Positions 1 to 64,000 of a DNA stretch of 64,000 bases are shown here, piece after piece (positions within the stretch are counted from its first letter, which is position 1; every line of letters starts with the position of its first letter). Both the position numbers and the translations under genes were made by a program. The notes under the pieces were generated by a model. That model was not told where the DNA came from. It did not search any database and saw only the letters and a program-made list of their open reading frames with translations. Origin of the DNA: a phage; the sequence record PZ019084.1. One strand, 5' to 3'.

Positions 1-55
1 AGCTGTGAAAACACTTTCTGCTCGTGTAAAAGAACTTGAATCTAAACTTATGTAA
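1..55 (+). CDS. 37: 3' end of upstream late structural gene, probably long tail fibre distal subunit (partial)
   Basis: ORF enters from window start in frame 2 and ends ...AVKTLSARVKELESKLM* at 53-55; lies directly upstream of the adhesin gene as in T-even phages. Confidence 0.45.
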   Translation, partial: AVKTLSARVKELESKLM

Positions 56-56
56 A

Positions 57-74
57 AGAGGGCTTCGGCCCTCT
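57..74 (+). terminator. GC stem-loop (UUCG loop) followed by U-run between genes 37 and 38
   Basis: agagggcTTCGgccctct then ggattttta; hairpin plus T-run on coding strand. Confidence 0.4.
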
Positions 75-85
75 AAGGATTTTTA

Positions 86-880
86 ATGGCAATTGTAGGT
101 GTTCCTGGCTGGATTGGTGAATCTGCCGTGAATGAAACTGGACAACGTTGGATGGATGCTGCAATGAAAGCAGTTCGTGTTTCAGTTCCTGGCTGGATGA
201 GCTCAATGGCTGGGCAATCTAAAGAAGTATATTACAGTATTGGTGCTAGCAATTCTTATAATAAAGACACACTAATAAATTATCTCAAATCTCAAGGTAG
301 TACTCCTGTTGTTGTTACTATTACTGGTAACTTAGTTTCTTCATCTGCAAGGCAACCTTGCTTAGATTTTCCTAGCTCATTAACTAATGCTTATGTAACG
401 CTTATTATAAATGGCGGTGTAACAGTATACGGTCGCGGAGGACGCGGCGCGCAAGCGGGAAACCAGGCGGGTGAAGCTGGTGGTACTGCAATTAACAATG
501 GTATAGGTACTCGTCTACGAATCACTAACAATGGAGCAATCGCCGGCGGCGGAGGTGGTGGTGGCGCCCAATCAACTGATAATGGGTGGGGAGGTAAATA
601 TGTTTCTGGCGGGGGCGGCGGACGTCCTTTCGGAGCTGGTGGTAATAATGGAGCAAAAGCTCCGGGTGCATCAGCATCTTTAACATCTCCAGGCGCAGGC
701 GGAAAAATGTATTCCGGCGTTGGATACTACGGCGGTGACGGTGGTAATGTTGGTGAACGAGGTAAGGATGCGGTTAGATTGAACGGCTATTCGAACTCAC
801 CTGGCGCAGCAGGTAAAGCTGTTACTGGTAACGCACCAACTTGGACTAAAGTTGGTACAATATATGGTTCAAGAGTATAA
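86..880 (+). CDS. 38: tail fibre adhesin gp38, T2-type with glycine-rich motifs
   Basis: 264 aa; conserved N-terminal domain followed by several poly-Gly blocks (GGGGGGG, GGGGG) separated by short variable segments; position between 37 and t. Confidence 0.75.
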   Translation: MAIVGVPGWIGESAVNETGQRWMDAAMKAVRVSVPGWMSSMAGQSKEVYYSIGASNSYNKDTLINYLKSQGSTPVVVTITGNLVSSSARQPCLDFPSSLTNAYVTLIINGGVTVYGRGGRGAQAGNQAGEAGGTAINNGIGTRLRITNNGAIAGGGGGGGAQSTDNGWGGKYVSGGGGGRPFGAGGNNGAKAPGASASLTSPGAGGKMYSGVGYYGGDGGNVGERGKDAVRLNGYSNSPGAAGKAVTGNAPTWTKVGTIYGSRV

Positions 881-911
881 TTTTGAATAAATATCCTTAA
901 AAGGAGGGTCT

Positions 912-1568
912 ATGGCAGCACCTAGAATATCATTTTCGCCCTCTGATATTCTGTTGGGTGTTCTAGATCGCTTATTCAAAGATAACGCTACCGGGAAGGT
1001 TCTTGCTTCCCGAGTAGCTGTCGTAATTCTTTTATTTATGATGGCGATTGTTTGGTATAGGGGAGATAGTTTCTTTGAGTACTATAAGCAATCAAAGTAT
1101 GAAACATACAGTGAAATTATTGAAAAGGAAAGAAACGCACGCTTTGAATCTGTCGCCCTGGAACAACTCCAGATAGTTCACATATCATCTGAGGCAGACT
1201 TTAGTGCGGTGTATTCTTTCCGCCCTAAAAACTTAAACTATTTTGTTGATATTATAGCATATGAAGGAAAATTACCTTCAACAATAAGTGAAAAATCACT
1301 TGGAGGATATCCTGTTGATAAAACTATGGATGAATATACAGTTCATTTAAATGGACGTCATTATTATTCCAACTCAAAATTTGCTTTTTTACCAACTAAA
1401 AAGCCTACTCCCGAAATAAATTACATGTACAGTTGTCCATATTTTAATTTGGATAACATCTATGCTGGAACAATAACCATGTACTGGTATAGAAATGATC
1501 ATATAAGTAATGACCGCCTTGAATCAATATGTTCTCAGGCGGCCAGAATATTAGGAAGGGCTAAATAA
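912..1568 (+). CDS. t: holin
   Basis: 218 aa, same length as T4 holin T; N-terminal TM segment (VAVVILLFMMAIVWY) and large C-terminal domain; strong SD aaggaggg; position after 38. Confidence 0.85.
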   Translation: MAAPRISFSPSDILLGVLDRLFKDNATGKVLASRVAVVILLFMMAIVWYRGDSFFEYYKQSKYETYSEIIEKERNARFESVALEQLQIVHISSEADFSAVYSFRPKNLNYFVDIIAYEGKLPSTISEKSLGGYPVDKTMDEYTVHLNGRHYYSNSKFAFLPTKKPTPEINYMYSCPYFNLDNIYAGTITMYWYRNDHISNDRLESICSQAARILGRAK

Positions 1569-1841
1569 TTATTTGTTCGTATACATCTCTAGATATCGAT
1601 ATACACTCTCAAAACCCTCGTTGAATTCGTCGATGAGGGTTTTCTTATCTTCTTGGGTTAATTCAGAAACAATTTTACGGAATGAATTCTGATTTAATTT
1701 TTTACCTTCATGCGTTACTCCAATCTCATTCAGAAATGCAATAAAATTAGCACGATTCTCAACAATATCTTCTCTGGAAAATTTAATCAAAATAGACGCA
1801 ACAGTAATAATTTCACGAACTGTATCAATGTTTTTATTCAT
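1569..1841 (-). CDS. asiA: anti-sigma70 factor AsiA
   Basis: 90 aa starting MNKNIDTVREIITVASILIKFSRED, matching my recall of T4 AsiA; convergent with t as in T4. Confidence 0.9.
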   Translation of the reverse strand: MNKNIDTVREIITVASILIKFSREDIVENRANFIAFLNEIGVTHEGKKLNQNSFRKIVSELTQEDKKTLIDEFNEGFESVYRYLEMYTNK

Positions 1842-2002
1842 TAACTATACCACTCAATTAGTTGACTTTATTATAATATCATCAGACACTTGATTTGTAA
1901 ACTGGTCTGTGTTATTTTCTTCAAAAATTTTTTCTACGAATTCCTTGAACGATTCACGTTCCTGAGCTACATTATGCTCGATTACCTTTTCAAGATTATG
2001 AC

Positions 2003-2281
2003 TCATTCGAAATAATCTTCAATTTCGTAATCATGGACATAAATCATTATAGTTTTTAATACATCATCAATACTTTTTCCTGGAGCTGGAATTACGTAAA
2101 AATATCCCGCCTTTAAGTTATCTTTATAAGTTCCAACCAAGAAATCATTATTCTCGAGATGTAGTTCTTCAACTAATTCATTAACAATTGAGTGGTATAA
2201 ATTTGGTAGAAACTTATATAGCTTTTCTAGAATATCAATTTTGATTGTATATTGAACCACAGATTGAGAATCAATAATCAT
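2003..2281 (-). CDS. arn: anti-restriction nuclease Arn
   Basis: 92 aa, acidic C-terminus; length and position after asiA match T4 arn. Confidence 0.65.
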   Translation of the reverse strand: MIIDSQSVVQYTIKIDILEKLYKFLPNLYHSIVNELVEELHLENNDFLVGTYKDNLKAGYFYVIPAPGKSIDDVLKTIMIYVHDYEIEDYFE

Positions 2282-2364
2282 AGACCTTCCCCTTATGTTT
2301 CTGTTTGCGATTAGATTCTTTAAACGCTTTCTTCTTATCCTTATGGACAGAAGCTTTATTAAAA

Positions 2365-2583
2365 TTATGTTTTGCGACTAAATTGTTCATAGTGCTGAAT
2401 TACCTCTCTCAAACATTTGCATGTGAATAAAAACTTTTTAGCTACACCACATTCAAATATATGTTCTCTTAAATCACGTGTGTCAGTATATCCCATCTCA
2501 ACAATAAAATGCCGTATTAGATTTTTATCTTTATCATTGAGAGAGTTAAAATAATCGGATTTTGAATTAATTTCCCTGGCCAA
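2365..2583 (-). CDS. hypothetical protein (arn-motA interval)
   Basis: 72-aa ORF in compact minus-strand gene array. Confidence 0.45.
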   Translation of the reverse strand: MAREINSKSDYFNSLNDKDKNLIRHFIVEMGYTDTRDLREHIFECGVAKKFLFTCKCLREVIQHYEQFSRKT

Positions 2584-2863
2584 ATTGAATCACCTTCAGT
2601 TGACGTTTTAGTTCTTTTATCATCTCTTCGTTCATCGCAATATAAAGATCGCGTAAAGCAGGCTTTAGCATTCCATTTATTGGGGAACTAAATGGACATA
2701 CATAATCTTTTCCTACGAGCTTTTTAGTGAATTCCATATTACAGAACTGAAATGCCGGTTCATTGGCATAAATTCCCCATTTGGTTGACATCATTTTATT
2801 GGCATATTCCAATGCCTGGATTTGATTCATAATTCCATCAATTTGAAACTTTTTAATATTCAT
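2567..2863 (-). CDS. hypothetical protein
   Basis: 98-aa ORF; start overlaps stop of upstream gene (ATGA). Confidence 0.5.
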   Translation of the reverse strand: MNIKKFQIDGIMNQIQALEYANKMMSTKWGIYANEPAFQFCNMEFTKKLVGKDYVCPFSSPINGMLKPALRDLYIAMNEEMIKELKRQLKVIQFGQGN

Positions 2864-3324
2864 TAGTAAAGGTCCTCAGAGTAAAGTTCTTTTTCACTAC
2901 CACCACGTTCAATACGTACTTGTCCAGCGTAAGTTGCAATAATCATTGCTTCTTCACGTGTCCAATAATTACTATATTGGTCAATAAACCCTTGGTCATC
3001 ATCACAAACTTGGTGAGTAACTAATTGAGGTTTAACTACATCTAAAACTTCGGCCATATCTTTAGAATAATGACGAGCACCTGGAATAACAAGAGTTCGT
3101 CCATCTTTTAATTTAAAACGATTGGCTGCGCAAACAATTCGTCGTTGATACTTTTGGTTTTCATCCCAATACGCAGACTGCCAGCAGATTTCAGGAACTT
3201 CTTTTAAAATATCTTCTTCTGTGCATTTATAGCCATGCGCTTTAAATTTTTCAACAAGACTTTCTGGAGTTTCACGGGATAAAGGAACATTCAGCATTTT
3301 TAAACGATTAATAAATGGGTTCAT
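2863..3324 (-). CDS. hypothetical protein
   Basis: 153-aa ORF, tightly packed with neighbours. Confidence 0.55.
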
Positions 3325-3650
3325 TTAAACCATCCTTTAATACGCTGCCACAAAGTTTTCTGTTGAGCTTTGTTTACGCCAATTGAGCGAATAACTGGTT
3401 GAGATTCCTGGAATTCTTTATAATCAGCAAGGTAAATTTCATAAGCTGCATCTGTAAATGAACTTATCGCTGACATAAAATTATTGCGAATACCTACTGG
3501 AGCATCTTTACTTTCACGAATAATCATGTATTTACCAGTTTTAATCTTTACGATAGTTCCAAGATAAGCTCCGTGGTACCAGATATCCCACCCCTCTTGA
3601 GTGGGTTCTGCACAACGACGAAGTTCATTGATAATTTCTAACTTGTTCAT
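3321..3650 (-). CDS. hypothetical protein (motA.1 position)
   Basis: 109-aa ORF immediately downstream of motA on the same strand. Confidence 0.55.
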
Positions 3651-3660
3651 TATTTATTCC

Positions 3661-4296
3661 TCACAGTTTAGATGCTACGGTGATTACTGCTTCAATGTTT
3701 TCTGCCGAGCGTTTAATGTCAAGATACACATTACCGTTTTTAGCGATTTTACATGACATTCCGATATCAGTAAATTTCTGAATATGATGTTCCATCATTT
3801 TGTATCCAAAAATTCGCATATTTCCATTGTTGTTAATTTCAAAATTACGAATTCCGTGAGTGCGTTTTTCTAAAATAGCGAGATAGTTACTGCGATAAGT
3901 TTCAACCTTTTTAAGAACAAATCCATTTTCATCTAAAAGTTTTAACATGAAGTCTTTATCTTCTTCCATATCGGAAGTAATCTCACGAGCTTTACGAGTT
4001 GCTCGTTTTTTCAGCAGTTCAGGAGCATTTTCCTGTGCGTATAAAGTTGCTGCATTTGAAATAATATCCTGAGCTTCACCTGTAATGATTAATCCATCAC
4101 CAGATTTCTCCACCAGGCCTTTTTTAATCAATACCCCAATATTACTATTAACTACTGCATTACCTAAATCTGGATGCACCTCACGAACTTCTGCAGCTGT
4201 AATGAAATCTTTCTTAGCAATGGTAATTAAAATCGCAGCAGTTTTTTCATTCAGAACATCGTTAGAAGCTTTGATGATGTAAGTTACTTTAGACAT
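3661..4296 (-). CDS. motA: middle-mode transcription activator MotA
   Basis: 211 aa starting MSKVTYIIKASNDVLNEKTAAILITIAKKDF, matching T4 MotA; SD ggag upstream. Confidence 0.9.
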   Translation of the reverse strand: MSKVTYIIKASNDVLNEKTAAILITIAKKDFITAAEVREVHPDLGNAVVNSNIGVLIKKGLVEKSGDGLIITGEAQDIISNAATLYAQENAPELLKKRATRKAREITSDMEEDKDFMLKLLDENGFVLKKVETYRSNYLAILEKRTHGIRNFEINNNGNMRIFGYKMMEHHIQKFTDIGMSCKIAKNGNVYLDIKRSAENIEAVITVASKL

Positions 4297-4335
4297 TTTC
4301 TAATCTCCGTAATTCTGTATCAGTAGTTGATAGTT

Positions 4336-4390
4336 GTATAGTACCATAGTATGCTTTGGTTGTAAACCGTTTTGTGAAAAAATTTTTGAA
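4336..4390 (-). promoter_or_regulatory. T4-type early promoter upstream of motA
   Basis: minus strand reads GTTTAC (plus 4362-4367), 18-nt spacer, TACTAT (plus 4338-4343), with A/T-rich upstream element. Confidence 0.6.
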
Positions 4391-4418
4391 ATAAAAAAGG
4401 GAGAGCCGAGGCTCTCCC
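4391..4418 (-). terminator. rho-independent terminator-like hairpin
   Basis: gggagagccgaggctctccc stem-loop followed on the minus strand by a U-run (plus ataaaaaa). Confidence 0.55.
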
Positions 4419-4423
4419 TAAAA

Positions 4424-4573
4424 TTACTGCATGACTGTGATAACTGTCATGATAACACGTTGAATTCCGAACGCAAGAAGACCTCCTGCTACGGCAGGAA
4501 CAACACCTAAACCCGCCAGTAAAATGCCACCAGATACTAATGCAGCGCTTGTAATACCTATGAATGGACTCAT
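4424..4573 (-). CDS. small hydrophobic protein (~49 aa, below ORF-track cutoff)
   Basis: ATG overlaps gene 52 stop (ATGA); translation MSPFIGITSAALVSGGILLAGLGVVPAVAGGLLAFGIQRVIMTVITVMQ is one TM-like helix. Confidence 0.4.
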   Translation of the reverse strand: MSPFIGITSAALVSGGILLAGLGVVPAVAGGLLAFGIQRVIMTVITVMQ

Positions 4574-5898
4574 TTGATTTCCTCTAAATCTTTGGTGTAT
4601 TCTGTAACTACATCAGTAGTTTTCCAATATTCGTTTTCTTCTTTCTTAGCTTTAGCTTCTTCAGCAAGTTTCTTTGCTTCGTCGGAAGTCATATGAAAAA
4701 TATTCATTCCAACTAGTTTATCAACATAAGAAGAATACATATCAATTTTAGAAAGTTCTTCGGTCAGTTCTTTGCGAGTTTTACCTTGCACAACAATTTC
4801 ACCTGAAATTACTTTCTTAATGAAATGTGCCTTGGCAAAGGCTAAACGAAATGCTGATTCAGTTTCTTTGATTTTGTTATCAATTCGTTTTTGGACATAA
4901 GTTTTACGAACTTCAACGAAGTCTTTAATTAAATCAACTACGTTATCGTAAACTTGTAGTTTTCCTTTCTCATTAATAACGGTAATATTCTGGGAACGAC
5001 GCTCAATCAACCCGAAGTCTTTCATGATTTTTGCATGGCGTTCTTCTTCGTTATCACTCAAAGAGTATTCTTTGCGGAATTTAACTTTAAAGCCAAAACC
5101 ATGCTCACCACAAGCATCATCCCATGTAATGAAGCCTTTATCTTCAAGCGGGTCTAAGATTTTACTCACATAAGTTTCACGATCATACTTATACGGAATC
5201 TCAGTGATATTCATTTGAGTTCGTGAAGTAAACTTGTACGTTCCACGAATTTCATATTGACCGTCAATTTCAACGACTTCACCGCGAAATTCTGGGAATT
5301 CTACCTTCGGTTTAGTTACTTTCTTTCCTTGAAGAGCTTGTAGTACAGCTTTCTTGACAGAAGAAACACTATGAGGAAGAATGTAAGTTGCATAACCAGT
5401 TGCAATACCGGAAACACCATTAAGAAGAACGGTAGGAATAATAGGCAAATAGAAAGCAGGCGGAATGTGTTCTTTATCTTGATGTACCGGAGCATATTCA
5501 GTATCTTTATATACGTTATAGAAATTTTTACTTACACGAGCAAAAATATAACGACTTGCCGCTGCTTTTTGAACAGTACGAGAACCAAAGTTTCCTTGAC
5601 CATCTAACAAAGGAAAGTTATTATTCCAAGTATTAGCCATCAAAGCCCCCGCGTCTTGCGCAGAGTTTTCGCCATGATGATATCCAAGGTCCGCTACACC
5701 GCCTGCAATAGAAGCGAGTTTGTGAAACTTATCTTTATTTCCTCGTGCCAAATCAAGAGCTCGAGCAATAACAAATCGTTGAACTGGCTTAAATCCATCA
5801 ATCATATTTGGAATAGCACGATTTTCAACCGTGTACATAGCATAAGCCAGTGCTTCATTATCAATGATACTTTTTAAATCGCGATTGTTCAGTTGCAT
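4570..5898 (-). CDS. 52: DNA topoisomerase II medium subunit (GyrA-like)
   Basis: 442 aa with breakage-reunion domain; position motA-52 as in T4. Confidence 0.9.
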   Translation of the reverse strand: MQLNNRDLKSIIDNEALAYAMYTVENRAIPNMIDGFKPVQRFVIARALDLARGNKDKFHKLASIAGGVADLGYHHGENSAQDAGALMANTWNNNFPLLDGQGNFGSRTVQKAAASRYIFARVSKNFYNVYKDTEYAPVHQDKEHIPPAFYLPIIPTVLLNGVSGIATGYATYILPHSVSSVKKAVLQALQGKKVTKPKVEFPEFRGEVVEIDGQYEIRGTYKFTSRTQMNITEIPYKYDRETYVSKILDPLEDKGFITWDDACGEHGFGFKVKFRKEYSLSDNEEERHAKIMKDFGLIERRSQNITVINEKGKLQVYDNVVDLIKDFVEVRKTYVQKRIDNKIKETESAFRLAFAKAHFIKKVISGEIVVQGKTRKELTEELSKIDMYSSYVDKLVGMNIFHMTSDEAKKLAEEAKAKKEENEYWKTTDVVTEYTKDLEEIK

Positions 5899-5902
5899 AA
5901 AT

Positions 5903-6043
5903 TTACCATACTAGTGAATGTAGTGCCATAATAACATCAGAAATGAAAAGCACGACTTGAATTAATCCGAACATTACTCCATAATATAGTGCTATCAATA
6001 AAATAGCAAGGGCTAATGAATAGCCCAAGATTTTCTTAATCAT
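5903..6043 (-). CDS. small membrane protein (~46 aa)
   Basis: hand-translated MIKKILGYSLALAILLIALYYGVMFGLIQVVLFISDVIMALHSLVW; overlaps stop of upstream small ORF. Confidence 0.35.
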   Translation of the reverse strand: MIKKILGYSLALAILLIALYYGVMFGLIQVVLFISDVIMALHSLVW

Positions 6044-6194
6044 TAGTAGATAACAACACAAATGTTAAATATGCACACATACCCTGAGCTAAAGCTTGTG
6101 AAAACACACTGCTAGCATCAATACAGATAGTTAAAACACATGCTACTATCCAACAAATAAATGAAATAACTCCTAATAGTTTCGCAATATTCAT
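6036..6194 (-). CDS. small membrane protein (~52 aa), possibly ac-like
   Basis: hand-translated MNIAKLLGVISFICWIVACVLTICIDASSVFSQALAQGMCAYLTFVLLSTND; SD gagga 6 nt upstream; T4 has small membrane genes between 52 and ndd. Confidence 0.4.
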   Translation of the reverse strand: MNIAKLLGVISFICWIVACVLTICIDASSVFSQALAQGMCAYLTFVLLSTND

Positions 6195-6281
6195 ATTTTC
6201 CTCACTGGCGTCCGAAGACGCCTTTAGTTTTAAGATTGTTACGATAGAACTGCATCACATGTTCGTTATGGAAATTGCTCA

Positions 6282-6740
6282 TTAATATGCCTGCAAAACA
6301 AATTTAAAATTATCAGCCAACATACGGTTCATTTCTTCAAGTGTTTGATACTCAGAATGATGATTACGAGTAAACGCTAAAGCTAACTGACCTTTTCCAA
6401 ATCCAGTCGTCAGAGGTTTCATCTTAGAAGCAGGTAGATAAAATACCGTGTATGGAACATTGTTATTTGCAATAGTACGCGCAAGCTGAGATCGACATTG
6501 GCGAATATGACTTAGAACTGCACTGAATCCTTGCTTAGAGCGCTGATTACCTACATAAAATCGTGCAGACACACATGGATTACTAAATAGACGACCATCT
6601 AATTTACTTACTAAAAAGTAAAATCCAGGTTTAGATAAAATATCTTTATGTGGAACTCCCAAAAACCATTCACCGTTCTTGATTGTACCAATAACAGTTG
6701 CGCCTGCATTGTTCAAATCAGTAACAGTCATATATTTCAT
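6282..6740 (-). CDS. ndd: nucleoid disruption protein Ndd
   Basis: start set at internal ATG ([18 protein letters not shown]...) preceded by SD gagga, giving ~152 aa like T4 Ndd; ORF-track form extends to 6788. Confidence 0.75.
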
Positions 6741-6800
6741 TTTAATTTCCTCTAAATTATTTTCTACTCCAAGGCCGCATGAATACACACGGCCGATAAA

Positions 6801-7016
6801 TTAATCGTCGCAGTCGACGCTCAATTCCCAGAACTCTTCTACGGTATAAGTTTCAGTATCATTTTCAATACAGAAACGTTCATTGCTGTTATTTGCTAAA
6901 GTAGCATTAACTGTCATTTTCTCGCTAGTGCTCTTAAGAGGTGAAATACGAATTAACTGATCACCATTATCTAAGCAAAAAATTTCACCAACTTTTACAT
7001 CTTTAAAGATTTTCAT
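6801..7016 (-). CDS. hypothetical protein
   Basis: 71-aa ORF. Confidence 0.5.
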   Translation of the reverse strand: MKIFKDVKVGEIFCLDNGDQLIRISPLKSTSEKMTVNATLANNSNERFCIENDTETYTVEEFWELSVDCDD

Positions 7017-7131
7017 AATTCACCTCAAGGAGTATAAAATCCGAATGCAGTTGTTGACCATCCCATCCAATATGGGAAATTTGCACCAATGTAAAACATA
7101 AGAATATAAAACCAAATGCTTAGTAAATTCA

Positions 7132-7350
7132 TTATTTTACACCATTCCAAATTGTTTCAACCACAGATTTTAAGCCATTTTGGTGAATATCCATTCCGAC
7201 AACTGCCATCAAATAGATTCCAACTACAACTGAACCTAAGGCAAAAATCAGCATGAAAATGAATAAAGCTGGAAAAATATTATCGAAAAACCATTCAATA
7301 AATGTAAAAGCACTGCGTTTACGCTTCATATTTTCCTCACATAAATCCAA
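7132..7350 (-). CDS. small membrane protein
   Basis: 72 aa with central hydrophobic helix (FPALFIFMLIFALGSVVVGIYLMAVVG). Confidence 0.5.
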   Translation of the reverse strand: MDLCEENMKRKRSAFTFIEWFFDNIFPALFIFMLIFALGSVVVGIYLMAVVGMDIHQNGLKSVVETIWNGVK

Positions 7351-7450
7351 AGTAAGCGTTTAATACATCAATCATTAAAACGATTGGGAATATACTCAAA
7401 ACTACTAGTATTATAACTACATTCCATATAGCTTTAACAATCTTTTTCAT
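7337..7450 (-). CDS. small membrane protein (~37 aa)
   Basis: ATG at 7450 preceded by SD ggagg and an early promoter; MKKIVKAIWNVVIILVVLSIFPIVLMIDVLNAYFGFM; ORF-track form (to 7585) reads through the promoter. Confidence 0.4.
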   Translation of the reverse strand: MKKIVKAIWNVVIILVVLSIFPIVLMIDVLNAYFGFM

Positions 7451-7476
7451 TTTCTGTTCCTCCGTAGTTGATAGGG

Positions 7477-7509
7477 TAATAATACCACAGAGGAACAGTC
7501 TTGTAAACA
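7477..7509 (-). promoter_or_regulatory. T4-type early promoter
   Basis: minus strand GTTTAC (plus 7503-7508), 18-nt spacer, TATTAT; belongs to the repeated promoter/5'UTR cassette. Confidence 0.55.
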
Positions 7510-7693
7510 ACTTTTTTAAAAATATTCGTAATAAATGTGAATACCAACTACTACCGCTGAAACTTGTGCAACCCACCACGCACAAGCAATAAGTACAGAA
7601 TTCAAAATTTTCATAATAACCTCATCACAAAAGTAAATACTAAACAAATCAATGGAATACTAATTAACCAAACAAAACACCACCACAACGAAC

Positions 7694-7966
7694 TCATAGT
7701 TCAATCTCAGCGATTTTCATTTCATTACTATTAATAGCCGCTTTAAGACTATCTGAAAGAATTACATTCCAGTGGTCATTCATATGACCATTAACTAAAC
7801 GTGTAATTTCTTCGGGAGTTGAAAAATAAGGCGTATCAGACTCCCAGTGCGATAACCCTAAGCGAGTATAAATCATACCTTCATCATCGCTAGAATATTC
7901 AACTGACACAAACTCATCAGTTATTTTATGTTTAGCGTAATAAAATTTAAATTTCATTTTACTCAA
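7694..7966 (-). CDS. hypothetical protein
   Basis: 90-aa ORF. Confidence 0.5.
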   Translation of the reverse strand: MSKMKFKFYYAKHKITDEFVSVEYSSDDEGMIYTRLGLSHWESDTPYFSTPEEITRLVNGHMNDHWNVILSDSLKAAINSNEMKIAEIEL

Positions 7967-8169
7967 TAATCCGCTAAAAGATCGACGATTGCATCACGAA
8001 GACACTTATTCGCAATACGCTTAAGAGCAATTTCAGTTTCTGGAGCATTTTGAATAATCATTGAATTCAATTCAGCCTCAGCAAACTGAAGTTCTTTAAC
8101 TAATTCAGCTTTATATTTTCCTTGCCCTTTCTTAGCTTTTGCTCGTTTTAATTCAGCTGTAGTAAACAT
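7963..8169 (-). CDS. hypothetical protein (~68 aa)
   Basis: start set at ATG 8169 (MFTTAELKRAKAKKG...) downstream of early promoter and SD ggag; longer ORF-track form reads through the promoter. Confidence 0.5.
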   Translation of the reverse strand: MFTTAELKRAKAKKGQGKYKAELVKELQFAEAELNSMIIQNAPETEIALKRIANKCLRDAIVDLLADY

Positions 8170-8201
8170 TTTATTCTCCAAATCCGTATCAGTTGATAGT
8201 T

Positions 8202-8234
8202 GTATAGTACCACAGTCCTTGTGGTATGTAAACT
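8202..8234 (-). promoter_or_regulatory. T4-type early promoter
   Basis: minus strand GTTTAC (plus 8228-8233), 18-nt spacer containing inverted repeat accacag/ttgtggt, TACTAT (plus 8204-8209). Confidence 0.55.
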
Positions 8235-8249
8235 GTTTTGTGAAAATTT

Positions 8250-8807
8250 TTAAATGGAAAGATACCATCCGTTGTAGTTGCTTTTTCTTACAACCTTACG
8301 AAGGTCTTCTCTATCACCGATGAACTTCGGAGTGTACTGGATGACACCTGGATGAATTTCTTTAGTGTTGAATATAATTATACAGTCAGCGACCTGATGA
8401 TTCAGAATGGGCCCTAGATTTATTCCAGAACCGTATGGATACTCTCCGCTGCATCCGGTTGTTACCGAAATCCAGCGTGAGTCAGTTTGGTGTGTTTTGA
8501 CTTCTACACGAAGCCCGCAATATCTTGGATGCGCCAATACATCCCATGCGTATGTATACGGGTCATTAACATCCTCTTGGCCTTTGTTAACATACCCGCT
8601 CAGCCAATCTGCTACAAAAAACTCTGCATACACAGCGATACGGCATCTTTCGATGACTTCTGCTTTATCCTGATTAGGATTTTGTTTTAAAGAGTATCTT
8701 GCTGTATCAGCAATTTTGACCTTCATTTCACTAGTCAAGTCATTGTTCGATAGGGTAAATGTCGGAATCTGAAATAGTCTCTGTAAACCCGGATTCGTTT
8801 TCTGCAT
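8250..8807 (-). CDS. denB: endonuclease IV (DenB)
   Basis: 185 aa, same length as T4 DenB; position between ndd and rIIB. Confidence 0.65.
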   Translation of the reverse strand: MQKTNPGLQRLFQIPTFTLSNNDLTSEMKVKIADTARYSLKQNPNQDKAEVIERCRIAVYAEFFVADWLSGYVNKGQEDVNDPYTYAWDVLAHPRYCGLRVEVKTHQTDSRWISVTTGCSGEYPYGSGINLGPILNHQVADCIIIFNTKEIHPGVIQYTPKFIGDREDLRKVVRKSNYNGWYLSI

Positions 8808-8871
8808 TAAACTTTCCTTTTACGTCGGAATCACTGATGTTAATATAATAAATCATAGTTTCCCTTAAAAC

Positions 8872-8890
8872 AAAAGGGCCGAAGCCCTTT
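8872..8890 (-). other. GC hairpin with CGAA loop in denB upstream intergenic region
   Basis: aaagggccgaagcccttt. Confidence 0.4.
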
Positions 8891-8893
8891 ACT

Positions 8894-9088
8894 TTATTTG
8901 AATTGTGCAATTCTTTTCTCTAAACAATCTGCGTAAGATTTCATTGAGATAAACTGCGAAAGCAGTAATTCTTGCTCAACTGCATTAACCGTTGAAAACT
9001 TTTCACTTTCTAAAAATTTGCTCAGTGCATTAATTTTGAGCATTAATTGATCGTATTCTTCTTTTACTCGTGCTTGATAACCTAACAT
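8894..9088 (-). CDS. hypothetical protein
   Basis: 64-aa ORF downstream of rIIB; preceded by hairpin and SD aaggaaa. Confidence 0.5.
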   Translation of the reverse strand: MLGYQARVKEEYDQLMLKINALSKFLESEKFSTVNAVEQELLLSQFISMKSYADCLEKRIAQFK

Positions 9089-9102
9089 AATTTTCCTTAG
9101 TT

Positions 9103-9118
9103 AAGGGCCGAAGCCCTT
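9103..9118 (-). other. GC hairpin (CGAA loop) overlapping rIIB stop codon, upstream of next SD
   Basis: aagggccgaagccctt directly at rIIB stop, followed on the mRNA by aaggaaaatt ATG. Confidence 0.45.
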
Positions 9119-10055
9119 ATTTAAATTGTTCAGTAACGTCTTCAACTACTTCGTATTGGCAGGTACGCATTTTAGCATCGTTGTAATCAATCGGAATTGA
9201 TACTACATCGCGAGGATGTACTTTAACTTTTACAACTCGGCTGGTTGAACTGCCAAAGTGACGAATATAAGATTTAGAACACACATGCAGACCACGAGAA
9301 CAAGTTTGTGTATCATCGTCATTCACACGAGTACGTGGCATTTTAACTACTTTACCAGGACTGTTATCAAAAGTATTTGAATGGCAGTCAAAGTAATTGC
9401 TGCGAACTACTTTCCAGGCATAGAAGTAGCCGTCTTCTGTAATTTCAATATCGTTTGCTACCAAGAAATCAAAGAGTCGAGATACCGCTTTTTGGCTCGG
9501 GTTTTCTAACAGATTTTCCAAGAACGGAAAATAAAATTCAAAGTTTTCGCCTTTTTCCATCGAATCGAGAATACGATCAACTAAACCAGATCGCAATTCA
9601 ATATTTTGATAGAACAAGCTTCCACCTTCAATTCGAACATCACCGGAAATATATTTTTCAACAGCGCGACGAACGTTAATTTTTTGCGCCGCTTCTTCCA
9701 ATTTATCTGCAACAAGCAGATTAAGAATTTCTTGGAAGTTTGAATGAGTATTAGGAGTTGCGTTATAAGTTACACCGTCAACAGTAATTGAAATGAATTT
9801 TTTAGATGCATTCCAAATAATGTCAGATTTAGCAACTGGAGCAATAGCTGCATCGCTCTTAACTGTAACTGTAATGTCACCGCTAATGGTAACTTTGGAG
9901 CGCTCAGCTTCTTCAGCATTTTTCAAAACACGACGGATTGTGTCCACCGATACACCTTGCCAATCAGCCAATTCCTGTTGGGTGTAATTACCACTTGAAT
10001 ACAGTTTGACAATTTCAGCTTGTTCGTTTTTGGTCAGGCATTTAATATTGTACAT
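9117..10055 (-). CDS. rIIB: rapid-lysis/membrane-associated protein rIIB
   Basis: 312 aa starting MYNIKCLTKNEQAEIVKLYSSGNYTQQELADWQGVS; length and order rIIA-rIIB as in T4. Confidence 0.9.
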   Translation of the reverse strand: MYNIKCLTKNEQAEIVKLYSSGNYTQQELADWQGVSVDTIRRVLKNAEEAERSKVTISGDITVTVKSDAAIAPVAKSDIIWNASKKFISITVDGVTYNATPNTHSNFQEILNLLVADKLEEAAQKINVRRAVEKYISGDVRIEGGSLFYQNIELRSGLVDRILDSMEKGENFEFYFPFLENLLENPSQKAVSRLFDFLVANDIEITEDGYFYAWKVVRSNYFDCHSNTFDNSPGKVVKMPRTRVNDDDTQTCSRGLHVCSKSYIRHFGSSTSRVVKVKVHPRDVVSIPIDYNDAKMRTCQYEVVEDVTEQFK

Positions 10056-10066
10056 AATTTTCCTTA

Positions 10067-12244
10067 TTAGGCCGCAAGGGCCTTCATAGTTTTAGCGATT
10101 TGGGAAACTTCATCATCACTTAAAGAGTTGCGATAACCGATGAAGTCGGAAACAATACGGAATTTCTTGGTAAACTCAGCAACCATTTTATCACTGTTTT
10201 TTAAAGCATTACGTGACAATTCATCAAAAAGATTAGTTACGGTCCAGATGTCATGACCGATGGTATCTTTTCCACCATTGAAATATACACCCCGCAATGA
10301 ACTAACCATATTACCAAGGCGAGTATATTCTTCGGAAACTTCATCTGTACTGAAATATTTCATCATAAAATTAAGTTCAGGATACTTAATAATTTTATCA
10401 ATATATCGCTGAGCTGAACTTGAATAACCTACATACTTATCATAATCTACATCGTCAAAAGCATCTACATATAAATCACGTAGAGTTTCAAAAATACATT
10501 GACACTGGCCGAGTTCTTTTACCTTTTTCTGCAAAAGCGGACGAATAACATAAAATTCATTAATGCCAATAATATTAGCCATACGAGTCAAAATACTCGT
10601 AGATGGATGACAAAGCGATGTAGTACCATCCATAGAGAAAATATCAGAACGATGCATATACGCTACATAACCAGTAATTTCATCTGCTTCTGACGTAAGT
10701 GTAAACAGTTCCTCTTTTTCCCAGCGCCCGTCTTTAATTTCAAACTTAAATGCAGTAGCAGCTTTAGGACGAGGAGCTGTACTTTTTACTGCCTTTGGAA
10801 TATAACTTTTAACTAAAGCTTCAATTTCTGACAAATAATGAATGTTAACTTCATCACTTTCAAACATTGCCATAATATCAGGGAGTAAATCAATCTGCGA
10901 TTCTACTTCCGGATTAATAAACAAAAGGCGTTCATTGTGATGAATATTCAAAGTGTTATTAAATTCACTATCATCTAACGCGCGTGCTAATCCACGGACA
11001 ATATTAACACGATTTTTAGTATTATCAATAACAATATTAATTTTTGTCGTATTAATACCAAACAGACGATAGCTTGATGCAACGGCTGAAGTTTCATGAC
11101 TTTGCTTAATGCGTTTCAGTCGAGGGTCAAGATTTACTTCATACACAACCCCTGCATTGCATAACTTACTGTCAGGTTCAAACATGCTCTGCATCTTTTT
11201 ATATGACAGATTTTTAGTCGTGAATTTGACTGAATTGCTAATCATATAATCTCGAGCAGAATATCCCATCTTCATCAATTCACGGTATGTATGACGAGGA
11301 GATGTAGATTCTTTAAATCGTTTTACATCTTCATTGAATGCCTTCTCACTAAGCTCTTTAACACGCTCAATAATATTTTTACGAGTACGATCATCTAGTG
11401 AAAGAGCCTCGCGCGATGGAGCAATATCAAGTGAACCCATTGGAAACTTAATATAATTCACTTCATTGCGAATGCTTAACCAATTACGGTCTCTAATAAC
11501 ACCTTCGATAGGATAAACAATGCCGCCATAGATAGCATACAATCCACCACGATCGGGCCAGTATCTTTCTGGATTTACGCCGTAATAGTCATCAAAATCT
11601 GGAAAATAATCAATTTCGCGGTCAAGACCATTAATGATAGCCAAATCTTTGAATGGTCGCATGATATAAGAAACTTCATAAGCAAAGTTTCTAAAGTCCT
11701 TTTCTTCAACTGGAACTACAATTTCAATACCAGTTTTATCGTCTGGACCCATTTCTTTTACGAATGTAGGTTTAATTTGCGGACCATCACCATCCATGTA
11801 AGCTACATAACCACGAATTTCACCTTTATGATATGAAGTAATACTAAATGTATCAGTATAACTAAACGGAGATTTAGAACCTAAACCAAATCCACCAATG
11901 AAATCATTAGATTCAGCCTTAGATGAACTAAAGTATGAATTATACAACCCAGGAGAATTATCATCACCCTGAATATCAAAATCGCTCATACCTGGACCAA
12001 AATCTCGGCAAACAAATCGCGGATCTAATCGTCCTGGAACTTGAATGATAAATTTTTCAGGATTTCCATTAAGAGCATGGGCATCAATCATGTTGGTAAT
12101 CAATTCACGGACTACTGCGCGAATCTTGTTTGTATACAAATCAGATGACAGAATTTTGAATACTTTAGGAGATGCTGTGATGCTAAATGCCTTTGATTTA
12201 GAACCATTGCCAAGAATTGTTTCTTTTTCAGTGGTGATAATCAT
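10067..12244 (-). CDS. rIIA: rIIA protein
   Basis: 725 aa, same length as T4 rIIA; GHKL-like N-terminal region. Confidence 0.9.
10069..10083 (-). other. GC hairpin (GCAA loop) between rIIA stop and rIIB SD
   Basis: aggccgcaagggcct abutting rIIA stop, followed on the mRNA by aataaggaaaatt ATG. Confidence 0.45.
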
Positions 12245-12254
12245 AATTTCCTCA

Positions 12255-12458
12255 TTAATTCATATTGCGTTTAATAACTTCAGCAACTTCTAGTAATTCA
12301 TCTTTAGTTGCGGTGTCGGATTGAATTTTATCTCTAATATCCTTAAAGCGGTTTTTAAACTCTTCGGCTTCTCCCATATCGAAAAAGCGTTGAATGATTC
12401 TATATTCTCGATGAACTGCTTTATCAAAAAGTTCTAAATTTACTCTATATGATTTCAT
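12255..12458 (-). CDS. hypothetical protein (rIIA.1 position)
   Basis: 67-aa ORF; early promoter immediately upstream. Confidence 0.55.
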
Positions 12459-12481
12459 TTCAATATCCTCATTTGCCCAAT

Positions 12482-12514
12482 TAATTATACCACATCCTTG
12501 TGGTAAAGTAAACT
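12482..12514 (-). promoter_or_regulatory. T4-type early promoter
   Basis: minus strand GTTTAC (plus 12508-12513, overlapping gene 39 stop), 18-nt spacer, perfect TATAAT (plus 12484-12489). Confidence 0.6.
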
Positions 12515-14330
12515 ATTGGCTCATCCATTCTTTACGAAGGTCAGCATTATCTCCCATGAGCATTTCAAAAAGCTCTTTCCAGTTCTCAGGAAGTTTAACA
12601 ACATCATATACTGGGTTTTGAATCATCTCACGATATTCAGATTTTTCCAAAGAGCCAAGTCCCTTAATATAACGGATGCTATGTTTAGGTAGAGCATCCT
12701 TGACACTCTCATATTCAGCGACTGTATAAAACCATTCTTGTTTTTTACCGACCTGAGCGATGATTACAGGAGTTTTGACGAAGCGAATTCTTCCTTGATC
12801 AAACAGTTCTGGCCAATTACTAAAAAATCCGAGCAGAGAAGGATAAATGCTCCCTAGACCATCATGGTCAGCATCAGTCATAATAGCAATATTATGATAA
12901 TTCAAGTTTTCAGCTTTTTCACCAAGAACTAATCCAGTGATTGCGCAAATGTCAAACAGTTCTTTGTTTTTAAGCATATCAGCATATGACATACCCCAGC
13001 TATTAAGAACTTTACCACGCAATGGATAACCACCATGAAGTTCTTTATCACGAACATCAATAAGATATCCGATAGCGGAATCACCCTCAGTCAAGAAAAG
13101 AGTAGTGTCAGCATCTTTACCACAAAGATTCGCTTTAATATGTTTATGAACCTTAGCTTTAGAAGCCTTTTTAGCTGCTTTAGTTTCTGCTGCTTTTTCT
13201 GCCGCCAATTTACGAGCCAAGGCAGCTTCAATGATTGGCATTAAAATTGCTTCATTATTTAAAATAGCGCGTGAAATCTTTTTAGCATCAAGCTGAATAT
13301 GACTACGAATTTCACCAAAAGGAGAAGTCAAACGCTCTTTAGTCTGAGAATCAAATCGCATGTTTTTCATATCACGAACAAACATAACGATAGTCAAACA
13401 TTCTTTAACACGTGCTTTAGTTACATCAATTTTGAACTTGCGTTTGATTTGTGGAATAAGGTCTTCACAAATATCATCCATAACACAGTCAATATGATGG
13501 CCACCATTCTTAGTATGAATGTTATTGACGTATGTTAATTGACGAAAACCATCAGGTGAACGACCAACCGCAATAGAACAATTTTCTTGTTCTTGAACGA
13601 TAGCATGCTCATCATATTGGCGTGCATATTTCTTAAAATTACCCTGAACCTTTTTACCGTTAAAGGTAAATTGAATATCAGGATAAACTACTGCAAGCGT
13701 CTGGAGACGATCCAGTGTAATGTCAAGATAAACTTGAGATAGCTCATTAGTTTCAAATGACATAAAATCAGGAATGAAAGTAACACGAGTTCCTTTCCAT
13801 TTTCCAGGAATAGTTTCCCATGATTTATTTTCCATGCCATTTGAACAACGAACTACAATATTATTTTGACCGTCGCCAGTTTCACCGACAAACATCACAG
13901 AAAAAATGTTAGTTAAACTAGAACCAACACCATTCATACCGCCAGTGACGCGTTCTTTATCATCACCAAAGTTACCACCTGCTTTTGGAATAGTCCAGGC
14001 AGCAACAGGACCAGGAATTTCTTCACCAGTAGGTGTTTTAACCATCGCTTGTGGAATACCACGACCATTATCTTCAACTGTTACTTGATTGTTTTTAATA
14101 GTAACATTAATTTTATTTGCGAATTTAAACTTAGTACGAATACCTTCATCTACTGAGTTATCGATAATTTCATCAATAAGCTTAACAAGACCAGGTACAT
14201 ACTGAACACTTTCCCATTTACCAAACAGAAAGCGCTCATGCATTTCATTAGCAGAAGAGCCAATATACATGCCGCTACGCTTTTTGATATGTTCAATATC
14301 GCTCAGAATTTTAATTTCATTCTTAATCAT
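12513..14330 (-). CDS. 39: DNA topoisomerase II large subunit (GyrB-like), fused 39+60 form
   Basis: ~605 aa single ORF with ATPase N-terminus and TOPRIM C-terminus; ORF track begins one codon earlier at GTG 14333. Confidence 0.9.
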   Translation of the reverse strand: MIKNEIKILSDIEHIKKRSGMYIGSSANEMHERFLFGKWESVQYVPGLVKLIDEIIDNSVDEGIRTKFKFANKINVTIKNNQVTVEDNGRGIPQAMVKTPTGEEIPGPVAAWTIPKAGGNFGDDKERVTGGMNGVGSSLTNIFSVMFVGETGDGQNNIVVRCSNGMENKSWETIPGKWKGTRVTFIPDFMSFETNELSQVYLDITLDRLQTLAVVYPDIQFTFNGKKVQGNFKKYARQYDEHAIVQEQENCSIAVGRSPDGFRQLTYVNNIHTKNGGHHIDCVMDDICEDLIPQIKRKFKIDVTKARVKECLTIVMFVRDMKNMRFDSQTKERLTSPFGEIRSHIQLDAKKISRAILNNEAILMPIIEAALARKLAAEKAAETKAAKKASKAKVHKHIKANLCGKDADTTLFLTEGDSAIGYLIDVRDKELHGGYPLRGKVLNSWGMSYADMLKNKELFDICAITGLVLGEKAENLNYHNIAIMTDADHDGLGSIYPSLLGFFSNWPELFDQGRIRFVKTPVIIAQVGKKQEWFYTVAEYESVKDALPKHSIRYIKGLGSLEKSEYREMIQNPVYDVVKLPENWKELFEMLMGDNADLRKEWMSQ

Positions 14331-14382
14331 CACTTATCCTCGTTTGGTTTCGGGAATATTATACTCCGGTAATCATAAAGCT

Positions 14383-14400
14383 AAAGGCCCGAAGGCCTTT
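14383..14400 (-). other. GC hairpin (CGAA loop) immediately after stop of lipoprotein gene
   Basis: aaaggcccgaaggccttt. Confidence 0.4.
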
Positions 14401-14672
14401 TATTTAAAACGGATAGTCGAATCCTTGAAGAATAGACCAGAACATACAGTTCCTTCTACTTTCTGCCCGGTAGGTCCAATAGCACGAAATCCAGTATGTT
14501 GGAAATCATTTTCAGAGCAACCGAACCAATTATATCCAGTGATTTCAATATTAGTAAAACCACTTGAAGACAAAACTTTGGTTGCATTATCAGCATCAGT
14601 ACATCCTACTAAAGATACTGCTAATACTAATGCCGCGATAGAACGATTAACATATTTCATAATTTCACTCAA
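14400..14672 (-). CDS. putative lipoprotein
   Basis: 90 aa; signal peptide with lipobox LVGC (AALVLAVSLVGCTD). Confidence 0.55.
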   Translation of the reverse strand: MSEIMKYVNRSIAALVLAVSLVGCTDADNATKVLSSSGFTNIEITGYNWFGCSENDFQHTGFRAIGPTGQKVEGTVCSGLFFKDSTIRFK

Positions 14673-15036
14673 ATTTAATGGCTTGAAGAAGACTAATAAT
14701 TCTCAAGCGGCTTCTTTCATCTTTAACCGTAAAAGAAAGAGGGTCGCCAGATTTCATAGTGATGGTGCATTCAAAACTAAAATCTTCAGGAACTTCTTCG
14801 AAGAAGTCAAATTCTTCATCATATATTAGAACATTACTCTGAAAACTGTGAAGAATTTTTCCGTCATTTCCAGATGCTGTACTAATCATTGTAACATTAT
14901 TACCTTTCATATCTTCAACGATAAATTCGCTTGTAGATATTACGGCATTAATAGAACCATTCCTATAAATAGAAGAAAGCAGATATTTCTTTTCTTCACC
15001 TTCACGAACACGATATTTCTTACCGATTTTAAACAT
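14665..15036 (-). CDS. hypothetical protein
   Basis: 123-aa ORF. Confidence 0.5.
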   Translation of the reverse strand: MFKIGKKYRVREGEEKKYLLSSIYRNGSINAVISTSEFIVEDMKGNNVTMISTASGNDGKILHSFQSNVLIYDEEFDFFEEVPEDFSFECTITMKSGDPLSFTVKDERSRLRIISLLQAIKFE

Positions 15037-15038
15037 AA

Positions 15039-15215
15039 TTATCCTTTAAGTAAGTCGTAAAATCCACCATTCACATGCTTAGGAGCAGAAGGCCGACGAG
15101 TAGACAGACGATGACATTTAGGGCAAACATCATTTTCTCGTTCAGAAATCTTTTTAATTTTTTCGTATTCATGCCCGCAATCTTCGGATTGGCATTTATA
15201 ATCATACATTGGCAT
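15039..15215 (-). CDS. zinc-ribbon protein (~58 aa, below ORF-track cutoff)
   Basis: hand-translated MPMYDYKCQSEDCGHEYEKIKKISERENDVCPKCHRLSTRRPSAPKHVNGGFYDLLKG with CxxxxC...CxxC; SD aaggaa. Confidence 0.5.
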   Translation of the reverse strand: MPMYDYKCQSEDCGHEYEKIKKISERENDVCPKCHRLSTRRPSAPKHVNGGFYDLLKG

Positions 15216-15217
15216 AA

Positions 15218-15637
15218 TTATTCCTTAAAGTGTGCTTTCAACATCTGATACAAGGACCATGCCTGTTCATTATTTTCAATAGTAACTTTCATGACAGGAA
15301 ATTCTGTGAAATCTTCTATTTGTTCTTGCTCTTCCTGCTCTTGCTCTTCAGATGCCTGATATGGATTTTCAACTTCATCAAAGAACCCAGCTTCGTTAGT
15401 AGAGAGCCAGATAAAGTTTTCGTCAAGGATATCACCATGTGTTGCATATCCAACTGTGCCGGTAGATGTCACAATTTTAGTAGGACGCCCGTAATAGTCA
15501 ACATCTAAAATTTTAAAAGGTTCCATACCTAAACGTCGTGCATAGATTCCGTTATCAGTATGGTCTTTAATAAAATTTTCTTGAGCCTGTTTATTTTTAA
15601 ATTGATACCATTTATTAACTTCAAATTTAATAGCCAT
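15218..15637 (-). CDS. hypothetical acidic protein
   Basis: 139 aa with [10 protein letters not shown] acidic stretch. Confidence 0.55.
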
Positions 15638-15852
15638 TAATAAATTTCCTTCCAGTAAGTTGTACCGTCTTCAGTGATTTCACGGAATACACCATAAATC
15701 GGTTGTTTATCACCAACCTTTTCATACACATAAACCGAAGTCAAGTGAGTAAACTTAGCAGTGTGCTCCTTTTGAACTACTACCAAATCTGGATCGAATA
15801 ATACATCTTCAAATTCGTCATTAGTGCATTTCTGAACAGTTTTACGTTTCAT
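15637..15852 (-). CDS. hypothetical protein
   Basis: 71-aa ORF, ATGA overlap with downstream gene. Confidence 0.5.
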
Positions 15853-16032
15853 TACAATTTCCTCATTAATTGAACAGTGGAGCGATGCGTTTCAGAAGAG
15901 TCAGTACCTTTGGCAAATTTTCCATTTTATTCTCCAAGTTGTTTTCTATATCAGTAGTTGATATTGATATAGTACCATAATCAACTACTGATGTATATAG
16001 TTTTATGAAAAAATTTTAAGCTTTATGCAAAT

Positions 16033-16452
16033 TTATGCTAAAGCTGCTTCGCACCATTTTTTAATTTGGAATTCAGGAACTACCATGAACTGGCCTGCAA
16101 AAACAATATTGTAGAGCTTGACGCCATCTTCTACCCAACGGTCCGAAATAAAACCAGCGACTTGATTCGTTGTCCATGGAGTTCCATCTGTTGCTGCCGC
16201 AATTGTGAATTTATGGTCTTTTACAACTAAAACTGAAGAACAAAGTTTCCATTTAAACGCGCTTTCTTCTGGCTCAATGAATTGGCTTGAGACATAACCA
16301 ATGTTACCATCAGCGTCACGAACTTTAACCTCGTTACGACCAAAAACTGGATCACTTACAGAAAGAACTTCAACCAGCTTTCCTGCAACTTTAGAACGAG
16401 AAGCAACGGATACATATACGTAATCACCGGTAGATAGATTTACAATATTCAT
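16033..16452 (-). CDS. MotB-like paralog
   Basis: 139 aa; N-terminal KOW-like segment and C-terminal DRWVEDGVKLYNIVFAGQF motif shared with adjacent 162-aa ORF. Confidence 0.5.
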   Translation of the reverse strand: MNIVNLSTGDYVYVSVASRSKVAGKLVEVLSVSDPVFGRNEVKVRDADGNIGYVSSQFIEPEESAFKWKLCSSVLVVKDHKFTIAAATDGTPWTTNQVAGFISDRWVEDGVKLYNIVFAGQFMVVPEFQIKKWCEAALA

Positions 16453-16468
16453 AATAATTCCTTAAACT

Positions 16469-16957
16469 TTATGCATAGAGAGCTTTGCTATAGTGTTTAA
16501 TCCAGCTTTCAGGAATGACTTTATATGTTCCTAAAAATACCACATTATACAGCTTAACACCGTCTTCTACCCACTGGTCGGTAATGTATGCACACATAGC
16601 ACGAGTATAAACAGCCGCTCCATCATCTTTGATAAATTTAAATTCACAAGGAGCAATGAACTTAATAGCCTGACCGAGTTTCCACTTAAAGTCTACACCT
16701 ACATGCGAAGTATCAATCGTTTCAATTCCTTTAGCAGGAACAGCTTTCAAAAACGCAGACTCAAGAAATTTCGCACGAACATAGCCAAACTGAGGTTTAG
16801 ACTTTCCATCTTTAGGAATGATACGCACTTTTACTTCAGAATCTTCATCTTTAACACCGTGTTTAAGCTGAATGCTTACAATTTCAACCAATTTTCCTGC
16901 TGCTTTAGAGCGGGATTTATCAGATACACGAGCTAATTCACCAATATTAATAATCAT
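16469..16957 (-). CDS. motB: MotB-like protein
   Basis: 162 aa, same length as T4 MotB; position upstream of dexA; early promoter directly upstream. Confidence 0.55.
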   Translation of the reverse strand: MIINIGELARVSDKSRSKAAGKLVEIVSIQLKHGVKDEDSEVKVRIIPKDGKSKPQFGYVRAKFLESAFLKAVPAKGIETIDTSHVGVDFKWKLGQAIKFIAPCEFKFIKDDGAAVYTRAMCAYITDQWVEDGVKLYNVVFLGTYKVIPESWIKHYSKALYA

Positions 16958-16999
16958 AGTTATCTCTCACTTGTTAAAAAGATTTTATACTCCACAGGA

Positions 17000-17032
17000 C
17001 CATTATACTCTGGTCCCAAGAGTTTGTAAACT
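17000..17032 (-). promoter_or_regulatory. T4-type early promoter
   Basis: minus strand GTTTAC (plus 17026-17031), 18-nt spacer with inverted repeat ggacca/tggtcc, TATAAT (plus 17002-17007). Confidence 0.55.
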
Positions 17033-17054
17033 ATTAATTCAAAATAGCTACTTT

Positions 17055-17738
17055 TTATCGTTTTGTTGGAAGGGATAGAGGATCGCAATCTTCCTCTGAC
17101 GGAGCATCTTCAAGACCCATAGCATATCGTAAAGCATACTTCATCATCAGGATGTCTTTCGCACAGTCATGAATAGAATCATGTGCAACGAATCCATCTA
17201 AAGTTCCCTTTGGAAGAGGACACGTGGTCATATCACGAACAAGAAGAAGTGCTTCAATTCTGGTACGAATATCACGCTGATTCCAGAATTTACATGGTTC
17301 TAACTTAAATGTGTCAAGTTCATTCTCAGAAACGCCATTAAGACGTTGAATATCGCGAATGAGATCGACTAAAATTGGAAAATCAAATGACATTCCACGG
17401 CACCAGCCTTGAGATTTCCAAGGATCGATGTTATGCGCATTGATGTAATCATTAAATTTTGCAATACCATCGATGGTGCTTACATCTTCATCTGATGGTG
17501 CAATATTTTTTCGAGCTTCAGGAGACTGATTTTTCCACCATTCAATAGTGCTTTTAGTAAAAAGACGATGTCCTTTTTGGCTTTTTAAATCAAATTTGAT
17601 TTTAATGCCACGTGAAACTAATTCATCAAATGTTTCAACTACTTCTGGATTAGGGTCAAAGGCAATAACAGCCAAATCAATAACAGCTGCTTTTTCACCA
17701 CTTCCCATTGTTTCAAAATCTATAATAAAATCAAACAT
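17055..17738 (-). CDS. dexA: exonuclease A (DEDD family)
   Basis: 227 aa, same length as T4 DexA; N-terminal DFETMG exonuclease motif. Confidence 0.85.
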   Translation of the reverse strand: MFDFIIDFETMGSGEKAAVIDLAVIAFDPNPEVVETFDELVSRGIKIKFDLKSQKGHRLFTKSTIEWWKNQSPEARKNIAPSDEDVSTIDGIAKFNDYINAHNIDPWKSQGWCRGMSFDFPILVDLIRDIQRLNGVSENELDTFKLEPCKFWNQRDIRTRIEALLLVRDMTTCPLPKGTLDGFVAHDSIHDCAKDILMMKYALRYAMGLEDAPSEEDCDPLSLPTKR

Positions 17739-18013
17739 TAAATTTTCCTCGCTAAATCGCGAATTTGACCTACAGTATAATCTTGGATATAAACTTTATT
17801 AATGGGCTCATCAATAAATTTTGCCATAGATTCAATATCTTTTTGTATCTCTTCAAGACTGTATACTATCTTTAAAGCTTTTTCGCGAATAGTAACATTA
17901 TCAGGTCCTGAATTTTCTTGGATGACAGCTTTAACATTTGTCATAAGAGATTTAAACTGATGCAAACTTAATTCAATCATTAATAACCGCCTTATAAAGA
18001 TGGCTAATTTCAC
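17738..18013 (-). CDS. hypothetical protein (dexA.1 position)
   Basis: 91-aa ORF. Confidence 0.5.
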   Translation of the reverse strand: MKLAIFIRRLLMIELSLHQFKSLMTNVKAVIQENSGPDNVTIREKALKIVYSLEEIQKDIESMAKFIDEPINKVYIQDYTVGQIRDLARKI

Positions 18014-18218
18014 CTAAAACATAATCACTGATTGTAACAGTTTTCACTTCACCGCAAAAGAATTCTAATGCAATCAAATCTCGTTCAATTTCTTCCAATT
18101 GAAGCATTAACTTGCCTGATTCAATTTTCACGTTTTTGCGATTTTTACTATAAGCTATTTCATAAATTTCGCTCACTTTATCTTGAAGTAGATAAAACTG
18201 GTCTTTAGTTATTTCCAC
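17973..18218 (-). CDS. hypothetical protein (dexA.2 position)
   Basis: 81-aa ORF. Confidence 0.5.
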   Translation of the reverse strand: MEITKDQFYLLQDKVSEIYEIAYSKNRKNVKIESGKLMLQLEEIERDLIALEFFCGEVKTVTISDYVLGEISHLYKAVIND

Positions 18219-18239
18219 GAATAGCTTCCTCGAATTTAA

Positions 18240-19559
18240 TCATACGTAAAACACATCATAACGACCACGAGTGACACCAACATAAAGAAGCTGCTGAGCT
18301 AGTTCAGCATCTGCATAATGAATACAAGGCGTATAGATAAAAGCACGGTCTACAGACATGCCCTGAGCTTTGTGGAATGTTGATGCAGGAAGTGCTTTCA
18401 CTTTACTAAACTGTGATTTAGCATCCCAAAAATCACTCCACGGAGCTTTTCCACCTTTATTCCAATTTTTATAAGTTTCTGCCGTTTTACCTAAAAATAA
18501 GTTAAACTTATACAGCTCTTCATCAGATGAAATTATTTTAATCTTTTCACGATAATATTCATCATCGCCGTAAGTTTCTACTGTTAAATCCCAATGACGA
18601 ATTAGATATTCTCCAGGAACACCACGAGCTTTAACAAATGTTGATGTATACTCTGCTTCTATAATACGAACTAATTGTCCGTTATTAAAAATAATTTCTG
18701 ACACAGGCTTTCCATCAATTTTATATGTTTTAATTAACGGTTCCTGCATTACAATAATTTCACCGACAATAAAATCTTTATCAGTTTCAAAAATCTTTTT
18801 GCGAATAATGCTATTTAACTTATCAACAGATTTATTCGTAAATGCCATTACACGATTTTCAAACAAATCATCTAGTGATTTTACGATTGAAAAATAATTT
18901 ACCATAAAATCGCGTAAAGCGGTATCACCGGTAAATCCACGTACTCCATGCCCGTCAACAACTTTATCATAAATCCACTTACCGTTGCGAACATCAGTAG
19001 CTACATCAATAATAGGAGCATTACTACGTTTAACTTCAGTGAGTTCACACTGATAAAAATCTTTATGTGTAAAGAACGGACTGATATAAGCAGTGTTTTC
19101 TCCTGGGTCAACAGGTCTAATTTGCTTATTATCGCCTATTCCAATTATAGTACACCACGGCGGGATAGTTGAAAGCAGAATTTTAAATAGCTTTCTATCA
19201 TACATTGACACTTCGTCGCAGATTAATACTCTACATTTAGCTAAATCCGGTACTTCTTTTTGTTCAAAAAGAACGTTTTCTTCATATGTTACTGGGTTAA
19301 TTTTGAGAATACTGTGAATAGTACTCGCTTCTTTCCCTGACAGTTTTGAAAGAATCTTTTTAGCTGCATGAGTAGGAGCTGCTAAAATAATGCCAGTTTC
19401 GCCCGTAGATATTAAAGCTTCAATGATGAACTTAGTAAGAGTAGTTTTACCAGTACCAGCAGGTCCATTAATAGTTACATGATGTTTCTTTTCTTTAATA
19501 GCCCTCATAACGATGTTAAAGGCATTTTTCTGGCCTTCGGTCAAATCATCAAATGTCAT
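18240..19559 (-). CDS. dda: Dda DNA helicase (SF1)
   Basis: 439 aa, same length as T4 Dda; Walker A GPAGTGKT and DEVSM Walker B. Confidence 0.9.
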   Translation of the reverse strand: MTFDDLTEGQKNAFNIVMRAIKEKKHHVTINGPAGTGKTTLTKFIIEALISTGETGIILAAPTHAAKKILSKLSGKEASTIHSILKINPVTYEENVLFEQKEVPDLAKCRVLICDEVSMYDRKLFKILLSTIPPWCTIIGIGDNKQIRPVDPGENTAYISPFFTHKDFYQCELTEVKRSNAPIIDVATDVRNGKWIYDKVVDGHGVRGFTGDTALRDFMVNYFSIVKSLDDLFENRVMAFTNKSVDKLNSIIRKKIFETDKDFIVGEIIVMQEPLIKTYKIDGKPVSEIIFNNGQLVRIIEAEYTSTFVKARGVPGEYLIRHWDLTVETYGDDEYYREKIKIISSDEELYKFNLFLGKTAETYKNWNKGGKAPWSDFWDAKSQFSKVKALPASTFHKAQGMSVDRAFIYTPCIHYADAELAQQLLYVGVTRGRYDVFYV

Positions 19560-19867
19560 CGTAAATTCCCTGCAATTGGTATACTAACAATACGCCCAGT
19601 ATCTAAAATTCGCCGATATAATCTTTGTGTGTCTACATCAGGCTTAACATGTTTAACTTCTATTTTATTAAACCAAAACTTACGTGGAGTCTCAACTAAT
19701 CTCGGAATTCCCATACCTAAAGCTAGTCGATACTGCTCTTTAAGAGTGGTAAATACTTTATCAGCAATTTCCCTTTCAAAAAATACAGCAGGGCGGTGTT
19801 CATCAAGAGGAACAGGCACTGCAAATCCATCTTTATCTCTGTACACTATCGCATATACATAAAACAT
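19556..19867 (-). CDS. hypothetical protein (dda.1 position)
   Basis: 103-aa ORF. Confidence 0.5.
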   Translation of the reverse strand: MFYVYAIVYRDKDGFAVPVPLDEHRPAVFFEREIADKVFTTLKEQYRLALGMGIPRLVETPRKFWFNKIEVKHVKPDVDTQRLYRRILDTGRIVSIPIAGNLR

Positions 19868-19868
19868 A

Positions 19869-20615
19869 TTATCCTCGGATAAGTTTAAAAATTGAACAAT
19901 TTAGCGGGTATCCTCTTTTCAGTTTAAGTTTATCAATAAAAGACAAGTTTTGATACCGCTCTACACCTTGAATAATTTTATCACACATATCATATTGCAT
20001 TTCTGCTTCTGACAACTTTTTCACAGTTTTCCAATCAGAGCCTTTAAGAAGAACGTTCAATTTAACAACTTCAGCGCCTTCTGCTATACGAGAACCATCA
20101 ATACGAGCTTTGAGTGCTATAATCGTTAGCTTAATATCAGAGGTTTGTTTTGATTTAGAAAGCTGAGAAATGTGTTCAATTCGGTTTTCACGTTTTTTCT
20201 GTATAGCTTTAATTTGATTATAAGTCTTTTTGATTTTAGCCCATTTCTTTTCATCTAAATTTAGTTTATGAACTTTTTTCGCAGATGAACGACCAATTCG
20301 CAAAGCAAATAAATCACGCTTTTCAATCAACTCTTCTAAAGTATAATCAGAACGAAATGTATTATACTTTTTCTTTACTGCAATAACATTCCCTTTAATG
20401 TATCCAACGTTATTATCAAAACGTTCTAATGATAATTTCTCTCCTTCAATACGATTATCAAAAGGTTCTCCCGAGTAAGCGCAAACTTTCTGATCTAAAA
20501 TGTTCTTAATGTAATTGAAGTCTAAGTTAAAATCTTTAGAACGTCTTTTGGCAGATGCCTGAGTATGCTCTAGACGACGTTTAATTTTACGAATTTGATT
20601 TTTAGACAGTTTCAT
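19869..20615 (-). CDS. srd: basic protein at the srd position (possible sigma-like decoy Srd)
   Basis: 248 aa, lysine/arginine-rich; position between dda and modA. Confidence 0.45.
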   Translation of the reverse strand: MKLSKNQIRKIKRRLEHTQASAKRRSKDFNLDFNYIKNILDQKVCAYSGEPFDNRIEGEKLSLERFDNNVGYIKGNVIAVKKKYNTFRSDYTLEELIEKRDLFALRIGRSSAKKVHKLNLDEKKWAKIKKTYNQIKAIQKKRENRIEHISQLSKSKQTSDIKLTIIALKARIDGSRIAEGAEVVKLNVLLKGSDWKTVKKLSEAEMQYDMCDKIIQGVERYQNLSFIDKLKLKRGYPLNCSIFKLIRG

Positions 20616-20643
20616 ATTTTTCTCACGGACGGGTTAACTACTT

Positions 20644-20676
20644 ATACTATAACATTTTTACTTCAGCTTGTAAACA
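20644..20676 (-). promoter_or_regulatory. T4-type early promoter
   Basis: minus strand GTTTAC (plus 20670-20675), 18-nt spacer, TATAGT. Confidence 0.5.
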
Positions 20677-20731
20677 ACTTTATGAAAAATGCTTTAAAAC
20701 TTTCATGGTATAATGAATCTAAGTCCTTCCA

Positions 20732-21334
20732 TTATAGATTAAATCCTTCAAAGTCAAGAGTATAGATAGTGTATGTTGAATACTTTTTATACTCATATCT
20801 ATCCGCAATTCTAAATATACTTCCAGCTGGTATCATTACTTCCTGTTCATCTGAAACTAATTCCATATTACGATAGCGATGACTATCCGGAAACTTAAAA
20901 CTTGGACTATATTCTTTACAACGTAGAGCTTTTATAGCATACTCCTGGAAATTAAACACCATAGGAGCTTTGAATTCAAAAATAACTTGTGTGTTGTATT
21001 CTAATCCAGAAGCAAAATGTAGAGCTATATTTTTATCATATGAAGCTGATACTACTTTATCAAATGTAATAATATCAATTCCTTGATTTAACACCTGCTT
21101 AGTCTCAACTGGAACACCTCTCCAAAGAGGTTTATCGTTTGGTTCCAAACGAGATTTGATTATTTCATTTAACCAAGAATGATCGTCTGGCTTATTAGTA
21201 ATACAATGAATTAAAAGTTCAATTTCGGATAAATTAAATCCTTCAGAAAGTAATTCTTCACGAATAGAAGCACGCACCGATGCATCCATTGATTTGATTT
21301 TAAAATCTTTTAATTGCATTGCTGAATATTTCAT
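20732..21334 (-). CDS. modA: ADP-ribosyltransferase ModA
   Basis: 200 aa; R-S-E ART signature (WRGV, SASYD, EQEVMIP). Confidence 0.65.
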   Translation of the reverse strand: MKYSAMQLKDFKIKSMDASVRASIREELLSEGFNLSEIELLIHCITNKPDDHSWLNEIIKSRLEPNDKPLWRGVPVETKQVLNQGIDIITFDKVVSASYDKNIALHFASGLEYNTQVIFEFKAPMVFNFQEYAIKALRCKEYSPSFKFPDSHRYRNMELVSDEQEVMIPAGSIFRIADRYEYKKYSTYTIYTLDFEGFNL

Positions 21335-21966
21335 TCAACTACCTCAATATCATACACTTTAAATGTTCCAAATGAATCGTGTAATTTTTCTTTTGAAATA
21401 GAAGTTATTTTATACTTTCCAATTGGAATCATCCATTCTTGTTCACGTACAATCATCATTAAGTTATCAGTACGTTCTGAATCTAATCCATCAGTATCTT
21501 CATATGTATACTTAAACTCAGTATTAGGAGAAGAAAGTATAATATCGCTGATATGGTCAGAGTAATTAAAAGCTTTATCAGTTTTTAAGCGAAGTACTAT
21601 TTCAGTGAAATATTCAGCATAAGAAAAAGAACACGCTGTATGCAAACTAGTAGTAAATGAATCTACTCTGTTCGTTGAAAACACTTCTCCGACTTGTAAA
21701 TCTTTAATGAGTTCTTTTGTCGATTTTGATATACCACGATATAGCTGATAAGGCGATTTAGTTAAATGCTTTTTAATGATTTTATTCAACTGCCGATGAA
21801 GAGCTTCATTCTTTTTGGCTTCCATACATTGCCAAAGAACTGACTGTTCAAAGTCAGTAAATTTTTCACAGACCTTTTTATACATATCATATTGAAAATC
21901 GACACTTTCAGCTTTTATAGATAACTGTTCAACATCTGTAAGATTAATAATCATGATAGCCTCCAT
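21331..21966 (-). CDS. modB: ADP-ribosyltransferase ModB
   Basis: 211 aa paralog of ModA with YRGIS and EQEWMIP motifs; tandem with modA. Confidence 0.6.
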   Translation of the reverse strand: MEAIMIINLTDVEQLSIKAESVDFQYDMYKKVCEKFTDFEQSVLWQCMEAKKNEALHRQLNKIIKKHLTKSPYQLYRGISKSTKELIKDLQVGEVFSTNRVDSFTTSLHTACSFSYAEYFTEIVLRLKTDKAFNYSDHISDIILSSPNTEFKYTYEDTDGLDSERTDNLMMIVREQEWMIPIGKYKITSISKEKLHDSFGTFKVYDIEVVE

Positions 21967-22021
21967 ATACTTCAGAAGCTATCATATCATTGTTAGGAAG
22001 GAAAGTAAACAACTTTTTGAA

Positions 22022-22204
22022 TTATTTTGCCCATGGAGCCCAGGGCGGAGGGTCAAGATGGTATGAAGCTAGTTCTTCTAGAAGAGCATCTGGGGCTTCA
22101 ATTCCATAATTCTGTAATACTATACGGTACTCTTTCTTATAATCACTAGAATCATTCTGGATATTCGTAGAATGATTATCTTCTAACATCTCAAATAAAT
22201 CCAT
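22022..22204 (-). CDS. hypothetical protein
   Basis: 60-aa ORF. Confidence 0.45.
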   Translation of the reverse strand: MDLFEMLEDNHSTNIQNDSSDYKKEYRIVLQNYGIEAPDALLEELASYHLDPPPWAPWAK

Positions 22205-22212
22205 ATTAATTC

Positions 22213-22683
22213 CTAGCGATAAAAACCAAACCGACGATTAGTTTCAATAATCTTTCTTTCTTCTTCGGACATTCTCCAGCGTAGTCCAACATCAAAATGA
22301 GCCCAGACCATCTTAACAAATGCATTTATATCTTTAATATCTTCAATAATGAATGTTTTACTTTTAGAAGGTTGACTAGCTAATTTAACTTTATCGTCTT
22401 CAAACAGGTCAAAAAGACCATATTCATGAGCTCTTTTATAGCCTTTAATAGTTAAAGCTTCAGAAGAAGAAAATGGTGAATCAGTATTCTGCAAAATATC
22501 TTCAGTATGCTTTATAATTAGAATAACATTTTCTGGATATTTTCTTTCTTTTATATCTTTAATTAAAATATCCGGATTTTCTGCTAAAGGAATAATTAAT
22601 GAGCACTTTTTGTCAAGTGTATTTACCGATTTACCTTCTTTAGACATAAATTCTATTGAATAATGTTTTGCTACTTCAATCAT
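22213..22683 (-). CDS. hypothetical protein
   Basis: 156-aa ORF. Confidence 0.5.
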
Positions 22684-22836
22684 GTGATTTCCTCTTGCCT
22701 ACTAATGGGCCGTCAGGAATTTTGTTTTCCTGGATATATTTCTCATTTTCTTCCATCATTTTACTACCGACTTTAAGAAGCAAATCCAGTGCTTCATTTG
22801 CTTTAGCTTTAGCCTCTTCTAACGTCATATCTCTGT

Positions 22837-23040
22837 TCACGATTTATCCCCATAGATGTCTCTCATCAATTTAAGCGCTGAGCGTTCTAATTTCTTTTCT
22901 TTCTCAGCACTAATCATTGATTTCATCCATTCTTCTGATTCGTTTTGCATTTCTTTATTTGCCTGTTCAACCCAACCATCGTCAATGTACATTGAGTTTG
23001 GTCTACTGAACCATTCAAGCATTTTCTTCAGAACTTTCAT
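22837..23040 (-). CDS. hypothetical protein
   Basis: 67-aa ORF. Confidence 0.45.
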
Positions 23041-23512
23041 CTGTTTTACCTAAAACAACAGTAGGAGCATCATCAAATTCATGAATTTTTAGCAAATTTG
23101 GATGTAAACTATTCCATACAGAAGAAATAAAGTATGATAAAGCATCTTCGTCCACAATTATAAATTTATTTCCTTTATCTATTTTCCAACTATATACTGA
23201 ATCGTACGAATAAAAAGATAAAGGTTCATCATTATATTTTTCTGTGTTAACATTAATGTATTCTGATTTAGTAAATGCTTCAATTGCTCTAAATGGAATA
23301 TTTGGCACAGTTTCAATAATACCAATCTTTTTAAGTTTTATTTCAGCATCTTCTGGAACTGGCATTGAAACGAAATTTTCTACGAGATACATTGGGTCGC
23401 AATAACCCTTATCAATCATTACTGCTACGGTAATTGGAACATCTTTAGCAAACGACATACTATTACTGCTAATATACATTTCAAACAAAATCGCTTCCAT
23501 AATTTTCCTCAA
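23015..23512 (-). CDS. hypothetical protein
   Basis: 165-aa ORF. Confidence 0.5.
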
Positions 23513-23847
23513 TCACAAGATGTAGATGAACAACTAGAATCACAAGAACTTCCACACGAATCGCCCGTCCATACATGAACAGGAACATTAGTGTCATATG
23601 AATCAGAACTAGACTGTGTATTCTGCGTATTAGATGATGTAGGTGTTGACCAACGCCAAGGATTTTTATAATATTCTTGGGCTTCTTCATAAGTCATAGT
23701 AACTGCTTCTACTGTTCCATCTCCCATATAAACATATTCAACTACAGTTAAAGGAAGGTAATCATTTGAAATAGGAACTACACCTTCTCCGGGAGTTGTA
23801 GAGAAAAAATCTGTAAAGAAGCTTTTAAACCAATTAAAGATAAACAT
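23509..23847 (-). CDS. hypothetical protein with Ser/Cys-rich C-terminal tail
   Basis: 112 aa ending [19 protein letters not shown]. Confidence 0.5.
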
Positions 23848-24053
23848 TACAAAAAGCCTCTTTTGAATTCGACTTGCTTTTCGCCATAATCATATCGAAT
23901 CTCTGCATTAAATTCGACAGAACCATCTGCGTACATCATAAATGAATGCACAACAACTTCTGTAGACCATGGCTGCAGTTCATATTTCTTCATTACATGC
24001 CGTGAAATGATAATATCTAAATCTTCATTTGGTTTAATCCAGCGATTTAACAT
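23847..24053 (-). CDS. hypothetical protein
   Basis: 68-aa ORF. Confidence 0.5.
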   Translation of the reverse strand: MLNRWIKPNEDLDIIISRHVMKKYELQPWSTEVVVHSFMMYADGSVEFNAEIRYDYGEKQVEFKRGFL

Positions 24054-24077
24054 AGTGCTCTCCTCTATAAGATAATT

Positions 24078-24109
24078 CTATTATACCATACTCATTTTGG
24101 AAAGTAAAC
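24078..24109 (-). promoter_or_regulatory. T4-type early promoter
   Basis: minus strand GTTTAC (plus 24103-24108), 18-nt spacer, TATAAT (plus 24079-24084). Confidence 0.55.
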
Positions 24110-24118
24110 CGGTAAAAT

Positions 24119-24142
24119 GAAAAAAGGACTCCCGAAGGAGTC
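24119..24142 (-). terminator. rho-independent terminator downstream of soc
   Basis: ggactcccgaaggagtcc hairpin followed on the minus strand by a U-run (plus aaaaaa). Confidence 0.55.
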
Positions 24143-24150
24143 CTTGAATT

Positions 24151-24384
24151 TTAACCTATTTCTGTAGGCGTAAACATTGCAGCATTCTTAGTTTTCCAAG
24201 TTGCTGCATCGGAAACTACATCAGAATAAGCTGCTTTTTCTGACGGAAAGATTTGATAATGAGAATCTGCGATACGATGCTCGTTAGAATAAATTTCAAA
24301 CGGAACAGAAACTTCCATGCCTTTAACTTCTTTGCCTTCACCTGCTGGATGAGTAAAGGTCTTGATGTTAACGAAACCACCCAT
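24151..24384 (-). CDS. soc: small outer capsid protein Soc
   Basis: 77 aa with VNIKTF...YQIFPSEKAAYS resembling T4 Soc; late promoter motif upstream. Confidence 0.8.
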   Translation of the reverse strand: MGGFVNIKTFTHPAGEGKEVKGMEVSVPFEIYSNEHRIADSHYQIFPSEKAAYSDVVSDAATWKTKNAAMFTPTEIG

Positions 24385-24409
24385 AATAAACTCCTTTATT
24401 GTTTAATTA

Positions 24410-24430
24410 CAGGTGTATTTATATCAGTCT
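24410..24430 (-). promoter_or_regulatory. late promoter (TATAAATA) for soc
   Basis: plus tatttata at 24416-24423 gives TATAAATA on the minus strand about 32 nt upstream of soc ATG. Confidence 0.6.
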
Positions 24431-24597
24431 TCAATGAAAACTTGTGCTAGGAATTCGTGTTCATCATGAATTTGTTTATATAAAGCCATTACAGCATTTA
24501 TATTAGAGCTATCTACTTTAAGCTGATAAGCATACCACTCGTGTAAATTAATTAAAGCTTTTTGTCGTCTAATAAATTCTTCTTTGGATATTTTCAT
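24424..24597 (-). CDS. hypothetical small protein (~57 aa)
   Basis: ATG overlaps stop of upstream ORF (ATGA); hand-translated MKISKEEFIRRQKALINLHEWYAYQLKVDSSNINAVMALYKQIHDEHEFLAQVFIED. Confidence 0.35.
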   Translation of the reverse strand: MKISKEEFIRRQKALINLHEWYAYQLKVDSSNINAVMALYKQIHDEHEFLAQVFIED

Positions 24598-24794
24598 TTT
24601 GAATGCTCTATAATTAATTTTAAGGCTTCTTCACTGACAAAAATTTCATCAAGACCTTCTTCTACACCCCAATCAACCACACGAAGCTGATTAGATAAGA
24701 GCTCACATACGAGCTCCTTGTCATAATTTTTAAATAGCTGGTCAATACGTTTCTTGTGGGCTTTCTTAAGTTGTCGTTTATTTAAACGAGCCAT
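24594..24794 (-). CDS. hypothetical protein
   Basis: 66-aa ORF coupled to gene 56. Confidence 0.5.
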   Translation of the reverse strand: MARLNKRQLKKAHKKRIDQLFKNYDKELVCELLSNQLRVVDWGVEEGLDEIFVSEEALKLIIEHSK

Positions 24795-25312
24795 TAATAA
24801 CCTCGGTCTTGGCGAGCGAAGTTTTCAGCATTTTTCAGATAATAAAGTTTAAAGATTTCTTCAGCCGTAAGACCGAGACCTTGGAACATGTTCAGAACGA
24901 AATGAAGAATATCAATCATTTCGAATTTAATTTCCAACTGGTCTTGTGGAGACAAATCAGTAATTAAAGTTTCACGACGTTCACCATGTTGAGCTTTCCA
25001 TGGCTTCCATACAGCAGATGCATCTTTTTCACCATTGCTCATACCACCAAGAGAAGTCAGAAGTTCGCGGAATTCATCATCAATATAATCTTTTTGATTA
25101 CGCAGCCAATCAACAACTTCGCCTGCAGTAGCCAAATCATCAGGATGACGGTTATATTCAGGTTTATCTTTAGCTAAACGAACCTGCAGAGATTTCTGCA
25201 TATCAAGCATAACCTGCAGCGGGTCTTTTTCATCACCGAGAATATCCCAGTATTCATTTTGAGCTTTATCAGCGCCTTCAATCAGTTGTGAACATTCATT
25301 AAAGTATGCCAT
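24794..25312 (-). CDS. 56: dCTP pyrophosphatase (MazG-like)
   Basis: start set at ATG 25312 (MAYFNECSQLIEG...) with SD aaggaaa, giving ~172 aa like T4 gp56; upstream in-frame extension in ORF track is hydrophobic and lacks SD. Confidence 0.8.
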   Translation of the reverse strand: MAYFNECSQLIEGADKAQNEYWDILGDEKDPLQVMLDMQKSLQVRLAKDKPEYNRHPDDLATAGEVVDWLRNQKDYIDDEFRELLTSLGGMSNGEKDASAVWKPWKAQHGERRETLITDLSPQDQLEIKFEMIDILHFVLNMFQGLGLTAEEIFKLYYLKNAENFARQDRGY

Positions 25313-25383
25313 TATTTTTCCTTTCAATTCATGGGTTAGTAGATTAATTATACAATAAATATATAAAGCAATAAGGAGGACAT

Positions 25384-25584
25384 ATGGTACAAAAATTAAT
25401 GGCACTTGTTAATGCCATAAAAGGTAATAAAAAACGTATAGCTTTTACTATTTCTGCTATGGTAGGAATTTTACTCTGGAATTTTGTTTTATCGCCAATT
25501 GCTATTGCTCATGGTGTTAATATTCCAGTAATTACTCTTGATACATTCGTAGATTTAGCATTTGCTTTAGTTGGGTTAATTTAA
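25384..25584 (+). CDS. small hydrophobic protein, opposite strand to neighbours
   Basis: 66 aa, two predicted TM helices; strong SD aaggagga 5 nt upstream of ATG; fills the 56-61 gap. Confidence 0.4.
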   Translation: MVQKLMALVNAIKGNKKRIAFTISAMVGILLWNFVLSPIAIAHGVNIPVITLDTFVDLAFALVGLI

Positions 25585-26609
25585 ATCTTAGCATATTTAG
25601 ATAGCCGCATTTTAGCCATCAACCCTTGGGCAATATTATTTTTCATATATTCCATAATTTGTTCAGGGGTTGCACCTTCCTTTCTAATCATATCATTAAC
25701 ATCTTTTGATTTCCAGGGAGATTTGTCCCAAAACATAACCCTTTCTCCTGCATCAACCAATTTAGTCATTCGTTTAATAGTGTCAGGGTGACGAGGTTCA
25801 TTATCTAAAACCCACACACGTCTATCTTTAAATGGAACAATTTCTAGGTCTAATTGACCACCCGTAATAGCTATACCATTTTCAATAAAAAGTGAATCTA
25901 TAGGTCCTTCTAGAACATATACATCACCATCTTTGACTCGTTCAACTCCATAGATTTTTGTTGCCTCAGGATAAGCTTTGATGGTGATATATTTTTGAGG
26001 AGCATCTTTCTTTAATGCACGTCCTTGAAAAGACTCAGCTTTTCCATTAGCATTATAAATTGGAATAACAAGACGAGGCTCAGGTATTTCCTTTTTATAT
26101 GTTCCTGGCGCTATACTATTAACTAATTTAGGCCATTCGGTTGTAAACCAAAGATATTTCCATTTATCCTTTGGAATACAACGAGCTTTTACGTATTTTA
26201 TAATTGGATGGTCTTCCGTCAGTTTATCTAATCTAATGCATGACGGAAGAGATTTAATTATTTTCTTCTCAGGTTGTTTAGGAAGTTCTTTAGGTTTTTC
26301 TACTGGACGACTTTTACCTTTTTCTTTTCTTATTTCAAAGATATACTCACGATATAAATCAGGTTCAAACTCCTTTAAATATATTCCGATTGGTGCATGA
26401 TAGTTGCAGTTATAACAATGAATATTTCCTTCATTATTATCACCATAATACCATCCACGGGCTTTATTTTGGTCGGTTTTTGAATCTCCACAAACGGGGC
26501 ATCTAAACCGTAATTTAAAAGTTGAACTATTATTTACTTGTGCGAATTTAGGTAAATGAGCCAATGCACGGTATGCAAACTCATTATCAATCCAAGGTAT
26601 TGATGACAT
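25581..26609 (-). CDS. 61: DNA primase
   Basis: 342 aa, same length as T4 gp61; N-terminal zinc-binding CPVCGDS...CYNC and TOPRIM region. Confidence 0.9.
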   Translation of the reverse strand: MSSIPWIDNEFAYRALAHLPKFAQVNNSSTFKLRFRCPVCGDSKTDQNKARGWYYGDNNEGNIHCYNCNYHAPIGIYLKEFEPDLYREYIFEIRKEKGKSRPVEKPKELPKQPEKKIIKSLPSCIRLDKLTEDHPIIKYVKARCIPKDKWKYLWFTTEWPKLVNSIAPGTYKKEIPEPRLVIPIYNANGKAESFQGRALKKDAPQKYITIKAYPEATKIYGVERVKDGDVYVLEGPIDSLFIENGIAITGGQLDLEIVPFKDRRVWVLDNEPRHPDTIKRMTKLVDAGERVMFWDKSPWKSKDVNDMIRKEGATPEQIMEYMKNNIAQGLMAKMRLSKYAKI

Positions 26610-26612
26610 TTT

Positions 26613-26777
26613 TTACTCTTCTTTTTCTTTAGATTCCTCTTTTTTCTTTTTAGGAATCTGTTCAGGACCTTTATTTACTACAGCACCTGACGTTGTTCCA
26701 GTAGAGATATTTTCAGGATTACCACCCGAATCTCCAGCTACCATATCTTCTTTAATAAATTCTTTATATGTTTTCAT
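26613..26777 (-). CDS. hypothetical small protein (~54 aa, 61.1 position)
   Basis: hand-translated MKTYKEFIKEDMVAGDSGGNPENISTGTTSGAVVNKGPEQIPKKKKEESKEKEE; lies directly upstream of gene 61. Confidence 0.4.
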   Translation of the reverse strand: MKTYKEFIKEDMVAGDSGGNPENISTGTTSGAVVNKGPEQIPKKKKEESKEKEE

Positions 26778-26778
26778 A

Positions 26779-27405
26779 TTAACCTCTATTCATAAAAGCA
26801 TTAAAAATTTGGTCATCAATAGAAACATCTACTTTAGACTGTTTTTCTGACGGTAATTCATATCCACATATTACAATTTTGTGATCAATATCAAAATACA
26901 CAGAAGCAATATGATTAATGATGTTTTCAGTAAAGTCTAAATCAACATCAATATCTTTTTGACCACAGCCCAAAGGATAAATAATGCGAGTAATTCGATT
27001 ATCTTTAACAAAGATTCCACCGACATACTCTGTGCTGCGTTCAAAATCTACACGCCGACGAAATGAAAAATATTCAGGCTCTTTATGAGCTCTGCTCATA
27101 GGACACAACGAGTAACTAGAATAAGAGATGTCAAATCCTACGCCTTCGATATGAGCCAAAGTGTCATGATTAAACCAATTATAATCGTACGCCAAGTCCA
27201 TTAGATTATAATATGTAAAAGGCACCGGATTAACATCATTAGTCACAAGCATATAATTAGCAACTGCTATAATTTCATTGTTTTTAACGAATACAAACCG
27301 TGATTGATGCGAATGACCTGGACCCGCGTTTTCACGATTAATGATATAACACTGGGCACCTTTATATTTGTATGTATCTTTGCACTTGTGCATTTGATAG
27401 AGCAT
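26779..27405 (-). CDS. hypothetical protein (61.2 position)
   Basis: 208-aa ORF. Confidence 0.5.
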   Translation of the reverse strand: MLYQMHKCKDTYKYKGAQCYIINRENAGPGHSHQSRFVFVKNNEIIAVANYMLVTNDVNPVPFTYYNLMDLAYDYNWFNHDTLAHIEGVGFDISYSSYSLCPMSRAHKEPEYFSFRRRVDFERSTEYVGGIFVKDNRITRIIYPLGCGQKDIDVDLDFTENIINHIASVYFDIDHKIVICGYELPSEKQSKVDVSIDDQIFNAFMNRG

Positions 27406-27698
27406 TATTCACCTACCACTTCAGCGATGATATTTTTATTATTAAAGTTTTTATCGCAATACAGAACATAATTATACTGCATTACACCACCAGACTTAAG
27501 TTGTTTTTGCACTTCAGCTTTCATTTCAGGACGATCACGCTCAACGATATTCATAATATCGGCTTCAATTTGAGTTTCAACTTCAGTCTGATCTGCAGTC
27601 ATAGACCACTCACACAAATCTTTGTCATAACCCGCCATAGCAGGCTGAGCAACGCAAGAAGATAAAGCAAAAATTGCAGCAAAGATAAATTTTTTCAT
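27405..27698 (-). CDS. sp: Spackle periplasmic protein (lysozyme inhibitor, superinfection exclusion)
   Basis: 97 aa with cleavable signal peptide (MKKFIFAAIFALSSCVAQPAMA); length and position between 61 and 41 match T4 sp. Confidence 0.8.
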   Translation of the reverse strand: MKKFIFAAIFALSSCVAQPAMAGYDKDLCEWSMTADQTEVETQIEADIMNIVERDRPEMKAEVQKQLKSGGVMQYNYVLYCDKNFNNKNIIAEVVGE

Positions 27699-27724
27699 GA
27701 TAATCTCCTCAGTAGTTTATGTTT

Positions 27725-27757
27725 ATATAGTATCTCAATTTCCACTAAAAGTAAACA
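27725..27757 (-). promoter_or_regulatory. T4-type early promoter upstream of sp
   Basis: minus strand GTTTAC (plus 27751-27756), 18-nt spacer, TACTAT. Confidence 0.55.
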
Positions 27758-27758
27758 G

Positions 27759-28058
27759 TTATTTTAAAACTTCTGCATAATCACATGTTACAAACTGTTT
27801 CTCTAACTTGACGATTTTACGAAAGTATCTTTTGCATTGGCGAATCTGTCGCTTCGTAGGGCGCACAGCAAACTTAATAAATTCCACTCGACCAAATGGA
27901 GGACTTTCTTCTGCTGGAATATCTAACACCAATTCCCACGTATCTGCAATAAGTGCTTTGAATTGAGTATTTTTCCTGACGTTATACGGAGTAGGTTTAA
28001 ATAAAACGATATGCATATTATCCTCGGCAATCCACTTCACATACTTTCTTGTCATCAA
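27759..28058 (-). CDS. hypothetical protein (61.4 position)
   Basis: 99-aa ORF. Confidence 0.5.
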   Translation of the reverse strand: MMTRKYVKWIAEDNMHIVLFKPTPYNVRKNTQFKALIADTWELVLDIPAEESPPFGRVEFIKFAVRPTKRQIRQCKRYFRKIVKLEKQFVTCDYAEVLK

Positions 28059-28200
28059 TGAAAGCTTTAACTAGCGCTTTATTAACTTCAGCATATTGAG
28101 TAGTAGCCCATTGAACGTCATCTTTCATCATTGTGATTTCTTTAGTAAACATGCTTTCATTCTTAAACCACCCCATAAAAACTACCTTTACCAATTCCAT
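28018..28200 (-). CDS. dmd: Dmd antitoxin (discriminator of mRNA degradation)
   Basis: 60 aa starting MELVKVVFMGWFKNESMFTKEI, matching my recall of T4 Dmd; position next to gene 41. Confidence 0.75.
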   Translation of the reverse strand: MELVKVVFMGWFKNESMFTKEITMMKDDVQWATTQYAEVNKALVKAFIDDKKVCEVDCRG

Positions 28201-28227
28201 AAAAATCTCCTCATTTAACCAACAAGA

Positions 28228-28260
28228 CTACTATACCATAGTCTTGTCAGCTTGTAAACT
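28228..28260 (-). promoter_or_regulatory. T4-type early promoter upstream of dmd
   Basis: minus strand GTTTAC (plus 28254-28259), 18-nt spacer, TATAGT inside inverted repeat caagacta/tagtcttg. Confidence 0.55.
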
Positions 28261-29686
28261 AAAATTTTAATTCATTCGCTAAAGCATCTAACTGAGCTCG
28301 AGCGGATTCGTTTCTTTGATAACGATTCTGCTCAGCCTGAATCTGCTGTGAACCTGCTACTTCGTTCACTTCGGTTGGAGTAGAATCTTGTTCAATTTCT
28401 ACCCATTTCTGATTTCCTTTTTGAACACCCATTAAAAACTTATTCCATTTATTCTTATCACCGTATCGTGATTTGATTTGCTTAATGAGTTGTTGTTCAG
28501 CAGCTGCTAACTCCTCGGTTTCAATGACCGCAAGCATAAAATCGGCTGTTGCTGGAAGACCGGCAGATTCTGCAATATCGCTCATGTTAACATCAGAAGA
28601 ATCCCAAGCTTGCTTACCAACCTGTGCTGCAGTCCAAAGAACAGTTTCAGTTTCAACAGCCAGAGCACGCAATTCTTCTGCGATGGCTTTAACAGTTGTG
28701 TAACTATTTTCTGAGTAAACTCTGATGCGGCAAGATTTACAAATACCCAGATAGTCAACAATAATGATTGTTGGAACAAAATTCTTCTTGAGCTTTAATT
28801 CATTTAAAAGCGACCGAAATGTATTAGCGTCTGCTCCACCAGTAGGATATTGCTTAACGATTAAACGACCGAGAGTAGATTTCTCACGCCATTTTTCCAT
28901 CTTTCCTTTATACTCAGCGTAAGAAATATGCCCATCATCAATGTCATCAAGAGAAACATCAAGCATATTAGCATCAATACGCTTAGCACAGACTTCTTCT
29001 GCCATTTCCATGGAAATGTAAAGAACATTATGTCCGAGCTGCAAATAATCTGCTGCCAATGAACACAGACCTAATGACTTACCAACGTTAACACCAGCCA
29101 TTAAAACGTTCAGTGTTCCAGTTTCAGCTCCGCCTTTAGTAATTTTATTTAGAATTTTGAGTTTAAATGGAACCTTACGAGCTTTATTCATATAAGATAG
29201 CCAACGTGCTTCGTAGTCATCCATCCAATCATGACCAACGTAACTATCAAATGAAATTGATAATGCTTGGCGCATGATGTCAGGAATAGCACCTACATCT
29301 GGCATTTTCTTATTTCGTTTTTCCGGAGGAAGCTCAGCATTGGTTTGAATTTCAATTATTTTAGATGTGGCGTTAAACATCGCCCTTTGCTGAACATATT
29401 TTTCTGTTTCTTTTACTAACCAGCTGTGGTCTTCTGGAGAATCGGTTAGTTTCGAAATAAGTGTTTTTACACCAGAATATTCTGTTTCAGTAAATGAACT
29501 ATTTTCTAACGCAACATTTAACGCATTAATAGATGGAACGCTATGGTACTCATTAACATGAGATTTAATTAATTTGAATGTATTTTTAGCTGGACCACTT
29601 TCAAAATATTCTGAATCCATATATGGCCAAACTTTTGAAAAATAAGCTTGATCAAATATGAGATGAGAAAGAATAATTTCTACCAC
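28259..29686 (-). CDS. 41: replicative DNA helicase (DnaB-like)
   Basis: 475 aa, same length as T4 gp41; Walker A GVNVGKS. Confidence 0.9.
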   Translation of the reverse strand: MVEIILSHLIFDQAYFSKVWPYMDSEYFESGPAKNTFKLIKSHVNEYHSVPSINALNVALENSSFTETEYSGVKTLISKLTDSPEDHSWLVKETEKYVQQRAMFNATSKIIEIQTNAELPPEKRNKKMPDVGAIPDIMRQALSISFDSYVGHDWMDDYEARWLSYMNKARKVPFKLKILNKITKGGAETGTLNVLMAGVNVGKSLGLCSLAADYLQLGHNVLYISMEMAEEVCAKRIDANMLDVSLDDIDDGHISYAEYKGKMEKWREKSTLGRLIVKQYPTGGADANTFRSLLNELKLKKNFVPTIIIVDYLGICKSCRIRVYSENSYTTVKAIAEELRALAVETETVLWTAAQVGKQAWDSSDVNMSDIAESAGLPATADFMLAVIETEELAAAEQQLIKQIKSRYGDKNKWNKFLMGVQKGNQKWVEIEQDSTPTEVNEVAGSQQIQAEQNRYQRNESARAQLDALANELKF

Positions 29687-29695
29687 ACTTACTCC

Positions 29696-30058
29696 TTAAA
29701 AGAATTTAAATTTTTTCTTTGACCTTTTATTAAATGCATCTTGTAGTTGCATTGTAATACATTTTTCTACATGAGGAGCTAACTCAGCTTTTCTTTCTTG
29801 GTCAAGAACAGCAAAGTCCATTACGACTTTTCCATCAACCCAATCTAATTTTGTCACATACACAATGTGTGTAGAACCATCTTCTAGTTTAATGACAATC
29901 TCCTGGATAACATTTTCCATAGCGGATTTAATTATCTTAAGAGACTCATTAAAAAGACGTTCTTTTCTTTCTTCTTCCCCCTCCGAAGAGGGGGATTCAT
30001 CGATAATTTCTAGATCTAAATCTAAATCATCTTTATTCATTAAATTCTTCCATATCAC
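29696..30058 (-). CDS. 40: gp40-like protein (position between 41 and uvsX)
   Basis: 120-aa acidic ORF at the position gene 40 occupies in T4. Confidence 0.5.
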   Translation of the reverse strand: MIWKNLMNKDDLDLDLEIIDESPSSEGEEERKERLFNESLKIIKSAMENVIQEIVIKLEDGSTHIVYVTKLDWVDGKVVMDFAVLDQERKAELAPHVEKCITMQLQDAFNKRSKKKFKFF

Positions 30059-31214
30059 TTAACTGATCTAGGTCAGTTTCTAAATCAGCTGCTGATTTAC
30101 TTTTACTTTCTGGAGATTTAAATTTTTCAACCTTTGAGTTAATCAATTCATCAACTTCAGCTTCAACAATTTCATTACTATCAATAGCACCTAACTGATA
30201 AGCACGTTTAATAGCATCTCGGAATGGCTGATGCTTAAATAAAGGACCCCAGAATGTAGTGCAATTGGTATCTTTTGCGCGCCAAGATTTTTCTTCGCGA
30301 ATCATCTCGCCGGTTTCTTCGTCAAGAAATTCACGAGCATACCAGCCATTTTTAGGTTTTACTACAAATCCTAATTCAAGAGCCATATCTAACAATCCAG
30401 AATAAGGATCGATACCACCGTCAAATTTAACATCAATAAAGAATTTACTTTTTTCTTTAACGGTACGAGATTTTTCTACATTTAGAACAAATTGATACCC
30501 CTGAAGATCAGAACCATCTTTAATCTGGCGCTTGCCGATAATGAATACAGTATCAGCCGAATACATTACGCCTGTACCACCTGTCATCACGGTTTTACTA
30601 AACATTTCAATTGTTTCAATTGTATGGTTAACCGCAACACATGGAATGTTTTTAATACTAAAATAAGGAGTAACAATACGGAATAATGACTTCAGTGATT
30701 TAGCACGAGTCATATCTGCCACAGATTTTTCATTCAAGGCATCTTCCGTTTCTTTCTTAGAAGCCATATTACCAATTGAGTCGATGAATACAATAACTTT
30801 TTCGCCGCGCTCAATAGCTTCAAGCTGATTCACCATATCAATTTTCAGCTGTTCAACTGACTGGATTGGTGTATGAATTACTCGTTCAGGGTCAACTCCC
30901 ATGGATCGCAAATAAGCTGGAGTAATACCAAATTCACTATCATAAAATAGACAAACCGCGTCAGGATATTTGTTCAAATACGCCGCAACCATAGTCAAAG
31001 ACATATTTGATTTAAAGTGTTTAGAAGGACCTGCAAAAATGGTTAAACCAGACTGCATACCACCATCAATCGCACCTGAAATAGCGATATTGAGCATTGG
31101 AATTTTTGTACGGATTACATCCTTTTCATTAAAGAATTTAGATGTAGTCAGTTCAGCAGTCATTTTAGAAGTGGAAGCTTTAATCAAACGGGATTTTAAA
31201 TCTGCAATAGACAT
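30033..31214 (-). CDS. uvsX: UvsX recombinase (RecA-like)
   Basis: 393 aa, RecA fold with P-loop (GPSKHFKS), about the length of T4 UvsX. Confidence 0.9.
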   Translation of the reverse strand: MSIADLKSRLIKASTSKMTAELTTSKFFNEKDVIRTKIPMLNIAISGAIDGGMQSGLTIFAGPSKHFKSNMSLTMVAAYLNKYPDAVCLFYDSEFGITPAYLRSMGVDPERVIHTPIQSVEQLKIDMVNQLEAIERGEKVIVFIDSIGNMASKKETEDALNEKSVADMTRAKSLKSLFRIVTPYFSIKNIPCVAVNHTIETIEMFSKTVMTGGTGVMYSADTVFIIGKRQIKDGSDLQGYQFVLNVEKSRTVKEKSKFFIDVKFDGGIDPYSGLLDMALELGFVVKPKNGWYAREFLDEETGEMIREEKSWRAKDTNCTTFWGPLFKHQPFRDAIKRAYQLGAIDSNEIVEAEVDELINSKVEKFKSPESKSKSAADLETDLDQLSDMEEFNE

Positions 31215-31291
31215 TCATTTTTTCCATAGGCATCATTATATTTTCCTCACTGGTTAAAGATAGGGTAATTATAACACAATAAATTTAGGCA

Positions 31292-32140
31292 TTAATCAAC
31301 TGCTATTGGATGAATAGCATTAAACTTATGAAACGCTTCTGATTTTTCTTTGCGCGAAACACACATACGAAGAACCTTTAATGGCTCGTCTTCTTCACCT
31401 AACGATTTTCTCTTTTCAATATTCGATGTTTTCCAACGAGCTTGCTCTGGAAACTCTCTATTGATTTGCTCAAGAGCTCTATTATGTTTTGAATTACTAC
31501 GAATTGAACTACATCCACCGGGAGCCTGTGCTTTTCCAGATACAACCAGATATTTGAACAAAGCCAAATGCGGATAACCTTGATTAATTAAATTGAGAAA
31601 TGCATACATATCTTCGCATAAATCAATTTTTCCATACCCAATTTGTTCTGTTGTAAGTTTTCCAAGGTCATACCAGGTATTCGTGAATCCATATGAATTT
31701 TCACGATAATTACCCCAAGATGAAGTAATTTTAAAAATTGGTAGACGAGCATGACCATGATAATACCCACAATCCATGGCATCTTCAACGTATTGAATCA
31801 ATTCATAGAACTGTTCACGAGTTAATTGATTAATTTTATCTACGCAGCGACGATCATCTTTCTTTCGCATTGAACTCATACGAATAGTAGTATCATCATC
31901 AATCATCCAGATTCGTTGACCTGCATACATATCAGTAATTGCTTTACGAGTACCAGCAATTCCGTTAACATCATCAGGAATAGTTATAATTTTAGCTCTA
32001 GACCCGTAAGCGTCATAATAAGCTTTTTCTTCGTGTTCACGTACTACAATATGAGGTTCATAATCAGTCGGAAACATGTCAAGGGCAGAAACTGCCCCTA
32101 CGCGTTGATAGCTTGGAATTACGAATTGAATCATTTCCAC
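31292..32140 (-). CDS. putative DNA glycosyltransferase (candidate HMC-glucose-modifying enzyme)
   Basis: 282 aa with GT-A-like acidic motif (IWMIDDDTT); occupies the uvsX-42 slot where T4 has the 351-aa beta-gt. Confidence 0.45.
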   Translation of the reverse strand: MEMIQFVIPSYQRVGAVSALDMFPTDYEPHIVVREHEEKAYYDAYGSRAKIITIPDDVNGIAGTRKAITDMYAGQRIWMIDDDTTIRMSSMRKKDDRRCVDKINQLTREQFYELIQYVEDAMDCGYYHGHARLPIFKITSSWGNYRENSYGFTNTWYDLGKLTTEQIGYGKIDLCEDMYAFLNLINQGYPHLALFKYLVVSGKAQAPGGCSSIRSNSKHNRALEQINREFPEQARWKTSNIEKRKSLGEEDEPLKVLRMCVSRKEKSEAFHKFNAIHPIAVD

Positions 32141-32871
32141 TCACCATTATAATCTTTTTTCGCAATATGAGTTTCGCCAGTTTTCCACCAATGGTCAACC
32201 AAATAAAAATGACGGGAATACACATGAAGGCTCCCGACATTCCATATAATGGAACCTGCTTTATACTGACGAGTTGAATCACCTGCATTCAAATCAGATA
32301 CTAATTTATCTAGTACGTATTTTTGCCATGCATAATCATTACGGAATCCGAAGACCACGTCATTTGAACGCATGCTTACTACTGCATTGACTTTCTTATC
32401 ACGAATCAGGTACTGTACTGTATTCGTACACATGAAATCTGACATACCATCTTTATTGTAGTCAAACTGCATGGATGGACGAGTATAAATCATGATACCA
32501 CGTCGAGAATCAGGATTTTGACCAAGTTCAGCTAAACACATATCATACTGGGCATAGTTATCTTCTGACCAAATAGCCCAACCATAATTCGAGTTAATTT
32601 CGCCTTTAGAAGATGCTACCTGTTGCCAAATCTTCGGTGTTTCACCCGGAATATCTTTAACAAACAAACTTTTAGATTTATACCATTCAAGTTCACGCTG
32701 AATGTATTCATCATTAAGAGCGCCAAAAATAAAAGGTTCATCTGCTACAAATGATGCACCAATAATTTCAATAGTTTTAACCCCGGTTTTATCAATTACG
32801 AAATCTTTTTCCTTTAATGCAAGACCCAAATCAAGACGGATTTCTTCAACTGTCATATAATCGTTAATCAT
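32131..32871 (-). CDS. 42: dCMP hydroxymethylase
   Basis: 246 aa, same length as T4 gp42; thymidylate-synthase-like fold. Confidence 0.9.
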   Translation of the reverse strand: MINDYMTVEEIRLDLGLALKEKDFVIDKTGVKTIEIIGASFVADEPFIFGALNDEYIQRELEWYKSKSLFVKDIPGETPKIWQQVASSKGEINSNYGWAIWSEDNYAQYDMCLAELGQNPDSRRGIMIYTRPSMQFDYNKDGMSDFMCTNTVQYLIRDKKVNAVVSMRSNDVVFGFRNDYAWQKYVLDKLVSDLNAGDSTRQYKAGSIIWNVGSLHVYSRHFYLVDHWWKTGETHIAKKDYNGEWK

Positions 32872-32974
32872 TTAAACCTCAATTGATGCATTCATATTTA
32901 ATTTGTAACAGTAATAAACTCCAACCTATAATAAGTGGCGGAATCATAAGAGGAACTGTTACGCTATAGTATAT

Positions 32975-33005
32975 ACTTATTATAATCATCAAGATTAAAA
33001 GCAAT
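32975..33005 (-). promoter_or_regulatory. possible MotA-dependent middle promoter upstream of gene 42
   Basis: minus strand TTGCTTTT (MotA-box-like) about 12 nt upstream of TATAAT (plus attata 32979-32984). Confidence 0.35.
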
Positions 33006-33024
33006 ACTGCTAAAATTTTGCTTT

Positions 33025-33276
33025 TCATTCCTTCTCTCTGATGATAATTACTTGATTTTGCTGTACAGATTTTTTAGTTTCACCCGCAATTGACCAAATA
33101 AATGTAATAAACCAACCAATGATTGACCAGTTAAACAGTAAAGATGTGAAAAAGATTCCTACTGTCGATTTTGACCCACGCATCAAGGCGATGAACCACG
33201 GAAGCATGTATATAATAATAGCCAACACGCCTGAAACTAAAACCATAAAAATTGAACCTGCTACTAAAGTTTCCAT
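33025..33276 (-). CDS. imm: immunity protein Imm (superinfection exclusion, membrane)
   Basis: 83 aa with two TM helices; same length and position as T4 imm. Confidence 0.8.
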   Translation of the reverse strand: METLVAGSIFMVLVSGVLAIIIYMLPWFIALMRGSKSTVGIFFTSLLFNWSIIGWFITFIWSIAGETKKSVQQNQVIIIREKE

Positions 33277-33283
33277 GTTTTCC

Positions 33284-33664
33284 TCACTTAGTCAAATTTT
33301 TTACGCATGAATTGTAAGAATTTACTACATACTCCATCGGAGCATTTTTACCAGTACGCCATTGGTAATTATTAGCCCAATTAGCCCAAAGTTCAGCACA
33401 GTAGTTTTCAATTTTTTCTTCGCGTGTAATTACATCCGAATTACGATATGCTTGAGCAGATTCGTCTGGACGAATAGCTTCGTCAAAATTCGCCTGCATT
33501 TGTTCTACTGTCTGTTTTGGAGCTTCTTTATAACACTTGACGTTAGGATTATAAAATTTGCTTGAACAGTTTACAATTTTTCCTACATCAGACTGATTTA
33601 CTACTGGTCCTTGAGCTACACAACCAGTAAGACCTAATGCAATAACCAAAATAGCGATTTTCAT
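33284..33664 (-). CDS. secreted protein/lipoprotein (imm.1 position)
   Basis: 126 aa; signal peptide with lipobox LTGC. Confidence 0.6.
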   Translation of the reverse strand: MKIAILVIALGLTGCVAQGPVVNQSDVGKIVNCSSKFYNPNVKCYKEAPKQTVEQMQANFDEAIRPDESAQAYRNSDVITREEKIENYCAELWANWANNYQWRTGKNAPMEYVVNSYNSCVKNLTK

Positions 33665-33676
33665 AACAATTTCCTC

Positions 33677-33928
33677 TTAAAACTTAACAAATAATTTTAA
33701 AGCATCTTCAGTTTTAATTCCTTTTCTTACACCCATAACAGAAATTGGCTGTGACTGAAATTTTCCTTTGCCATTATAAATTTCTAACCCAGTCACCATT
33801 CCATTTTGTTCTATAATACCATAAGTATTACCTTCATTTTCGAATTCTTTAACTTTAAAGAGTTTATTAGCTTTTTCTGCATTAACAACTTTTAAATTTT
33901 GAATAAAATTAGTTTGAATGTTTTTCAT
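33677..33928 (-). CDS. hypothetical protein (~83 aa)
   Basis: start set at ATG 33928 (MKNIQTNFIQ...) after early promoter and SD ggagg; ORF-track form reads through the promoter. Confidence 0.5.
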   Translation of the reverse strand: MKNIQTNFIQNLKVVNAEKANKLFKVKEFENEGNTYGIIEQNGMVTGLEIYNGKGKFQSQPISVMGVRKGIKTEDALKLFVKF

Positions 33929-33954
33929 TTTGTGTTCCTCCGTAGTTGATAGTT

Positions 33955-33987
33955 GTATAGTACCACGGAGGAACAGTCTTGTAAACA
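33955..33987 (-). promoter_or_regulatory. T4-type early promoter (repeated cassette)
   Basis: minus strand GTTTAC (plus 33981-33986), 18-nt spacer, TACTAT (plus 33957-33962). Confidence 0.55.
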
Positions 33988-34069
33988 GTTTTGTGAAAAA
34001 ATTTTTAATGAATTTACAGGACCTAGAATCATCTATTTTTCTTAAGTATAGATTTATATTACTTGTATG

Positions 34070-34090
34070 AAAAAGGGACCCGGAGGTCCC
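34070..34090 (-). terminator. rho-independent terminator downstream of gene 43
   Basis: gggacccggaggtccc hairpin followed on the minus strand by a U-run (plus aaaaa). Confidence 0.55.
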
Positions 34091-34103
34091 TAGATTTATT
34101 CTA

Positions 34104-36800
34104 TCAGCCAAACAGGAAGTCTAACGAAGCTTTTTCTTCATAGTCCATACCCGCCGATTCACACATACCCGCAAGAGGTTTAACAAACGATTTTTGGAAC
34201 AAAGTTGAGTAGTCAATCCAAGACAGTACATCAGAACGAATTTCTTTTGGAAGTTCTGTGCCTGATGGCCAAGCAATGCACTTGTCACCAAATGGATTTC
34301 CTTCACGTAATGGAAGAACCATTACCTTATTTCCATCCAAAATTGGAGCTACACCTAAACCGCTAACAGCTCGACGATAAGTTAGCACACCACGAATATG
34401 GAACGGGCATTTAAATCCTGGCCAACCTTTATCGTCATATTTCGCTATATCGTTCGCAGTTTTTACTTCAGCAATAACTTTATAGTCAAGTTGACGATAT
34501 TCTTTCTCAAAGTTCTTGTAGTATTCTTGGACAGACTCTTCGCCTTCCTGAAGAATACGACGAATACTTTCTTCGAGAGCTTCTTGTACTGCTTTTGGCG
34601 TTGAACTCTGCTGAGTTTCCATACCCATGATTTTTAGATGCGGTTCAGCAAATCGCTTATCTTCCATATCATAAACGTTCAGAGCATAACGTTTTTTCGC
34701 TTTCCAAAATCCACCGACACCCTTTGAACCAAGCGGAGGGCAAGAAATAGCTTCACGGTCCATATGCATCAGATGCTCGCGGTTATTCATATAATCACAT
34801 AACTCACGATATGCAACATCAATCATAGGTTCCATCTTTTTCTTACCAAACTGATTCATGAATTCAACTAAATCATTTTGTTCTTTAAAGCGATCAAGAC
34901 CTACTTTTTCAATTACTTTATCTACACAAACATATACCGAATCAGTATCACCTGCTGCGATGAAATCTTCACCATTAGTTCCACATACTTTATTCAGATA
35001 TTCATTAATTTTGCGAGCAATCCACTGAATACCGACTTGACCGAAAATTGTGATAGCAGTAGCATTTCGCAAATCATAGTAACGGAAATGAATATTACCA
35101 AGAGCACCATAAAGACTGTTAATAAGAATTTTACGGTTCAGCTGATTTGTGTTAGCAAGTGTAGCAGCTTTTTCACATTCTTCAATCAGACTATTAAGAA
35201 CAGATTCAGTGTAATTCGACAATTCGTTTAAGAAATCATCACTGAACTTAACATATCGTTCAACTTCTGGTTTAGTTGGGCAAGACCCTGCACCTTTCAT
35301 AATAATCTTTTTAATAGCTTCGGCATTCATTTCTTCAGCGAACATTTTCTTTTTCCAATCTTTACGCTGGAAAAATACTTTAGCGATTTCCTTTGGAATG
35401 ATACCTTCTTGGTGCTTATCATACATCCATCCATTCGGAGAACAAGAATATTCATCACTTGGCTTAGGAGCTGTTCCTGCGATATATTCATGAATTGGAT
35501 GAACTTTAAACTGCCCGCGAATAGTCTCAGGACTAATGTTAACCTGACGAATAATGCTAGGATACAGAGACGTCAAGTCAAAACTCATAATGTATCGACG
35601 AGCAATCGGTTTAGGTTCAAACACAAATGCACCTGGAAAACTCTGTTTAACGTGCGAACCTTGTTGAGGAATAACCTTATGTTCACTTTTAAGTGAGTTA
35701 AAAATAATAGCATCCCAAGTTTTAATAGGACTCATTACACCAGAAAAAGGCATTTTAGCATAATAAGACATACTTAAAACTAGATCGATAAACCCACGAA
35801 TTTTATCAATTGCTTGAACTGATTCTACGTCAATGATGTTATAACTAATGTATCGTTGATGATTAGTCTCACGAAGTTTATTAATAGGACCATCGTACGG
35901 CAATTTACCTTTTTTGGTTTCATGCTGAGCAACTGATTCCAAAGAGAATGATGGCAAATTAGTAAATGCGAATTTCTTGTACAAATCTAAATAATCAAGA
36001 ATAGATACGCCATCAATCGAATAAATTTCTTTGCTACCGTACATATTTTGAATTAGTTTAGATTTTACTCGACCGATTGGAGAGAAGCGTTTCATACTGC
36101 GTTCACCGAGAACCATTTTAACACGATTCATGATATACGGAACGTCAAATCCCTCAATATTCCAACCGGTAAAAATAGCAGGTCGTTTCTGTTCCCAGAG
36201 ATTAATATATTCCATGAGCATATCACGCTCATTATCAAATGGCATATAAATTACTCGGTCAAGAATTTCTTGAGGAACTTCATCACCACCTTCACAGTCA
36301 AGCTTAGCAGCTAACTTTGCGTCCCATTTTGATACTGAACCGTACATTGAATTCAACAAATCAAAGACGTAAAAACGATCATCAATTGAATCATAATGAG
36401 TGATAGCATCAATTTCATATTCTGCTTTCATTGGGTCAGGAAATTTATCACCAGTAACCTCAATGTCACAGTTAGCTACACGAACAAATTTTCGGTCATA
36501 AACAATTTCTGAACCATATGTATCACTGATATAAGCGAGTTTAAAATCGTTCATACCGAGAGCTTCGAGACCGATGTCTTCCATTCGCTTCATCCAGTCT
36601 CGTGCATCTTTCATTGATGGAAATTTTTGAGGAGCACAGTTTTTACCATAAATGTCTTTGTATTTTGACTCTTCCTTACAATGTCTAAACATAGTCGGAA
36701 GATATTCTACTTCACGAGTACGTTCCTTTCCATTTTCATCAATATAACGCTCAACAATGTTATTTCCGACTGTTTCGATAGAGATATAAAATTCTTTCAT
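34104..36800 (-). CDS. 43: DNA polymerase (family B)
   Basis: 898 aa, same length as T4 gp43; exonuclease and polymerase motifs (DTDS, YGDTDS-like). Confidence 0.9.
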   Translation of the reverse strand: MKEFYISIETVGNNIVERYIDENGKERTREVEYLPTMFRHCKEESKYKDIYGKNCAPQKFPSMKDARDWMKRMEDIGLEALGMNDFKLAYISDTYGSEIVYDRKFVRVANCDIEVTGDKFPDPMKAEYEIDAITHYDSIDDRFYVFDLLNSMYGSVSKWDAKLAAKLDCEGGDEVPQEILDRVIYMPFDNERDMLMEYINLWEQKRPAIFTGWNIEGFDVPYIMNRVKMVLGERSMKRFSPIGRVKSKLIQNMYGSKEIYSIDGVSILDYLDLYKKFAFTNLPSFSLESVAQHETKKGKLPYDGPINKLRETNHQRYISYNIIDVESVQAIDKIRGFIDLVLSMSYYAKMPFSGVMSPIKTWDAIIFNSLKSEHKVIPQQGSHVKQSFPGAFVFEPKPIARRYIMSFDLTSLYPSIIRQVNISPETIRGQFKVHPIHEYIAGTAPKPSDEYSCSPNGWMYDKHQEGIIPKEIAKVFFQRKDWKKKMFAEEMNAEAIKKIIMKGAGSCPTKPEVERYVKFSDDFLNELSNYTESVLNSLIEECEKAATLANTNQLNRKILINSLYGALGNIHFRYYDLRNATAITIFGQVGIQWIARKINEYLNKVCGTNGEDFIAAGDTDSVYVCVDKVIEKVGLDRFKEQNDLVEFMNQFGKKKMEPMIDVAYRELCDYMNNREHLMHMDREAISCPPLGSKGVGGFWKAKKRYALNVYDMEDKRFAEPHLKIMGMETQQSSTPKAVQEALEESIRRILQEGEESVQEYYKNFEKEYRQLDYKVIAEVKTANDIAKYDDKGWPGFKCPFHIRGVLTYRRAVSGLGVAPILDGNKVMVLPLREGNPFGDKCIAWPSGTELPKEIRSDVLSWIDYSTLFQKSFVKPLAGMCESAGMDYEEKASLDFLFG

Positions 36801-36858
36801 AGATATTCCTTAGTTTATAGCCCGAGTTATTAGGCTCTTGATATATTATACTCCAAAT

Positions 36859-36876
36859 AAGGGGCCGAAGCCCCTT
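36859..36876 (-). other. GC hairpin (CGAA loop) between regA stop and gene 43 leader
   Basis: aaggggccgaagcccctt abutting regA stop. Confidence 0.4.
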
Positions 36877-36878
36877 GC

Positions 36879-37247
36879 TTAATTACCAATCGTATATTTA
36901 GGAACGAGTTTCCATTCGTGTTTTTGTTTAAAAGAAATAACTCGGAAGTTATTGGTTAAATCTTTCATAAAAGTTCTTTGACCAGGAACGATTTCAATCA
37001 GTCCCCAATCTTCTAACAGCCACGCAATCGAATCACGGCGAACTTCATCTTCTTCTGTCATTTCAACCTGACGGCCATCCATACGAAGCATTTCTTTAAA
37101 ATGAACGATATAGTATAGTCCTTTTTTCTGAAGAATGTGGCAGGACTGATACAGAACTTTATCTTTATTATTAGCAATTCCCATACGAGTCAAAGTTTCT
37201 TTTACTTTCAGAAAATCTTCAGGTTTTTTAAGAGTAATTTCAATCAT
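36879..37247 (-). CDS. regA: translational repressor RegA
   Basis: 122 aa, same length and position (62-regA-43) as T4 RegA. Confidence 0.8.
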   Translation of the reverse strand: MIEITLKKPEDFLKVKETLTRMGIANNKDKVLYQSCHILQKKGLYYIVHFKEMLRMDGRQVEMTEEDEVRRDSIAWLLEDWGLIEIVPGQRTFMKDLTNNFRVISFKQKHEWKLVPKYTIGN

Positions 37248-37248
37248 T

Positions 37249-37812
37249 TTACCATTCCAATGCTAGTTTTTTGAGTTGTTTCTGTTCTTTTACATTCTTA
37301 GTCACTTCTTTCAAAAAATCATCCGTGACTAAACCTTTTAGTTCTTTTAATACTAAAGGAAGTTTTCCATTTTTAGCAAGAATTGATTTATAGTTAATTG
37401 CATCATTTGTATTAACTTGATACCGCTTAGCAAGTAACTTAATAATCAATACTTCAGTAGAATCTTCGACCAGTTTTGCCCATTTACCATATCTTTTACC
37501 CCGAGGAACAGCAGCCATCAGATAATTAAAATGGGCTTCATCGCTTAAACCTGATCCAATTAAATTCATCGCATATACAGCTGGCATGCATTCAGGAAAT
37601 TGTGATAATGCATTCTCAACCATGTATTTTGAATAATCTTTTTGAGCAATAGAGCATTTAGTTTTATTATTAATAGCTCCAATTATTTCAAAAAATTCAT
37701 TTTCAGCTTTTTCCTTAAAAGAATCAGCAGCAGATTGGACAGCTGTCCAATCTTTTGAATACCAAGCAACTTGATGCTCGTTTAATTGAATATCATCTTC
37801 AAATAAGCTCAT
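37249..37812 (-). CDS. 62: clamp loader small subunit
   Basis: 187 aa, same length and position as T4 gp62. Confidence 0.8.
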
Positions 37813-37813
37813 A

Positions 37814-38788
37814 TCACTTCCACTGCATTTCGCATGCTAATTGAATGAAAAGATATGCTAAATGTAATTCCGTATTAGCCGCAATTCCATGATACTGGTT
37901 ATTTTCACCAACAATTTCATACATACGAATAATACTTTGCGGAGTTACGCGTGTATAGATTTCTTCGGCAAGTTTACCTACGAACCACGAATAATCAGCT
38001 GCATATTTTGGTGCTAAAGCTCTGAGCTGTTTAACATCTTTATTTTTGAGAGATTCAAGAACATCATCAATAGCACCACGATCGTTAGTAACCAGTGATA
38101 AAATACCAGCATCCAAAACACCTTTAGATGAATAACTATCGAGCTCACCAATAGTTTTACGAAAATCAGGAAAATTCTTTTTAACCAAAGCTGCTACAAC
38201 TTTCATATCAGCTATAGCAATTCCTTCATGCTTGCAGATTTCAGTTAATCGACGAATCATCTGCTTCATCATTTCAATTTTATCTTCATCAGTCGGTTGA
38301 CCGAACGTAATAACTCGGCAGCGTGACTGAAGCGGTTTAATAATACCATCAATATTGTTAGCAGTAATAATAATACTACAGTTTGAACTATAAGCTTCCA
38401 TAAAGGAACGAAGATGTCGCTGAGACTCTGCTAACCCTGAGCGGTCAAATTCATCAATAACGATTACTTTTTGACGACCATCAAATGAAGCTGCACTAGC
38501 AAAATTAGTCAAAGGACCACGAACGAAATCAATTTTACAGTCTGATCCATTCACAAACATCATATCAGCATTTACATCATGACACAATGCTTTTGCTACA
38601 GTCGTTTTACCTGTTCCTGGAGAAGGAGAATGAAGAATAATATGTGGAATCTTACCTTTACTTGTAATAGATTTAAAGGTTTCTTTATCAAAGGCGGGAA
38701 GAATACATTCATCGATAGTAGATGGACGATATTTCTGTTCAAGAATGTGTTCTTTTTCATTTACAGTAATCATAATTTCCTCATTCAA
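37814..38788 (-). CDS. 44: clamp loader ATPase subunit (AAA+)
   Basis: 324 aa; Walker A GTGKTT and DEFD Walker B. Confidence 0.9.
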
Positions 38789-38804
38789 GTTTTAGTGTAA
38801 ATTT

Positions 38805-38820
38805 AAGGGCCGAAGCCCTT
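38805..38820 (-). other. GC hairpin (CGAA loop) between gene 45 stop and gene 44 SD
   Basis: aagggccgaagccctt followed on the mRNA by ...gaggaaatt ATG. Confidence 0.45.
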
Positions 38821-38822
38821 TA

Positions 38823-39509
38823 TTAAAAGTCGTGGGTAGAATCAGCTTCAAGAGCTACTACATAATTCGCATGTTCACCTTCAAATTTAGCAGCGCCTTG
38901 TTTACCTTTTGCCCAGAGCAGAAGTTTATAATTTCCTGGTTGCATTTTCATATTTGCCATATTGATAATGAAATTAAATGTATTTTCACCATCATAATCA
39001 CCAAGAGTCAAAGAATATTTAACACGGGTCAAAGCAGAATCTTCCACTTTATTAAAACCGTTAATTACAATTTTACCTTCTTTTACTGTGATAGCAATTG
39101 TATCAATCTGCAGACCACGAGATACACGCAACAGCTGTTGAAGGTCTTCAGCTTTAATTTCAGTAACAACAGATGCTACCGGGAATGGAATTGGTTTATT
39201 AGGAGCAACTACTGTGCTCGGATCAGCTGCTGGCCAAAAAATTGTTGAACGGGCATCAGCAATTTTAATATTTCCATCTTCTGACTGGGAAATTTCTGCA
39301 TCGTCATTAACTAAGGACAGAATACCGAGAAAACCGTTCAAATCGTAAATCGCTACATCAAAATCAATAGTGTCAGAAATATTTGCTTCCGCATAAGTTG
39401 TACCATTAACTGCGCGAGTCATAATAAATTGACCGGATTTAAGCATAATACCGGAGTTAATAGTAGCGAAATTTTTAAGCAGAGCAGTAGTATCTTTAGA
39501 CAGTTTCAT
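38823..39509 (-). CDS. 45: sliding clamp
   Basis: 228 aa, same length and position as T4 gp45. Confidence 0.9.
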   Translation of the reverse strand: MKLSKDTTALLKNFATINSGIMLKSGQFIMTRAVNGTTYAEANISDTIDFDVAIYDLNGFLGILSLVNDDAEISQSEDGNIKIADARSTIFWPAADPSTVVAPNKPIPFPVASVVTEIKAEDLQQLLRVSRGLQIDTIAITVKEGKIVINGFNKVEDSALTRVKYSLTLGDYDGENTFNFIINMANMKMQPGNYKLLLWAKGKQGAAKFEGEHANYVVALEADSTHDF

Positions 39510-39537
39510 GTAATTTCCTTCAATTCAAATGAGATTT

Positions 39538-39566
39538 AATTTTATAACTAATTTAATAAAGCAATT
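39538..39566 (-). promoter_or_regulatory. probable MotA-dependent middle promoter for gene 45
   Basis: minus strand TTGCTTTA (MotA-box consensus, plus taaagcaa 39557-39564) about 12 nt upstream of TATAAAAT. Confidence 0.5.
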
Positions 39567-39954
39567 AACGATTAAAATCAGCAGCAATTGTTTCCGCAAC
39601 AATTTGAGCAGCAACAATTAGACGTTCATCTGCATTACCGCAATAATCATCTTCAAGGCGTTCACCACATGAAGTCATAATAAATTTAGCACCAGCATTT
39701 AGAGATTCTGCCGTATGTTTGCGCATCAGTTCAATCCATTTATCACTCACTTCACGATCGATGGCTTCATAATACGCATGACGAGCAGGTGCAGATTTAA
39801 TTTTGCTCTGAATAACTTCCATTGCGTTATCAGAAAGAGACAAAACCCATGCTCGACGAATTTTATTTTGGTTTTGTGGATTTGAATCAGAACGCACGTG
39901 TTTTGGCTGAATATCTTTTACATCAACAGTATAATTCACAGTAATTTTAGTCAT
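39565..39954 (-). CDS. rpbA: RNA polymerase-binding protein RpbA
   Basis: 129 aa; length and position upstream of gene 45 as in T4. Confidence 0.65.
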
Positions 39955-39963
39955 AATACACCT

Positions 39964-40155
39964 TTAGTCATAATAATCAGTAACAGTCCAAGCTTCATTC
40001 CTGTTGGACATTATTTTCGTATATTCTGATTTAAATGCATTCTTAAGCATAGATTCAGTAACTATATGCTCTTCATTAGAAAAATTATTTCTCAGAATAT
40101 ATCGTTTTATTTCAGGAATAGTTAATAGATGCTGTCCAGTTGAATATTCTGCCAC
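39964..40155 (-). CDS. hypothetical protein (45.2 position)
   Basis: 63-aa ORF. Confidence 0.5.
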   Translation of the reverse strand: MAEYSTGQHLLTIPEIKRYILRNNFSNEEHIVTESMLKNAFKSEYTKIMSNRNEAWTVTDYYD

Positions 40156-40165
40156 AGTTCCTCCG

Positions 40166-40173
40166 TATAAATA
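40166..40173 (+). promoter_or_regulatory. late promoter motif TATAAATA upstream of HNH endonuclease gene
   Basis: exact TATAAATA on plus strand about 33 nt upstream of ATG 40207, with SD aagga. Confidence 0.55.
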
Positions 40174-40206
40174 TGTTTATCACTCGCTGTATCAAAAGGA
40201 TATGTT

Positions 40207-40923
40207 ATGAATTATAAACTAATTTATGAAAAGTTAATCTCTAATGCTAAATCTCGAAAACTTGATTGCTATACTGAATCTCATCACATTATACCACGCT
40301 GTTTAAATGGTAGCGATGACGCTTCAAACTTAGTAGATTTAACACCAGAAGAGCACTATGTAGCTCATCAACTTTTAGTAAAAATTTATCCTTCTGAACC
40401 AAAATTAGTCTATGCTGCTAACATGATGACAGTTTCTACGAAATACGCTAAACGTAACAATAAAACTTTCGGCTGGATTCGTCGTAAACTCTGGGAAATA
40501 GAAAAGAATAAAGAGTTCTCCCAAGAGACACGAAAGAAAATGTCCGACGCAGTAGCTAATAAAGCAAGACTAACTTGTCCACATTGCGGTAAGTCTGGAT
40601 TAAGCGGGAATATGAATCGATGGCATTTTGATAACTGCCCAAATCACCCCAATCCTAAAGTTAGACCGCCAATGTCTAAAGAACACAGAAATAATATCTC
40701 AAACGGGCTTAAAGCAATCGTTCTTGAAGAAACATCATGCGAATTCTGCGGAATGATAGGCAAGAAATGCGTTATCGCAGCGCATAGAAATTTCTGCAAG
40801 AAAAATCCAAATGGACGCAAGAAAACTGAAAAGACTGGTACTTGCGTCCATTGTGGTAAAGTTACCACGTTCGGAAATTTATCAAGATGGCATAATGATA
40901 ATTGTAAATATAAACCTAGCTAA
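40207..40923 (+). mobile_element. free-standing HNH homing endonuclease gene
   Basis: 238 aa; N-terminal HNH motif (ESHHIIPRCLNGSDDASNLVDLTPEEHYVAHQ) and repeated CxxCGK...RWHxDNC zinc-ribbon modules; opposite strand to flanking genes. Confidence 0.8.
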
Positions 40924-42604
40924 TCTTAGCTAAACTAAATCTACCAACTTTTTCCATTTGAATGTGCTGACCATATTCCTGTGGGTCATGGTCTTTATGC
41001 GAAATTATGAAGAAGTTGGTATCCTTCAAACCATCTAAAATTTTAGCCACATTTTTAATACCTTCAGCATCAAATGCACCGTCATACACTTCATCAAGAA
41101 ATAAACAACTTATTTTAACACCTGAAACTTTTTCAGCAATATCACGCCAAGTAAATAAAAGAGCAATATCAATTCGTGCTTTTTCACCTTGACTAAATGA
41201 AGCATAACTAAAATCTTCACGACCACGGGATTTAATTGTCTCATTAAATTCTTCATCTAATGTAAACACATAATCCGCTTCCATTATTTTAAGATAATGA
41301 TTAATCTGCTTATTAAATAATGGAATGTACTTTTTAATAATAGCACCTTTAATACCAGAATCTTTGAGCATATCAGTCAAAATTCCTCTATGGTATTTTT
41401 CCATTACTAAATTAGTTTTTGTCTTAACAATTTTATCAAGTTCTTCTTGAAGCAGTGCTATTTCATCAGCATGGTCAATAAACTCAGATGATGCTTTTTC
41501 TATAGCTGCTTTAACTTTTTTAGCTTTATCTACAGTCGTGATTAGAGATTGCTTTTTATTGCGAATATCATTCGCCAACGTCTGCTGGGTTTTAATATTA
41601 TCTCGGTATTCATCAACGAGAACTTTTAAATTATCACGATGTGTTGAAAGCTGTTCAAACGAATGCGTGCATTCAGAAACTTTATCTTTAATTTTAGAAA
41701 CAACTTTATCACCGGAACTTAATTGTGACAAACAGGTTGGACATAATCCACCTTCGTGATACATATTAATGACTTTATTATACGAGTCAATTTTTGATTT
41801 AATTAAAAATGCTTCTTGACCGATTTTATTAAATGCATCAGTCGGGTCTTCATCCAAAACAATATTAACTAATCTTTCATTAGCTTCTTCTATTTCCGAT
41901 TTTAGCGTTCTAGCTTCTTTTGCCAAATCATCATACATATTCTGCAGACGAGTAAGGTTATCACCGGTTAATTTTTTCTGACGTTCAACGTTATCATTAT
42001 ATATTTTAATTTGTTGGATAATACTATCTTTTTTAACATCAAGCACTTGGTTTTGTGAATTTAATTCACGTATTAGTGCTTTATTAAGCTTATCCATTTC
42101 AGCTAATGTTCCTACCTCGAGTAGGTCTTCGACAAGCTTTCTTCTTGCAGGAGTGGATAAGCCCATAAAAGGGGTATATCCAGCCGTGCCGAGTACGACG
42201 ATCTGTTTGAAACTGGCGTATGACATTCCGATAAGCTGTTCAAATTCTGCTTGGAAATCTTTACTGCTGGCAGATTCATTAAGACGTGTACCGTTAACGG
42301 TGATTTCGAAAACGTTTGGTTTTTGTCCTCTTTTGATATAGTACTTTTTCTCATCATATTCCATCCACAGTTCAACTAAAAGTTCTTTCTTATTTGTACT
42401 GTTTATTAATTGGCCTTTCTTTACATCACGAAATGGCTTGCCAAAAAGCCCAAATGTGATGGCTTCTAACATAGTAGACTTACCACCGCCATTTCGCCCA
42501 GTAATAAGAGTTTTTTGAACCTTATCTAGTTGAATGTCAATAGGATTTCCACCTACTGACATTATATTTTGATACCTAACTCGGTTTAGTTTAAAATTCT
42601 TCAC
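40916..42604 (-). CDS. 46: recombination endonuclease subunit (Rad50/SbcC-like)
   Basis: 562 aa; N-terminal Walker A GRNGGGKST, coiled-coil middle with CPTC zinc hook, C-terminal signature/Walker B. Confidence 0.9.
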   Translation of the reverse strand: MKNFKLNRVRYQNIMSVGGNPIDIQLDKVQKTLITGRNGGGKSTMLEAITFGLFGKPFRDVKKGQLINSTNKKELLVELWMEYDEKKYYIKRGQKPNVFEITVNGTRLNESASSKDFQAEFEQLIGMSYASFKQIVVLGTAGYTPFMGLSTPARRKLVEDLLEVGTLAEMDKLNKALIRELNSQNQVLDVKKDSIIQQIKIYNDNVERQKKLTGDNLTRLQNMYDDLAKEARTLKSEIEEANERLVNIVLDEDPTDAFNKIGQEAFLIKSKIDSYNKVINMYHEGGLCPTCLSQLSSGDKVVSKIKDKVSECTHSFEQLSTHRDNLKVLVDEYRDNIKTQQTLANDIRNKKQSLITTVDKAKKVKAAIEKASSEFIDHADEIALLQEELDKIVKTKTNLVMEKYHRGILTDMLKDSGIKGAIIKKYIPLFNKQINHYLKIMEADYVFTLDEEFNETIKSRGREDFSYASFSQGEKARIDIALLFTWRDIAEKVSGVKISCLFLDEVYDGAFDAEGIKNVAKILDGLKDTNFFIISHKDHDPQEYGQHIQMEKVGRFSLAKIS

Positions 42605-42864
42605 AAAAGATTCCTTTTAATGTATCTTTTAGACCATTCTATCATATCATCATAATCTAAAAAGTATTCATCAAATTCAGCCATGCAAACAACACCTTGT
42701 GCTGCTTTTGATGTAATATAAATTATTCCAACATATCTAGAATCTTCTTCGGTGTAATCAATATTTGCTATGAATTCATCGTTAATGTCAAATGTCGAAA
42801 ACTTCACAGTATGCATCCTTAATACAAGATACAGCCATATCTTGTAATGATTTAGGTGTGTCAT
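42601..42864 (-). CDS. hypothetical protein (46.1 position)
   Basis: 87-aa ORF. Confidence 0.5.
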   Translation of the reverse strand: MTHLNHYKIWLYLVLRMHTVKFSTFDINDEFIANIDYTEEDSRYVGIIYITSKAAQGVVCMAEFDEYFLDYDDMIEWSKRYIKRNLL

Positions 42865-43051
42865 TATCTAAAATGTTGAAGTTAAAAGATACAGCCCAGT
42901 CAGTGCAGACCGTGACCTTTTTAATACAATTATCTTCAACCTCTAGCGGTTCAAACCAATATTCAATAATTTCTTTATGCCCAATATCATCTTTTACTTC
43001 GCATTCAAAATGCTGACTCATCATAACATTTTTAAATTCATCAAAAGTCAT
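42788..43051 (-). CDS. hypothetical protein (46.2 position)
   Basis: 87-aa ORF. Confidence 0.45.
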   Translation of the reverse strand: MTFDEFKNVMMSQHFECEVKDDIGHKEIIEYWFEPLEVEDNCIKKVTVCTDWAVSFNFNILDNDTPKSLQDMAVSCIKDAYCEVFDI

Positions 43052-44067
43052 TGTGTTGCCTCTACATATAACTGATTTGCATATTGAATAAGTGCTTCGC
43101 GGTCAGAATCAGTGATGTCTGGAATTGTATTAATGTATTCTTCCATCAACGTCTGAAGAGATTGAACTTCAACTTCTTCACTATCATCTGACTCGATAGA
43201 GTTATCAATCTTTGACACAACTCGTAATGAATGCACAACTTTTTCTAGTTCAGATTCGAACTTCGTTAGATTTTTGTCTACCTCAGTTACTATAACACGT
43301 ACTGATAGATTTGTAAAATCTTTATAGTCAATTTTTCCCTTAAATGGATACTGAATTCGACGGTGCCAAGTAGTGTTGTTTGGAATAAATTCCATTCGTT
43401 CTGTTTCTGTATCAAACATCCAGAACCCGCGAGGGTCATTCTCGTCACCTGCAGTTAGTGTCCATGGTGTCCCAATATATCTGACGTTAGCAGCCTCAGA
43501 GATAGTATGGAAGTGACCAGACCACACCTCTTTATAAGTCTTAAGGAAATCAGGTTCAAGACCGTGAGATTTCATTCCTTTATAAAAATAAAATCCATTC
43601 AGTTCCCAGTGACCAACACAAAAAGAAGCAGATGAAGTTTTGATGTGTTCAAGAATTTCACCAGTATTTTCTTCGCACATCCAAGGAATTAAATCAATCA
43701 AACATCCGTCAAAATCTACTGTAGTAGGCTTATCATATACTTTAACATTAGGATATTTAGCCAAAAGCTCAGTAGAAGCATTTGGAGTTAAAGTATTTTT
43801 AAAGTGCATATCATGGTTTCCTACAACAGTATGTAGGGTAATACCAGCATCATCAAGCATTTGAACTATTTCACGAGCGAACTCCATAGTTTTATGCGTG
43901 ATTGCTTTTCGCACATCAAAAATATCGCCGTATTGAATCCATGTAGTAATTCCGTTTTTCTTAGAATATTCTATTGCTTGTTTAATTCCATCCAACTGAA
44001 TGGATTGAACCCACTCATCATCGGCTTTAACACCTAAATGCCAATCACCTAAATTTAAAATTTTCAT
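43048..44067 (-). CDS. 47: recombination nuclease subunit (Mre11/SbcD-like)
   Basis: 339 aa; phosphoesterase motifs (GDWH, GNHD). Confidence 0.9.
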   Translation of the reverse strand: MKILNLGDWHLGVKADDEWVQSIQLDGIKQAIEYSKKNGITTWIQYGDIFDVRKAITHKTMEFAREIVQMLDDAGITLHTVVGNHDMHFKNTLTPNASTELLAKYPNVKVYDKPTTVDFDGCLIDLIPWMCEENTGEILEHIKTSSASFCVGHWELNGFYFYKGMKSHGLEPDFLKTYKEVWSGHFHTISEAANVRYIGTPWTLTAGDENDPRGFWMFDTETERMEFIPNNTTWHRRIQYPFKGKIDYKDFTNLSVRVIVTEVDKNLTKFESELEKVVHSLRVVSKIDNSIESDDSEEVEVQSLQTLMEEYINTIPDITDSDREALIQYANQLYVEATQ

Positions 44068-44227
44068 ATATCAAGAACCGTCATTGAAATGCAAAATAAA
44101 ATTATTGAAATAAATCCGTCCGGAGTGCTAAAGAACCCAATCCAACATGCTCTAGTGAATAGATAAAATGCGAGAAAAAGTATCACATATCCAAGAAATA
44201 TCATTATATCAAACTCCGTATAAAGCT

Positions 44228-44245
44228 AAAGGGCCGAAGCCCTTT
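44228..44245 (-). other. GC hairpin (CGAA loop) overlapping a-gt stop
   Basis: aaagggccgaagcccttt. Confidence 0.4.
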
Positions 44246-45446
44246 ATTTTGTAATAATGTCAAACTGTTCTTTAAAGCAGAAGCTTGAATCTTGATGCTG
44301 ATACAAAAATTCATAAGCTTTTTCGCGTTCACGGTCATAAAGAGCTCGGTCAGATGACAGTTCTTTAATACGCTCAAATGTTGATTCCATGTCATTTTCA
44401 TCAAACCAAACGATACCGCTATCATGAGAAATTAACGGAGTATTATCAACACGGAATTTTAAATTTTCGCCAGTAGATTTCCAAAATACTGGAATTGTTC
44501 CACATGCACCAAGCTCGAGATGAGTATATTCTAAAGAACGTTGTAGATATTTTTTGTCCAACTTACTCAGCTGATAACCAAATCCAGATTTACTCATGCG
44601 TTCAAGCATTTCGCTATTTACATAACGGTCAAGAATTTGCGTTGGCAAATTAGGAGCAATTTTAATTTGGTCTACTTGATGAAGACGATAATACTCGTAT
44701 GGAATTCCTTTTTCTTTAATAGGAATGAACGCTGGAGAACGTTCCAGACCTTCCATAATAGTACTTAACCCTGCAGGTTTAAGATGTTTTTCGTGAAAAT
44801 CAAACATCTGATAAAAACCTTTCCATGTAGTAGTACGACCAATCCAACGGTTGATATTCATGTTAATTTCAGAAACATCTTTCCAGTAAGTTGATCGAAC
44901 CTTCGCAATATCCATAGGAGGCTGAAAGTTGTATACAGTCGGTGCTTCTTCAATATCATCAAACAGTGAAACAGTTTCTGGATACCATTCTTTCATCAGA
45001 ACTTTATTAAAATCACCATTATCAGAATGACTAAAAATAACATCAGCTCGGCGAACAGTTTCTTCTAATCCCAAATTTCGACGCAAAGAAAGAGAAGAAT
45101 GGTCATGTTGATAAACTACAACACGAACCGAAGGTTTAATGTTATCAATAATTTTTTTATAGTTATTAATAGTGTCTTCTTCGACTGAAGTAGCAGGAAC
45201 TGAATTGATAACTAGAATATCACAATCATTTACCAGCTTAAGCGTTTTATCGTATTCTTTTGCCAATAAAACCGGAATTGAAAATGATTTATAATCATGC
45301 GCGCAATTACGTGTAAATGATTTATCTTTAGCATAAACCAAAGTTACTTCATGACCATTTTTAATAAACCAATCACGCTGCTCAAGAGAAAATTTAGTTA
45401 CGCCACAACCTTCAAGACCTCGAGCCATAAAAATGCATACTTTCAT
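44244..45446 (-). CDS. agt: alpha-glucosyltransferase
   Basis: 400 aa, same length as T4 alpha-gt; position between 47 and 55. Confidence 0.85.
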   Translation of the reverse strand: MKVCIFMARGLEGCGVTKFSLEQRDWFIKNGHEVTLVYAKDKSFTRNCAHDYKSFSIPVLLAKEYDKTLKLVNDCDILVINSVPATSVEEDTINNYKKIIDNIKPSVRVVVYQHDHSSLSLRRNLGLEETVRRADVIFSHSDNGDFNKVLMKEWYPETVSLFDDIEEAPTVYNFQPPMDIAKVRSTYWKDVSEINMNINRWIGRTTTWKGFYQMFDFHEKHLKPAGLSTIMEGLERSPAFIPIKEKGIPYEYYRLHQVDQIKIAPNLPTQILDRYVNSEMLERMSKSGFGYQLSKLDKKYLQRSLEYTHLELGACGTIPVFWKSTGENLKFRVDNTPLISHDSGIVWFDENDMESTFERIKELSSDRALYDREREKAYEFLYQHQDSSFCFKEQFDIITK

Positions 45447-45512
45447 TTAATATCCTCATTGTTTTGGTTTATTTTACCAAAAATTTATAAAGCAATATAG
45501 GAGCCGAAGCTC

Positions 45513-45686
45513 CTATCCGCATAATACGCCATACAAAGGCTCGTTAGAGCTTCTAAATTTTATGCGCTTATATGTTATAGTTCCTTCTGCTTTAGCTTTA
45601 TCGTGAGCCTCTTTAAAGCGTCTCATCATTTCTACTTTAGAGGAACGAATTTTATTATAATCTATTTCAGAAGTCTGGGTGTTCAT
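45513..45686 (-). CDS. hypothetical small protein (~57 aa)
   Basis: hand-translated MNTQTSEIDYNKIRSSKVEMMRRFKEAHDKAKAEGTITYKRIKFRSSNEPLYGVLCG; followed by hairpin ggagccgaagctcc. Confidence 0.35.
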   Translation of the reverse strand: MNTQTSEIDYNKIRSSKVEMMRRFKEAHDKAKAEGTITYKRIKFRSSNEPLYGVLCG

Positions 45687-45689
45687 CTT

Positions 45690-45896
45690 TCACAATTGCC
45701 ACCATTTTTTGACTTGATAAGAATCAACCCACACTTTCATGTTAGGGTCTGCTCTTACAATAGGAGGATTAACTTCTTTAATTGAACTATCATGGTATTC
45801 TTTTTCAGAAATTTTCACACAAAGATGACCATTCAAAGATTCAGTAAATCCTGCATTAATTTTAAGACGCTTGAATTTTACGTGTGTAAGCATCAA
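45690..45896 (-). CDS. hypothetical protein
   Basis: 68-aa ORF. Confidence 0.45.
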   Translation of the reverse strand: MMLTHVKFKRLKINAGFTESLNGHLCVKISEKEYHDSSIKEVNPPIVRADPNMKVWVDSYQVKKWWQL

Positions 45897-46179
45897 TCAT
45901 ATCCTCAATCTGCGATCTAGTAGTCTTCCAAAGAATACTAATGAGTTCATCGTTATATGGCTGTTTTAGAATATCCCGACTTTTCTTGATAGCATATTCG
46001 TATTGAGCAAAATTATTGTTTTCAGCTGCAATCTGAGCGTGCTTATAAAGACGGTTCAGTTCGCGTTTATTTTTAGACAATAACTTATTTGCTTTTCTTT
46101 CTGCTTCAAGACGGTTCTTTTCTTCAATAGAAGAAATAAGCTTTTCCACTTCATCATTAATTTCGGGTTTATCAGTCAT
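45862..46179 (-). CDS. hypothetical protein
   Basis: 105-aa ORF. Confidence 0.5.
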   Translation of the reverse strand: MTDKPEINDEVEKLISSIEEKNRLEAERKANKLLSKNKRELNRLYKHAQIAAENNNFAQYEYAIKKSRDILKQPYNDELISILWKTTRSQIEDMIDAYTRKIQAS

Positions 46180-46180
46180 A

Positions 46181-46399
46181 TTATTTCTCTAATATAAAAT
46201 AAAAATCATCATCTGTTAAATGATACCGATAGTTTAATTCTACACCATTAGATTTAAAAGCGGTATCATACGGATTTTCTGGATCAATATCAATGTCAAG
46301 AGCTAAAACTTCCCTGAGATACATTTTAAGTAAATAGGGAATAGCTTCAACTTCAGGTATTTCTTCCAAGAATCCGGAGAGGTTAATCGTTAGCCTCAT
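46181..46399 (-). CDS. hypothetical protein
   Basis: 72-aa ORF. Confidence 0.5.
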
Positions 46400-46946
46400 A
46401 TAAAAAATCCAAACTAGGAGAATCGTCTACAACACTTTTCTTTTCAGCCCCCGGTGTTCTATAGGTTGATTCTTCGTAATGCGTCATTTTATCGTAGATG
46501 TCTTGAATAAAAGTTTCATCTACTAACGCAACCATATCGTCGTCACGACTGTCATAGACATTGTGAACGAAGTAACTGTATTTCTTTGCAACTTCCTTAC
46601 GTTCTTTTTTAATACGTTGGACGAATGCATTAAAACAAGCTTGAGTTATATATGCATGTGGGTTTTTATATTTCGTTTCATCAAAATTATGAAGCCCCTT
46701 AATAGAAGCTTCTATACCATCTGCAATCATTTCTTGTTTCCAGGATTGGGTGTATCCTGAAAAGTTGAAACGTTTAGATAAGCCTTCTGCAATAAGCATA
46801 ATGGCCAATCCGATAGTATCATTCTGACGAACTACTTTATTTGGGTCTTTATTATTTGCTAATTCTGTTTTCCAATCAATAATAGCTTGTAAAAGCTCTT
46901 TATTGTTTACGTAATTATATTTAGGCTTAGTTTCTGACATTTTCAC
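46383..46946 (-). CDS. 55: late sigma factor gp55
   Basis: 187 aa, near the length of T4 gp55; sigma region-2-like segment. Confidence 0.85.
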
Positions 46947-47018
46947 CTCTTAGCTCAATTCATAGATCTATTATATCATAATATTTGAAGATCTATCTTA
47001 AAGCATAGAGGATATCAG

Positions 47019-47288
47019 TTATCTAAGTAAGCAGTATGCTTGGAACACTTTCTCCATCATCTTTTTAAATTCATGAATATCTATGTAATGACTAGTTAAA
47101 TCAGCATGATATAAAAAGTCTAAAAACTTTTCATGCGTGCTAACATATTCAATTTCATTTAATTCAGAAACATGGCTTTCCCAATATCCAACACCAGTCT
47201 TATTTGGGAAAAATGAAATTTTCATATATTGGTCAACATAGAAAATTCCATAATTTTCAATAGTAATAGAAATATTAATAAATTTCAT
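47019..47288 (-). CDS. hypothetical protein
   Basis: 89-aa ORF. Confidence 0.5.
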   Translation of the reverse strand: MKFINISITIENYGIFYVDQYMKISFFPNKTGVGYWESHVSELNEIEYVSTHEKFLDFLYHADLTSHYIDIHEFKKMMEKVFQAYCLLR

Positions 47289-47500
47289 ACATTCATCAAC
47301 TTAGCCGCTTCAAGAGCTGCATCTAGTGAATCAAATTGGTCAACGTATTCAATCAATTTGCCGTAATTAGCGTATAACCACCATTGGCTAAATTCATACT
47401 CAAGAATGAATCCATTTCCTTCAATTTGAGTTAAACCAATGCCGTTTGTATTTACTTCATATCCGGCAAGACGTAAATCGTTAATAAGAGCTTCATTCAT
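47285..47500 (-). CDS. hypothetical protein
   Basis: 71-aa ORF. Confidence 0.5.
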   Translation of the reverse strand: MNEALINDLRLAGYEVNTNGIGLTQIEGNGFILEYEFSQWWLYANYGKLIEYVDQFDSLDAALEAAKLMNV

Positions 47501-47502
47501 AA

Positions 47503-47829
47503 TTATGCCTTAGTAATTTTCAGATCAGCAAATTTTTTCTTGCGTTGATTTTTCATACGACGAATAGTTTTATCGGAAATTTCATGCTTTTGATAAGCTT
47601 TAGATTCTACACCAAAAGCTTTAACATCAAATTCTGACAAGATATATTGAACCAACAATTCACGGATAGTATTTCGTCCAATTTTTTGATCATTCTGTTT
47701 CATCGTCTGATGAAGCTCTTTTTCCCATTTATCCAAAATTTGAGGAGTTACAATATCGCCTTTTTCTAGCAGAGAAACTACTTTATCATATGCATAAGAA
47801 TTGATGGCGTTTTTAATTTGAATAGTCAT
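47503..47829 (-). CDS. hypothetical protein
   Basis: 108-aa ORF. Confidence 0.5.
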   Translation of the reverse strand: MTIQIKNAINSYAYDKVVSLLEKGDIVTPQILDKWEKELHQTMKQNDQKIGRNTIRELLVQYILSEFDVKAFGVESKAYQKHEISDKTIRRMKNQRKKKFADLKITKA

Positions 47830-47863
47830 ACATTATCCTCAATTACGTTAAAATTTTATTATC

Positions 47864-47883
47864 CAAAAAGGGCCGAAGCCCTT
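47864..47883 (-). terminator. rho-independent terminator-like hairpin
   Basis: aagggccgaagccctt followed on the minus strand by a U-rich run (plus atccaaaaa). Confidence 0.5.
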
Positions 47884-48082
47884 AGCTAAACTGTTTGGCA
47901 CCCTTCCAGCCTTCGTACATCATTGCAGCTGATATTAATATTGCTCCTGCGCATTTTGAATATTTGTGATTCCAAAACCAGTTCAGAAAAACTTCGTCAT
48001 CAATACCTTGGGCTATCATATTTTCAAAGAACTGGCGACGAGCTTCAGCAATTCGTTGCGATAATTTAGATTCAGGATTCAT
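47882..48082 (-). CDS. hypothetical protein
   Basis: 66-aa ORF. Confidence 0.5.
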   Translation of the reverse strand: MNPESKLSQRIAEARRQFFENMIAQGIDDEVFLNWFWNHKYSKCAGAILISAAMMYEGWKGAKQFS

Positions 48083-48214
48083 TTAAATTTTCCAGTTACC
48101 GTTTTCATCAATGAATTTAATCCAGTCATTTACTGACCACTTGGTGGTATCGCCTTTTGGAGCAATATTTAAAGTGTATAATCCTTGTTTAAAAAGCATG
48201 CGTTTGATATTCAT
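48083..48214 (-). CDS. hypothetical small protein (~43 aa)
   Basis: start set at ATG 48214 with SD gaggaaaat; longer ORF-track form overlaps upstream gene. Confidence 0.35.
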   Translation of the reverse strand: MNIKRMLFKQGLYTLNIAPKGDTTKWSVNDWIKFIDENGNWKI

Positions 48215-48221
48215 ATTTTCC

Positions 48222-48515
48222 TCAGCTGTAACGATAGCACTCGTTTGATTTACGCTTAGCAACTCGTTGAGAAGTATTGTAATCAAAATCATCGTCAATG
48301 TAAACTGATTTTTTCAACTTTCTTACTTCACCACGCAATTGACGATTTAGCTCATCTTTAACTTCTGAATCAATGCCTTTCATTCTACGCCATTTATCAG
48401 AGCGAAAAATGTTTTCAACCATATCTTTATGACTTACACCATCAGGAGCTTTACGCTTTCCGAAATAGTCATAATCACGAACTTTCAAGTCTTTACGACG
48501 ATACGTTTTACCCAT
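48222..48515 (-). CDS. hypothetical basic protein (~97 aa)
   Basis: start set at ATG 48515 (MGKTYRRKDLK...) with SD aaggaaa. Confidence 0.45.
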   Translation of the reverse strand: MGKTYRRKDLKVRDYDYFGKRKAPDGVSHKDMVENIFRSDKWRRMKGIDSEVKDELNRQLRGEVRKLKKSVYIDDDFDYNTSQRVAKRKSNECYRYS

Positions 48516-48690
48516 GGAGTTTAATTTCCTTAGCAACTGAACTAAATACAGCACGATCGCAAATCATCTGTTTATGTAACTTGAGTATAAGATAATAAAC
48601 TTCAAAACCGTTTACATAAGTAACACGAACAACATTACCATTAATAAAATAATATTGTCCCTTTTTAATTTCTTTATCAACCACAACCAT
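48508..48690 (-). CDS. hypothetical protein
   Basis: 60 aa; SD gagga and early promoter upstream. Confidence 0.45.
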   Translation of the reverse strand: MVVVDKEIKKGQYYFINGNVVRVTYVNGFEVYYLILKLHKQMICDRAVFSSVAKEIKLHG

Positions 48691-48718
48691 ATCAAATCCT
48701 CAAAGGCAATTCATGTGT

Positions 48719-48751
48719 TAATAATACCACAGTTTGAACTTCTTGTAAACA
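48719..48751 (-). promoter_or_regulatory. T4-type early promoter
   Basis: minus strand GTTTAC (plus 48745-48750), 18-nt spacer, TATTAT. Confidence 0.5.
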
Positions 48752-48824
48752 ACTTTGTGAAAATTATTTTAGGGAATGATAAGAAGGGAACGATAGCTTA
48801 GAATGGTAATATACAGAATGTGAG

Positions 48825-48846
48825 AAAGAAAGGCCCAGAGGGCCCG
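48825..48846 (-). terminator. GC hairpin after redoxin gene stop
   Basis: ggcccagagggcc stem-loop with A-rich plus-strand flank. Confidence 0.35.
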
Positions 48847-48848
48847 TC

Positions 48849-49157
48849 TTAGTCTTCTATGATATCTCTATCATATCCAAGTGAAATGAGAGTTTCTTTG
48901 AAGTGTTTAATGTTCTTTTGTCTAGAATCATTGATGAAAATGACTGGATAACGAATGTTAAGAGATGTGAATCCAGCGCGTTTAGCAAGAGATACAATCA
49001 GTGGACGATCATACTCAATCTTACCATTATTTGTAAGAACTTTATAGAAAGTAAAAGGAGCATTGAGCTCCTTTAGAAGTTTTGTAACTGATTGACATCC
49101 AGGACAACGACCTACTTCATCTGGAATTCCATAGACTTCAATCTTGTTTTGTTTCAC
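48849..49157 (-). CDS. glutaredoxin/thioredoxin-like redoxin (NrdH position)
   Basis: 102 aa with CPGC redox motif; position between 55 and nrdG. Confidence 0.55.
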   Translation of the reverse strand: MKQNKIEVYGIPDEVGRCPGCQSVTKLLKELNAPFTFYKVLTNNGKIEYDRPLIVSLAKRAGFTSLNIRYPVIFINDSRQKNIKHFKETLISLGYDRDIIED

Positions 49158-49159
49158 AA

Positions 49160-49372
49160 CTATTCCTTACTAAGAGCAGCATTCAGCTTGTTAGTAATTT
49201 TATCCAGACGCTCATTGAACTCGCTAGAAGATAGTCCTTTTTCTGGAGAAATTAAGCTAATCACGAAAAATATAGCAATAAAAGGAATAAGGAAAATAGC
49301 TCCAACTGCCATAAACAAAAAGAATGTTACAGTTGTAAGAAAATCAGCTAAACCTTTACGAAATTTATACAT
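49160..49372 (-). CDS. small membrane protein
   Basis: 70 aa with two hydrophobic helices. Confidence 0.5.
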   Translation of the reverse strand: MYKFRKGLADFLTTVTFFLFMAVGAIFLIPFIAIFFVISLISPEKGLSSSEFNERLDKITNKLNAALSKE

Positions 49373-49487
49373 ATTTTACCCTTAATTGATTAACCAAGCA
49401 TTGATAAGCACTAAACTATATTGCGAATAAAATTCTGGACCAAAATGAAAAATCATATCATTTATAGTGTCCATAATATAATTCAAT

Positions 49488-49958
49488 TTAATCATGTTTC
49501 CACACCCCATCGGTATTTGACCAAAGTCGCTGATTATCTGATCCTCGCCACAGCTTTTTAGTCGGAAGATTTTTCTCATACTTCCCATCAATAATAACAT
49601 CAACATATTTAAGCATTTCTAGTTGTTTAATATCTTCAAACTTGTATCCTGTCCACAACCAAATGCTTTTATTTGGATAAAGATTTTTTACCGTTTGAAC
49701 AATACAATGAACAACATCCCGGTTATCAGGATAAAGAGGGTCTCCTCCAGTTATAGTTAATCCTTCTATATAATCATTATTCAAACATTCAATTAATTGT
49801 TCTAGTGTTTCACCAGTGAATGGAACGCCATTTCTAGCATTCCATGTTGATTTATTATAACATCCTTCACATTTATGCAAACACCCCGTAACGAAAAGAA
49901 CGACCCTGCATCCAGGGCCATTCACAAAATCACAGGGATAAAATCTATCGTAATTCAT
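49488..49958 (-). CDS. nrdG: anaerobic ribonucleotide reductase activating protein (radical SAM)
   Basis: 156 aa; CxxxCxxC cluster (CLHKCEGC); coupled to nrdD. Confidence 0.85.
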   Translation of the reverse strand: MNYDRFYPCDFVNGPGCRVVLFVTGCLHKCEGCYNKSTWNARNGVPFTGETLEQLIECLNNDYIEGLTITGGDPLYPDNRDVVHCIVQTVKNLYPNKSIWLWTGYKFEDIKQLEMLKYVDVIIDGKYEKNLPTKKLWRGSDNQRLWSNTDGVWKHD

Positions 49959-51772
49959 TGGTGTTTAACCCTATGCATGATTTCTTTATTTTTGCCGAGA
50001 TTAAATCCACGTTCATTCGGATTTCCCAAATAACCACAAGTTCTTCTTATTGTGTTCATCTTTTTAGGATCAGTTTCTCCACAAATAGAACAAACAAACC
50101 CGTTTTCAGTAGGAGTCATTTCATGAGTACTTCCGCATGTAAAACATTTATCTACTGGCATATTAACACCAAAATAATCTAAATGTTGTGCAGCATAATC
50201 CCAGACAGCCTCAAGACCTTTTAGGTTATTTTTCATATCAGGAAGTTCAACATAAGAAATGTGACCACCTGTCGCAATGAAATGATATGGGGCTTCGCGA
50301 GAAATCTTTTCAAACGGGGTGATATTTTCTTCTACTGAAACGTGGAAACTGTTAGTGTACCAGCCTTTATCAGTAACATCCTTTACACTTCCATATTTCT
50401 CAGTATCAAGTTTACAGAAGCGATAGCACAGGTTTTCAGCAGGAGTAGAATACAAGCTAAAAGCAAAACCGGTTCTTTCAGTCCACTGCTTAAGACGAGC
50501 ATTCATTTTAGTTAAAATTTCCTGTCCAATATCACGACCGACAAGAATATTCAATTCGTGAATACCAATGTATCCTAGGGACACTGAACTTCTACCATTT
50601 TTAAATAACTCAATTATGTCATCATCAGGTTTAAGACGAACCCCGAATGCACCTTCTTGGTAAAGAATAGGAGCAACAGTCGCTTTAACTCCTTTTAAGG
50701 AACTAATTCTACACATCAAAGCTTCAAAACACAAATCCATTCGTTCATTGAACAATTCGGCAAATTTCTGTTCATTGAATTGTGTTCCAATATAAGAATC
50801 TAACGCAATACGAGGAAGATTCAGTGTTACAACACCAAGATTATTACGTCCATCAAGAATTTCATTACCAGTCGAATCTTTCCATACGCTCAAGAAACTG
50901 CGGCAACCCATTGGAGAAACAGGAATAGATGAACCTGTGATAGCTTTATTATTCTTAACTGAAATAATATCAGGATACATTCTTTTGCTTGCGCATTCTA
51001 GAGCAAGCTGCTTAATATCATAGTTCGGATCGTCTTTATAAAGATTGACACCCTCTTCAATGAACATAACAAGTTTAGGGAAAATAGGAGTTATCCCATC
51101 ACGACCAAGACCTTTAATACGATTTTTCAGAATTGCCTTCTGAATCATTCGTTCAGTCCAGTCAGTTCCCGTGCCAAACGTAATTGTTACAAAAGGCGTT
51201 TGTCCGTTTGAACTAAAGAGAGTATTTACTTCATATTCATAAGCTTGGAATGCATCGTATACGTCTTTTTCTGTTTTAGATTGGGCATAATTCAAAGCAT
51301 CAGCGATTTGCCATTTTTCTGCATCCTCAATATGTTTTGCATAGGTGCGTTTAACATAAGGAGAAAGTACTTTATCTACATTAGCAAAAGTCGTTCCGCC
51401 ATACTGATGTGAAGCAACCTGTGCGGTAATTTGTGCCATAATTGCAGTAGCAACACCAATCGATTTAGGCGTTTCAATTTGAGCATTACCTAGCTTAAAT
51501 CCTTTTTCAAGCATTCCTTTTAAATCTACTAAACAGCAATTAGTAAATGGAAGAGCAGGGGAATAATCAATATCATGAAAATGGATAATTCCGCTTTCAT
51601 GTGCTTTCATAATAAAAGACGGGACCATATTTTTGGCAATGTGCTTAGACACAATACCAGCCATAAGGTCCCGTTGAGTTGGAAAAACACGAGAATCTTT
51701 ATTAGCATTCTCGTTTAAAAGGTCTTTATTAGTTTTATGAATCAATCCTTCAATTTCTTTTTCAATTGTCAT
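49955..51772 (-). CDS. nrdD: anaerobic ribonucleoside-triphosphate reductase
   Basis: 605 aa continuous ORF; C-terminal glycyl-radical region and CxxC zinc site. Confidence 0.9.
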   Translation of the reverse strand: MTIEKEIEGLIHKTNKDLLNENANKDSRVFPTQRDLMAGIVSKHIAKNMVPSFIMKAHESGIIHFHDIDYSPALPFTNCCLVDLKGMLEKGFKLGNAQIETPKSIGVATAIMAQITAQVASHQYGGTTFANVDKVLSPYVKRTYAKHIEDAEKWQIADALNYAQSKTEKDVYDAFQAYEYEVNTLFSSNGQTPFVTITFGTGTDWTERMIQKAILKNRIKGLGRDGITPIFPKLVMFIEEGVNLYKDDPNYDIKQLALECASKRMYPDIISVKNNKAITGSSIPVSPMGCRSFLSVWKDSTGNEILDGRNNLGVVTLNLPRIALDSYIGTQFNEQKFAELFNERMDLCFEALMCRISSLKGVKATVAPILYQEGAFGVRLKPDDDIIELFKNGRSSVSLGYIGIHELNILVGRDIGQEILTKMNARLKQWTERTGFAFSLYSTPAENLCYRFCKLDTEKYGSVKDVTDKGWYTNSFHVSVEENITPFEKISREAPYHFIATGGHISYVELPDMKNNLKGLEAVWDYAAQHLDYFGVNMPVDKCFTCGSTHEMTPTENGFVCSICGETDPKKMNTIRRTCGYLGNPNERGFNLGKNKEIMHRVKHQ

Positions 51773-52242
51773 TTTAAACTCTTTCTAAGCTGCTTCTTAA
51801 ATGAAGCTATTAATTGTGTTTTGGTGTCAGATTCATTATATTCAAATCCTCTTTGAAGCATCTCAGCCATCATTTCCTCTTTTCCTAAACGAGAAAATTC
51901 CTTTGATTTATCTCCAACGAAGTTAGGGTGAATATTATTTTGGGTGTAATCGGATTTTAAATAAGTAAGTAAATTTTCTAACCATTCAAGATAATCAACG
52001 CCTTGTCCCTTTAAGCCAGAACGATTAAATTTGTGCTTCATTTGACCTTCTGCAGCATTACACAGATTACATAGCAACCCACGTACCTTTCCTGCTTTTG
52101 GTCCATTTAATTCATGGTCATGGTCAAGGTGATTAGCTTGAACATCAGGATTTAGTTCTCGTTGGCAAATTAAGCATTTACCGTTTTGTGCATTATAAAA
52201 TTTCTGTTTTTCTTCTTTGTATAATTTGCCAGTCAATAACAT
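51769..52242 (-). CDS. 49: endonuclease VII (Holliday junction resolvase/packaging)
   Basis: 157 aa starting MLLTGKLYKEEKQKFY with CxxC...HxxxH...CxxC; same length as T4 gp49. Confidence 0.85.
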   Translation of the reverse strand: MLLTGKLYKEEKQKFYNAQNGKCLICQRELNPDVQANHLDHDHELNGPKAGKVRGLLCNLCNAAEGQMKHKFNRSGLKGQGVDYLEWLENLLTYLKSDYTQNNIHPNFVGDKSKEFSRLGKEEMMAEMLQRGFEYNESDTKTQLIASFKKQLRKSLK

Positions 52243-52291
52243 AATAAAACCCTTACCTTGAATAGATAAGGGTATTTATTATTTTCAAGTA

Positions 52292-52756
52292 TTAAAATGC
52301 TCGGCCAGAAAAAGAATTTTGAGTTTCAAGCCATTCAATATATTCTGCTGCAGCTTGCATTAAATTTCCTTCATAGCCATCGTTATTTTCTTGTGCAGCT
52401 AATTTAGCTAATGCATATGAAATACGTTCACCTTGAAAAGCGGCTTTAGGTTTATGAATAGCTTGATCAACTCGTTCTACAACTTCTTCAATCTCGCCAT
52501 TTTCTACTGATTCAGTATTCCACAAGCACCAATACGTAATTGGCTTATCATAGATGTTAATAACCTTTCCGTCAGAAAGTTCAATTTCAATAATTCCAGT
52601 ATCAGGTTCTATATCATCTTCGCATTCTTTTGCAAGTTCACGAACTTTAAAGACAGTACCTGCACTAAGTTCCGGCCAGTAATTACACAGCCCTTTATCA
52701 GCACGATTAATTCTAAACCACTTATCTACTGTAATCATGTCCCATCTCCATATCAA
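52292..52756 (-). CDS. hypothetical protein (pin position)
   Basis: 154-aa ORF downstream of gene 49. Confidence 0.45.
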   Translation of the reverse strand: MIWRWDMITVDKWFRINRADKGLCNYWPELSAGTVFKVRELAKECEDDIEPDTGIIEIELSDGKVINIYDKPITYWCLWNTESVENGEIEEVVERVDQAIHKPKAAFQGERISYALAKLAAQENNDGYEGNLMQAAAEYIEWLETQNSFSGRAF

Positions 52757-52861
52757 TTAAGTCATTTATTGTTGGTTCATTATATACTGTTTCTTCATCA
52801 GTGTAAACCGGTTCTTCCGGCTCTGGCTCTACTGTTTCCCATCTAGCCGCCCACCAAGGTT

Positions 52862-53182
52862 TTATAGCGTAATCCATTCTCGTATTGTCTGAGTTACTAC
52901 ACGTTCACGGGGCTCGACTAGTTCAACAGTCGGAACTGCATAATACCAGTCAGAATGGTAAGAACCTGAGCGAGATTCATTTACAGACACATGAACGTTA
53001 TGTTTTGGACTAAAATAAACGCACTGCCGATATTGGCATTTGCCATCTTGTACCCAATCTTCTATTTCGACAGGTTTAAGATAATCCGAAAAATCGAAAT
53101 CATAATTTTCTGAAAATGCATCATGGTCTTCGATGATTTCACTCAGAACTGCATCAACATCTAATTTATTTTCAATAGTCAT
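52862..53182 (-). CDS. hypothetical protein
   Basis: 106-aa ORF. Confidence 0.5.
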   Translation of the reverse strand: MTIENKLDVDAVLSEIIEDHDAFSENYDFDFSDYLKPVEIEDWVQDGKCQYRQCVYFSPKHNVHVSVNESRSGSYHSDWYYAVPTVELVEPRERVVTQTIREWITL

Positions 53183-53192
53183 TTGTCACCAA

Positions 53193-53402
53193 TTAATTTC
53201 GCAATTTATTAAGTTCTTCATAATCAATCCAGGATTCTAATCCTGATGGCAAATCAGATTCAATTTCCCAAAGAAGTTCTTCAATTTTCTGAAGACGATC
53301 TAATTCTTCGGCAGGAATAGTAACCATTGACGGAGTTCTTGATACACTAATATCGTAAATCATATTTACCCCAGTTTGACCATGCAATCGCCATATTTCC
53401 AT
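53193..53402 (-). CDS. hypothetical protein
   Basis: 69-aa ORF. Confidence 0.45.
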   Translation of the reverse strand: MEIWRLHGQTGVNMIYDISVSRTPSMVTIPAEELDRLQKIEELLWEIESDLPSGLESWIDYEELNKLRN

Positions 53403-53581
53403 TTAGAAATAGACTTTTCACCGTTAGAATAATAAACTTCGAGTTTAGCACGATTATTTTTAATTTGAATAACCTTGGCTGTCATCAAAGTTCCATACCC
53501 GTAATAAACTGCAACCTCATCACCTACATATACCGCGCTTCCGCGGTAGTCATGGATATAATCAGTTCCTTCGAGCATCAT
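53366..53581 (-). CDS. hypothetical protein
   Basis: 71-aa ORF. Confidence 0.45.
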   Translation of the reverse strand: MMLEGTDYIHDYRGSAVYVGDEVAVYYGYGTLMTAKVIQIKNNRAKLEVYYSNGEKSISKWKYGDCMVKLG

Positions 53582-53841
53582 TTAAAGTATTCCCGCAATT
53601 GGTCAAATCCACCAATATGACTTCCATCAGGAGCAAATACTTGTGGCATTGTCAAACCAATTTGAGTATCACGACCTAGTTTAGTCAGAAGCTCAGCGAT
53701 TTTCTCATCATCAAAAACACCTTTTTCTGGCATAATGTTGATAAATTCAAATGGCTGTTTCTTCACAGTCAAGAGACGTTTTGCATTATCGCAATACACA
53801 CATTTATGGATGTTGCTATCATAACCATATACTTTAAACAT
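53578..53841 (-). CDS. nrdC: thioredoxin/glutaredoxin NrdC
   Basis: 87 aa starting MFKVYGYDSNIHKCVYCDNAKRLL with CVYC motif, matching T4 nrdC. Confidence 0.85.
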   Translation of the reverse strand: MFKVYGYDSNIHKCVYCDNAKRLLTVKKQPFEFINIMPEKGVFDDEKIAELLTKLGRDTQIGLTMPQVFAPDGSHIGGFDQLREYFK

Positions 53842-53842
53842 A

Positions 53843-54085
53843 TTATTCCTTAATTCCTAGTACTTGTTTAAAAGTCTCGTCGTAATCAAGACTTTGACCT
53901 GTTTGTTCTTTATGTTTGTATATAATATCACTTACTTCTGATAGCATATTTTTATATGAACGAGTTAAAGCAGATTTAAGCACGCTGTATCTATCAGGAA
54001 ATTTACCATGTTCATTATAATACGCTATTGCTAATTCACGGACTGCCCTTTCAGCAGTCTCCATATATTCTTTACGCTTTGTCAT
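53843..54085 (-). CDS. hypothetical protein
   Basis: 80-aa ORF. Confidence 0.5.
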
Positions 54086-54368
54086 TTTCTTCTCGGTTAA
54101 ATCGGTGTTTGCAATGACGGCATTTATAACGAAGATTACTAGTCTGCCAATGGACTAATTGAACCTGTTCAGTACCGCATTCAGGACAATTAGGAACGTT
54201 TTTAGAAGCCCTTTCGCGACGTTCAACCATAGCCATAATGGCATCCCAAGCTGGAGGTTTAAAATCTAAATCGTCAGTAACTAGCAGTCCTTTATCAAAC
54301 CCAGCGCATGGAGTCCATTCAGGAAAATCTGAAGCTTCGGCAATATCTTCTAATAGACGCTTTTTCAT
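54072..54368 (-). CDS. zinc-ribbon protein
   Basis: 98 aa with CPEC...CRHC pair. Confidence 0.5.
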
Positions 54369-55294
54369 TTCAATACCTCAATAGCATTACGTAAACCATT
54401 TGCTTTTGCATTAAGAGCTTTTAACAATTTAGTGTGTTCGGCAATCTGGGCTTCAACTTCAATCAAACGAGCATTGAGATATTCGCGTTCTTCGCTCAGG
54501 CTATCAACCTTTTCTACTTTAGGTTCTTTTACAATTGGCTTGTATGTATTAGGGTTCTTCAGTTTAATTAGAATGCGTGAGCTGTATAACATTGAACCAT
54601 TATCTTCGGTTTCGTCATACATTTCTACTACGTCCATGATTTTTAACATCATGCGGAGTTTATAAGACAACGAACGAATAGTTTTGTTGTGCTTATTAAT
54701 TTCTCTAGCTGTCATGGTGCCGAGATTACGTGAGTAATAATAAGGAACCTGGATATTAATTAATACTGATGAACCACCTGGCTTGTGTGTTACTTCATCA
54801 GCAATAACCCAGTCCTTAACATGAACTGTATTTGTACGGTCATCACCCGCGGTAAACAGTTTGCGAGCATGCTTAAAAAGCATATTCACTTGGTCATTGA
54901 ATTGACAAGCAAATTTATCAGCAAATTTAGTTTCAGGAATGGTAGATAACCAATCAGCCAAATGGGTCTTTTTAACATCGTTAACAATAGTAAATTCAAC
55001 CAAATCGGTTATAGATGTCGCAGATTTAATGAAGCTCGGCTTCATAAAGTTTTTAATGTTATCACTAGCTACAGTAGAAGATAACAGACGAGAACGTTTA
55101 AACCATTGAAGCAAATTGCCTAACGAATGAGAATAAGCGTTTTGAGTATCTTTACAGATATGATTTTCCTGGCCAACATATTGAAGGAAATCACGAAGAA
55201 TATTATTGATTATTGCTCTGTGCCCAATCTGATAATTACGATGTTTAGTAATAAGACTGTCAAAATAATCAATATAATGTTTACGAGTTTTCAT
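54365..55294 (-). CDS. hypothetical protein, member A of tandem paralog family with coiled-coil C-terminus
   Basis: 309 aa; N-terminus MKTRKHYIDYFDS resembles the next two ORFs; C-terminal heptad-like region. Confidence 0.55.
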   Translation of the reverse strand: MKTRKHYIDYFDSLITKHRNYQIGHRAIINNILRDFLQYVGQENHICKDTQNAYSHSLGNLLQWFKRSRLLSSTVASDNIKNFMKPSFIKSATSITDLVEFTIVNDVKKTHLADWLSTIPETKFADKFACQFNDQVNMLFKHARKLFTAGDDRTNTVHVKDWVIADEVTHKPGGSSVLINIQVPYYYSRNLGTMTAREINKHNKTIRSLSYKLRMMLKIMDVVEMYDETEDNGSMLYSSRILIKLKNPNTYKPIVKEPKVEKVDSLSEEREYLNARLIEVEAQIAEHTKLLKALNAKANGLRNAIEVLK

Positions 55295-55346
55295 GTTCTT
55301 CTCACTTGGTTAATGATTTATACTCCGAGCCATCCTTGGCTTTAAA

Positions 55347-56348
55347 TTACTTAATTAACTGTAAAGCTTGTTCAAGACGATCCAGACGATTAACAGATTC
55401 TTCCCAAATCCTTTTAGCCTGCTCATATTCTTTCTGCGCTTTATTAGAAATTTCTAGAGCTTCTTTATAAGCTTTTTCTAGTGCAATAACTTCTGGACGA
55501 ATTTCTACATGTTCAGGCGAATCATCAAGATTATCCATTAGTTCCTCAAGTGTAATTTCTTCTTTAGGAGTATTCACAATTTCATCACATTTTTGTTGGT
55601 AAATTTCTTTATCAGTCGGTAAATAAGCACATTTCACTTCACGAAGACTAACTACAATTTTATATCCTTCCCAACCGCATATATTCTTAAAAGGATACGT
55701 ATGAATATTTTCTACTGTTTCCATACAAAGTAATGCGGTTTCTAATTGACGAGTTATAGTGCTAGCAATTGAGAAAAATTTATTAATGTTCTTTTGGTTA
55801 GTTTCTGGTGTAAAAAATCCATAATTCACAAAAATAGATACTTTATTTTTATCAAGTTCATATTCTTTTATGATAATCATATCAGAAGCCAAAGGATGAA
55901 TTTGACGATAATCGCCATAACATAATTTAGAAGCTGATTTTAGAATCTGTCCTTTGAAAAGTCTGAAATTACTAATCCAACGACGAGTAAAAATATTCTC
56001 AGGGTCTTCTTTATTATTAAGATGATAAGAATTAACATCACCGAACCAATTATATCCTACTACATCTTTGGTTCGTTTAATTTCTTTCCCAAAATTACCA
56101 AGAATATCCCGATTAACCAAATATGAAAGAAGACGAGACTCTTTAAAGGTTTTCTTGATAACATCTTTATCTACACGGCTAGAAATTTTACGAATTTCAT
56201 GAATAAATTTAGTAGAAGAAACAATACCTGCATCAACACTATTGAGCCATTGATTGATAATAGAAATAACGCTATTTTGACCAAACATCGGTATAGCTTT
56301 ATCATCAATAACGCTGTTGAATGATTTGATATATTCGTTACGAGTCAT
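55347..56348 (-). CDS. hypothetical protein, member B of tandem paralog family
   Basis: start set at ATG 56348 (MTRNEYIKSFNS...) with SD gaggaga and early promoter; C-terminal coiled coil. Confidence 0.55.
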   Translation of the reverse strand: MTRNEYIKSFNSVIDDKAIPMFGQNSVISIINQWLNSVDAGIVSSTKFIHEIRKISSRVDKDVIKKTFKESRLLSYLVNRDILGNFGKEIKRTKDVVGYNWFGDVNSYHLNNKEDPENIFTRRWISNFRLFKGQILKSASKLCYGDYRQIHPLASDMIIIKEYELDKNKVSIFVNYGFFTPETNQKNINKFFSIASTITRQLETALLCMETVENIHTYPFKNICGWEGYKIVVSLREVKCAYLPTDKEIYQQKCDEIVNTPKEEITLEELMDNLDDSPEHVEIRPEVIALEKAYKEALEISNKAQKEYEQAKRIWEESVNRLDRLEQALQLIK

Positions 56349-56376
56349 AATAATCTCCTCAGTAGAAAGTAAGAAC

Positions 56377-56406
56377 ATTATACCACATCCTTGTGGCGAA
56401 GTAAAC
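56377..56406 (-). promoter_or_regulatory. T4-type early promoter
   Basis: minus strand GTTTAC (plus 56401-56406), 18-nt spacer with ccacatccttgtgg inverted repeat, TATAAT. Confidence 0.55.
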
Positions 56407-57434
56407 TAGTTTAGTGCATTTAGTGCATTGTTTAGTTTAGAACGTTGCTTCGTGAGATTTTTGACTTTTTCTTGAGCTTTTTCTAGCATCTTTTCAGCTT
56501 CTAACACTTCATTAGTTGCTTTAACGAGTTCATCATCTACTGCCTTGATAGACTTCTCAATCGCATCGGCATGCCATTTTTCAACAGGTTTAAGACTCGG
56601 ATTTTCAACAGGAAGAAAATTCACTTTATTGAATTTCCATGCATCATTATTACCTGAACTATACATCCAAAATTTAGGATCGTTTGATGAGTAATTGGAT
56701 AAATTTAAATTTAAGTTATCTTGCACTTCTTGCTTTTTCTCTTGTGTAACTTCGTCCTTTCTCAAAAATTCATATTTAAATGAAACGATCATATCAAGTT
56801 CATACGTTGTTGTATGTTCCCAATTTCGCTCAAAACGAGGTAAAATCTTAGACTGAACTGCAGCAACAACATCCATATACTTAAATGCTTCTGTCAACTG
56901 CGATTTAAGGCATTCGCAAATTGAAAGAGAATTTTTTGTATTAGGTTTAAAGCTAATTCGTGCAGTTCTGTTATTTTCTTTTAATGGTCTTACTTCCATC
57001 TGAAGAGTATAACCATCAAATTTCAGATTCTTTAAGTTAATATCAGAACCTTTTAATCGACTCGCAGTTGATAAAATTTGCTTTAATTGTCTACGGAACA
57101 GAGCAATAAATCTCCATTCAATACGATAATGATTTGGATTGAAAAATCCAGATAATAAATCGACCTTACTTTGACCAACGCCTTGAACAAATAGAGGATT
57201 TTTATAATCAATAGTTTTACAGAAATCTGTGAGCTGCTCACGAGCCGTCATTTGTGTAATATACCCCGCTTTACTAAAATTACTCACCCATTCACTGCTA
57301 TTTAGATATTTAAAATGATGAATAGCACGATTAACTTTATCAGGGTCTAAATTATTTTGACACAAAAATGTCATAACATCACGAGTATAGCTGGCATTAC
57401 GAACCATATCTTCAATTTGAGAACGAGTTTTCAT
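56406..57434 (-). CDS. hypothetical protein, member C of tandem paralog family
   Basis: 342 aa; N-terminus MKTRSQIEDMVRN; C-terminal coiled coil. Confidence 0.55.
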   Translation of the reverse strand: MKTRSQIEDMVRNASYTRDVMTFLCQNNLDPDKVNRAIHHFKYLNSSEWVSNFSKAGYITQMTAREQLTDFCKTIDYKNPLFVQGVGQSKVDLLSGFFNPNHYRIEWRFIALFRRQLKQILSTASRLKGSDINLKNLKFDGYTLQMEVRPLKENNRTARISFKPNTKNSLSICECLKSQLTEAFKYMDVVAAVQSKILPRFERNWEHTTTYELDMIVSFKYEFLRKDEVTQEKKQEVQDNLNLNLSNYSSNDPKFWMYSSGNNDAWKFNKVNFLPVENPSLKPVEKWHADAIEKSIKAVDDELVKATNEVLEAEKMLEKAQEKVKNLTKQRSKLNNALNALN

Positions 57435-57442
57435 GGTGTTCC

Positions 57443-58354
57443 TTAAGATTTAAGTAAATCAACAATTTTAATTAACTTTTCACGCTCAGATTTAGCTTTA
57501 CTACTCAATCCAGATAGTCTGAAAATTTCATCGTCATATTGTTGAATAGAAATATTCAGCTCTTCAATCTGCTTATTAAAATAATCAATTTGTTCAGAAT
57601 GTTTTTCGTTACTACGAACTGGTACAGGTTTTGTAGGCAATGTAGTTGAACTGGATTCATCCGGGCGATAAATTAAAATACAGCTTGAACCAATAGGGCA
57701 TTTTTCACCAGATGAATATTCTAATGTTCCAGCTTCTTTTAAAACTTCAAAAGCTAAACAGAGATGATGACCCATATTAACATAATCTGTAGAGTGAGCT
57801 CTGATGTAATAATCATCTCCACGAATACTAAATTTAAAGCATTTAAGGTCTTCTGTATTATTGGTCTTAAAAATCATTTGTTTATCTAGACCTTTAGCTA
57901 ATCGAGCGCCTAATGCTAATAGTCGTCGTTGATTTTCCCACAAATCTGCGATCATTTGATCGAATGATAATTTTGGCATCAGTCGACCATAAAGGTCATA
58001 TCCTTTATTGTAATTACGAAGAATTTCACTCGCGTTAATACGAGACAATGCTCCAATTTTATTAAGGGCTTTCATAATGCGATTAGATAAACTCATTCCA
58101 GACCCATTTGTTCGCTGTAAATGTTTTTCTAATCCAAATCCAATATCAACTTTAAACTTATCTAAAATTTCTGCATGAACATCTCTGTCGATAACATTCA
58201 AATCCAAAGTTGAGTTAAATCTATGAAAAAATTTATCTGGCTCTCCACGACGAAGTACAGTCCATTCATTCATCATTTTTTTATTAACTAAAGATTTAAT
58301 TACTGCATTGACATTATTAATTACTACTGACATATTTTCCTCACTCAATTTCAA
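57443..58354 (-). CDS. hypothetical protein, member D (more divergent) with coiled-coil C-terminus
   Basis: 303-aa ORF contiguous with A-C. Confidence 0.5.
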   Translation of the reverse strand: MKLSEENMSVVINNVNAVIKSLVNKKMMNEWTVLRRGEPDKFFHRFNSTLDLNVIDRDVHAEILDKFKVDIGFGLEKHLQRTNGSGMSLSNRIMKALNKIGALSRINASEILRNYNKGYDLYGRLMPKLSFDQMIADLWENQRRLLALGARLAKGLDKQMIFKTNNTEDLKCFKFSIRGDDYYIRAHSTDYVNMGHHLCLAFEVLKEAGTLEYSSGEKCPIGSSCILIYRPDESSSTTLPTKPVPVRSNEKHSEQIDYFNKQIEELNISIQQYDDEIFRLSGLSSKAKSEREKLIKIVDLLKS

Positions 58355-58748
58355 TTTTACTAAATATACAGAATAAGATGGAACAGACTATATAAGCACC
58401 ACACACAGATTGAACTAATACCATTCCAAAGAACCAAACAATATTATCAAACAATGTCTGTTTTACGTCGAAAGGACGTAAACTTACAGTAATATTATCA
58501 CCTTTTTCTATTGAAGAATACATCTCTGGGGAAATATATTCACTAAATCTATAACCATCTTTGAGTTCATATACGGCAATAAACGATAAACTAGACCCTT
58601 TTCCTTGTGTTCCTGTAATGGTATTAACTACAGTAACATCATAATCTTTATAATGCATATAATCATTAATTGCGTAATAACCATATGCAACTACTACACA
58701 TAAACAACATATCAATAAATTCAATCTTTTAATTATCAACTGTTTCAT
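58341..58748 (-). CDS. membrane protein
   Basis: 135 aa with N- and C-terminal TM helices. Confidence 0.5.
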   Translation of the reverse strand: MKQLIIKRLNLLICCLCVVVAYGYYAINDYMHYKDYDVTVVNTITGTQGKGSSLSFIAVYELKDGYRFSEYISPEMYSSIEKGDNITVSLRPFDVKQTLFDNIVWFFGMVLVQSVCGAYIVCSILFCIFSKIEIE

Positions 58749-58803
58749 AATAATCTCAATTAAAAGGGCTTAGAACCATTATACCATCCTTGGTATAAAG
58801 CGG

Positions 58804-59331
58804 TTATGCGAGTACCGTCTTTAACCGTTCTTCAAACTTCCGAAGAGTATTTTGGCGTTCAGCTCTTTGCTTTTTGTAAGTTTCAATACGCTCTGAAATG
58901 AGAGTGTATCGTTCATTTACTGATTCTTTCATAAAATCAGGAATTTCACGAGAAGCTTTAATCTCGTCAAATTTATCAATAACAGCTTGCTCTTCAGCAA
59001 TTAAGTTATCATACATTAAAATATCTTTCTTGATGAACTCAATATCTTCTTGAGTTACACGAGATAATTTAGATGCTTTATCCTTTTTGTACTGTTCATT
59101 AGTATCACGAGACCAGTGTAATGTACGATTTTTATTCGTATTTTTGTAAATTTCTACAATACCAATCTCATCAATAATAACGATCCAATTCCAACGGGAT
59201 TTGTAAATTTGTCCTCCATCAACAGTGATTTCACCTCCGATTGAGATGTCGTTAAAGAACTTGCTTTGTGCTTCAGATTTAAATTTACCATCGTTGTAAT
59301 TTACCAAGTTGAAAATATCTTTAGCGTTCAT
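58804..59331 (-). CDS. hypothetical protein
   Basis: 175 aa; start follows early promoter cassette and SD ggagg. Confidence 0.55.
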   Translation of the reverse strand: MNAKDIFNLVNYNDGKFKSEAQSKFFNDISIGGEITVDGGQIYKSRWNWIVIIDEIGIVEIYKNTNKNRTLHWSRDTNEQYKKDKASKLSRVTQEDIEFIKKDILMYDNLIAEEQAVIDKFDEIKASREIPDFMKESVNERYTLISERIETYKKQRAERQNTLRKFEERLKTVLA

Positions 59332-59357
59332 TTTGTGTTCCTCCGTAGTTGATAGTT

Positions 59358-59390
59358 GTATAGTACCACAGAGGAACAGTCTTGTAAACT
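59358..59390 (-). promoter_or_regulatory. T4-type early promoter (repeated cassette)
   Basis: minus strand GTTTAC (plus 59384-59389), 18-nt spacer, TACTAT; about 60 nt nearly identical to 33928-33987. Confidence 0.55.
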
Positions 59391-59391
59391 A

Positions 59392-59706
59392 CTAAAAGAA
59401 ACTTCTTTCACAATTTTTTCCACTGAACCATGCGCTCACTACTTTCTTAGTCTCAGGAGCAGTGTTATCCATAAACCATTCAAAGGCAGCCTTTTTATGA
59501 TTCTGGAGGGCTTCTCGGGCTTTAATCTGCTCGCGGTCTATTAACACTAACATATGAGCCTTTCTTGTCACCATGGGCTTCTTATGATTTTTTGAATACT
59601 CCCAGTCATTTGTCCATCGCATTGTCGTTGCGAACTGAAATACTGCTTCTTTAATTTTAGTTTCGTAAATTTCACGAGCCTTTGAGTATAACATCACTAC
59701 CTCCAT
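59392..59706 (-). CDS. hypothetical protein
   Basis: 104-aa ORF. Confidence 0.5.
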   Translation of the reverse strand: MEVVMLYSKAREIYETKIKEAVFQFATTMRWTNDWEYSKNHKKPMVTRKAHMLVLIDREQIKAREALQNHKKAAFEWFMDNTAPETKKVVSAWFSGKNCERSFF

Positions 59707-59795
59707 TCACCAGTTTAATTCTAGTCATCTTTTTAATGGCAGTCCATATAATCTATTTCTGAACTGCCTTTTTGTCATAGAAGTCCTCTTATGAA

Positions 59796-60764
59796 TTATT
59801 TCAGAAGAGTAACCTCAGCGATTTCTTCCCAACCGTTTTTATCGGTCATAATAAAGTCAGCAAGATAAAGAGCAGTACGCAGTGAAACATTGCGTAAACG
59901 ATTAACATTAACTTTCATCCATGATAATGCTTTATAAGTTTCTTCATCAGAAAGACCGCGCTTTTGCATCATGTCAGTTGAAAGAATAACATCTTCAACC
60001 CTGACCATAATTTCTTCATTAGTGTGAACACCCAAATCCAAATAAACCGAGCGGGACACTAATGCTTGTAAATGTGGAGCAAGTTTAGTACCACGGTCTA
60101 ATTCGCGGTCAATGTCAACGTTTGTGATAAAAACAATCGTTCCTTTAAATTCAAACTCACGGTCAATGCCTTTTTCTTCTAAGTAAGAAGACGCAGTGCT
60201 CCAGCAGACTTTACGGGTCTCTCCAGTGTCCAGAGCGGCTTTTAGAAGATTAAGAATGTCCATATCAGAGAAAACATCCACATCATCAATCAAAAGGACA
60301 GAATTCTCTTCACGATTATTCCAAAGCTGCTCATAAAGACCAATACCAGAGATTTTACCATTAATACTTTTATATTCAATGTATCCAATATCATTTGCTT
60401 TATTTAAAGCTTTATCTAAAGAATACGTTTTACCAATACCTGCTGCGCCAGAGATAATCAATGAACGAATATTTCCGTTAATAATACCATTCGTCATCAT
60501 TCCCATAACATTAAATCTTTTATTAATGCGGGTTTTCATATCTTCATACGATTCTTTAACTTCCTCAACTTTTACACCATCATATGAAATATCTGATTTG
60601 TAAACCCAAACACCGCGACGTTTACCGTCAATTTCAACAAAAACTTTACCATCTCCTTGTGCATCTACCGGAGCATTATCTGGGAACCATTCGCCTAAGA
60701 GCTCAAAAGTTCCAGAGATTTCTTTACCGAAGTAGATACCCTTATTGATAGTTACAGTTTTCAT
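59796..60764 (-). CDS. P-loop NTPase (AAA-like ATPase) of unknown function
   Basis: start set at ATG 60764 (MKTVTINKG...); Walker A GAAGIGKT and Walker B VLLIDDVD; ORF-track form reads through the promoter. Confidence 0.6.
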   Translation of the reverse strand: MKTVTINKGIYFGKEISGTFELLGEWFPDNAPVDAQGDGKVFVEIDGKRRGVWVYKSDISYDGVKVEEVKESYEDMKTRINKRFNVMGMMTNGIINGNIRSLIISGAAGIGKTYSLDKALNKANDIGYIEYKSINGKISGIGLYEQLWNNREENSVLLIDDVDVFSDMDILNLLKAALDTGETRKVCWSTASSYLEEKGIDREFEFKGTIVFITNVDIDRELDRGTKLAPHLQALVSRSVYLDLGVHTNEEIMVRVEDVILSTDMMQKRGLSDEETYKALSWMKVNVNRLRNVSLRTALYLADFIMTDKNGWEEIAEVTLLK

Positions 60765-60796
60765 TTTATTCTCCAAATCCGTATCAGTTGATAGTT

Positions 60797-60829
60797 GTAT
60801 AGTACCATAAAGCTTTATGCTTGTAAACC
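60797..60829 (-). promoter_or_regulatory. T4-type early promoter
   Basis: minus strand GTTTAC (plus 60823-60828), 18-nt spacer, TACTAT; cassette nearly identical to the motA promoter region. Confidence 0.55.
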
Positions 60830-60852
60830 GTTTTGTGAAAAAATTTTGAAAT

Positions 60853-60877
60853 AAAAAAAGGGAGCCCGAAGGCTCCC
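60853..60877 (-). terminator. rho-independent terminator after nucleotidyltransferase gene
   Basis: gggagcccgaaggctccc hairpin 3 nt after stop, followed on the minus strand by a U-run (plus aaaaaaa). Confidence 0.55.
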
Positions 60878-60879
60878 TA

Positions 60880-61893
60880 TCATTTATAATAACTTCGGTG
60901 GTTTTCAAGATAAACCCTCTCAAGGAAGTCATCCCAGAAACCCATGTCTACTTTTTGCTGCATACCGTTCTTAGAAGCTTCAATGGATGCTGCTTCTACT
61001 TGATCGACCACATCTTCCAAAAACTCTTGAACAGTTTTAAATGGATGTTTACCCAGCTTCACGTCGAGAATAAATGGAGCGTCTTGAAGTGGATAGACTA
61101 AGTCACCAGTTTTGTAAATTTCCAATAGTTGGAGTCCACCACGACAAGCATGACTCAGAGCTTTCCAGTCAATGCCCTCATTCGCTTCAGCCTTACGAGC
61201 ACGTTCGCCATATTCAGCATCTAATTTATTCAGTGACTGTTTAAGCTCGATAAGAGAAAGCGTTGTTTGATATTTACGACCCAACACAGTGTAGAACGTT
61301 TGTGGGCCTGTTTTCTCATGATTATGGAATACCCATTCACAGAATTCGTTCTCTGGAAGACGATGCTTAATATCTTCAACTTTAGTTCGACGAAGTCTAT
61401 CAGGGATTCCTTCTTGATAATCAACCCACTGATCGGGGATTTGATTAACTACTTTCAATACATCACGCAATGCGGCCAAACGAGAACCCTTGACGCCGTA
61501 TTTAGAAGCTTGCTTGCGAACATATCCTAAATAGGATTTCATGTTAGTCGTATAAAAACGAGAACGATTGTCTTGAATAAACTTCCATACATCAGGCAAA
61601 TCAGATTTAACTACCAGTTCAGGTGGAGTGTGAAGCATATCCAATGCTACAGTTTCACCATCTGCTGCTAATTTAAAGAAATATTTAAGACTATATAGTT
61701 CATGGTCAATATCATCTTTAGTGTTTTTAGATGATGTATTGTTAGTGTTTTTGCTCATATGCTCTTTAACATTTCCGATAAGAATATCGCGAGCAGGAGG
61801 AACAAAGATTTCTTTAAAATCTACATCAGATTCTGGAGTAGAAGTTCCATAAAGATGACTACCAAAATAGCTTTTCATTACTGTTTTCATCAT
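60880..61893 (-). CDS. pol-beta superfamily nucleotidyltransferase-like protein
   Basis: 337 aa; N-terminal GS-x10-DVD motif (FGSHLYGTSTPESDVDF) and downstream acidic residue (ALDMLH region); helical C-terminal domain. Confidence 0.55.
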   Translation of the reverse strand: MMKTVMKSYFGSHLYGTSTPESDVDFKEIFVPPARDILIGNVKEHMSKNTNNTSSKNTKDDIDHELYSLKYFFKLAADGETVALDMLHTPPELVVKSDLPDVWKFIQDNRSRFYTTNMKSYLGYVRKQASKYGVKGSRLAALRDVLKVVNQIPDQWVDYQEGIPDRLRRTKVEDIKHRLPENEFCEWVFHNHEKTGPQTFYTVLGRKYQTTLSLIELKQSLNKLDAEYGERARKAEANEGIDWKALSHACRGGLQLLEIYKTGDLVYPLQDAPFILDVKLGKHPFKTVQEFLEDVVDQVEAASIEASKNGMQQKVDMGFWDDFLERVYLENHRSYYK

Positions 61894-62351
61894 TCAGCCT
61901 TATATTCAATAACAGGACATACTTTAGCTTTACGCGCTTTTAAAAATTCGACGATAATAGATTTCTTGGGTTGAATAGGAGGTAAACCCTTATACGCCCT
62001 ATCAATATTTTCTACATGTAAAGCATAATCCTTTTTCCATTTATAATCTTTATATTTTTCATGCAGTTGTGCAGGAATAACAAATGAACCAATAATAAGT
62101 AAAACAAGCAAAATGGCAAGTATAAATGCTGATGGAATAAGAGTCCATAAACTACCAAAAATAAGCCATTTCTGTATGATTTCTGCGCAGATAATAGTTA
62201 GACCTGCGAGCATAGTACATCCGAATAAAGAAACGAAAAATGTAGGGATAACAATAGACCAAAAATACGCGCACAGTGTCTTAGGTCGTTTCCATTCGTC
62301 GTTAAACATTTTGAATAATTTATAATGCCAAGAGTTTTCATTAATAATCAT
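61890..62351 (-). CDS. membrane protein (3 predicted TM helices)
   Basis: 153 aa; stop overlaps nucleotidyltransferase start (ATGA). Confidence 0.5.
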   Translation of the reverse strand: MIINENSWHYKLFKMFNDEWKRPKTLCAYFWSIVIPTFFVSLFGCTMLAGLTIICAEIIQKWLIFGSLWTLIPSAFILAILLVLLIIGSFVIPAQLHEKYKDYKWKKDYALHVENIDRAYKGLPPIQPKKSIIVEFLKARKAKVCPVIEYKAE

Positions 62352-62353
62352 AA

Positions 62354-62875
62354 TTATCCTTTCATTGAAGGTGTAACAGTTGTTAAATACTTAATCATAG
62401 CTTCAGCTTCTGATTTTGATAATGAAATTTCTCCACTGTTTTGACGAATAGAAATAAAATCCGGATGACGGTCACCACCAGCTTTTAAAACACACATATA
62501 AGTATCAGTTTCATCTTCAATATCTGAAATGATTGAAGCAGTTCCGCATGAATGCGGTTTTTGATAAATCAATGCAGCTTTTCTTCCACCGTTTGACTGT
62601 TCATAAACTTTTAACACATCAAACAAATCACTTCTTTTATCAATAGCTAAGATGTTGTTTTCATCTTCAATGTTAAATCCTTCGGATACTTCATAAAGTG
62701 TCACCCATAAATCACCTATATCGATAGTAGCATTTACTTTTCCATGGCTTTCAAGAGCATGACAAATTTTCTTGATTTCGTCATAACTCATTTTAATAAT
62801 ATCATCTCCTTGAATAAGGAAGATGTCATTTTTAAATTCAACACGAATTAAACCACTTTCACTTGAAATAAACAT
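62354..62875 (-). CDS. hypothetical protein, tandem paralog 1
   Basis: 173 aa; C-terminal motif SEAEAMIKYLTTVTPSM shared with adjacent ORF. Confidence 0.5.
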   Translation of the reverse strand: MFISSESGLIRVEFKNDIFLIQGDDIIKMSYDEIKKICHALESHGKVNATIDIGDLWVTLYEVSEGFNIEDENNILAIDKRSDLFDVLKVYEQSNGGRKAALIYQKPHSCGTASIISDIEDETDTYMCVLKAGGDRHPDFISIRQNSGEISLSKSEAEAMIKYLTTVTPSMKG

Positions 62876-62881
62876 ATTTCC

Positions 62882-63439
62882 TCACTTTGAAATCATAGTT
62901 GGAATGACAGAATCAAGATAAGTCTTTAGCGCAATAGCTTCGTCTTTGGTAAATGTGACAATATGTGATCGAAAATCGTCAATTTGGCGAATAGTTAAGA
63001 CATCTCCCTCTTCATAACATTTTGATACATTTAAAAGAGTTTCATCATTCTGATTGCAAGCGTTAGTAATAATAGCATTGCAATTTTTGAGCCATTTTAA
63101 ACTATGTTTTCTTTCATTAGAATAATAAAAATATTTAATCTTAGCTATAAAACTATCCCAATGGATAACTGATAAACACATTGACTCACTGTTAATATTA
63201 AATCCTGGGCATGAAGAATAAAAATGAATTTTGTGCTCATCATTGATGCTTACTATTTTATCAGTATAAGGATATTCAATTTGGGTTAAATGAATGATTT
63301 CACTAGGCGTAAAATATAGCATATCGTCTTCTTGCGTCAAACGATACATGTTATTTACTTTTTCTATAGCCAATTCACCAAAAAGTGGACTAACTTCTAA
63401 TACCAATCGTTTCATATTGATTCTCTTCGACTCACTCAC
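62882..63439 (-). CDS. hypothetical protein, tandem paralog 2
   Basis: 185 aa; C-terminal motif DEAIALKTYLDSVIPTM. Confidence 0.5.
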   Translation of the reverse strand: MSESKRINMKRLVLEVSPLFGELAIEKVNNMYRLTQEDDMLYFTPSEIIHLTQIEYPYTDKIVSINDEHKIHFYSSCPGFNINSESMCLSVIHWDSFIAKIKYFYYSNERKHSLKWLKNCNAIITNACNQNDETLLNVSKCYEEGDVLTIRQIDDFRSHIVTFTKDEAIALKTYLDSVIPTMISK

Positions 63440-63572
63440 AATTACATACTCCTTTGAATAGTATCAATAATGTTGTTCACCAGATTATAAGTAAACATTG
63501 GATAATTATATTGAATCATCACATACACAACAAACAAAACTTTCATTCTCTTCTCCTTGGCAGTTGACAAGA

Positions 63573-63605
63573 TTACTATACCATAACCTTGCCAACTTGT
63601 AAACA
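63573..63605 (-). promoter_or_regulatory. T4-type early promoter
   Basis: minus strand GTTTAC (plus 63599-63604), 18-nt spacer, TATAGT. Confidence 0.5.
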
Positions 63606-63606
63606 A

Positions 63607-63780
63607 TTAAATGACGTTTTCAATAAAATTCTGAAGCTTTGTGTGAGCATCAACCATGATTTTCATTTCTTCCTTTGCGAAAGCTGTACCTCTTTCTCGA
63701 GCAGAATACTCATAGTCAGAAACTGCATTAGCATATTCTTCAATTAGCTTCATTAAAAACATCTGCTTTTCAGTTTTCAT
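63607..63780 (-). CDS. hypothetical small protein (~57 aa)
   Basis: hand-translated MKTEKQMFLMKLIEEYANAVSDYEYSAREGTAFAKEEMKIMVDAHTKLQNFIENVI-like ORF overlapping stop of upstream gene. Confidence 0.3.
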   Translation of the reverse strand: MKTEKQMFLMKLIEEYANAVSDYEYSARERGTAFAKEEMKIMVDAHTKLQNFIENVI

Positions 63781-63964
63781 TATTCCACCTAATCATTTCA
63801 AGATATTGAACTAACTTAGCTTTGGATTTATCCAAATCCTTTTTAGCTGCTTCTATACCATCGTACGAATATCCTTCACAGTGCTCAACTGCCAATTGGT
63901 ATGAATCTATTTCAATATCACGTGCTAATTTAATGATTTTTTCAAACTGTTCACGTGTTAGCAT
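63770..63964 (-). CDS. hypothetical protein
   Basis: 64-aa ORF. Confidence 0.45.
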   Translation of the reverse strand: MLTREQFEKIIKLARDIEIDSYQLAVEHCEGYSYDGIEAAKKDLDKSKAKLVQYLEMIRWNNEN

Positions 63965-64000
63965 ACTTAAACTCTCGTATTATGATCGATAATTTCATCA

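What the first reader, a model, noticed from the sequence alone, without database searches (positions are those of the whole stretch)
25313..25584. No dam-sized gene between 56 and 61; a small plus-strand membrane ORF sits there
As I recall the T4 map, the DNA adenine methyltransferase gene lies between 56 and 61. Here the interval is only about 270 nt and holds a 66-aa hydrophobic ORF on the opposite strand with a near-consensus SD (aaggagga). The phage may lack Dam modification, and the small ORF may be a real antisense-oriented accessory gene.
Basis: partly seen in the sequence, partly recalled or inferred. Interest (0 to 1): 0.4.

Follow-up and report, generated by a model that had tools for sequence, protein, structure and literature searches.

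The report
T6-type dam-less site with dam.1
This T4-like phage has the same gene layout as classical phage T6: the optional DNA methylase cassette is simply absent, and the small membrane-protein gene beside the primase gene is a conserved, already annotated gene (dam.1) that T4 and T2 also carry next to their methylase, so the finding is ordinary.

Summary
Gene 56 (24794-25312, -) and gene 61 (25581-26609, -) are 268 nt apart. There is no dam, and a 66-aa hydrophobic ORF (25384-25584, +) follows TAAGGAGG.

The ORF does not replace dam. T4 and T2 carry the same ORF between dam and 61. It is annotated as dam.1 in T4T and T6 and as RB32ORF030w in RB14, and it belongs to PHROG 2024.

The ORF is found in about 690 phage records from Tequatrovirus, Mosigvirus and Dhakavirus, always convergent with 61. 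It is under purifying selection (dN/dS about 0.1-0.2). In four of five lineages a T4 late-promoter motif (NATAAATA) lies 19-22 nt before its ATG. It most likely encodes a late-expressed, two-helix inner-membrane protein. Its function is untested.

Dam is a presence/absence polymorphism at this site:
- T2 type: a restriction-endonuclease-like gene plus dam.
- T4 type: dam plus a remnant of that gene.
- T6 type: empty.

The window is T6 type. About 64% of Tequatrovirus records lack T4-type dam. The complete genomes of T6 and of the closest relative at this locus encode no D12 methyltransferase. The phage therefore probably lacks its own Dam, but 64 kb cannot prove that.

Verdict: already known, low interest.

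The parts
24794..25312 (-). Gene 56, dCTPase/dUTPase (172 aa). This is the T6/RB-type allele, 74% identical to T4 gp56.
   Evidence: ORF list; PHROG 173 E=1e-46 and Pfam dUTPase_2; tblastn comparison with T4 and other loci.
25347..25372 (-). Middle-promoter-like site for gene 56 on the minus strand. It has a MotA box ATTGCTTTA (25372 to 25364), an 11-nt spacer, then TATAAT (25352 to 25347). It corresponds to the promoter annotated P(M) 16.53 in the T4 record X01416.
   Evidence: Read directly from the minus strand; T4 annotation of a mot box plus -10 upstream of 56/69. Function is inferred, not tested.
25354..25361 (+). T4 late-promoter-like motif AATAAATA, the A(-13) variant of TATAAATA. It lies 22 nt upstream of the ORF's ATG. 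The predicted transcription start is near 25367.
   Evidence: The same motif sits at the same spacing in T4 and T2 (GATAAATA), Mosigvirus (AATAAATA) and Dhakavirus MX01 (perfect TATAAATA). A(-13) occurs in 9 of 50 T4 late promoters (PMC2988020), and -13 is poorly conserved in T4-like phages (PMC1524935). NATAAATA is depleted in the window (4 observed vs 13.9 expected; 3 vs 9.9). The other ORF-proximal copies precede t, soc, gene 49 and a homing endonuclease.
25372..25379 (+). Shine-Dalgarno sequence TAAGGAGG, 4 nt before the ATG.
   Evidence: Sequence. AGGAG/GGAGG is conserved upstream of every homologue examined.
25384..25584 (+). dam.1 (also named RB32ORF030w; PHROG 2024). It encodes a 66-aa protein with three parts: an N-terminal amphipathic helix with a basic cluster (net +5 over residues 1-20); hydrophobic helix 19-42 with the conserved LWNF..P motif; and, after the loop HGVNIP, a C-terminal hydrophobic helix 48-66 with conserved D53 and D57.
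   Evidence: PHROG 2024 E=5e-31; 100% identical protein in ime09 and SHFML-26; dN/dS 0.1-0.2; alignment; AlphaFold2 model with pLDDT 80 and helices 2-12, 16-42 and 52-63; hydropathy and charge.
25581..26609 (-). Gene 61, DNA primase (342 aa). It is convergent with dam.1 and the two stop codons overlap.
   Evidence: ORF list; PHROG 47 E=8e-107; 98% identical to T4 gp61.

Best explanation
Two independent, ordinary features sit side by side.

(1) The junction between gene 56 and dam.1 is a variable site. In T-even phages it is either empty or occupied by a two-gene cassette. The cassette is a 186-aa protein with a type II restriction-endonuclease fold (called X here), followed by the Dam GATC adenine methyltransferase.
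- T2 and about 154 Tequatrovirus records carry X plus dam.
- T4 carries dam plus a remnant of X.
- T6 and this window carry neither.
The phage of the window therefore most probably makes no Dam of its own. Any GATC methylation of its DNA would come from the host enzyme; that last point is inference from general knowledge.

(2) The 66-aa ORF is dam.1, a conserved gene of Tequatrovirus, Mosigvirus and Dhakavirus that always lies tail to tail with primase gene 61.
- Inferred expression: gp55-RNA polymerase starts late in infection at the AATAAATA motif (25354-25361), about 17 nt upstream of the ATG. The strong TAAGGAGG site then drives translation.
- Inferred product: the protein inserts into the inner membrane with its basic N-terminus in the cytoplasm. 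Helix 19-42 spans the membrane. The acidic, hydrophobic C-terminal helix either spans back or lies at the periplasmic face.
- Function: not known. My best guess is that it acts on the cell envelope late in infection, for example on lysis timing. It has nothing to do with Dam.

Shown: the layout, homology, conservation, selection and motifs. Inferred: transcription timing, translation, topology and function.
For: Layout and homology
- T4 has dam between 56 and 61. It also has the same 66-aa ORF, unannotated in NC_000866, between dam and 61.
- T2 has the order 61 / ORF / X / dam / 56.
- T6 has 56 / 'Dam.1' / 61, the same as the window.
- T4T annotates the ORF as dam.1 and RB14 as RB32ORF030w.

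Distribution
- tblastn finds the ORF in 693 phage records: 503 at 80% identity or more (Tequatrovirus) and 190 below 60% (Mosigvirus).
- Dhakavirus MX01 has a 66-aa PHROG 2024 member at the same place.
- An exhaustive profile search of 1.84 billion representative proteins found only 6, so the family is narrow.

Coding status
- Pairwise dN/dS is mostly 0.1-0.2. Synonymous sites are saturated between genera while 50-68% amino-acid identity, length (65-66 aa) and motifs are retained.
- Chance ORF probability is 0.56%.

Late promoter
- NATAAATA lies 19-22 nt before the ATG in the window, T4, T2, L012, L013, Mosigvirus and MX01, where it is a perfect TATAAATA.
- The motif is depleted in the window and otherwise precedes t, soc, gene 49 and a homing endonuclease.
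- Literature on variation at -13: PMC2988020 and PMC1524935.

Membrane protein
-.

Dam polymorphism
- T4-type Dam (90% identity or more) occurs in 182 records, against 502-503 Tequatrovirus records.
- X occurs in about 154 records, including T2.
- T4 keeps codons 159-186 of X as a remnant.
- X plus dam also occur together at a different locus in a Klebsiella phage, so they travel as a pair.

No D12 methyltransferase
- None in the window, in the complete genome of pSe_SNUABM_01 (98.9% identical at this locus), or in complete T6.
Against: - No expression data were found for dam.1: no transcript 5' end, ribosome footprint or peptide. Literature searches for its names returned nothing.
- One lineage (L007) has no recognisable NATAAATA upstream.
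- In T6 the first codon is ATT rather than ATG, so the exact start, or the need for the first five residues, is uncertain.
- In the window the late-promoter motif lies inside the spacer of the minus-strand gene 56 promoter. Part of its conservation here could be owed to that promoter.
- The C-terminal helix carries two conserved Asp residues, which is unusual for a membrane span, so the topology is uncertain.
- Absence of Dam from the rest of this phage's genome is not shown. Five to nine records, among them ECO07P2, which is close to the window over 20-44 kb, carry another D12 methyltransferase between nrdA and nrdB.
Confidence: 0.85

Rival explanations
1. One reading: in this phage a small antisense accessory gene occupies the place of dam. 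On this view the ORF is an alternative cargo of the locus, specific to dam-less phages.
For: In the window the ORF is the only thing between 56 and 61. It is not annotated in the T4 reference record NC_000866, which makes it look new.
Against: T4, T2 and the dam-carrying loci L012 and L013 all hold the same ORF together with dam. Its presence is independent of dam in 693 records. It is annotated as dam.1 in T4T and T6.
Confidence: 0.02
2. The ORF is not translated. On this view the stretch is conserved because it carries cis-acting signals: the end of the gene 61 transcript, promoters for dam or 56, and the nearby replication origin oriA.
For: A terminator-like hairpin on the minus strand (25418 to 25399) lies inside the 5' end of the ORF. 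Minus-strand promoters overlap the ORF's upstream region in both T4 and the window. oriA is annotated close by in T4. No direct expression data exist.
Against: - Substitutions are concentrated at synonymous sites (dN/dS 0.1-0.2). The reading frame, its length and its amino-acid motifs survive saturation of synonymous sites across three genera.
- The Shine-Dalgarno sequence and start are conserved.
- The hairpin is not conserved outside Tequatrovirus.
- The sequence upstream of the ORF differs completely between dam-carrying and dam-less phages, yet the ORF itself is unchanged.
Confidence: 0.05
3. The phage does methylate its own DNA, because a Dam-type methyltransferase is encoded elsewhere in the roughly 105 kb that lie outside the window.
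For: T4_ev240, ECO07P2 and a few other Tequatroviruses carry a 263-aa D12 methyltransferase (Pfam PF02086, E=1e-23; 33% identical to T4 Dam) between nrdA and nrdB. ECO07P2 is among the closest records to window 20000-44000. Dam also sits at other loci in more distant T4-like phages, for example RB43 and Klebsiella phages.
Against: That second gene occurs in only 5-9 of about 500 Tequatrovirus records. The complete genomes of T6 and of pSe_SNUABM_01, both with the window's layout, have no D12 methyltransferase by tblastn or by profile search.
Confidence: 0.1
4. A sub-hypothesis on function: dam.1 is a holin- or antiholin-like lysis protein, as one database record labels a homologue.
For: - The protein is small, has two hydrophobic helices, and its signals suggest late expression.
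- Its promoter and Shine-Dalgarno arrangement is almost the same as that of the holin gene t in the same window: AATAAATA, 18 nt, ATG.
- UniProt names the vB_EcoM_OE5505 homologue 'Holin'.
Against: - The label has no experimental basis that I could find.
- The window already encodes the canonical T holin (Pfam Phage_holin_T, E=2e-117), and close relatives annotate rI and rIII.
- The protein lacks the charged C-terminal tail usual in holins.
- It has no Pfam, NCBIfam or PADLOC hit and no structural match to known holins.
- The possible dual start (M1/M6) is not conserved.
Confidence: 0.15

Closest known systems
dam.1 of phages T4T (HM137666.1) and T6 (MH550421.1), also named RB32ORF030w in RB14; PHROG 2024
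   Same: It is the same gene. The position (convergent with 61), length and sequence match. The protein is 94-95% identical to the T4 and T4T copies and 100% identical to those of ime09 and SHFML-26.
   Different: Nothing of substance. Every database copy is a 'hypothetical protein'. The T6 copy is annotated from Met6 (61 aa) because its first codon is ATT.
The 56 / dam.1 / 61 layout of classical phage T6
   Same: Identical gene order with no dam and no X. The whole T6 genome has no D12 methyltransferase. The window is collinear with T6 at about 95% identity over about 60 kb.
   Different: The window is not T6 itself. At this locus it is closer to pSe_SNUABM_01 (98.9%). From memory, not verified here: early biochemical work reported a phage-induced DNA adenine methylase for T2 and T4 but not for T6.
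T4/T2 Dam, a D12-class GATC N6-adenine methyltransferase (Pfam PF02086)
   Same: Only the chromosomal address. In T4 and T2 it sits between 56 and dam.1.
   Different: It is absent from the window. In T2 and most carriers it is preceded by a restriction-endonuclease-fold gene, of which T4 keeps only a remnant.
Small two-helix phage membrane proteins of lysis cassettes (class II holins and pinholins, such as S21 of phage 21)
   Same: Size (60-70 aa), two hydrophobic helices joined by a short loop, and probable late expression. The comparison to S21 is from my own knowledge.
   Different: No sequence or profile similarity, no charged C-terminal tail, no adjacent lysis genes, and T-even phages already have the unrelated T holin.
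T4 late genes driven by TATAAATA-type promoters inside early regions (t, soc, the late promoter of gene 49)
   Same: The same motif class at the same distance from the start codon. Within the window the motif occurs almost only in front of such genes.
   Different: A at -13 instead of T. This is the commonest variant, 9 of 50 T4 sites according to PMC2988020. Activity has not been measured.

Membership tests
dam.1 / RB32ORF030w family (PHROG 2024) | Significant full-length sequence match to the family profile | tested here: met
   PHROG 2024, E=5.4e-31, residues 2-66 aligned to profile positions 1-65 of 65. The protein is 100% identical to those of ime09 and SHFML-26.
dam.1 / RB32ORF030w family (PHROG 2024) | Conserved position: tail to tail with primase gene 61, on the strand opposite the early genes | tested here: met
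   Window, T4, T6, T2, Mosigvirus-like loci, L007 and Dhakavirus MX01.
T4 late gene (gp55-dependent) | TATAAATA-type motif at -13 to -6, a few tens of nt upstream of the start codon | tested here: met
   AATAAATA at 25354-25361, 22 nt before the ATG. It is conserved at 19-22 nt in four of five lineages and is a perfect TATAAATA in MX01. The variant at -13 is accepted in the literature.
T4 late gene (gp55-dependent) | Transcript that appears late and depends on gp55, gp33 and gp45 | not testable with these tools
   No transcript or 5'-end data for this strand were found.
Dam, D12-class N6-adenine DNA methyltransferase (PF02086) | A gene with the D12 methyltransferase domain between 56 and 61, or anywhere in the window | tested here: not met
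   tblastn with T4 and E. coli Dam gave a best E of 1.8. A profile built from four Dam proteins hit only the T4 control.
Dam, D12-class N6-adenine DNA methyltransferase (PF02086) | A D12 methyltransferase elsewhere in the phage genome | not testable with these tools
   Only 64 kb of the genome is available. The proxies T6 and pSe_SNUABM_01 have none. A rare second Dam-like gene exists in a few relatives.
Holin (class II / pinholin-like) | One or more transmembrane helices in a small protein | tested here: met
   Two 19-residue windows have mean hydropathy of 1.87-2.01, and AlphaFold2 predicts helices at 16-42 and 52-63.
Holin (class II / pinholin-like) | Charged, hydrophilic C-terminal cytoplasmic tail | tested here: not met
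   The protein ends in ...FALVGLI. Net charge from residue 43 to the end is -2, with no basic residue.
Holin (class II / pinholin-like) | Sequence or profile membership of a known holin family, or linkage to lysis genes | tested here: not met
   No Pfam, NCBIfam or PADLOC hit. The neighbours are the replication and nucleotide-metabolism genes 56 and 61. The canonical T holin is at 912-1568.
Holin (class II / pinholin-like) | Membrane permeabilisation that triggers lysis | not testable with these tools
   This needs expression and lysis assays.

The most novel reading that the evidence does not exclude
dam.1 is a functional late gene that has been overlooked because the T4 reference annotation omits it. 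On this reading it encodes a two-helix inner-membrane protein with a measurable role late in infection, such as lysis timing, lysis inhibition, or another envelope or membrane-associated step. Its late transcript has no obvious terminator before gene 61. It could therefore also run antisense into the primase gene and help to shut primase expression down late in infection.
Probability: 0.2. Interest if true: 0.4.

Novelty: already known. Interest (0 to 1): 0.15.

Why it matters
It matters little for this window. The layout is that of phage T6 and of most sequenced Tequatroviruses, and the ORF is an annotated hypothetical gene.

Two modest points remain.
- A small, strongly conserved, probably late membrane protein of the best-studied phage family has no known function. 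It is also missing from the T4 RefSeq record, so T4 transcriptome and proteome studies that rely on that annotation will not report it.
- Dam in T-even phages behaves as part of an optional two-gene cassette rather than as a fixed gene. This is worth knowing when phage DNA methylation is used as a marker, or when these phages are chosen for work on restriction or defence systems.

Tried and rejected
Searches that gave nothing for the small protein
- Pfam, NCBIfam and PADLOC: no hit.
- Foldseek against PDB: nothing.
- Foldseek against viral models: only the family itself plus two weak 63-aa hits at 27% identity in Karamvirus-type phages. I could not place those at this locus. Karamvirus ZX13 and Pseudotevenvirus GAP161 have other, same-strand ORFs between 61 and 56 and no homologue there.
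- The afdb50 library was not available.
- IMG/VR yielded only 7 loci.

Literature
- Searches for 'dam.1' and 'RB32ORF030w' found nothing.
- A search for ribosome profiling or small proteins in T4 listed no paper on phage T4 among the twelve shown.
- The T4 genome review, which I requested as PMC150520 (an id recalled from memory), is not held.
- I found no paper documenting the dam polymorphism or T6's lack of a methylase. That point stays marked as recollection.

Ideas rejected
- A lambda-like dual start (Met1/Met6): Met6 is not conserved.
- The minus-strand hairpin at 25418 to 25399 as a conserved terminator: it does not hold outside Tequatrovirus.
- A simple deletion of T4 sequence as the origin of the window's 71-nt spacer: the junction is mosaic, not a clean deletion.

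Full report
**What is in the sequence**

The window is a T4-like (Tequatrovirus) genome segment. Around the finding every long ORF runs on the minus strand in the T4 order: modA/modB region, mrh, soc, 56, 61, 61.1, 61.2, sp, 61.4, dmd, 41.

- Gene 56 (dCTPase) is at 24794-25312 and gene 61 (primase) at 25581-26609, both minus strand.
- The 268 nt between them hold a single plus-strand ORF, 25384-25584, 66 aa.
- The ORF is preceded by TAAGGAGG, which ends 4 nt before the ATG. Its stop codon overlaps the stop codon of gene 61.
- A complete ORF this long arises in 0.56% of shuffles of the interval.
In NC_000866, dam lies between 56 and 61.
- No Dam-like sequence exists anywhere in the 64 kb.

**The ORF is not a substitute for dam**

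- T4 itself has a 309-nt gap between dam and 61. That gap contains the same 66-aa ORF, differing at 4 conservative positions, with its own AAGGAGG. NC_000866 does not annotate it.
- T2 has it too.
- It is annotated 'dam.1' in T4T and in T6, and 'RB32ORF030w' in RB14 and vB_SsoM_113. It forms PHROG 2024.
- tblastn finds it in 693 phage records. Of these, 503 are at 80% identity or more (Tequatrovirus) and 190 at about 50-55% (Mosigvirus).
- A Dhakavirus (MX01) has a 66-aa PHROG 2024 member in the same place.
- In every case the ORF is tail to tail with gene 61, while the other flank varies (56, dam, or another gene).
- More distant T4-like phages (Karamvirus ZX13, Pseudotevenvirus GAP161) have unrelated same-strand ORFs there.
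- An exhaustive profile search of 1.84 billion representative proteins found only six. The family is narrow and confined to this phage group.

**Is it a real gene?**

- Pairwise Nei-Gojobori estimates give dN/dS mostly between 0.1 and 0.2 within Tequatrovirus.
- Between genera, synonymous sites are saturated (pS about 0.75) while pN is about 0.25-0.32. Length stays at 65-66 aa.
- The motifs AIKGNKK, LWNF.L.P, HG.N.P and TLDTFVD persist.
- The ORF overlaps no other gene, so this signal is not borrowed from another frame.
- I found no transcript, ribosome or peptide data, and no paper that names the gene. Translation is therefore inferred, though strongly.

**How it is probably expressed**

- Twenty-two nt upstream of the ATG lies AATAAATA (25354-25361), the T4 late-promoter box with A instead of T at -13.
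- According to the review of T4 late transcription, 32 of 50 listed T4 sites are perfect and 9 carry A at -13 (PMC2988020). In other T4-like phages -13 is poorly conserved (PMC1524935).
- The box recurs at the same distance in T4, T2, L012 and L013 (GATAAATA, 19-21 nt), in Mosigvirus-type loci (AATAAATA, 21-22 nt), and as a perfect TATAAATA in MX01 (21 nt). This holds even though the surrounding upstream sequence is unrelated between dam-carrying and dam-less phages. One lineage (L007) lacks it.
- In the window these octamers are depleted: AATAAATA occurs 4 times against 13.9 expected, and TATAAATA 3 times against 9.9.
- Five of the nine NATAAATA copies lie 18-33 nt before an ATG ORF. These are the holin gene t, soc, gene 49 (endonuclease VII), a homing-endonuclease gene, and this ORF.
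- T4 late transcripts are known to run in either direction (PMC2988020), so a plus-strand late gene inside an early region is normal.
- On the minus strand the same 71-nt spacer carries a MotA box (ATTGCTTTA) and TATAAT in front of gene 56. This matches the middle promoter annotated in the old T4 record X01416. The two promoters overlap back to back.

**What the protein looks like**

- Residues 1-18 form an amphipathic helix that ends in a basic cluster (net charge +5).
- Residues 19-42 are a clear membrane span.
- After the loop HGVNIP, residues 48-66 are again hydrophobic (mean hydropathy 1.87) but carry two conserved Asp.
- AlphaFold2 gives three helices at pLDDT 80.
- There are no hits in Pfam, NCBIfam, PADLOC or PDB.
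- One UniProt entry calls a homologue 'Holin'. I found no basis for this label. The protein lacks a charged C-terminal tail, and the phage has the canonical T holin.
- My working model is a late inner-membrane protein with its N-terminus in the cytoplasm, acting on the envelope. This is a guess; I put the specific lysis-protein reading at about 15%.

**What the missing dam means**

- Only 182 phage records hold a T4-type Dam at 90% identity or more, against 502-503 Tequatrovirus records. About 64% of sequenced Tequatroviruses therefore lack it.
- In most carriers dam is preceded, with overlapping stop and start, by a 186-aa gene (X, PHROG 8706). X is present in about 154 records, including T2.
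- T4 retains only codons 159-186 of X.
- X and dam also travel together at a different locus in a Klebsiella phage, and in Dhakavirus MX01.
- The site therefore has three states, and the three classical phages display them: T2 has X plus dam, T4 has dam only, and T6 has neither.
- The window is in the T6 state.
- The complete genomes of T6 and of pSe_SNUABM_01 (98.9% identical to the window at the locus) contain no D12 methyltransferase, while T4 and T2 controls are detected.
- A second, 33%-identical Dam-like gene lies between nrdA and nrdB in five to nine records. That region is outside the window.
- I put the chance that this phage encodes some Dam elsewhere at about 10%.

**Verdict**

The implied connection is wrong: the ORF is a conserved neighbour of primase that T4 and T2 also have. 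Absence of dam is the commonest state of a well-sampled variable site. Nothing here is new. The ORF is already annotated, its protein is identical to database entries, and the layout is that of T6. Interest is low. The residual value is that dam.1 is an uncharacterised, probably late membrane protein missing from the T4 reference annotation.

Noticed in passing
[not shown]
   Followed up: partly
L001 4127-4238 (T4, between dam and dam.1): T4 keeps a remnant of that endonuclease-like gene: codons 159-186, 95% identical and frameshifted. T4's solitary dam therefore looks like the result of an internal deletion of about 540 bp, relative to the T2-type cassette.
   Followed up: partly
L017 2992-3783 (T4_ev240, between nrdA and nrdB): A second D12-class adenine methyltransferase (263 aa; Pfam PF02086 E=1e-23; 33% identical to T4 Dam) occupies the nrdA-nrdB spacer, where T4 and T6 have mobE. 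It occurs in five to nine records, including ECO07P2.
   Followed up: partly
window 40166-40923 (+): A plus-strand 238-aa homing-endonuclease gene (PHROG 655) has a perfect TATAAATA 33 nt upstream. It is inserted between the gene 45 region and gene 46, and is absent from pSe_SNUABM_01 (no match for window 40150-40935).
   Followed up: partly
window, whole 64 kb: The late-promoter octamers are strongly depleted. AATAAATA occurs 4 times against 13.9 expected, and TATAAATA 3 times against 9.9. All 100 shuffles in each test had at least the observed number. This suggests selection against stray late promoters in the early region.
   Followed up: partly
window 24794-25312 (-) and 24424-24794 (-): gp56 exists as two alleles, and the window type is only 74% identical to T4 gp56. 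The alleles assort independently of dam (L013 has the window allele with dam; L010 has the T4-like allele without). The window has two small soc.2-like ORFs where T4 has the homing endonuclease segF.
   Followed up: no
L026 1732-1746 (T6, start of dam.1): In T6 the first codon of dam.1 is ATT instead of ATG, and the record annotates the gene from Met6 (61 aa). Either ATT initiates or the first five residues are dispensable.
   Followed up: no
window 25399-25418 (-): A terminator-like hairpin followed by a T-run lies on the minus strand, about 160 nt downstream of the gene 61 stop and inside the 5' end of dam.1. It is identical in T4 but is not conserved in Mosigvirus or Dhakavirus.
   Followed up: partly

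Follow-up and report, generated by a model that had tools for sequence, protein, structure and literature searches.

A gene between uvsX and gene 42 of a phage genome very probably encodes a T2/T6-type beta-glucosyl-HMC-alpha-glucosyltransferase

The ba-gt genes of phages T2 and T6 were reportedly cloned and sequenced by Winkler and Ruger in 1993 (Nucleic Acids Res 21:1500, cited in PMC11946311), and the DNA of T6 carries 72% gentiobiosyl-hmC. The TAGT (TET-associated glycosyltransferase) family was named after members that lie beside TET/JBP dioxygenases. The T2/T6 enzyme, beta-glucosyl-HMC-alpha-glucosyltransferase (ba-GT, also g-gt or TAGT), has been equated with the family PF20691/TAGT, and an AlphaFold3 model assigned it a GT-A fold as a sister to GT2 (PMC13216743). 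Most phages pair TAGT with either an alpha-GT or a beta-GT, and the combination of alpha-GT and beta-GT was found in only 6 of 753 genomes, those of T4 and its close kin; in Tequatrovirus the majority of genomes have alpha-gt plus TAGT, and the T4 pair is the exception (PMC13216743). The TAGT gene is syntenic with the position of the T4 beta-GT gene (PMC13390438). T2 converts only ~5% of its hmC to gentiobiosyl-hmC (PMC6024577, PMC11078745), and both T2 and T6 keep ~25% unglucosylated hmC, without beta-glucosyl-hmC (PMC11078745, PMC13160076, PMC13390438). By LC-MS, ten wild Tequatrovirus phages with alpha-GT and TAGT were found to hold hmC, alpha-glucosyl-hmC and alpha-gentiobiosyl-hmC, in ratios of ~1:2:2 or of about one third hmC to two thirds gentiobiosyl-hmC. 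The gentiobiosyl form made up about two thirds in seven of the ten phages and ~40% in the other three, and beta-glucosyl-hmC was present in none (PMC13390438).

The locus described here lies in a window of 64,000 nucleotides, the whole stretch of phage DNA that was analysed (sequence record PZ019084.1). A sequence-only reading of this window had proposed a 282-aa glycosyltransferase-like gene between uvsX and gene 42. An ORF of that length does exist: the mechanical ORF listing gives 31292..32140 on the minus strand, with 282 aa counted from a GTG. The ORF was confirmed as real, far beyond chance, because it is kept at 47-99% protein identity in ~690 phage records. The GTG at 32140 was rejected as the ba-gt start, since all homologs and both T2 annotations begin with MIQFV at the ATG at 32134. 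Direct reading of the sequence around the start (...GGTGAGTGGAAATGATTCAA...) showed an ATGA overlap at 32131..32134 on the minus strand, formed by the TGA that ends gene 42 (32133-32131) together with the ba-gt ATG (32134-32132). Given the N termini of the homologs and the ATGA read at the gene 42 stop, translation almost certainly begins at the ATG at 32134. The ba-gt coding sequence would then span 31292..32134 on the minus strand, with 280 codons and a TAA stop, and the proposed length of 282 aa is to be replaced by 280 aa. A purine-rich GGTGAGTGGAA is located at 32145-32135, just upstream of the ATG. The annotations of T2 and of a Klebsiella Jiaodavirus also contain this 4-nt ATGA overlap of gene 42 and ba-gt. 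Because of this overlap, ba-gt appears to be co-transcribed with gene 42 and is probably translationally coupled to it. A generic promoter and terminator scan of 31000-33400 yielded 12 sites compared with 10.9±3.8 in shuffled sequence. As this is no excess, no transcription signal is claimed from the generic scan.

The ba-gt product matched PHROG 842 (beta-glucosyl-HMC-alpha-glucosyltransferase) over its full length with E=1.9e-89. The match to the Pfam family PF20691 (TAGT) scored 38.8 bits (E=1.2e-9, profile positions 2-205 of 205), above the gathering score of 27.5 bits, so that the proposed glycosyltransferase-like gene between uvsX and gene 42 was confirmed. Direct comparison with the T2 protein gave 276 identical residues of 280 (98.6%), and the four changes from the window to T2 are R11H, K92R, I101V and P251S. 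Five substitutions (Y40N, D55G, K92R, I101V and R106H) lead from the window to T6, with ~98% identity; relative to the window, the T6 record AP018814 shows these five substitutions and one record-specific deletion. The tblastn identities to T2 and T6 were 98.2% and 97.5%. The earlier guess of a beta-alpha-gt of the kind described for T2 and T6 was thus supported by the comparison with these enzymes. Only K92 and I101 set the window enzyme apart from both T2 and T6. Both residues also occur in the sequence that represents the largest homolog cluster (485 member sequences), and the window enzyme is therefore a mainstream allele.

The gene is widespread among deposited phages. A megablast search with the locus returned 597 phage records, of which 457 align over the greater part of the query with 80-99% nucleotide identity, and many of the matched records are annotated as beta-glucosyl-HMC-alpha-glucosyltransferase. 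With tblastn, a ba-GT homolog was found in 690 records of deposited phage genomes. At least 95% identity was reached in 472 of them, from Tequatrovirus phages of Escherichia, Shigella, Yersinia and Salmonella, and ~200 records at 60-80% identity belong to Klebsiella, Enterobacter and Salmonella relatives. Serratia phage Muldoon, at 47%, is one of a few matches at greater distance. PF20691 is carried by most of the homologs found. The copy in the window is free of stops and frameshifts and has lost no motif. Orthology and family membership are direct observations of this analysis. The gene is very probably a ba-GT of the T2/T6 type that makes gentiobiosyl-hmC together with alpha-gt.

Synteny and partner genes were likewise observed directly. 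The order in the window is uvsX (30033..31214), ba-gt (31292..32134) and gene 42 (32131..32871), identical to that in T2 and T6. The ba-gt genes of these two phages resemble the window gene in length (280 aa), in sequence (98-99% identity), in their position between gene 42 and uvsX and in the ATGA overlap, and the partners alpha-gt and gene 42 are present as in the window. T2 differs at 4 residues, and T6 at 5 substitutions plus record-specific lesions. The uvsX neighbor encodes a 393-aa UvsX-like recombinase, an identity supported by PHROG and Pfam. Gene 42 (32131..32871, minus strand; PHROG 160, PF00303) encodes a thymidylate-synthase-like dCMP hydroxymethylase of 246 aa that makes the hmC precursor and is near-identical to T4 gp42. 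The hydroxymethyl group in the window thus comes from gene 42, in contrast to TAGT family members associated with a TET enzyme. The alpha-gt gene (44244..45446, minus strand), which had been described as intact, indeed encodes a complete DNA alpha-glucosyltransferase of 400 aa (PHROG 2888, E=9e-222; PF11440, 782.7 bits over the whole profile, positions 1-355 of 355). A tblastn search with T4 b-gt found no copy in the 64-kb window (best E 1.2), and no second ba-gt copy was found in the same 64 kb. Given the published surveys, a b-gt gene elsewhere in the genome, beyond the window, is very unlikely.

As the sequence-only reading had stated, T4 carries the 351-aa b-gt between uvsX and gene 42, and this was confirmed, although the T4 interval holds the GIY-YIG homing endonuclease gene segA as well (T4, L002 4563-5400). 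segA sits between b-gt and uvsX; it is absent from 31215-31291 in the window, and also from T2 and T6. T4 b-gt occupies the same slot as ba-gt, between gene 42 and uvsX, and its general role is alike, namely UDP-glucose-dependent glucosylation of hmC-DNA in beta linkage (PMC13216743). The two differ in fold and size: T4 b-gt is a GT-B enzyme of 351 aa (PF09198), whereas the window ba-GT has 280 aa and a predicted GT-A fold. They would also differ in acceptor, which is the hydroxymethyl group of bare hmC for T4 b-gt and, by analogy with T2/T6, the glucose of alpha-glucosyl-hmC for ba-GT. Sequence comparison of ba-GT with T4 b-gt showed no similarity (blastp best E=3.4 over 8 residues), and the Pfam search of ba-GT gave no match to PF09198. 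What had been suggested as a different second-step chemistry, with ba-GT in place of b-gt, is not peculiar to this phage, as it is the majority in Tequatrovirus. In Serratia phage Muldoon, the interval between gene 42 and uvsX (L007 2025-4949) contains in a row a 308-aa hypothetical protein, the TAGT homolog (47%) and a T4-type beta-glucosyltransferase. Both enzyme types are thus placed side by side in a slot that is occupied by a single type in T4 and in T2/T6. T4 on the one hand and T2/T6 on the other could be read as alternative partial occupancies of one glycosyltransferase slot.

Several further features were seen around these genes. The 77-bp spacer between ba-gt and uvsX (31215-31291, minus strand) contains TGTTATAAT, an extended -10, and 11 nt upstream of it a TGCCTAA that resembles a T4 MotA box. 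Together the two elements resemble a middle promoter that would serve uvsX. This promoter-like site at 31215-31291 was not among the predictions of the generic sigma-70 scan. On the other side of gene 42, a strongly hydrophobic ORF of 49 aa (32879-33028, minus strand) occupies the 153 bp that separate imm from gene 42, with its ATG overlapping the imm stop. It differs at 6 of 49 residues from the corresponding T4 ORF (L002 7228-7377) and is unannotated in the T4, T2 and T6 records; in the Klebsiella Jiaodavirus there is no room for it between imm and gene 42. An ORF of 83 aa (MKNIQTNF...; 33677-33928, minus strand) lies between imm.1 and the DNA polymerase gene 43. The T2 hypothetical protein T2_046 has the same size and position, and nothing is annotated there in T4 and T6. 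Neither the 49-aa nor the 83-aa ORF had a Pfam match.

Searches of the PDB sequences with ba-GT, both with the single sequence and with a profile, gave chance matches only (E>0.2), so that the fold could be assigned solely from a predicted structure. An AlphaFold2 model was computed from an 11-sequence alignment (mean pLDDT 81.9, pTM 0.84), in which residues 135-149 and 205-212 form two disordered loops of low confidence. The comparison of GT-A and GT-B folds that had been suggested was run on this model and gave GT-A: the predicted structure forms one alpha/beta/alpha domain of Rossmann-like type and is similar to solved GT-A enzymes. The similar structures are mostly inverting enzymes, which fits a beta-1,6 linkage made from UDP-alpha-glucose. 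Among them are the GT2-like inverting GT-A enzymes TarP/TarS of S. aureus, the K4 chondroitin polymerase of E. coli and WrtF, which share 7-15% identity with ba-GT and were picked up by neither the sequence nor the profile search of the PDB. Unlike these enzymes, ba-GT would act on a sugar carried by duplex DNA.

The motifs expected of such an enzyme were observed at conserved positions. The DxD-like motif IWMIDDDTT, which had been noticed in the translation, is present and is encoded at 31886-31912 on the minus strand. Its DDD (residues 79-81 in 280-aa numbering; 31892..31900, minus strand) is invariant in all three Asp across 11 homologs, down to 37% identity. In GT-A enzymes, the DxD is expected at the end of a beta strand, and in the model the DDD directly follows the core beta strand 76-80 (282-aa numbering). 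By analogy, D79-D80-D81 would be the DxD motif that binds the metal and the nucleotide sugar, and ba-GT is probably metal-dependent. The N-terminal IPSY.R motif, which reads IPSYQR in the window and follows beta strand 1, is invariant in the same alignment; its Arg11 codon (CGC) is located at 32102..32104 on the minus strand. Glu174-Asp175, the ED of a CED motif (31610..31615, minus strand), are also invariant in the alignment and sit 94 residues beyond the DxD. In GT2 enzymes, the catalytic base is found at about this distance after the DxD, which makes E174/D175 a candidate for the base in an inverting GT-A mechanism.

Donor, acceptor, linkage and phenotype of the window enzyme can be proposed from the published work on T2, T6 and their close and wild relatives. 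In the proposed pathway, gene 42 would make hm-dCMP, which is incorporated into phage DNA. After replication, alpha-gt (GT-B, 44244-45446) would attach glucose in alpha linkage to about three quarters of the hmC. The ba-GT, as an inverting GT-A enzyme of the DxD type, would then transfer a second glucose from UDP-alpha-glucose in beta-1,6 linkage to the first, giving gentiobiosyl-hmC. The virion DNA is accordingly predicted to hold ~25-35% bare hmC, with the rest as alpha-glucosyl-hmC and gentiobiosyl-hmC and no beta-glucosyl-hmC.

The position of ba-gt in the T4 b-gt slot, together with the neighboring TAGT and b-gt genes of Muldoon, could also be taken to mean that the enzyme functionally replaces T4 b-gt as a first-step enzyme on the bare hmC left by alpha-gt. 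We regard this as very improbable. The enzyme shares no sequence similarity with T4 b-gt, and its predicted fold is GT-A rather than GT-B (PMC13216743). T2 and T6, with enzymes ~98% identical, leave ~25% of their hmC unglucosylated and contain no beta-glucosyl-hmC, and deletion of ba-gt in T6 abolishes gentiobiosyl-hmC, not monoglucosyl-hmC (PMC11078745, PMC13160076, PMC13390438). It is equally hard to credit that this TAGT-family enzyme uses a different donor or acceptor here, such as another hexose or a third sugar, and creates a modification unseen in T2/T6. The family is diverse, and its members occur with alpha-GT, with beta-GT or alone in different phages (PMC13216743), but the window enzyme differs from that of T2 at 4 residues, matches the representative of the 485-member cluster at K92 and I101 and keeps all invariant residues.

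A somewhat larger, although still small, probability was assigned to a ba-gt whose product has little or no activity, as is perhaps true of T2, so that the DNA would be essentially alpha-glucosylated only. The T2 protein, 98.6% identical to that of the window, converts only ~5% of hmC (PMC6024577, PMC11078745), and lesions in ba-gt are tolerated in sequenced T6 stocks. Against this, the window copy is intact and has Arg11 where T2 alone has His, and gentiobiosyl-hmC reaches about two thirds in 7 of the 10 wild Tequatrovirus phages and ~40% in the other 3 (PMC13390438). The T2/T6-type ba-GT is thus the reading retained; the gene in the window is ordinary and already known, and no novel reading of it survives.

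The T2 sequence itself showed an unusual residue. In T2 ba-GT (L003 1507-2349 and L005 3295-4137) residue 11 is His, and it is Arg in the window, in T6 and in all 11 diverse aligned homologs; at this invariant position, the window enzyme therefore has the family-consensus residue and T2 does not. A 40-aa query from the T2 N terminus was matched at 100% in 8 of 687 phage records by tblastn against deposited phages. The exact matches were seven T2 records and SV76, a phage with a genome as long as that of T2, and the best non-T2 records among the matches listed were one residue off the query. Pattern scans of IMG/VR for His11 and Arg11 returned 0 and 5 loci, numbers too small to be of help, and the tblastn count in deposited phages was used instead. 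The gentiobiosyl-hmC content of T2 is very low, and R11H is therefore a candidate explanation for it; speculatively, it may be a hypomorphic change. A doubtful but conceivable extension is that Arg11 belongs to a nucleotide-binding N-terminal motif, that the private R11H causes the low gentiobiosyl-hmC content of T2 (~5% compared with 72% in T6) and that the window enzyme is a fully active T6-type enzyme. If this were true, a single residue would predict the mono- or diglucosyl state of T-even DNA and hence its sensitivity to Brig1 and BapA.

The two independent T6 genome records each carry a different lesion in ba-gt. In MH550421 (L001 3007-3849), codon 10 of ba-gt is a TAG amber, and the CDS is annotated from an internal Met. 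In AP018814, which equals RefSeq NC_054907 (L004 3135-3974), a 3-bp deletion changes the invariant DDD to DD. These lesions may be stock mutations or sequencing errors. The RefSeq T6 TAGT protein is not a clean reference.

The sequence-only reading had further expected an altered sensitivity to glucose-dependent defences. T6 Δba-gt DNA carries only alpha-glucosyl-hmC and shows heightened sensitivity to the Brig1 glycosylase (PMC11078745). Gentiobiosyl-hmC cannot be deglucosylated by the glucosyl hydrolase BapA, but DNA of T6 Δg-gt can (PMC13160076). The expected sensitivity has therefore already been demonstrated for T6. For the phage studied here, the result is a routine prediction of T2/T6-type DNA only and adds no new biology. 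The ba-gt gene decides whether the hmC of the phage carries one glucose or gentiobiose, which also matters for GmrSD-type restriction. According to published work, the mono- or diglucosyl state alters the susceptibility of the phage to defences that recognize alpha-glucosyl-hmC, namely Brig1 and BapA-assisted Brig3.

Follow-up and report, generated by a model that had tools for sequence, protein, structure and literature searches.

A 61-nt cassette carried three times by a Tequatrovirus (T2/T4-like phage) combines an early promoter with an inverted repeat, in which the promoter spacer is complementary to the SD of the gene that follows. RNA reading through the cassette from upstream is predicted to bury this SD in a stem, whereas RNA started at the promoter of the cassette is predicted to leave it open. 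The best overall explanation, in which we have moderate confidence, is that these are early-promoter cassettes of the PeSL kind whose spacer acts as an anti-SD, gating translation and also serving recombination.

The window analyzed here is the whole stretch of 64,000 nucleotides from sequence record PZ019084.1, and its early genes are on the minus strand. The cassette is found at 33926-33986 (copy A), 59329-59389 (copy B), and 7448-7508 (copy C), all on the minus strand, with the -35 hexamers starting at 33985, 59388, and 7507, respectively. Copies A and B differ only at a single position (G/A at 33963/59366), and copy C has six differences from the others. A search with the 26-nt core pattern, allowing up to three mismatches, gives exactly three sites, on the minus strand, while the number expected from 100 shuffles is 0.00. 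Around copy A, where gene 43, regA, imm, and imm.1 are minus-strand genes, the sequence shares 96-98% identity with many Tequatrovirus genomes. T4 itself carries the SD-masking cassette at nrdC.8 and ndd.4.

The preliminary description of this DNA had placed the cassette at the same positions, with one mismatch between copies A and B and a variant as copy C, and this is borne out by the sequence. So are the inverted-repeat arms around the -10 element (GTTCCTCYGT and ACGGAGGAAC), with the SD (GGAGG) located within the 3' arm. The cassette text given there is correct as sequence, but it was quoted from the plus strand, and the functional strand is the minus strand. The word "triplicated" holds for the SD-masking subtype only and not for the wider family, whose core (TGGTACTATACAACTATCAACT) is present in at least seven early promoters of the window and at 6-8 places per genome across 545 records. 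The reading as an early-promoter cassette stands, though the family of recombining cassettes was missed. The elements of the three copies are located as follows.

34074-34091, minus strand: intrinsic terminator of gene 43 (AGGGACCTCCGGGTCCCT and then TTTTT), just upstream of copy A
33987-34012, minus strand: UP-like A/T-rich tract of copy A (aaaaattttttcacaaaactg), upstream of the -35 element and common to other early promoters in the window
33980-33985, minus strand: -35 hexamer of copy A (TTTACA in GTTTACA)
33962-33975, minus strand: 5' arm of copy A (UGUUCCUCCGUGGU), filling the promoter spacer to the first base of the -10 element
33957-33962, minus strand: -10 hexamer of copy A (TACTAT, with TGG before it), in the hairpin loop (33947-33961)
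about 33950, minus strand: putative +1 of copy A, placed from the usual 7-nt distance to the -10 element
33933-33946, minus strand: 3' arm of copy A (ACUACGGAGGAACA), with the SD GGAGG at 33937-33941
33677-33928, minus strand: orf83, gene of copy A (83 aa, phrog_18567)
59385-59405, minus strand: 5' strand of the predicted outer helix of copy B (last codons of nrdC.9 and the -35 element), pairing with 59312-59330
59329-59389, minus strand: full cassette of copy B, between the nrdC.9 stop codon (59392-59394) and the nrdC.8 ATG (59329-59331)
59383-59388 and 59360-59365, minus strand: -35 and -10 elements of copy B
59365-59378 and 59336-59349, minus strand: 5' arm and 3' arm of copy B, with the SD at 59340-59344
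58804-59331, minus strand: nrdC.8, gene of copy B (175 aa)
7448-7508, minus strand: full cassette of copy C, between the ndd.5 stop codon (7516) and the ndd.4 ATG (7448-7450)
7502-7507 and 7479-7484, minus strand: -35 and -10 (TATTAT) elements of copy C
7484-7498 and 7454-7468, minus strand: 5' arm and 3' arm of copy C, with the SD at 7459-7463
7337-7450, minus strand: ndd.4 homologue, gene of copy C (37 aa, predicted membrane peptide)

Every copy consists of an A/T-rich upstream tract, a -35 element (GTTTACA), a 17-nt spacer, TGG as an extended -10, TAYTAT, the leader ACGGAGGAAC, and ATG, and the SD (GGAGG) is 8 nt 5' of the ATG. The full cassette on the minus strand is aaaaattttttcacaaaactg-TTTACA-agactgTTCCTCCGTGG-TACTAT-acaactatcaACTACGGAGGAAC-acaaa-ATG. 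The A/T tract, the GTTTAC-type -35 element, TGn, the good -10 element, and the 17-nt spacing are all shared with the early promoters of T4 ("uber" promoters; Hinton 2010, PMC2988021). That paper cites "additional regions of consensus" but describes neither dyad symmetry nor complementarity between spacer and leader. In phage fPS-90, the cassette site carries the annotation "predicted early promoter." Judging from these elements, the promoter is probably active, and its +1 would be about 7 nt past the -10 element and 22 nt before the ATG; a T4 dRNA-seq preprint (10.1101/2024.04.04.588121) reports 150 T4 TSSs. An Rfam scan of the window gave no match at the gathering score. The nearest match to copy A (RT-6, E = 0.12, 17.7 bits vs. 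a threshold of 46.7) is at chance level.

The 5' arm lies in the promoter spacer, upstream of any start at this promoter, and RNA started at the cassette promoter must therefore lack the arm, as the preliminary description had claimed. In the 86-nt read-through RNA, in which the promoter is included, a stem of 14-15 bp is predicted. The 15-nt loop holds the -10 element, and the 3' strand of the stem holds the whole SD. The MFE of this RNA is -23.4 to -27.2 kcal/mol with z of -3.6 to -5.0 for the three copies, and RNA beginning near the putative +1 has a predicted fold of 0 to -1.6 kcal/mol. The mean probability that the SD is unpaired is 0.61-0.75 in the proximal RNA and 0.00-0.06 in the read-through RNA. 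If the 5' extension is shuffled, this probability is 0.39-0.47, and the observed value is reached in none of 30 shuffles. This is the comparison of read-through and promoter-proximal RNA proposed in the preliminary description, and its result agrees with the proposal: the SD is buried in one RNA and open in the other. Folding energies too weak to occlude the SD, named there as grounds for rejection, are not what is predicted. The SD is likewise masked in the read-through RNA and open in the proximal RNA in 22 cassettes from other phages and metagenomes. Taken alone, the hairpin is predicted at -20 to -22 kcal/mol as sense RNA, and its antisense version is less stable by 3-7 kcal/mol.

These models suggest a mechanism in which each cassette would drive a small accessory gene immediately after infection. 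The spacer would serve as an anti-SD; read-through RNA, having both arms, would fold into a stem-loop of 13-15 bp that makes the gene untranslatable, and RNA from the cassette's own promoter would start about 14 nt downstream of the 5' arm with the SD open. The gene's own early promoter would then be the sole determinant of its translation, which would be shielded from transcription entering from upstream and limited to the time when early promoters are in use. We lean slightly toward read-through RNA being translationally masked in vivo, judging from the predicted folds. It is possible, though rather doubtful, that masking is a selected function and not a by-product of a generic stem-loop. 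Equally tentative is the idea that the subtype is a self-contained expression insulator, which would make translation immediate-early only, whatever RNA accumulates from early, middle, or late promoters farther upstream. It would be an early mirror of the late switch of T4, selected at least twice (in Tequatrovirus and at nrdC.8 of Dhakavirus).

In T4 e, soc, 49, I-TevI/II/III, and segB and in Aeh1 mobE, a helix over the SD or AUG silences long transcripts, and in genes of the e/soc/49/I-TevI type a promoter inside the structure gives translated RNA without the 5' strand (PMC3014915, PMC2988022). The present cassettes resemble this switch in that the SD is predicted to be paired on upstream-started RNA, and in that the RNA of the internal promoter, whose activity we infer, lacks the 5' strand. 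However, the internal promoter of the T4 switch is a late one (gp55, TATAAATA), whereas that of the cassettes is of the early sigma70 type, with a -35 element and TGn and without TATAAATA. Since the internal promoter is early here, the predicted logic is reversed, with translation only from immediate-early, promoter-proximal RNA. The preliminary description regarded the cassette as a switch of the kind reported for T4 genes; the likeness is good for the predicted SD pairing and the internal promoter, but the published T4 cases that we found all use late promoters. Our literature search found no description of an early-promoter version of the promoter-in-hairpin switch, and no data on transcript-dependent translation of nrdC.8, ndd.4, or orf83.

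Masking on read-through RNA presupposes such RNA. Copies B and C begin 3-8 nt (within 13 nt) past the stop codons of nrdC.9 and ndd.5, respectively, and end at the ATG. A consensus terminator scan, which does detect the nearby gene 43 and nrdC.11 terminators, found none between the strong early promoters at 60827 and 8232 and copies B and C, respectively. Since the upstream stop codon abuts and no terminator intervenes, read-through RNA is expected at both copies. At copy A, little read-through is expected, since the strong terminator of gene 43 precedes it by about 90 nt. T4-type genomes stack strong early promoters head to tail, so that a downstream gene is covered by transcripts from several promoters as well as by those of later transcription modes. 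We infer from these arrangements that read-through RNA exists and folds in vivo. A ribosome ending nrdC.9 would come to a halt 14 nt short of where the stem begins to pair, and judging from the size of the ribosome footprint, it would probably not open the stem.

PeSLs were defined in RB49/phi1 as elements that adjoin ORFans and recombine mutually (Arbiol et al. 2010, PMC2839356), and they were later extended to T4/PST, with ndd.4/.5 named as an exchange site (Comeau et al. 2014, PMC4122927). Recombination between copies yields mini-circles and the stem-loop terminates transcription according to these papers. A PeSL has a sigma70-like early promoter with an A/T tract, and TTTACA-N17-TAYTAT of the present cassettes fits TTTACW-N17-TAYWAT of T4/PST (PMC4122927). 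Its stable stem-loop lies between the -35 and -10 elements, overlaps the -10 element, or lies just upstream, and all three copies have a stem-loop so placed. The PeSL cassette starts at the upstream stop codon, followed by the SD and ATG; copies B and C are alike in this respect, while copy A follows the gene 43 terminator. Multiple conserved copies beside small ORFs, with indels and exchanges between close relatives in plastic regions, are found here as in the PeSL papers. At the sequence level, the present cassettes thus have every feature of PeSLs and are one subtype of PeSL cassettes. They are very probably early promoters of this family. The stem-loop is given terminator/attenuator and recombination roles in the accessible text of the PeSL papers, which does not describe the 3' arm as the SD or masking on read-through RNA. 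In the PST/T4 pair (Comeau 2014, PMC4122927), moreover, the stem-loops are placed just upstream of the promoter, unlike those in the present cassettes.

The junction between nrdC.9 and nrdC.8 can be compared among four genera.

Tequatrovirus: 5' arm GUUCCUCUGUGG, 3' arm ACGGAGGAAC; SD in the stem; spacer-SD duplex -20.8 kcal/mol
Dhakavirus (4 phages): 5' arm AUCUCCAGUAG, 3' arm CUACUGGAGGU; SD in the stem; spacer-SD duplex -17.1 kcal/mol
Mosigvirus: 5' arm AGGUCUAU, 3' arm AUAGACCU; SD not in the stem; duplex at background level
Gaprivervirus: 5' arm AGUAUGGGGA, 3' arm UUCCCAUACU; SD not in the stem; duplex at background level

A stem-loop around the -10 element of the nrdC.8 promoter is thus present in all four genera, and it includes the SD in two. 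The duplex energy of Dhakavirus is reached by none of 3000 random 17-mers, and that of the Tequatrovirus spacer is reached by two of 3000, both of them probably copies of the cassette that the sampling drew from the window. In sequence, the Dhakavirus spacer has no relation to that of Tequatrovirus, and its pairing segment is at a different place in the spacer. What the genera conserve may be the stem-loop itself rather than SD masking. The occurrence of SD masking in two genera with unrelated sequences argues that masking was selected there, though not as the only function of the stem-loop. At copy B, the outer helix covers UG of the nrdC.8 start codon and codons 2-7, and both strands of the helix are coding. 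In a 118-nt RNA, this helix has z = -3.65 in Tequatrovirus and is stronger in Dhakavirus (L086:416-533; -37.4 kcal/mol, z = -6.37).

About 18 T4-type early promoters are found on the minus strand of the window. The cores of 16 independent ones have lower folding energies than background 56-mers (p = 0.009, Mann-Whitney), with seven of the 16 in the lowest 3%, and the stem-loops around their -10 elements mostly leave the SD untouched. At 17 other early promoters of the window, the accessibility of the SD in read-through RNA is at background, with no loss. The spacer-SD duplex of the SD-masking subtype is about -20.7 kcal/mol vs. a background mean of -3.4, and that of 14 other early promoters (with one representative of the subtype) lies at background (median percentile 0.43). 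These accessibilities and duplex energies rule out that the early promoters of this phage mask the SD as a rule. Stem-loops enclosing the -10 element are common, and SD masking is specific to this subtype.

The main rival explanation is that the stem-loop is an attenuator or terminator for polymerase coming from upstream and that the pairing with the SD is incidental. Attenuation of upstream transcription is the role proposed for the stem-loop by Arbiol et al. (PMC2839356), who found that one RB49 PeSL stem-loop cut downstream lacZ as strongly as rrnB T1. Stable folding of early-promoter cores into stem-loops that mostly avoid the SD, and a hairpin at the nrdC.8 promoter that is more widespread among the genera than SD pairing, are also what this rival would lead one to expect. 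The RB49 stem tested is, however, of the polyG/polyC type, different from the present one. As a candidate intrinsic terminator, the hairpin of the cassettes fails: its loop is 15 nt long, its tail is ACACAAAAUG without a T-run (ACACAAAAUGAAAAA in the place of a U-run), and the scan gave no match at any of the three copies. A canonical terminator, that of gene 43, is already present upstream of copy A. Attenuation is not favored by the sequence because a U-run is lacking, and we consider it unlikely.

Conservation among relatives bears on whether the inverted repeat acts as RNA at all. In 20 distinct variants of the subtype, including those of T4 and T2, the 13 core pairs are kept in all 20. 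The four variable stem pairs always change C-to-U, converting G-C to G-U, and so remain paired on the sense RNA only. No double compensatory change was found among the 20 variants, and shuffles equal the observed covariation value. The pattern is consistent with an RNA stem, but stem conservation among close relatives that exchange sequence counts as weak evidence. In the natural recombinants L041 and L048, the 5' arm is joined to a different leader, and in another, L044, a similar leader follows a different spacer. The SD is not masked in any of these recombinants, and masking is therefore not obligatory.

The inverted repeat could also be without RNA function, as part of a promoter homogenized by recombination, its complementarity being either an accident frozen in one ancestral cassette or a feature of the DNA itself, for example a cruciform or a protein-binding site. 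The common ancestry of the copies and their exchange of sequence would suit such an origin, as would the lack of double compensatory changes and the one-armed recombinants found in nature. Contrary to it, random 17-mers hardly ever match the SD region this well, and all four stem substitutions are of the kind that pairs on the sense strand only, where the hairpin is also more stable. Neither the G-U nor the energy asymmetry is expected of a feature of duplex DNA, which makes a cruciform or protein site unlikely. Furthermore, Dhakavirus masks the SD with its unrelated spacer, and other promoters have independent stems at the same position (GGGTA/TACCC vs. GGGTT/AACCC, and CCACA/TGTGG vs. CACC/GGTG). 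An inverted repeat without RNA function is consequently quite improbable.

RegB requires single-stranded GGAG and downstream sequence, and structured GGAG sites resist it; in T4-infected cells, the GGAG of nrdC.8 is "moderately cleaved" (PMC1702504). Since RegB cleaves this site in vivo, at least part of the nrdC.8 RNA has an open SD, and moderate cleavage fits a mix of open and closed RNA. The sequence after this GGAG (GAACACAAA), however, fits the RegB/S1 consensus GGAGRAYARAA poorly, and this alone could explain the moderate cleavage. That the hairpin serves to protect RNA, shielding the GGAG of read-through RNA from RegB or stabilizing processed ends, would accord with the same cleavage behavior but is very improbable: a protected SD is fully paired and still untranslatable, and protection alone therefore gives the gene no benefit.

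Gating of translation by an anti-SD spacer, the explanation preferred here, goes together with recombination of the cassettes. A scan of viral and metagenome contigs found 96 cassettes of the family, 64 of them distinct. Among the nrdC.8 and ndd.4 loci, cassettes of the SD-masking subtype show every one of the four possible combinations of two variant blocks, ACAA/TACC and C/G at column 66, and the nrdC.8 cassette of one phage is identical to the ndd.4 cassette of the window. The copies very likely recombine with each other. Being repeated, the cassette of about 80 nt gives recombination a stretch of homology through which the genes behind it can be moved or replaced. If the subtype is an expression insulator, a newly acquired gene would inherit autonomous control at once, since both arms travel together in recombination. 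In Mosigvirus phiC120 (L081:1520-1600), the UP tract, -35 element, spacer, -10 element, and initial core are about 91% identical, and the leader and gene are different; within Tevenvirinae, the promoter module is therefore not confined to one genus.

Copies A, B, and C head orf83 (which adjoins gene 43), nrdC.8, and ndd.4, respectively. For the three proteins, the only matches are to PHROG families of unknown function, with none in Pfam. orf83 lies between gene 43 and imm.1 in T2-type phages and is absent from T4, and its family (phrog_18567) is found in only 31 of the 545 Tequatrovirus records with a match. In T4, the same UP tract, -35 element, and core are placed directly on imm.1 (window 33677-34010 vs. 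T4 27014-27196, L080). Compared with T4, this phage has the SD-masking leader and orf83 inserted exactly at the cassette. In genomes with orf83, imm.1 lacks a promoter-proximal leader of its own, and a short taagaggaaattgtt junction serves it instead.

If the hairpin works as predicted, it explains how small, possibly toxic accessory genes are dosed and timed by their own promoters. It would also add a translational function to PeSLs, for which the only roles discussed so far are those of promoter, attenuator, and recombination site. The cassette combines two known features of T4 in a new way and reveals no new kind of system. The idea is directly testable in T4, since T4 has the same cassette at two genes.

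The start of ndd.4 in T4 should be mentioned in this connection. The annotated start ATG (AF158101, 166749-166764; L028) lies within the SD and owes its existence to a C-to-T change (ctATGgaggaacagaaaATG). Five codons downstream of the annotated start is the ATG that the SD serves, which corresponds to the start of the 37-aa ORF in the window. The T4 annotation of ndd.4 is probably five codons too long.

An early promoter of unrelated sequence precedes the modA-like gene (21940-22020, minus strand; -35 element at 22009, ATG at about 21954). Its -10 element and the bases after it (GAUAGCUUC) are complementary to the SD and start codon (GGAGGCUAUCAUG). The 81-nt read-through RNA is predicted at -19.3 kcal/mol (z = -3.1), with the SD and AUG both paired. 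This promoter may be a second, independent mask of a translation start embedded in a promoter, judging from the predicted fold.

The early promoters with -35 elements at 63603, 28258, 17030, and 15997 (minus strand) have their own inverted repeats of 9-15 bp flanking the -10 element. Their folding energies, -17 to -20 kcal/mol, rank among the lowest 1% of background, and their 3' arms are without the SD. In several of the stems, some pairs are G-U, which form on the sense strand only. At the promoters at 12512, 56405, and 8232 (minus strand), a palindrome within the spacer (TACCACA-aggay-TGTGGTA) runs with its last bases into the -10 element. In a metagenome variant (L045:441), the corresponding sequence is TACACC-aaggac-GGTGTA, the hairpin being kept through two-sided changes.

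Near-identical G+C-rich hairpins, AAGGGCCGAAGCCCTT(T), are repeated at least seven times in the window (8866-8895, 9103-9130, 14376-14405, 36852-36881, 38797-38826, 44221-44250, and 47860-47889). These hairpins look like a shared terminator module, and being palindromic, they are readable on both strands.

Follow-up and report, generated by a model that had tools for sequence, protein, structure and literature searches.

The homing endonuclease MobE of phage T4 is encoded by a free-standing gene between nrdA and nrdB; its nicks are made in the adjacent nrdB, where a polymorphic patch borders a conserved stretch of coding sequence, and it is preferentially inherited (PMC2790892). Lacking its own promoter, mobE is transcribed together with nrdA, and a terminator is located internally (PMC2790892). 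Characterised free-standing endonucleases of T4 cut in neighbouring genes and not at their insertion point (PMC2988022). I-HmuI of the Bacillus phage SPO1 is intron-encoded and combines an HNH nuclease with an extended DNA-binding region of modular build that includes NUMOD-type helices; it introduces nicks in one strand only (as cited in PMC2790892). I-TevI, which belongs to the GIY-YIG family and is also intron-encoded, has a late promoter directly 5' of its ORF, and its operator overlaps this promoter and resembles the homing site, resulting in self-repression (PMC2988022).

The gene described here, found in a T4-like phage (Tequatrovirus) with 45.2 and gene 46 on either side, shares with mobE a homologous N-terminal HNH domain, a C-terminal CCHC module and a free-standing position adjoining a conserved gene. 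Unlike mobE it is encoded on the other strand from the adjoining genes and is preceded by a predicted late promoter of its own; its locus and its presumed target are also different, and the middle of the protein, which in MobE consists of NUMOD3-type repeats, holds two extra zinc modules. I-HmuI resembles the protein in combining an HNH nuclease with a modular DNA-binding region of NUMOD-type helices but lacks the CCHC finger array and the free-standing position, and it gave no significant sequence or fold match to the protein in the searches made. The likeness to I-TevI concerns regulation only, as a conserved element adjoining the late promoter is similar to a segment of gene 46; this resemblance is limited to one haplotype lacking the endonuclease gene, and the two enzymes differ in nuclease family.

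The window, i.e. the whole stretch of 64 kb that was analysed, carries on its minus strand the genes 43, regA, 62, 44, 45, rpbA, 45.2, 46, 46.1, 46.2, 47 and a-gt, in that order. Flanked by 45.2 and gene 46 is a plus-strand ORF with an ATG start and a length of 238 aa. The initial annotation regarded it as the only sizeable plus-strand gene in a long minus-strand block, and it is indeed the sole plus-strand ORF of at least 150 aa from 14.8 kb to 64 kb. The span of 40166–40923 assigned to it there needs to be corrected at one end, since position 40166 is the start of a promoter motif while the ORF begins at 40207. The features of the locus and the gene for the late sigma factor are as follows:

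39565–39954, minus strand: rpbA
39964–40155, minus strand: 45.2
40207–40923, plus strand: Mob-type HNH homing endonuclease gene, free-standing, RB32ORF054w allele (by homology and family match)
40916–42604, minus strand: gene 46
40917–40932, no strand assigned: small palindrome TAGCTAA..TTAGCTA spanning both overlapping stop codons
46383–46946: gene for the late sigma factor gp55, encoded within the window

The ORF is located outside any intron or intein, and in T4 the genes 45.2 and 46 are 54 bp apart. Its 3' end had been said to run into the gene 46 stop region, and this is so, the two genes sharing 8 nt at their stop codons. The palindrome across this overlap folds with -5.6 kcal/mol as plus-strand RNA (z = -2.6) and with -11 kcal/mol as minus-strand RNA (z = -2.25) but is not accompanied by a T run and was not called as a terminator. 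An intrinsic terminator 3' of the endonuclease ORF was also considered and rejected, as none was found and the stop-codon palindrome is weak.

The gene is not new. It is the same allele as RB32ORF054w (ABI94878.1, GenBank DQ904452), which has been in GenBank since 2006 with the annotation 'putative site-specific intron-like DNA endonuclease, similar to mobB', and 'homing endonuclease' is the label in many RefSeq and GenBank records; for RB32, two mob-like HNH genes are listed in Table 5 of a 2010 review (PMC2993671). Copies with 98–100% protein identity can be found in about 60 Tequatrovirus records, e.g. RB51/RB68, G28, Ozark, Aplg8 and slur07. These RB32-type copies share the order 45.2, plus-strand ORF, gene 46 and the same 8-nt overlap, and differ from the gene in the window by only a few synonymous changes. 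In the literature searched, no experimental work on this endonuclease and no phage crosses with it were found.

Database comparisons place the 238-aa protein in PHROG 655 'homing endonuclease' (E = 8.6e-69) and align it across its full length with T4 MobE (35% identity, E = 3e-34); by tblastn it matches mobD and mobE records. A large protein database contains 2,299 homologues, many of which carry Pfam NUMOD3 and some Pfam HNH. The parts of the protein are:

40276–40368, plus strand: HNH catalytic core, residues 24–54 (E24, H26, H27, N41, H50, H54), from alignment, model and profile
40576–40905, plus strand: presumed DNA-binding array, from sequence and model
40576–40638, 40738–40797 and 40843–40905, plus strand: CCHC zinc modules, with NUMOD3-like helices before the first two

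When aligning 46 homologues, the N-terminal ~95 residues and the last CCHC module were found to be conserved and the middle to be variable. The residues E24, H26, H27, P30, G35, N41, H50 and H54 are invariant in this alignment, bearing out the N-terminal HNH motif proposed in the initial annotation, and their order and spacing, E24-x-H26-H27 ... N41 ... H50 ... H54, is that of HNH nucleases; C213, C216, H229 and C233 of the C-terminal zinc module are invariant too. A Mob-type N-terminal HNH domain is thereby found together with the C-terminal region specific to the family. The single-sequence search of PDB chains gave two marginal matches only, so that the family profile was needed. With this profile, the HNH search proposed at the outset gave matches to the HNH core of McrA (6ghc, E = 9.5e-4) and to those of Cas8f-HNH, IscB, a group II intron maturase and pyocin AP41, and the NCBIfam IscB HNH region was matched with E = 3.7e-5. 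The window protein alone reaches 16.9 bits with Pfam HNH versus a cut-off of 21.4, while the homologue P0115, aligned over the same domain, scores 25.6 and passes; for Pfam NUMOD3 the window protein gives a weak 12.6 bits and relatives 51.8 bits, P0115 passing the thresholds of both families.

An AlphaFold2 model with a mean pLDDT of 89.9 places strands at residues 24–27 and 42–45 and a helix at 47–60, i.e. a beta-hairpin plus helix, with more helices following, and gives each of the three zinc modules a strand-strand-helix fold. Whole-chain fold searches with this model returned no significant match, the best Foldseek matches being DNA-bound zinc-finger arrays. All three modules follow the pattern Cys-X2-Cys-X11-12-His-X3-Cys (C124/C127/H140/C144, C178/C181/H193/C197 and C213/C216/H229/C233). 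The more specific repeat CxxCGK...RWHxDNC described earlier fits modules 1 and 3, while the middle one reads CEFCGMIGKKCVIAAHRNFC. As shown by homology and modelling, the predicted protein is composed of an N-terminal HNH nuclease domain and an extended, presumably DNA-binding, tail.

The region upstream of the ORF contains three elements:

40166–40173, plus strand: T4-type late promoter element TATAAATA, read by the late sigma factor gp55 (exact match)
40179–40196, plus strand: leader element ATC-N9-ATCAAA, between promoter and ribosome-binding site
40196–40200, plus strand: Shine-Dalgarno sequence AAGGA, 6 nt before the ATG, conserved in Tevenvirinae orthologues

An exact motif 33 nt before the ATG had been noted, and TATAAATA is found there, at a suitable distance for a late promoter and with gp55 encoded in the same window. 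The motif is depleted in the 64-kb window (3 copies, versus 9.9 expected from shuffles), and a copy so near the ORF is therefore unlikely to be there by chance. The proposed late promoter is further supported by conservation, as TATAAATA is kept in 7/7 Tequatrovirus copies and in three other Tevenvirinae lineages, MHG19, MX01 and 348Ecol098PP, where it is situated at -41 to -53. Variants occur in the carrier locus L058 (CATAAATA) and in Cronuts and phT4A (CTAAATA or TTAAATA). The element at 40166 thus probably acts as a late promoter for the endonuclease gene, judging from motif and conservation.

To compare the locus among relatives a 2.1-kb region was used as query, matching 659 phage records. 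The whole region is present in 60 of these, and at least 90% identity is shown by about 504 records, which means that roughly 10–12% of the Tequatrovirus records hold the endonuclease gene. In the Tequatrovirus records with empty sites the flanks span 1386–1387 bp versus 2101 bp and are consequently 714–715 bp shorter; the length of the empty site is uniform within each of the genera Tequatrovirus, Mosigvirus and Slopekvirus. The gene is in other words polymorphic for presence and absence at one homologous site among close relatives, with empty sites being the majority in Tequatrovirus. Together with the PHROG 655 match and the homology to MobE, these empty sites support the homing endonuclease gene reading of the initial annotation.

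Aligning the rpbA–46 interval with relatives lacking the insert (seven loci with and 14 without the gene) fixed both junctions, one at the start of 45.2 and the other at the end of gene 46:

40150–40164, minus strand: left junction, altered 45.2 start (GTG GCA...) with the ribosome-binding site GGAGG (21-locus alignment)

At the left junction identity stops at the start codon of 45.2, which is GTG GCA in carriers and ATG in the others. The right junction is located in the last codons of gene 46, the protein ending in ...GRFSLAKIS in carriers and ...GRFTVMV in non-carriers. The cassette is about 0.77 kb and, compared with T4, stands in place of the 54-bp spacer together with the start codon ATG of 45.2 and the final four codons of gene 46. 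Carriers do not have the T4-type spacer, with its sequence resembling a MotA-box middle promoter (ATGCTTTA-N12-TATAAT). That 45.2 might have a substitute MotA-type middle promoter near the left junction of carriers was considered and rejected, the sole MotA-like match being at 40716, deep in the ORF.

All seven copies examined are intact, with pairwise differences of at most 21 synonymous and 0–1 non-synonymous changes and dN/dS of 0.05 or less, by which a decaying relic can be rejected. Purifying selection among these seven copies is accordingly strong.

Orthologues with 43–64% identity were found convergent with gene 46, abutting or overlapping its end, in nine lineages, including six named or unclassified genera. 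They were identified in Yersinia phage MHG19, Dhakavirus MX01, Mosigvirus 348Ecol098PP and ST0, Pseudotevenvirus Cronuts, Slopekvirus phT4A and in three more metagenomic lineages. In Cronuts and phT4A the genes on the side away from gene 46 are different. Mosigvirus has the gene in 14 of ~155 records and also shows empty sites, and Slopekvirus has it in 66 of ~114 records (~58%), also with empty sites; since occupied and empty sites exist in these genera too, both states must be old. The description of the gene as inserted needs to be taken with caution: the same gene is in the same place in nine lineages, which likewise points to an old two-allele state. The locus is an old presence/absence polymorphism under strong purifying selection. 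Some Slopekvirus phages have a different endonuclease gene in the same site.

The identities of the endonuclease and of gp46 to their counterparts in the window run roughly in parallel (0.63/0.65, 0.64/0.69 and 0.47/0.45), but Mosigvirus breaks the pattern with 57% for the endonuclase versus 82% for gp46. As the endonuclease tree does not fully follow that of gp46, its history mixes descent and transfer. It could also be argued that the nuclease is kept for a benefit to the phage, as a weapon in marker exclusion or in some other late DNA function, with homing being secondary or lost. The very strong purifying selection, the constant position in nine lineages with a divergence roughly parallel to gp46 and the frequency of the gene in Slopekvirus are all in line with such a role. 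Its absence from about 90% of the Tequatrovirus and Mosigvirus records shows, however, that the gene is dispensable, recurrent homing alone can maintain function and no evidence for another role was found, making this a distinctly improbable sole explanation. It overlaps the homing explanation preferred here and does not exclude it.

The initial annotation placed the target in or near gene 46 or rpbA, and the flanking polymorphism favours the former and not the latter. Two stretches of gene 46 are of interest:

40924–41107, minus strand: 3' end of gene 46, haplotype linked to the endonuclease gene (co-conversion or immunity tract, from linkage)
40952–40966, minus strand: candidate cleavage or immunity position, gp46 codons H-I-Q-M-E (from carrier/non-carrier contrasts)

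All fixed differences between the flanks of carriers and non-carriers in Tequatrovirus are at 40930–41107, inside gene 46. Among the Tequatrovirus loci compared, no fixed or near-fixed difference was seen on the 45.2/rpbA side, even though that side is polymorphic, and a target there was consequently rejected. Over the last ~200 bp of gene 46 identity falls to about 84% between carriers and non-carriers, and to 75–83% between haplotypes, versus ~98% elsewhere, and the non-carriers split into two haplotypes over this end. The carrier haplotype of gene 46 (at least 95% identity) was matched in 60 records, a count equal to that of the records with the endonuclease gene, and a query spanning the junction found the two joined in 59–60 records. 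The gene is thus in complete linkage with a 184-bp tract of gene 46, and shorter linked patches are present at the corresponding place in Mosigvirus and Slopekvirus. Because no linked polymorphism exists on the 45.2/rpbA side, rpbA and 45.2 are far less likely to contain the target than the last ~50–190 bp of gene 46. The linked differences could also be due to hitch-hiking co-conversion instead of immunity.

Within this tract one codon stands out. At 40952–40966 the window has CAC ATT CAA ATG GAA, and phages lacking the gene have CAT CTT CAA ATG AAG. The Leu codon is CTT or CTC in 17/17 Tequatrovirus and Mosigvirus sequences without the gene that were compared, and the same codon is ATT, ATC, TTG or TTA in 15/16 carrier sequences from nine lineages, with ATT in the Tequatrovirus carriers; the sequences are related, and this association amounts to three within-genus contrasts and not to ~30 independent samples. 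In Mosigvirus the change from CTT to TTG, synonymous and within a single Leu codon ~30–40 nt before the gene 46 stop, is the sole fixed difference in the flanks, and in Slopekvirus the differences of carriers also start right after the conserved His codon. When scanning IMG/VR, 0/19 CTT loci had an adjoining endonuclease gene, two of them having too little downstream sequence to judge. The exceptions are L058, which carries the gene and yet has CTT, and three IMG/VR loci of other lineages which have neither the gene nor CTT. A universal rule of no CTT in carriers hence fails at L058 (15/16 hold) and the codon is kept as the leading candidate only. These contrasts suggest that cleavage takes place, or a position important for recognition is located, at or beside these codons, with the conserved block ISHKDHDPQEYGQH immediately upstream of them.

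The site being cut could instead be the empty 45.2–46 spacer or the stop-codon junction itself, insertion giving immunity by disrupting the site, in the way known for intron-encoded endonucleases, and the gene 46 differences merely hitch-hiking. The sharp junctions with a wholly replaced T4-type spacer, the equal length of empty sites within each genus and the retention of CTT in L058 would all agree with this. Against it, the characterised free-standing enzymes of T4 cut in genes beside their insertion points, as cited above, the double synonymous change in Mosigvirus is hard to call hitch-hiking when nothing else in the flanks is fixed, and the spacer is very different between genera while in all nine lineages the endonuclease gene adjoins the end of gene 46. 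A target in the spacer or junction is for these reasons considered rather unlikely.

The gene is instead likely to be an intact, free-standing Mob-type HNH homing endonuclease gene that homes into the 3' end of gene 46 in relatives lacking it. By analogy with the T4 enzymes MobE, MobA and Seg, the process might proceed as follows. Late in infection RNA polymerase directed by gp55 would start at TATAAATA (40166), with the AAGGA site driving translation. In a co-infection with a relative lacking the gene, the protein would bind the 3' end of that relative's gene 46 through its array of fingers and helices, and the HNH domain would nick or cut, most likely near CAT CTT CAA ATG AAG, about 40 nt before the gene 46 stop and 30–55 bp from the empty insertion point. 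The proposed site is, as in MobE, beside a conserved coding block. Recombination-dependent repair of the T4 type would then copy the endonuclease gene and a variable part of the donor gene 46 end into the broken genome, while the carrier genome would be protected by the linked substitutions in the same stretch of gene 46, as their linkage suggests. Transcription, cleavage, target and mobility are in this scheme predicted from sequence comparison and analogy, while the anatomy, the family, the polymorphism, the linkage and the selection are shown by the data.

The leader element ATC-N9-ATCAAA, kept in 8/9 lineages, raises the question of regulation. Its Tevenvirinae consensus matches the plus strand of gene 46 with 1 mismatch in the IME340-type haplotype, which lacks the endonuclease gene, at the codons F-D-S-A-T-D (D-loop), 132 nt before the gene 46 stop; the chance expectation is 0.07 at up to 3 mismatches in a 9.4-kb locus, and at up to 3 mismatches the whole 64-kb window has only two matches to the consensus. 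The Slopekvirus-type leader, when reversed, reads F-D-G-P-L-D, a peptide also present at the corresponding position of gp46 in L060 and Roth22. One possibility is that the leader element is an operator mimicking a segment of gene 46. Several observations speak against an operator: the T4-type haplotype of gene 46 matches the element poorly, carriers and non-carriers of Mosigvirus and Slopekvirus are alike at the leader-like place in gene 46, and this place and the site to which the polymorphism points are ~95 nt apart.

Three related candidates were tried and rejected. No similarity above shuffles was seen between the leader and the favoured target (H-L-Q-M codons), an RNA structure in the leader hiding the ribosome-binding site as in I-TevI was no better than shuffles (z = 0.28), and an IMG/VR scan for sites of the F-D-G-P-L-D type in gene 46 of loci lacking the endonuclease gave 21 matches in unrelated sequences, at about the chance rate.

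The resemblance of the conserved leader to gene 46, the three zinc modules with NUMOD3-like helices and the Pfam HNH score below threshold could also be read as signs of a zinc-finger DNA-binding regulator that no longer cuts, acting for instance on its own late promoter or on gene 46/45.2. Such a protein would hardly be expected to retain all catalytic and structural HNH residues invariant in 46 homologues down to 37% identity, and presence or absence of the gene together with a linked flank tract is the pattern that an active endonuclease produces; a regulator of this kind is thus highly improbable.

An extension of the homing explanation, conceivable but doubtful, is that the leader is a gene 46-like operator giving self-repression in the manner of I-TevI, and that the locus is an ancient cross-genus polymorphism tied to the Rad50-like gene of the phage and selected as a three-finger, CCHC-guided nickase. 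If true, the operator would represent the first case of such self-repression for a Mob/HNH enzyme, and an ancient selected polymorphism would differ from the usual cycle of invasion, decay and loss.

As GenBank already lists the gene as a putative mob-like homing endonuclease and its family is well described, the value as a discovery is small, and what is added here is a precise prediction of target and immunity for an uncharacterised Mob enzyme. The predicted target comprises ~25 bp at the 3' end of gene 46, immunity is predicted to depend on one codon (CTT versus ATT or TTG), and natural sensitive and resistant alleles would be present in phages that are already sequenced. The endonuclease gene marks a recombination boundary, which is relevant when comparing or engineering T4-like therapeutic phages. 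If active, the combination of a three-finger CCHC array and an HNH nickase would constitute a compact natural design for DNA targeting.

At its 3' end, over the final ~70 codons (window 40925-41135), gene 46 has a local hot spot of divergence, where three Tequatrovirus haplotypes are 75-83% identical within surrounding DNA of ~98% identity, and amino-acid changes near the Walker B and D-loop region fall within this stretch. A haplotype of similar divergence can be found at the same place of gene 46 in Mosigvirus (locus L035, Shf125875). The conserved leader motif of the endonuclease gene, ATC-N9-ATCAAA (window 40179-40196), differs by one mismatch from the stretch of gene 46 that encodes the D-loop in one haplotype lacking the endonuclease gene (locus L019, 4856-4873), and a second copy with two mismatches is located within gene 47 (window 43399-43416). 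The motif could represent an operator or a mimic of the homing site, a relic of duplication, or chance.

Close relatives harbour further endonuclease genes in the same neighbourhood, all absent from the window:
7121-7975 of L012 and L013 (SYGD1 and G28), endonuclease gene between 46 and 46.1
9416-10039 of L013 (G28) and 7832-8455 of L021 (fPS-90), HNH gene overlapping the end of 47
3111-3998 of L016 (F13076), endonuclease gene between 45 and rpbA

In the Slopekvirus phages Matisse, KLB27 and Toast_ER48 the identical 45.2-46 site is occupied by a different endonuclease gene, which carries an HNH or AP2-type annotation. In this genus the site measures 790 bp when empty, 1337 bp with the HNH/AP2-type gene and 1551 bp where the Mob-type gene is present. 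As regards public records, the endonuclease gene is present in SYGD1 (MW883059) and in the ST0 RefSeq record (NC_041990) but its CDS annotation is missing from both. A 100% identical protein is encoded in PV654520, "Pseudomonas phage vB_PSGBLB0006", and since the DNA around it is Tequatrovirus-like this host label looks doubtful.

Elsewhere in the window, a gp38-type tail-fibre adhesin and a holin are encoded at its start on the plus strand (86-880 and 912-1568). A beta-glucosyl-HMC-alpha-glucosyltransferase gene (31292-32140) takes the position occupied in T4 by segA and b-gt, and the phage therefore resembles T2 and T6 in its DNA glucosylation, with no segA at that place.

Besides the copy upstream of the endonuclease gene, the window contains only two late promoter motifs TATAAATA:
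14964-14971, plus strand, inside a minus-strand ORF
24416-24423, minus strand, between mrh (23015-23512) and gene 56 (24794-25405)

No plausible plus-strand ORF was found downstream of the former, while the latter lies in the interval that we take to be the place of the late gene soc in T4.

Across the two overlapping stop codons of the endonuclease gene and gene 46 lies one further element:
40917-40932, small palindrome TAGCTAA TC TTAGCTA

In Mosigvirus and Dhakavirus phages with the endonuclease gene, the palindrome at this place is richer in GC and reads AAGCCTC-ATTAA-GAGGCTT. As no T run follows the stop-codon palindrome, late transcripts of the endonuclease gene probably continue into gene 46 in antisense orientation. 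On the other side of the gene, the empty T4-type 45.2-46 spacer (T4T locus L018, 4654-4708) contains a MotA-box middle-promoter-like sequence, ATGCTTTA-N12-TATAAT, which sits in a 9-bp inverted repeat. This promoter-like sequence is missing from window 40156-40206 and has been lost in carriers of the endonuclease gene, in which transcription of 45.2 and rpbA would have to proceed by read-through over the 717 nt of the antisense endonuclease gene.
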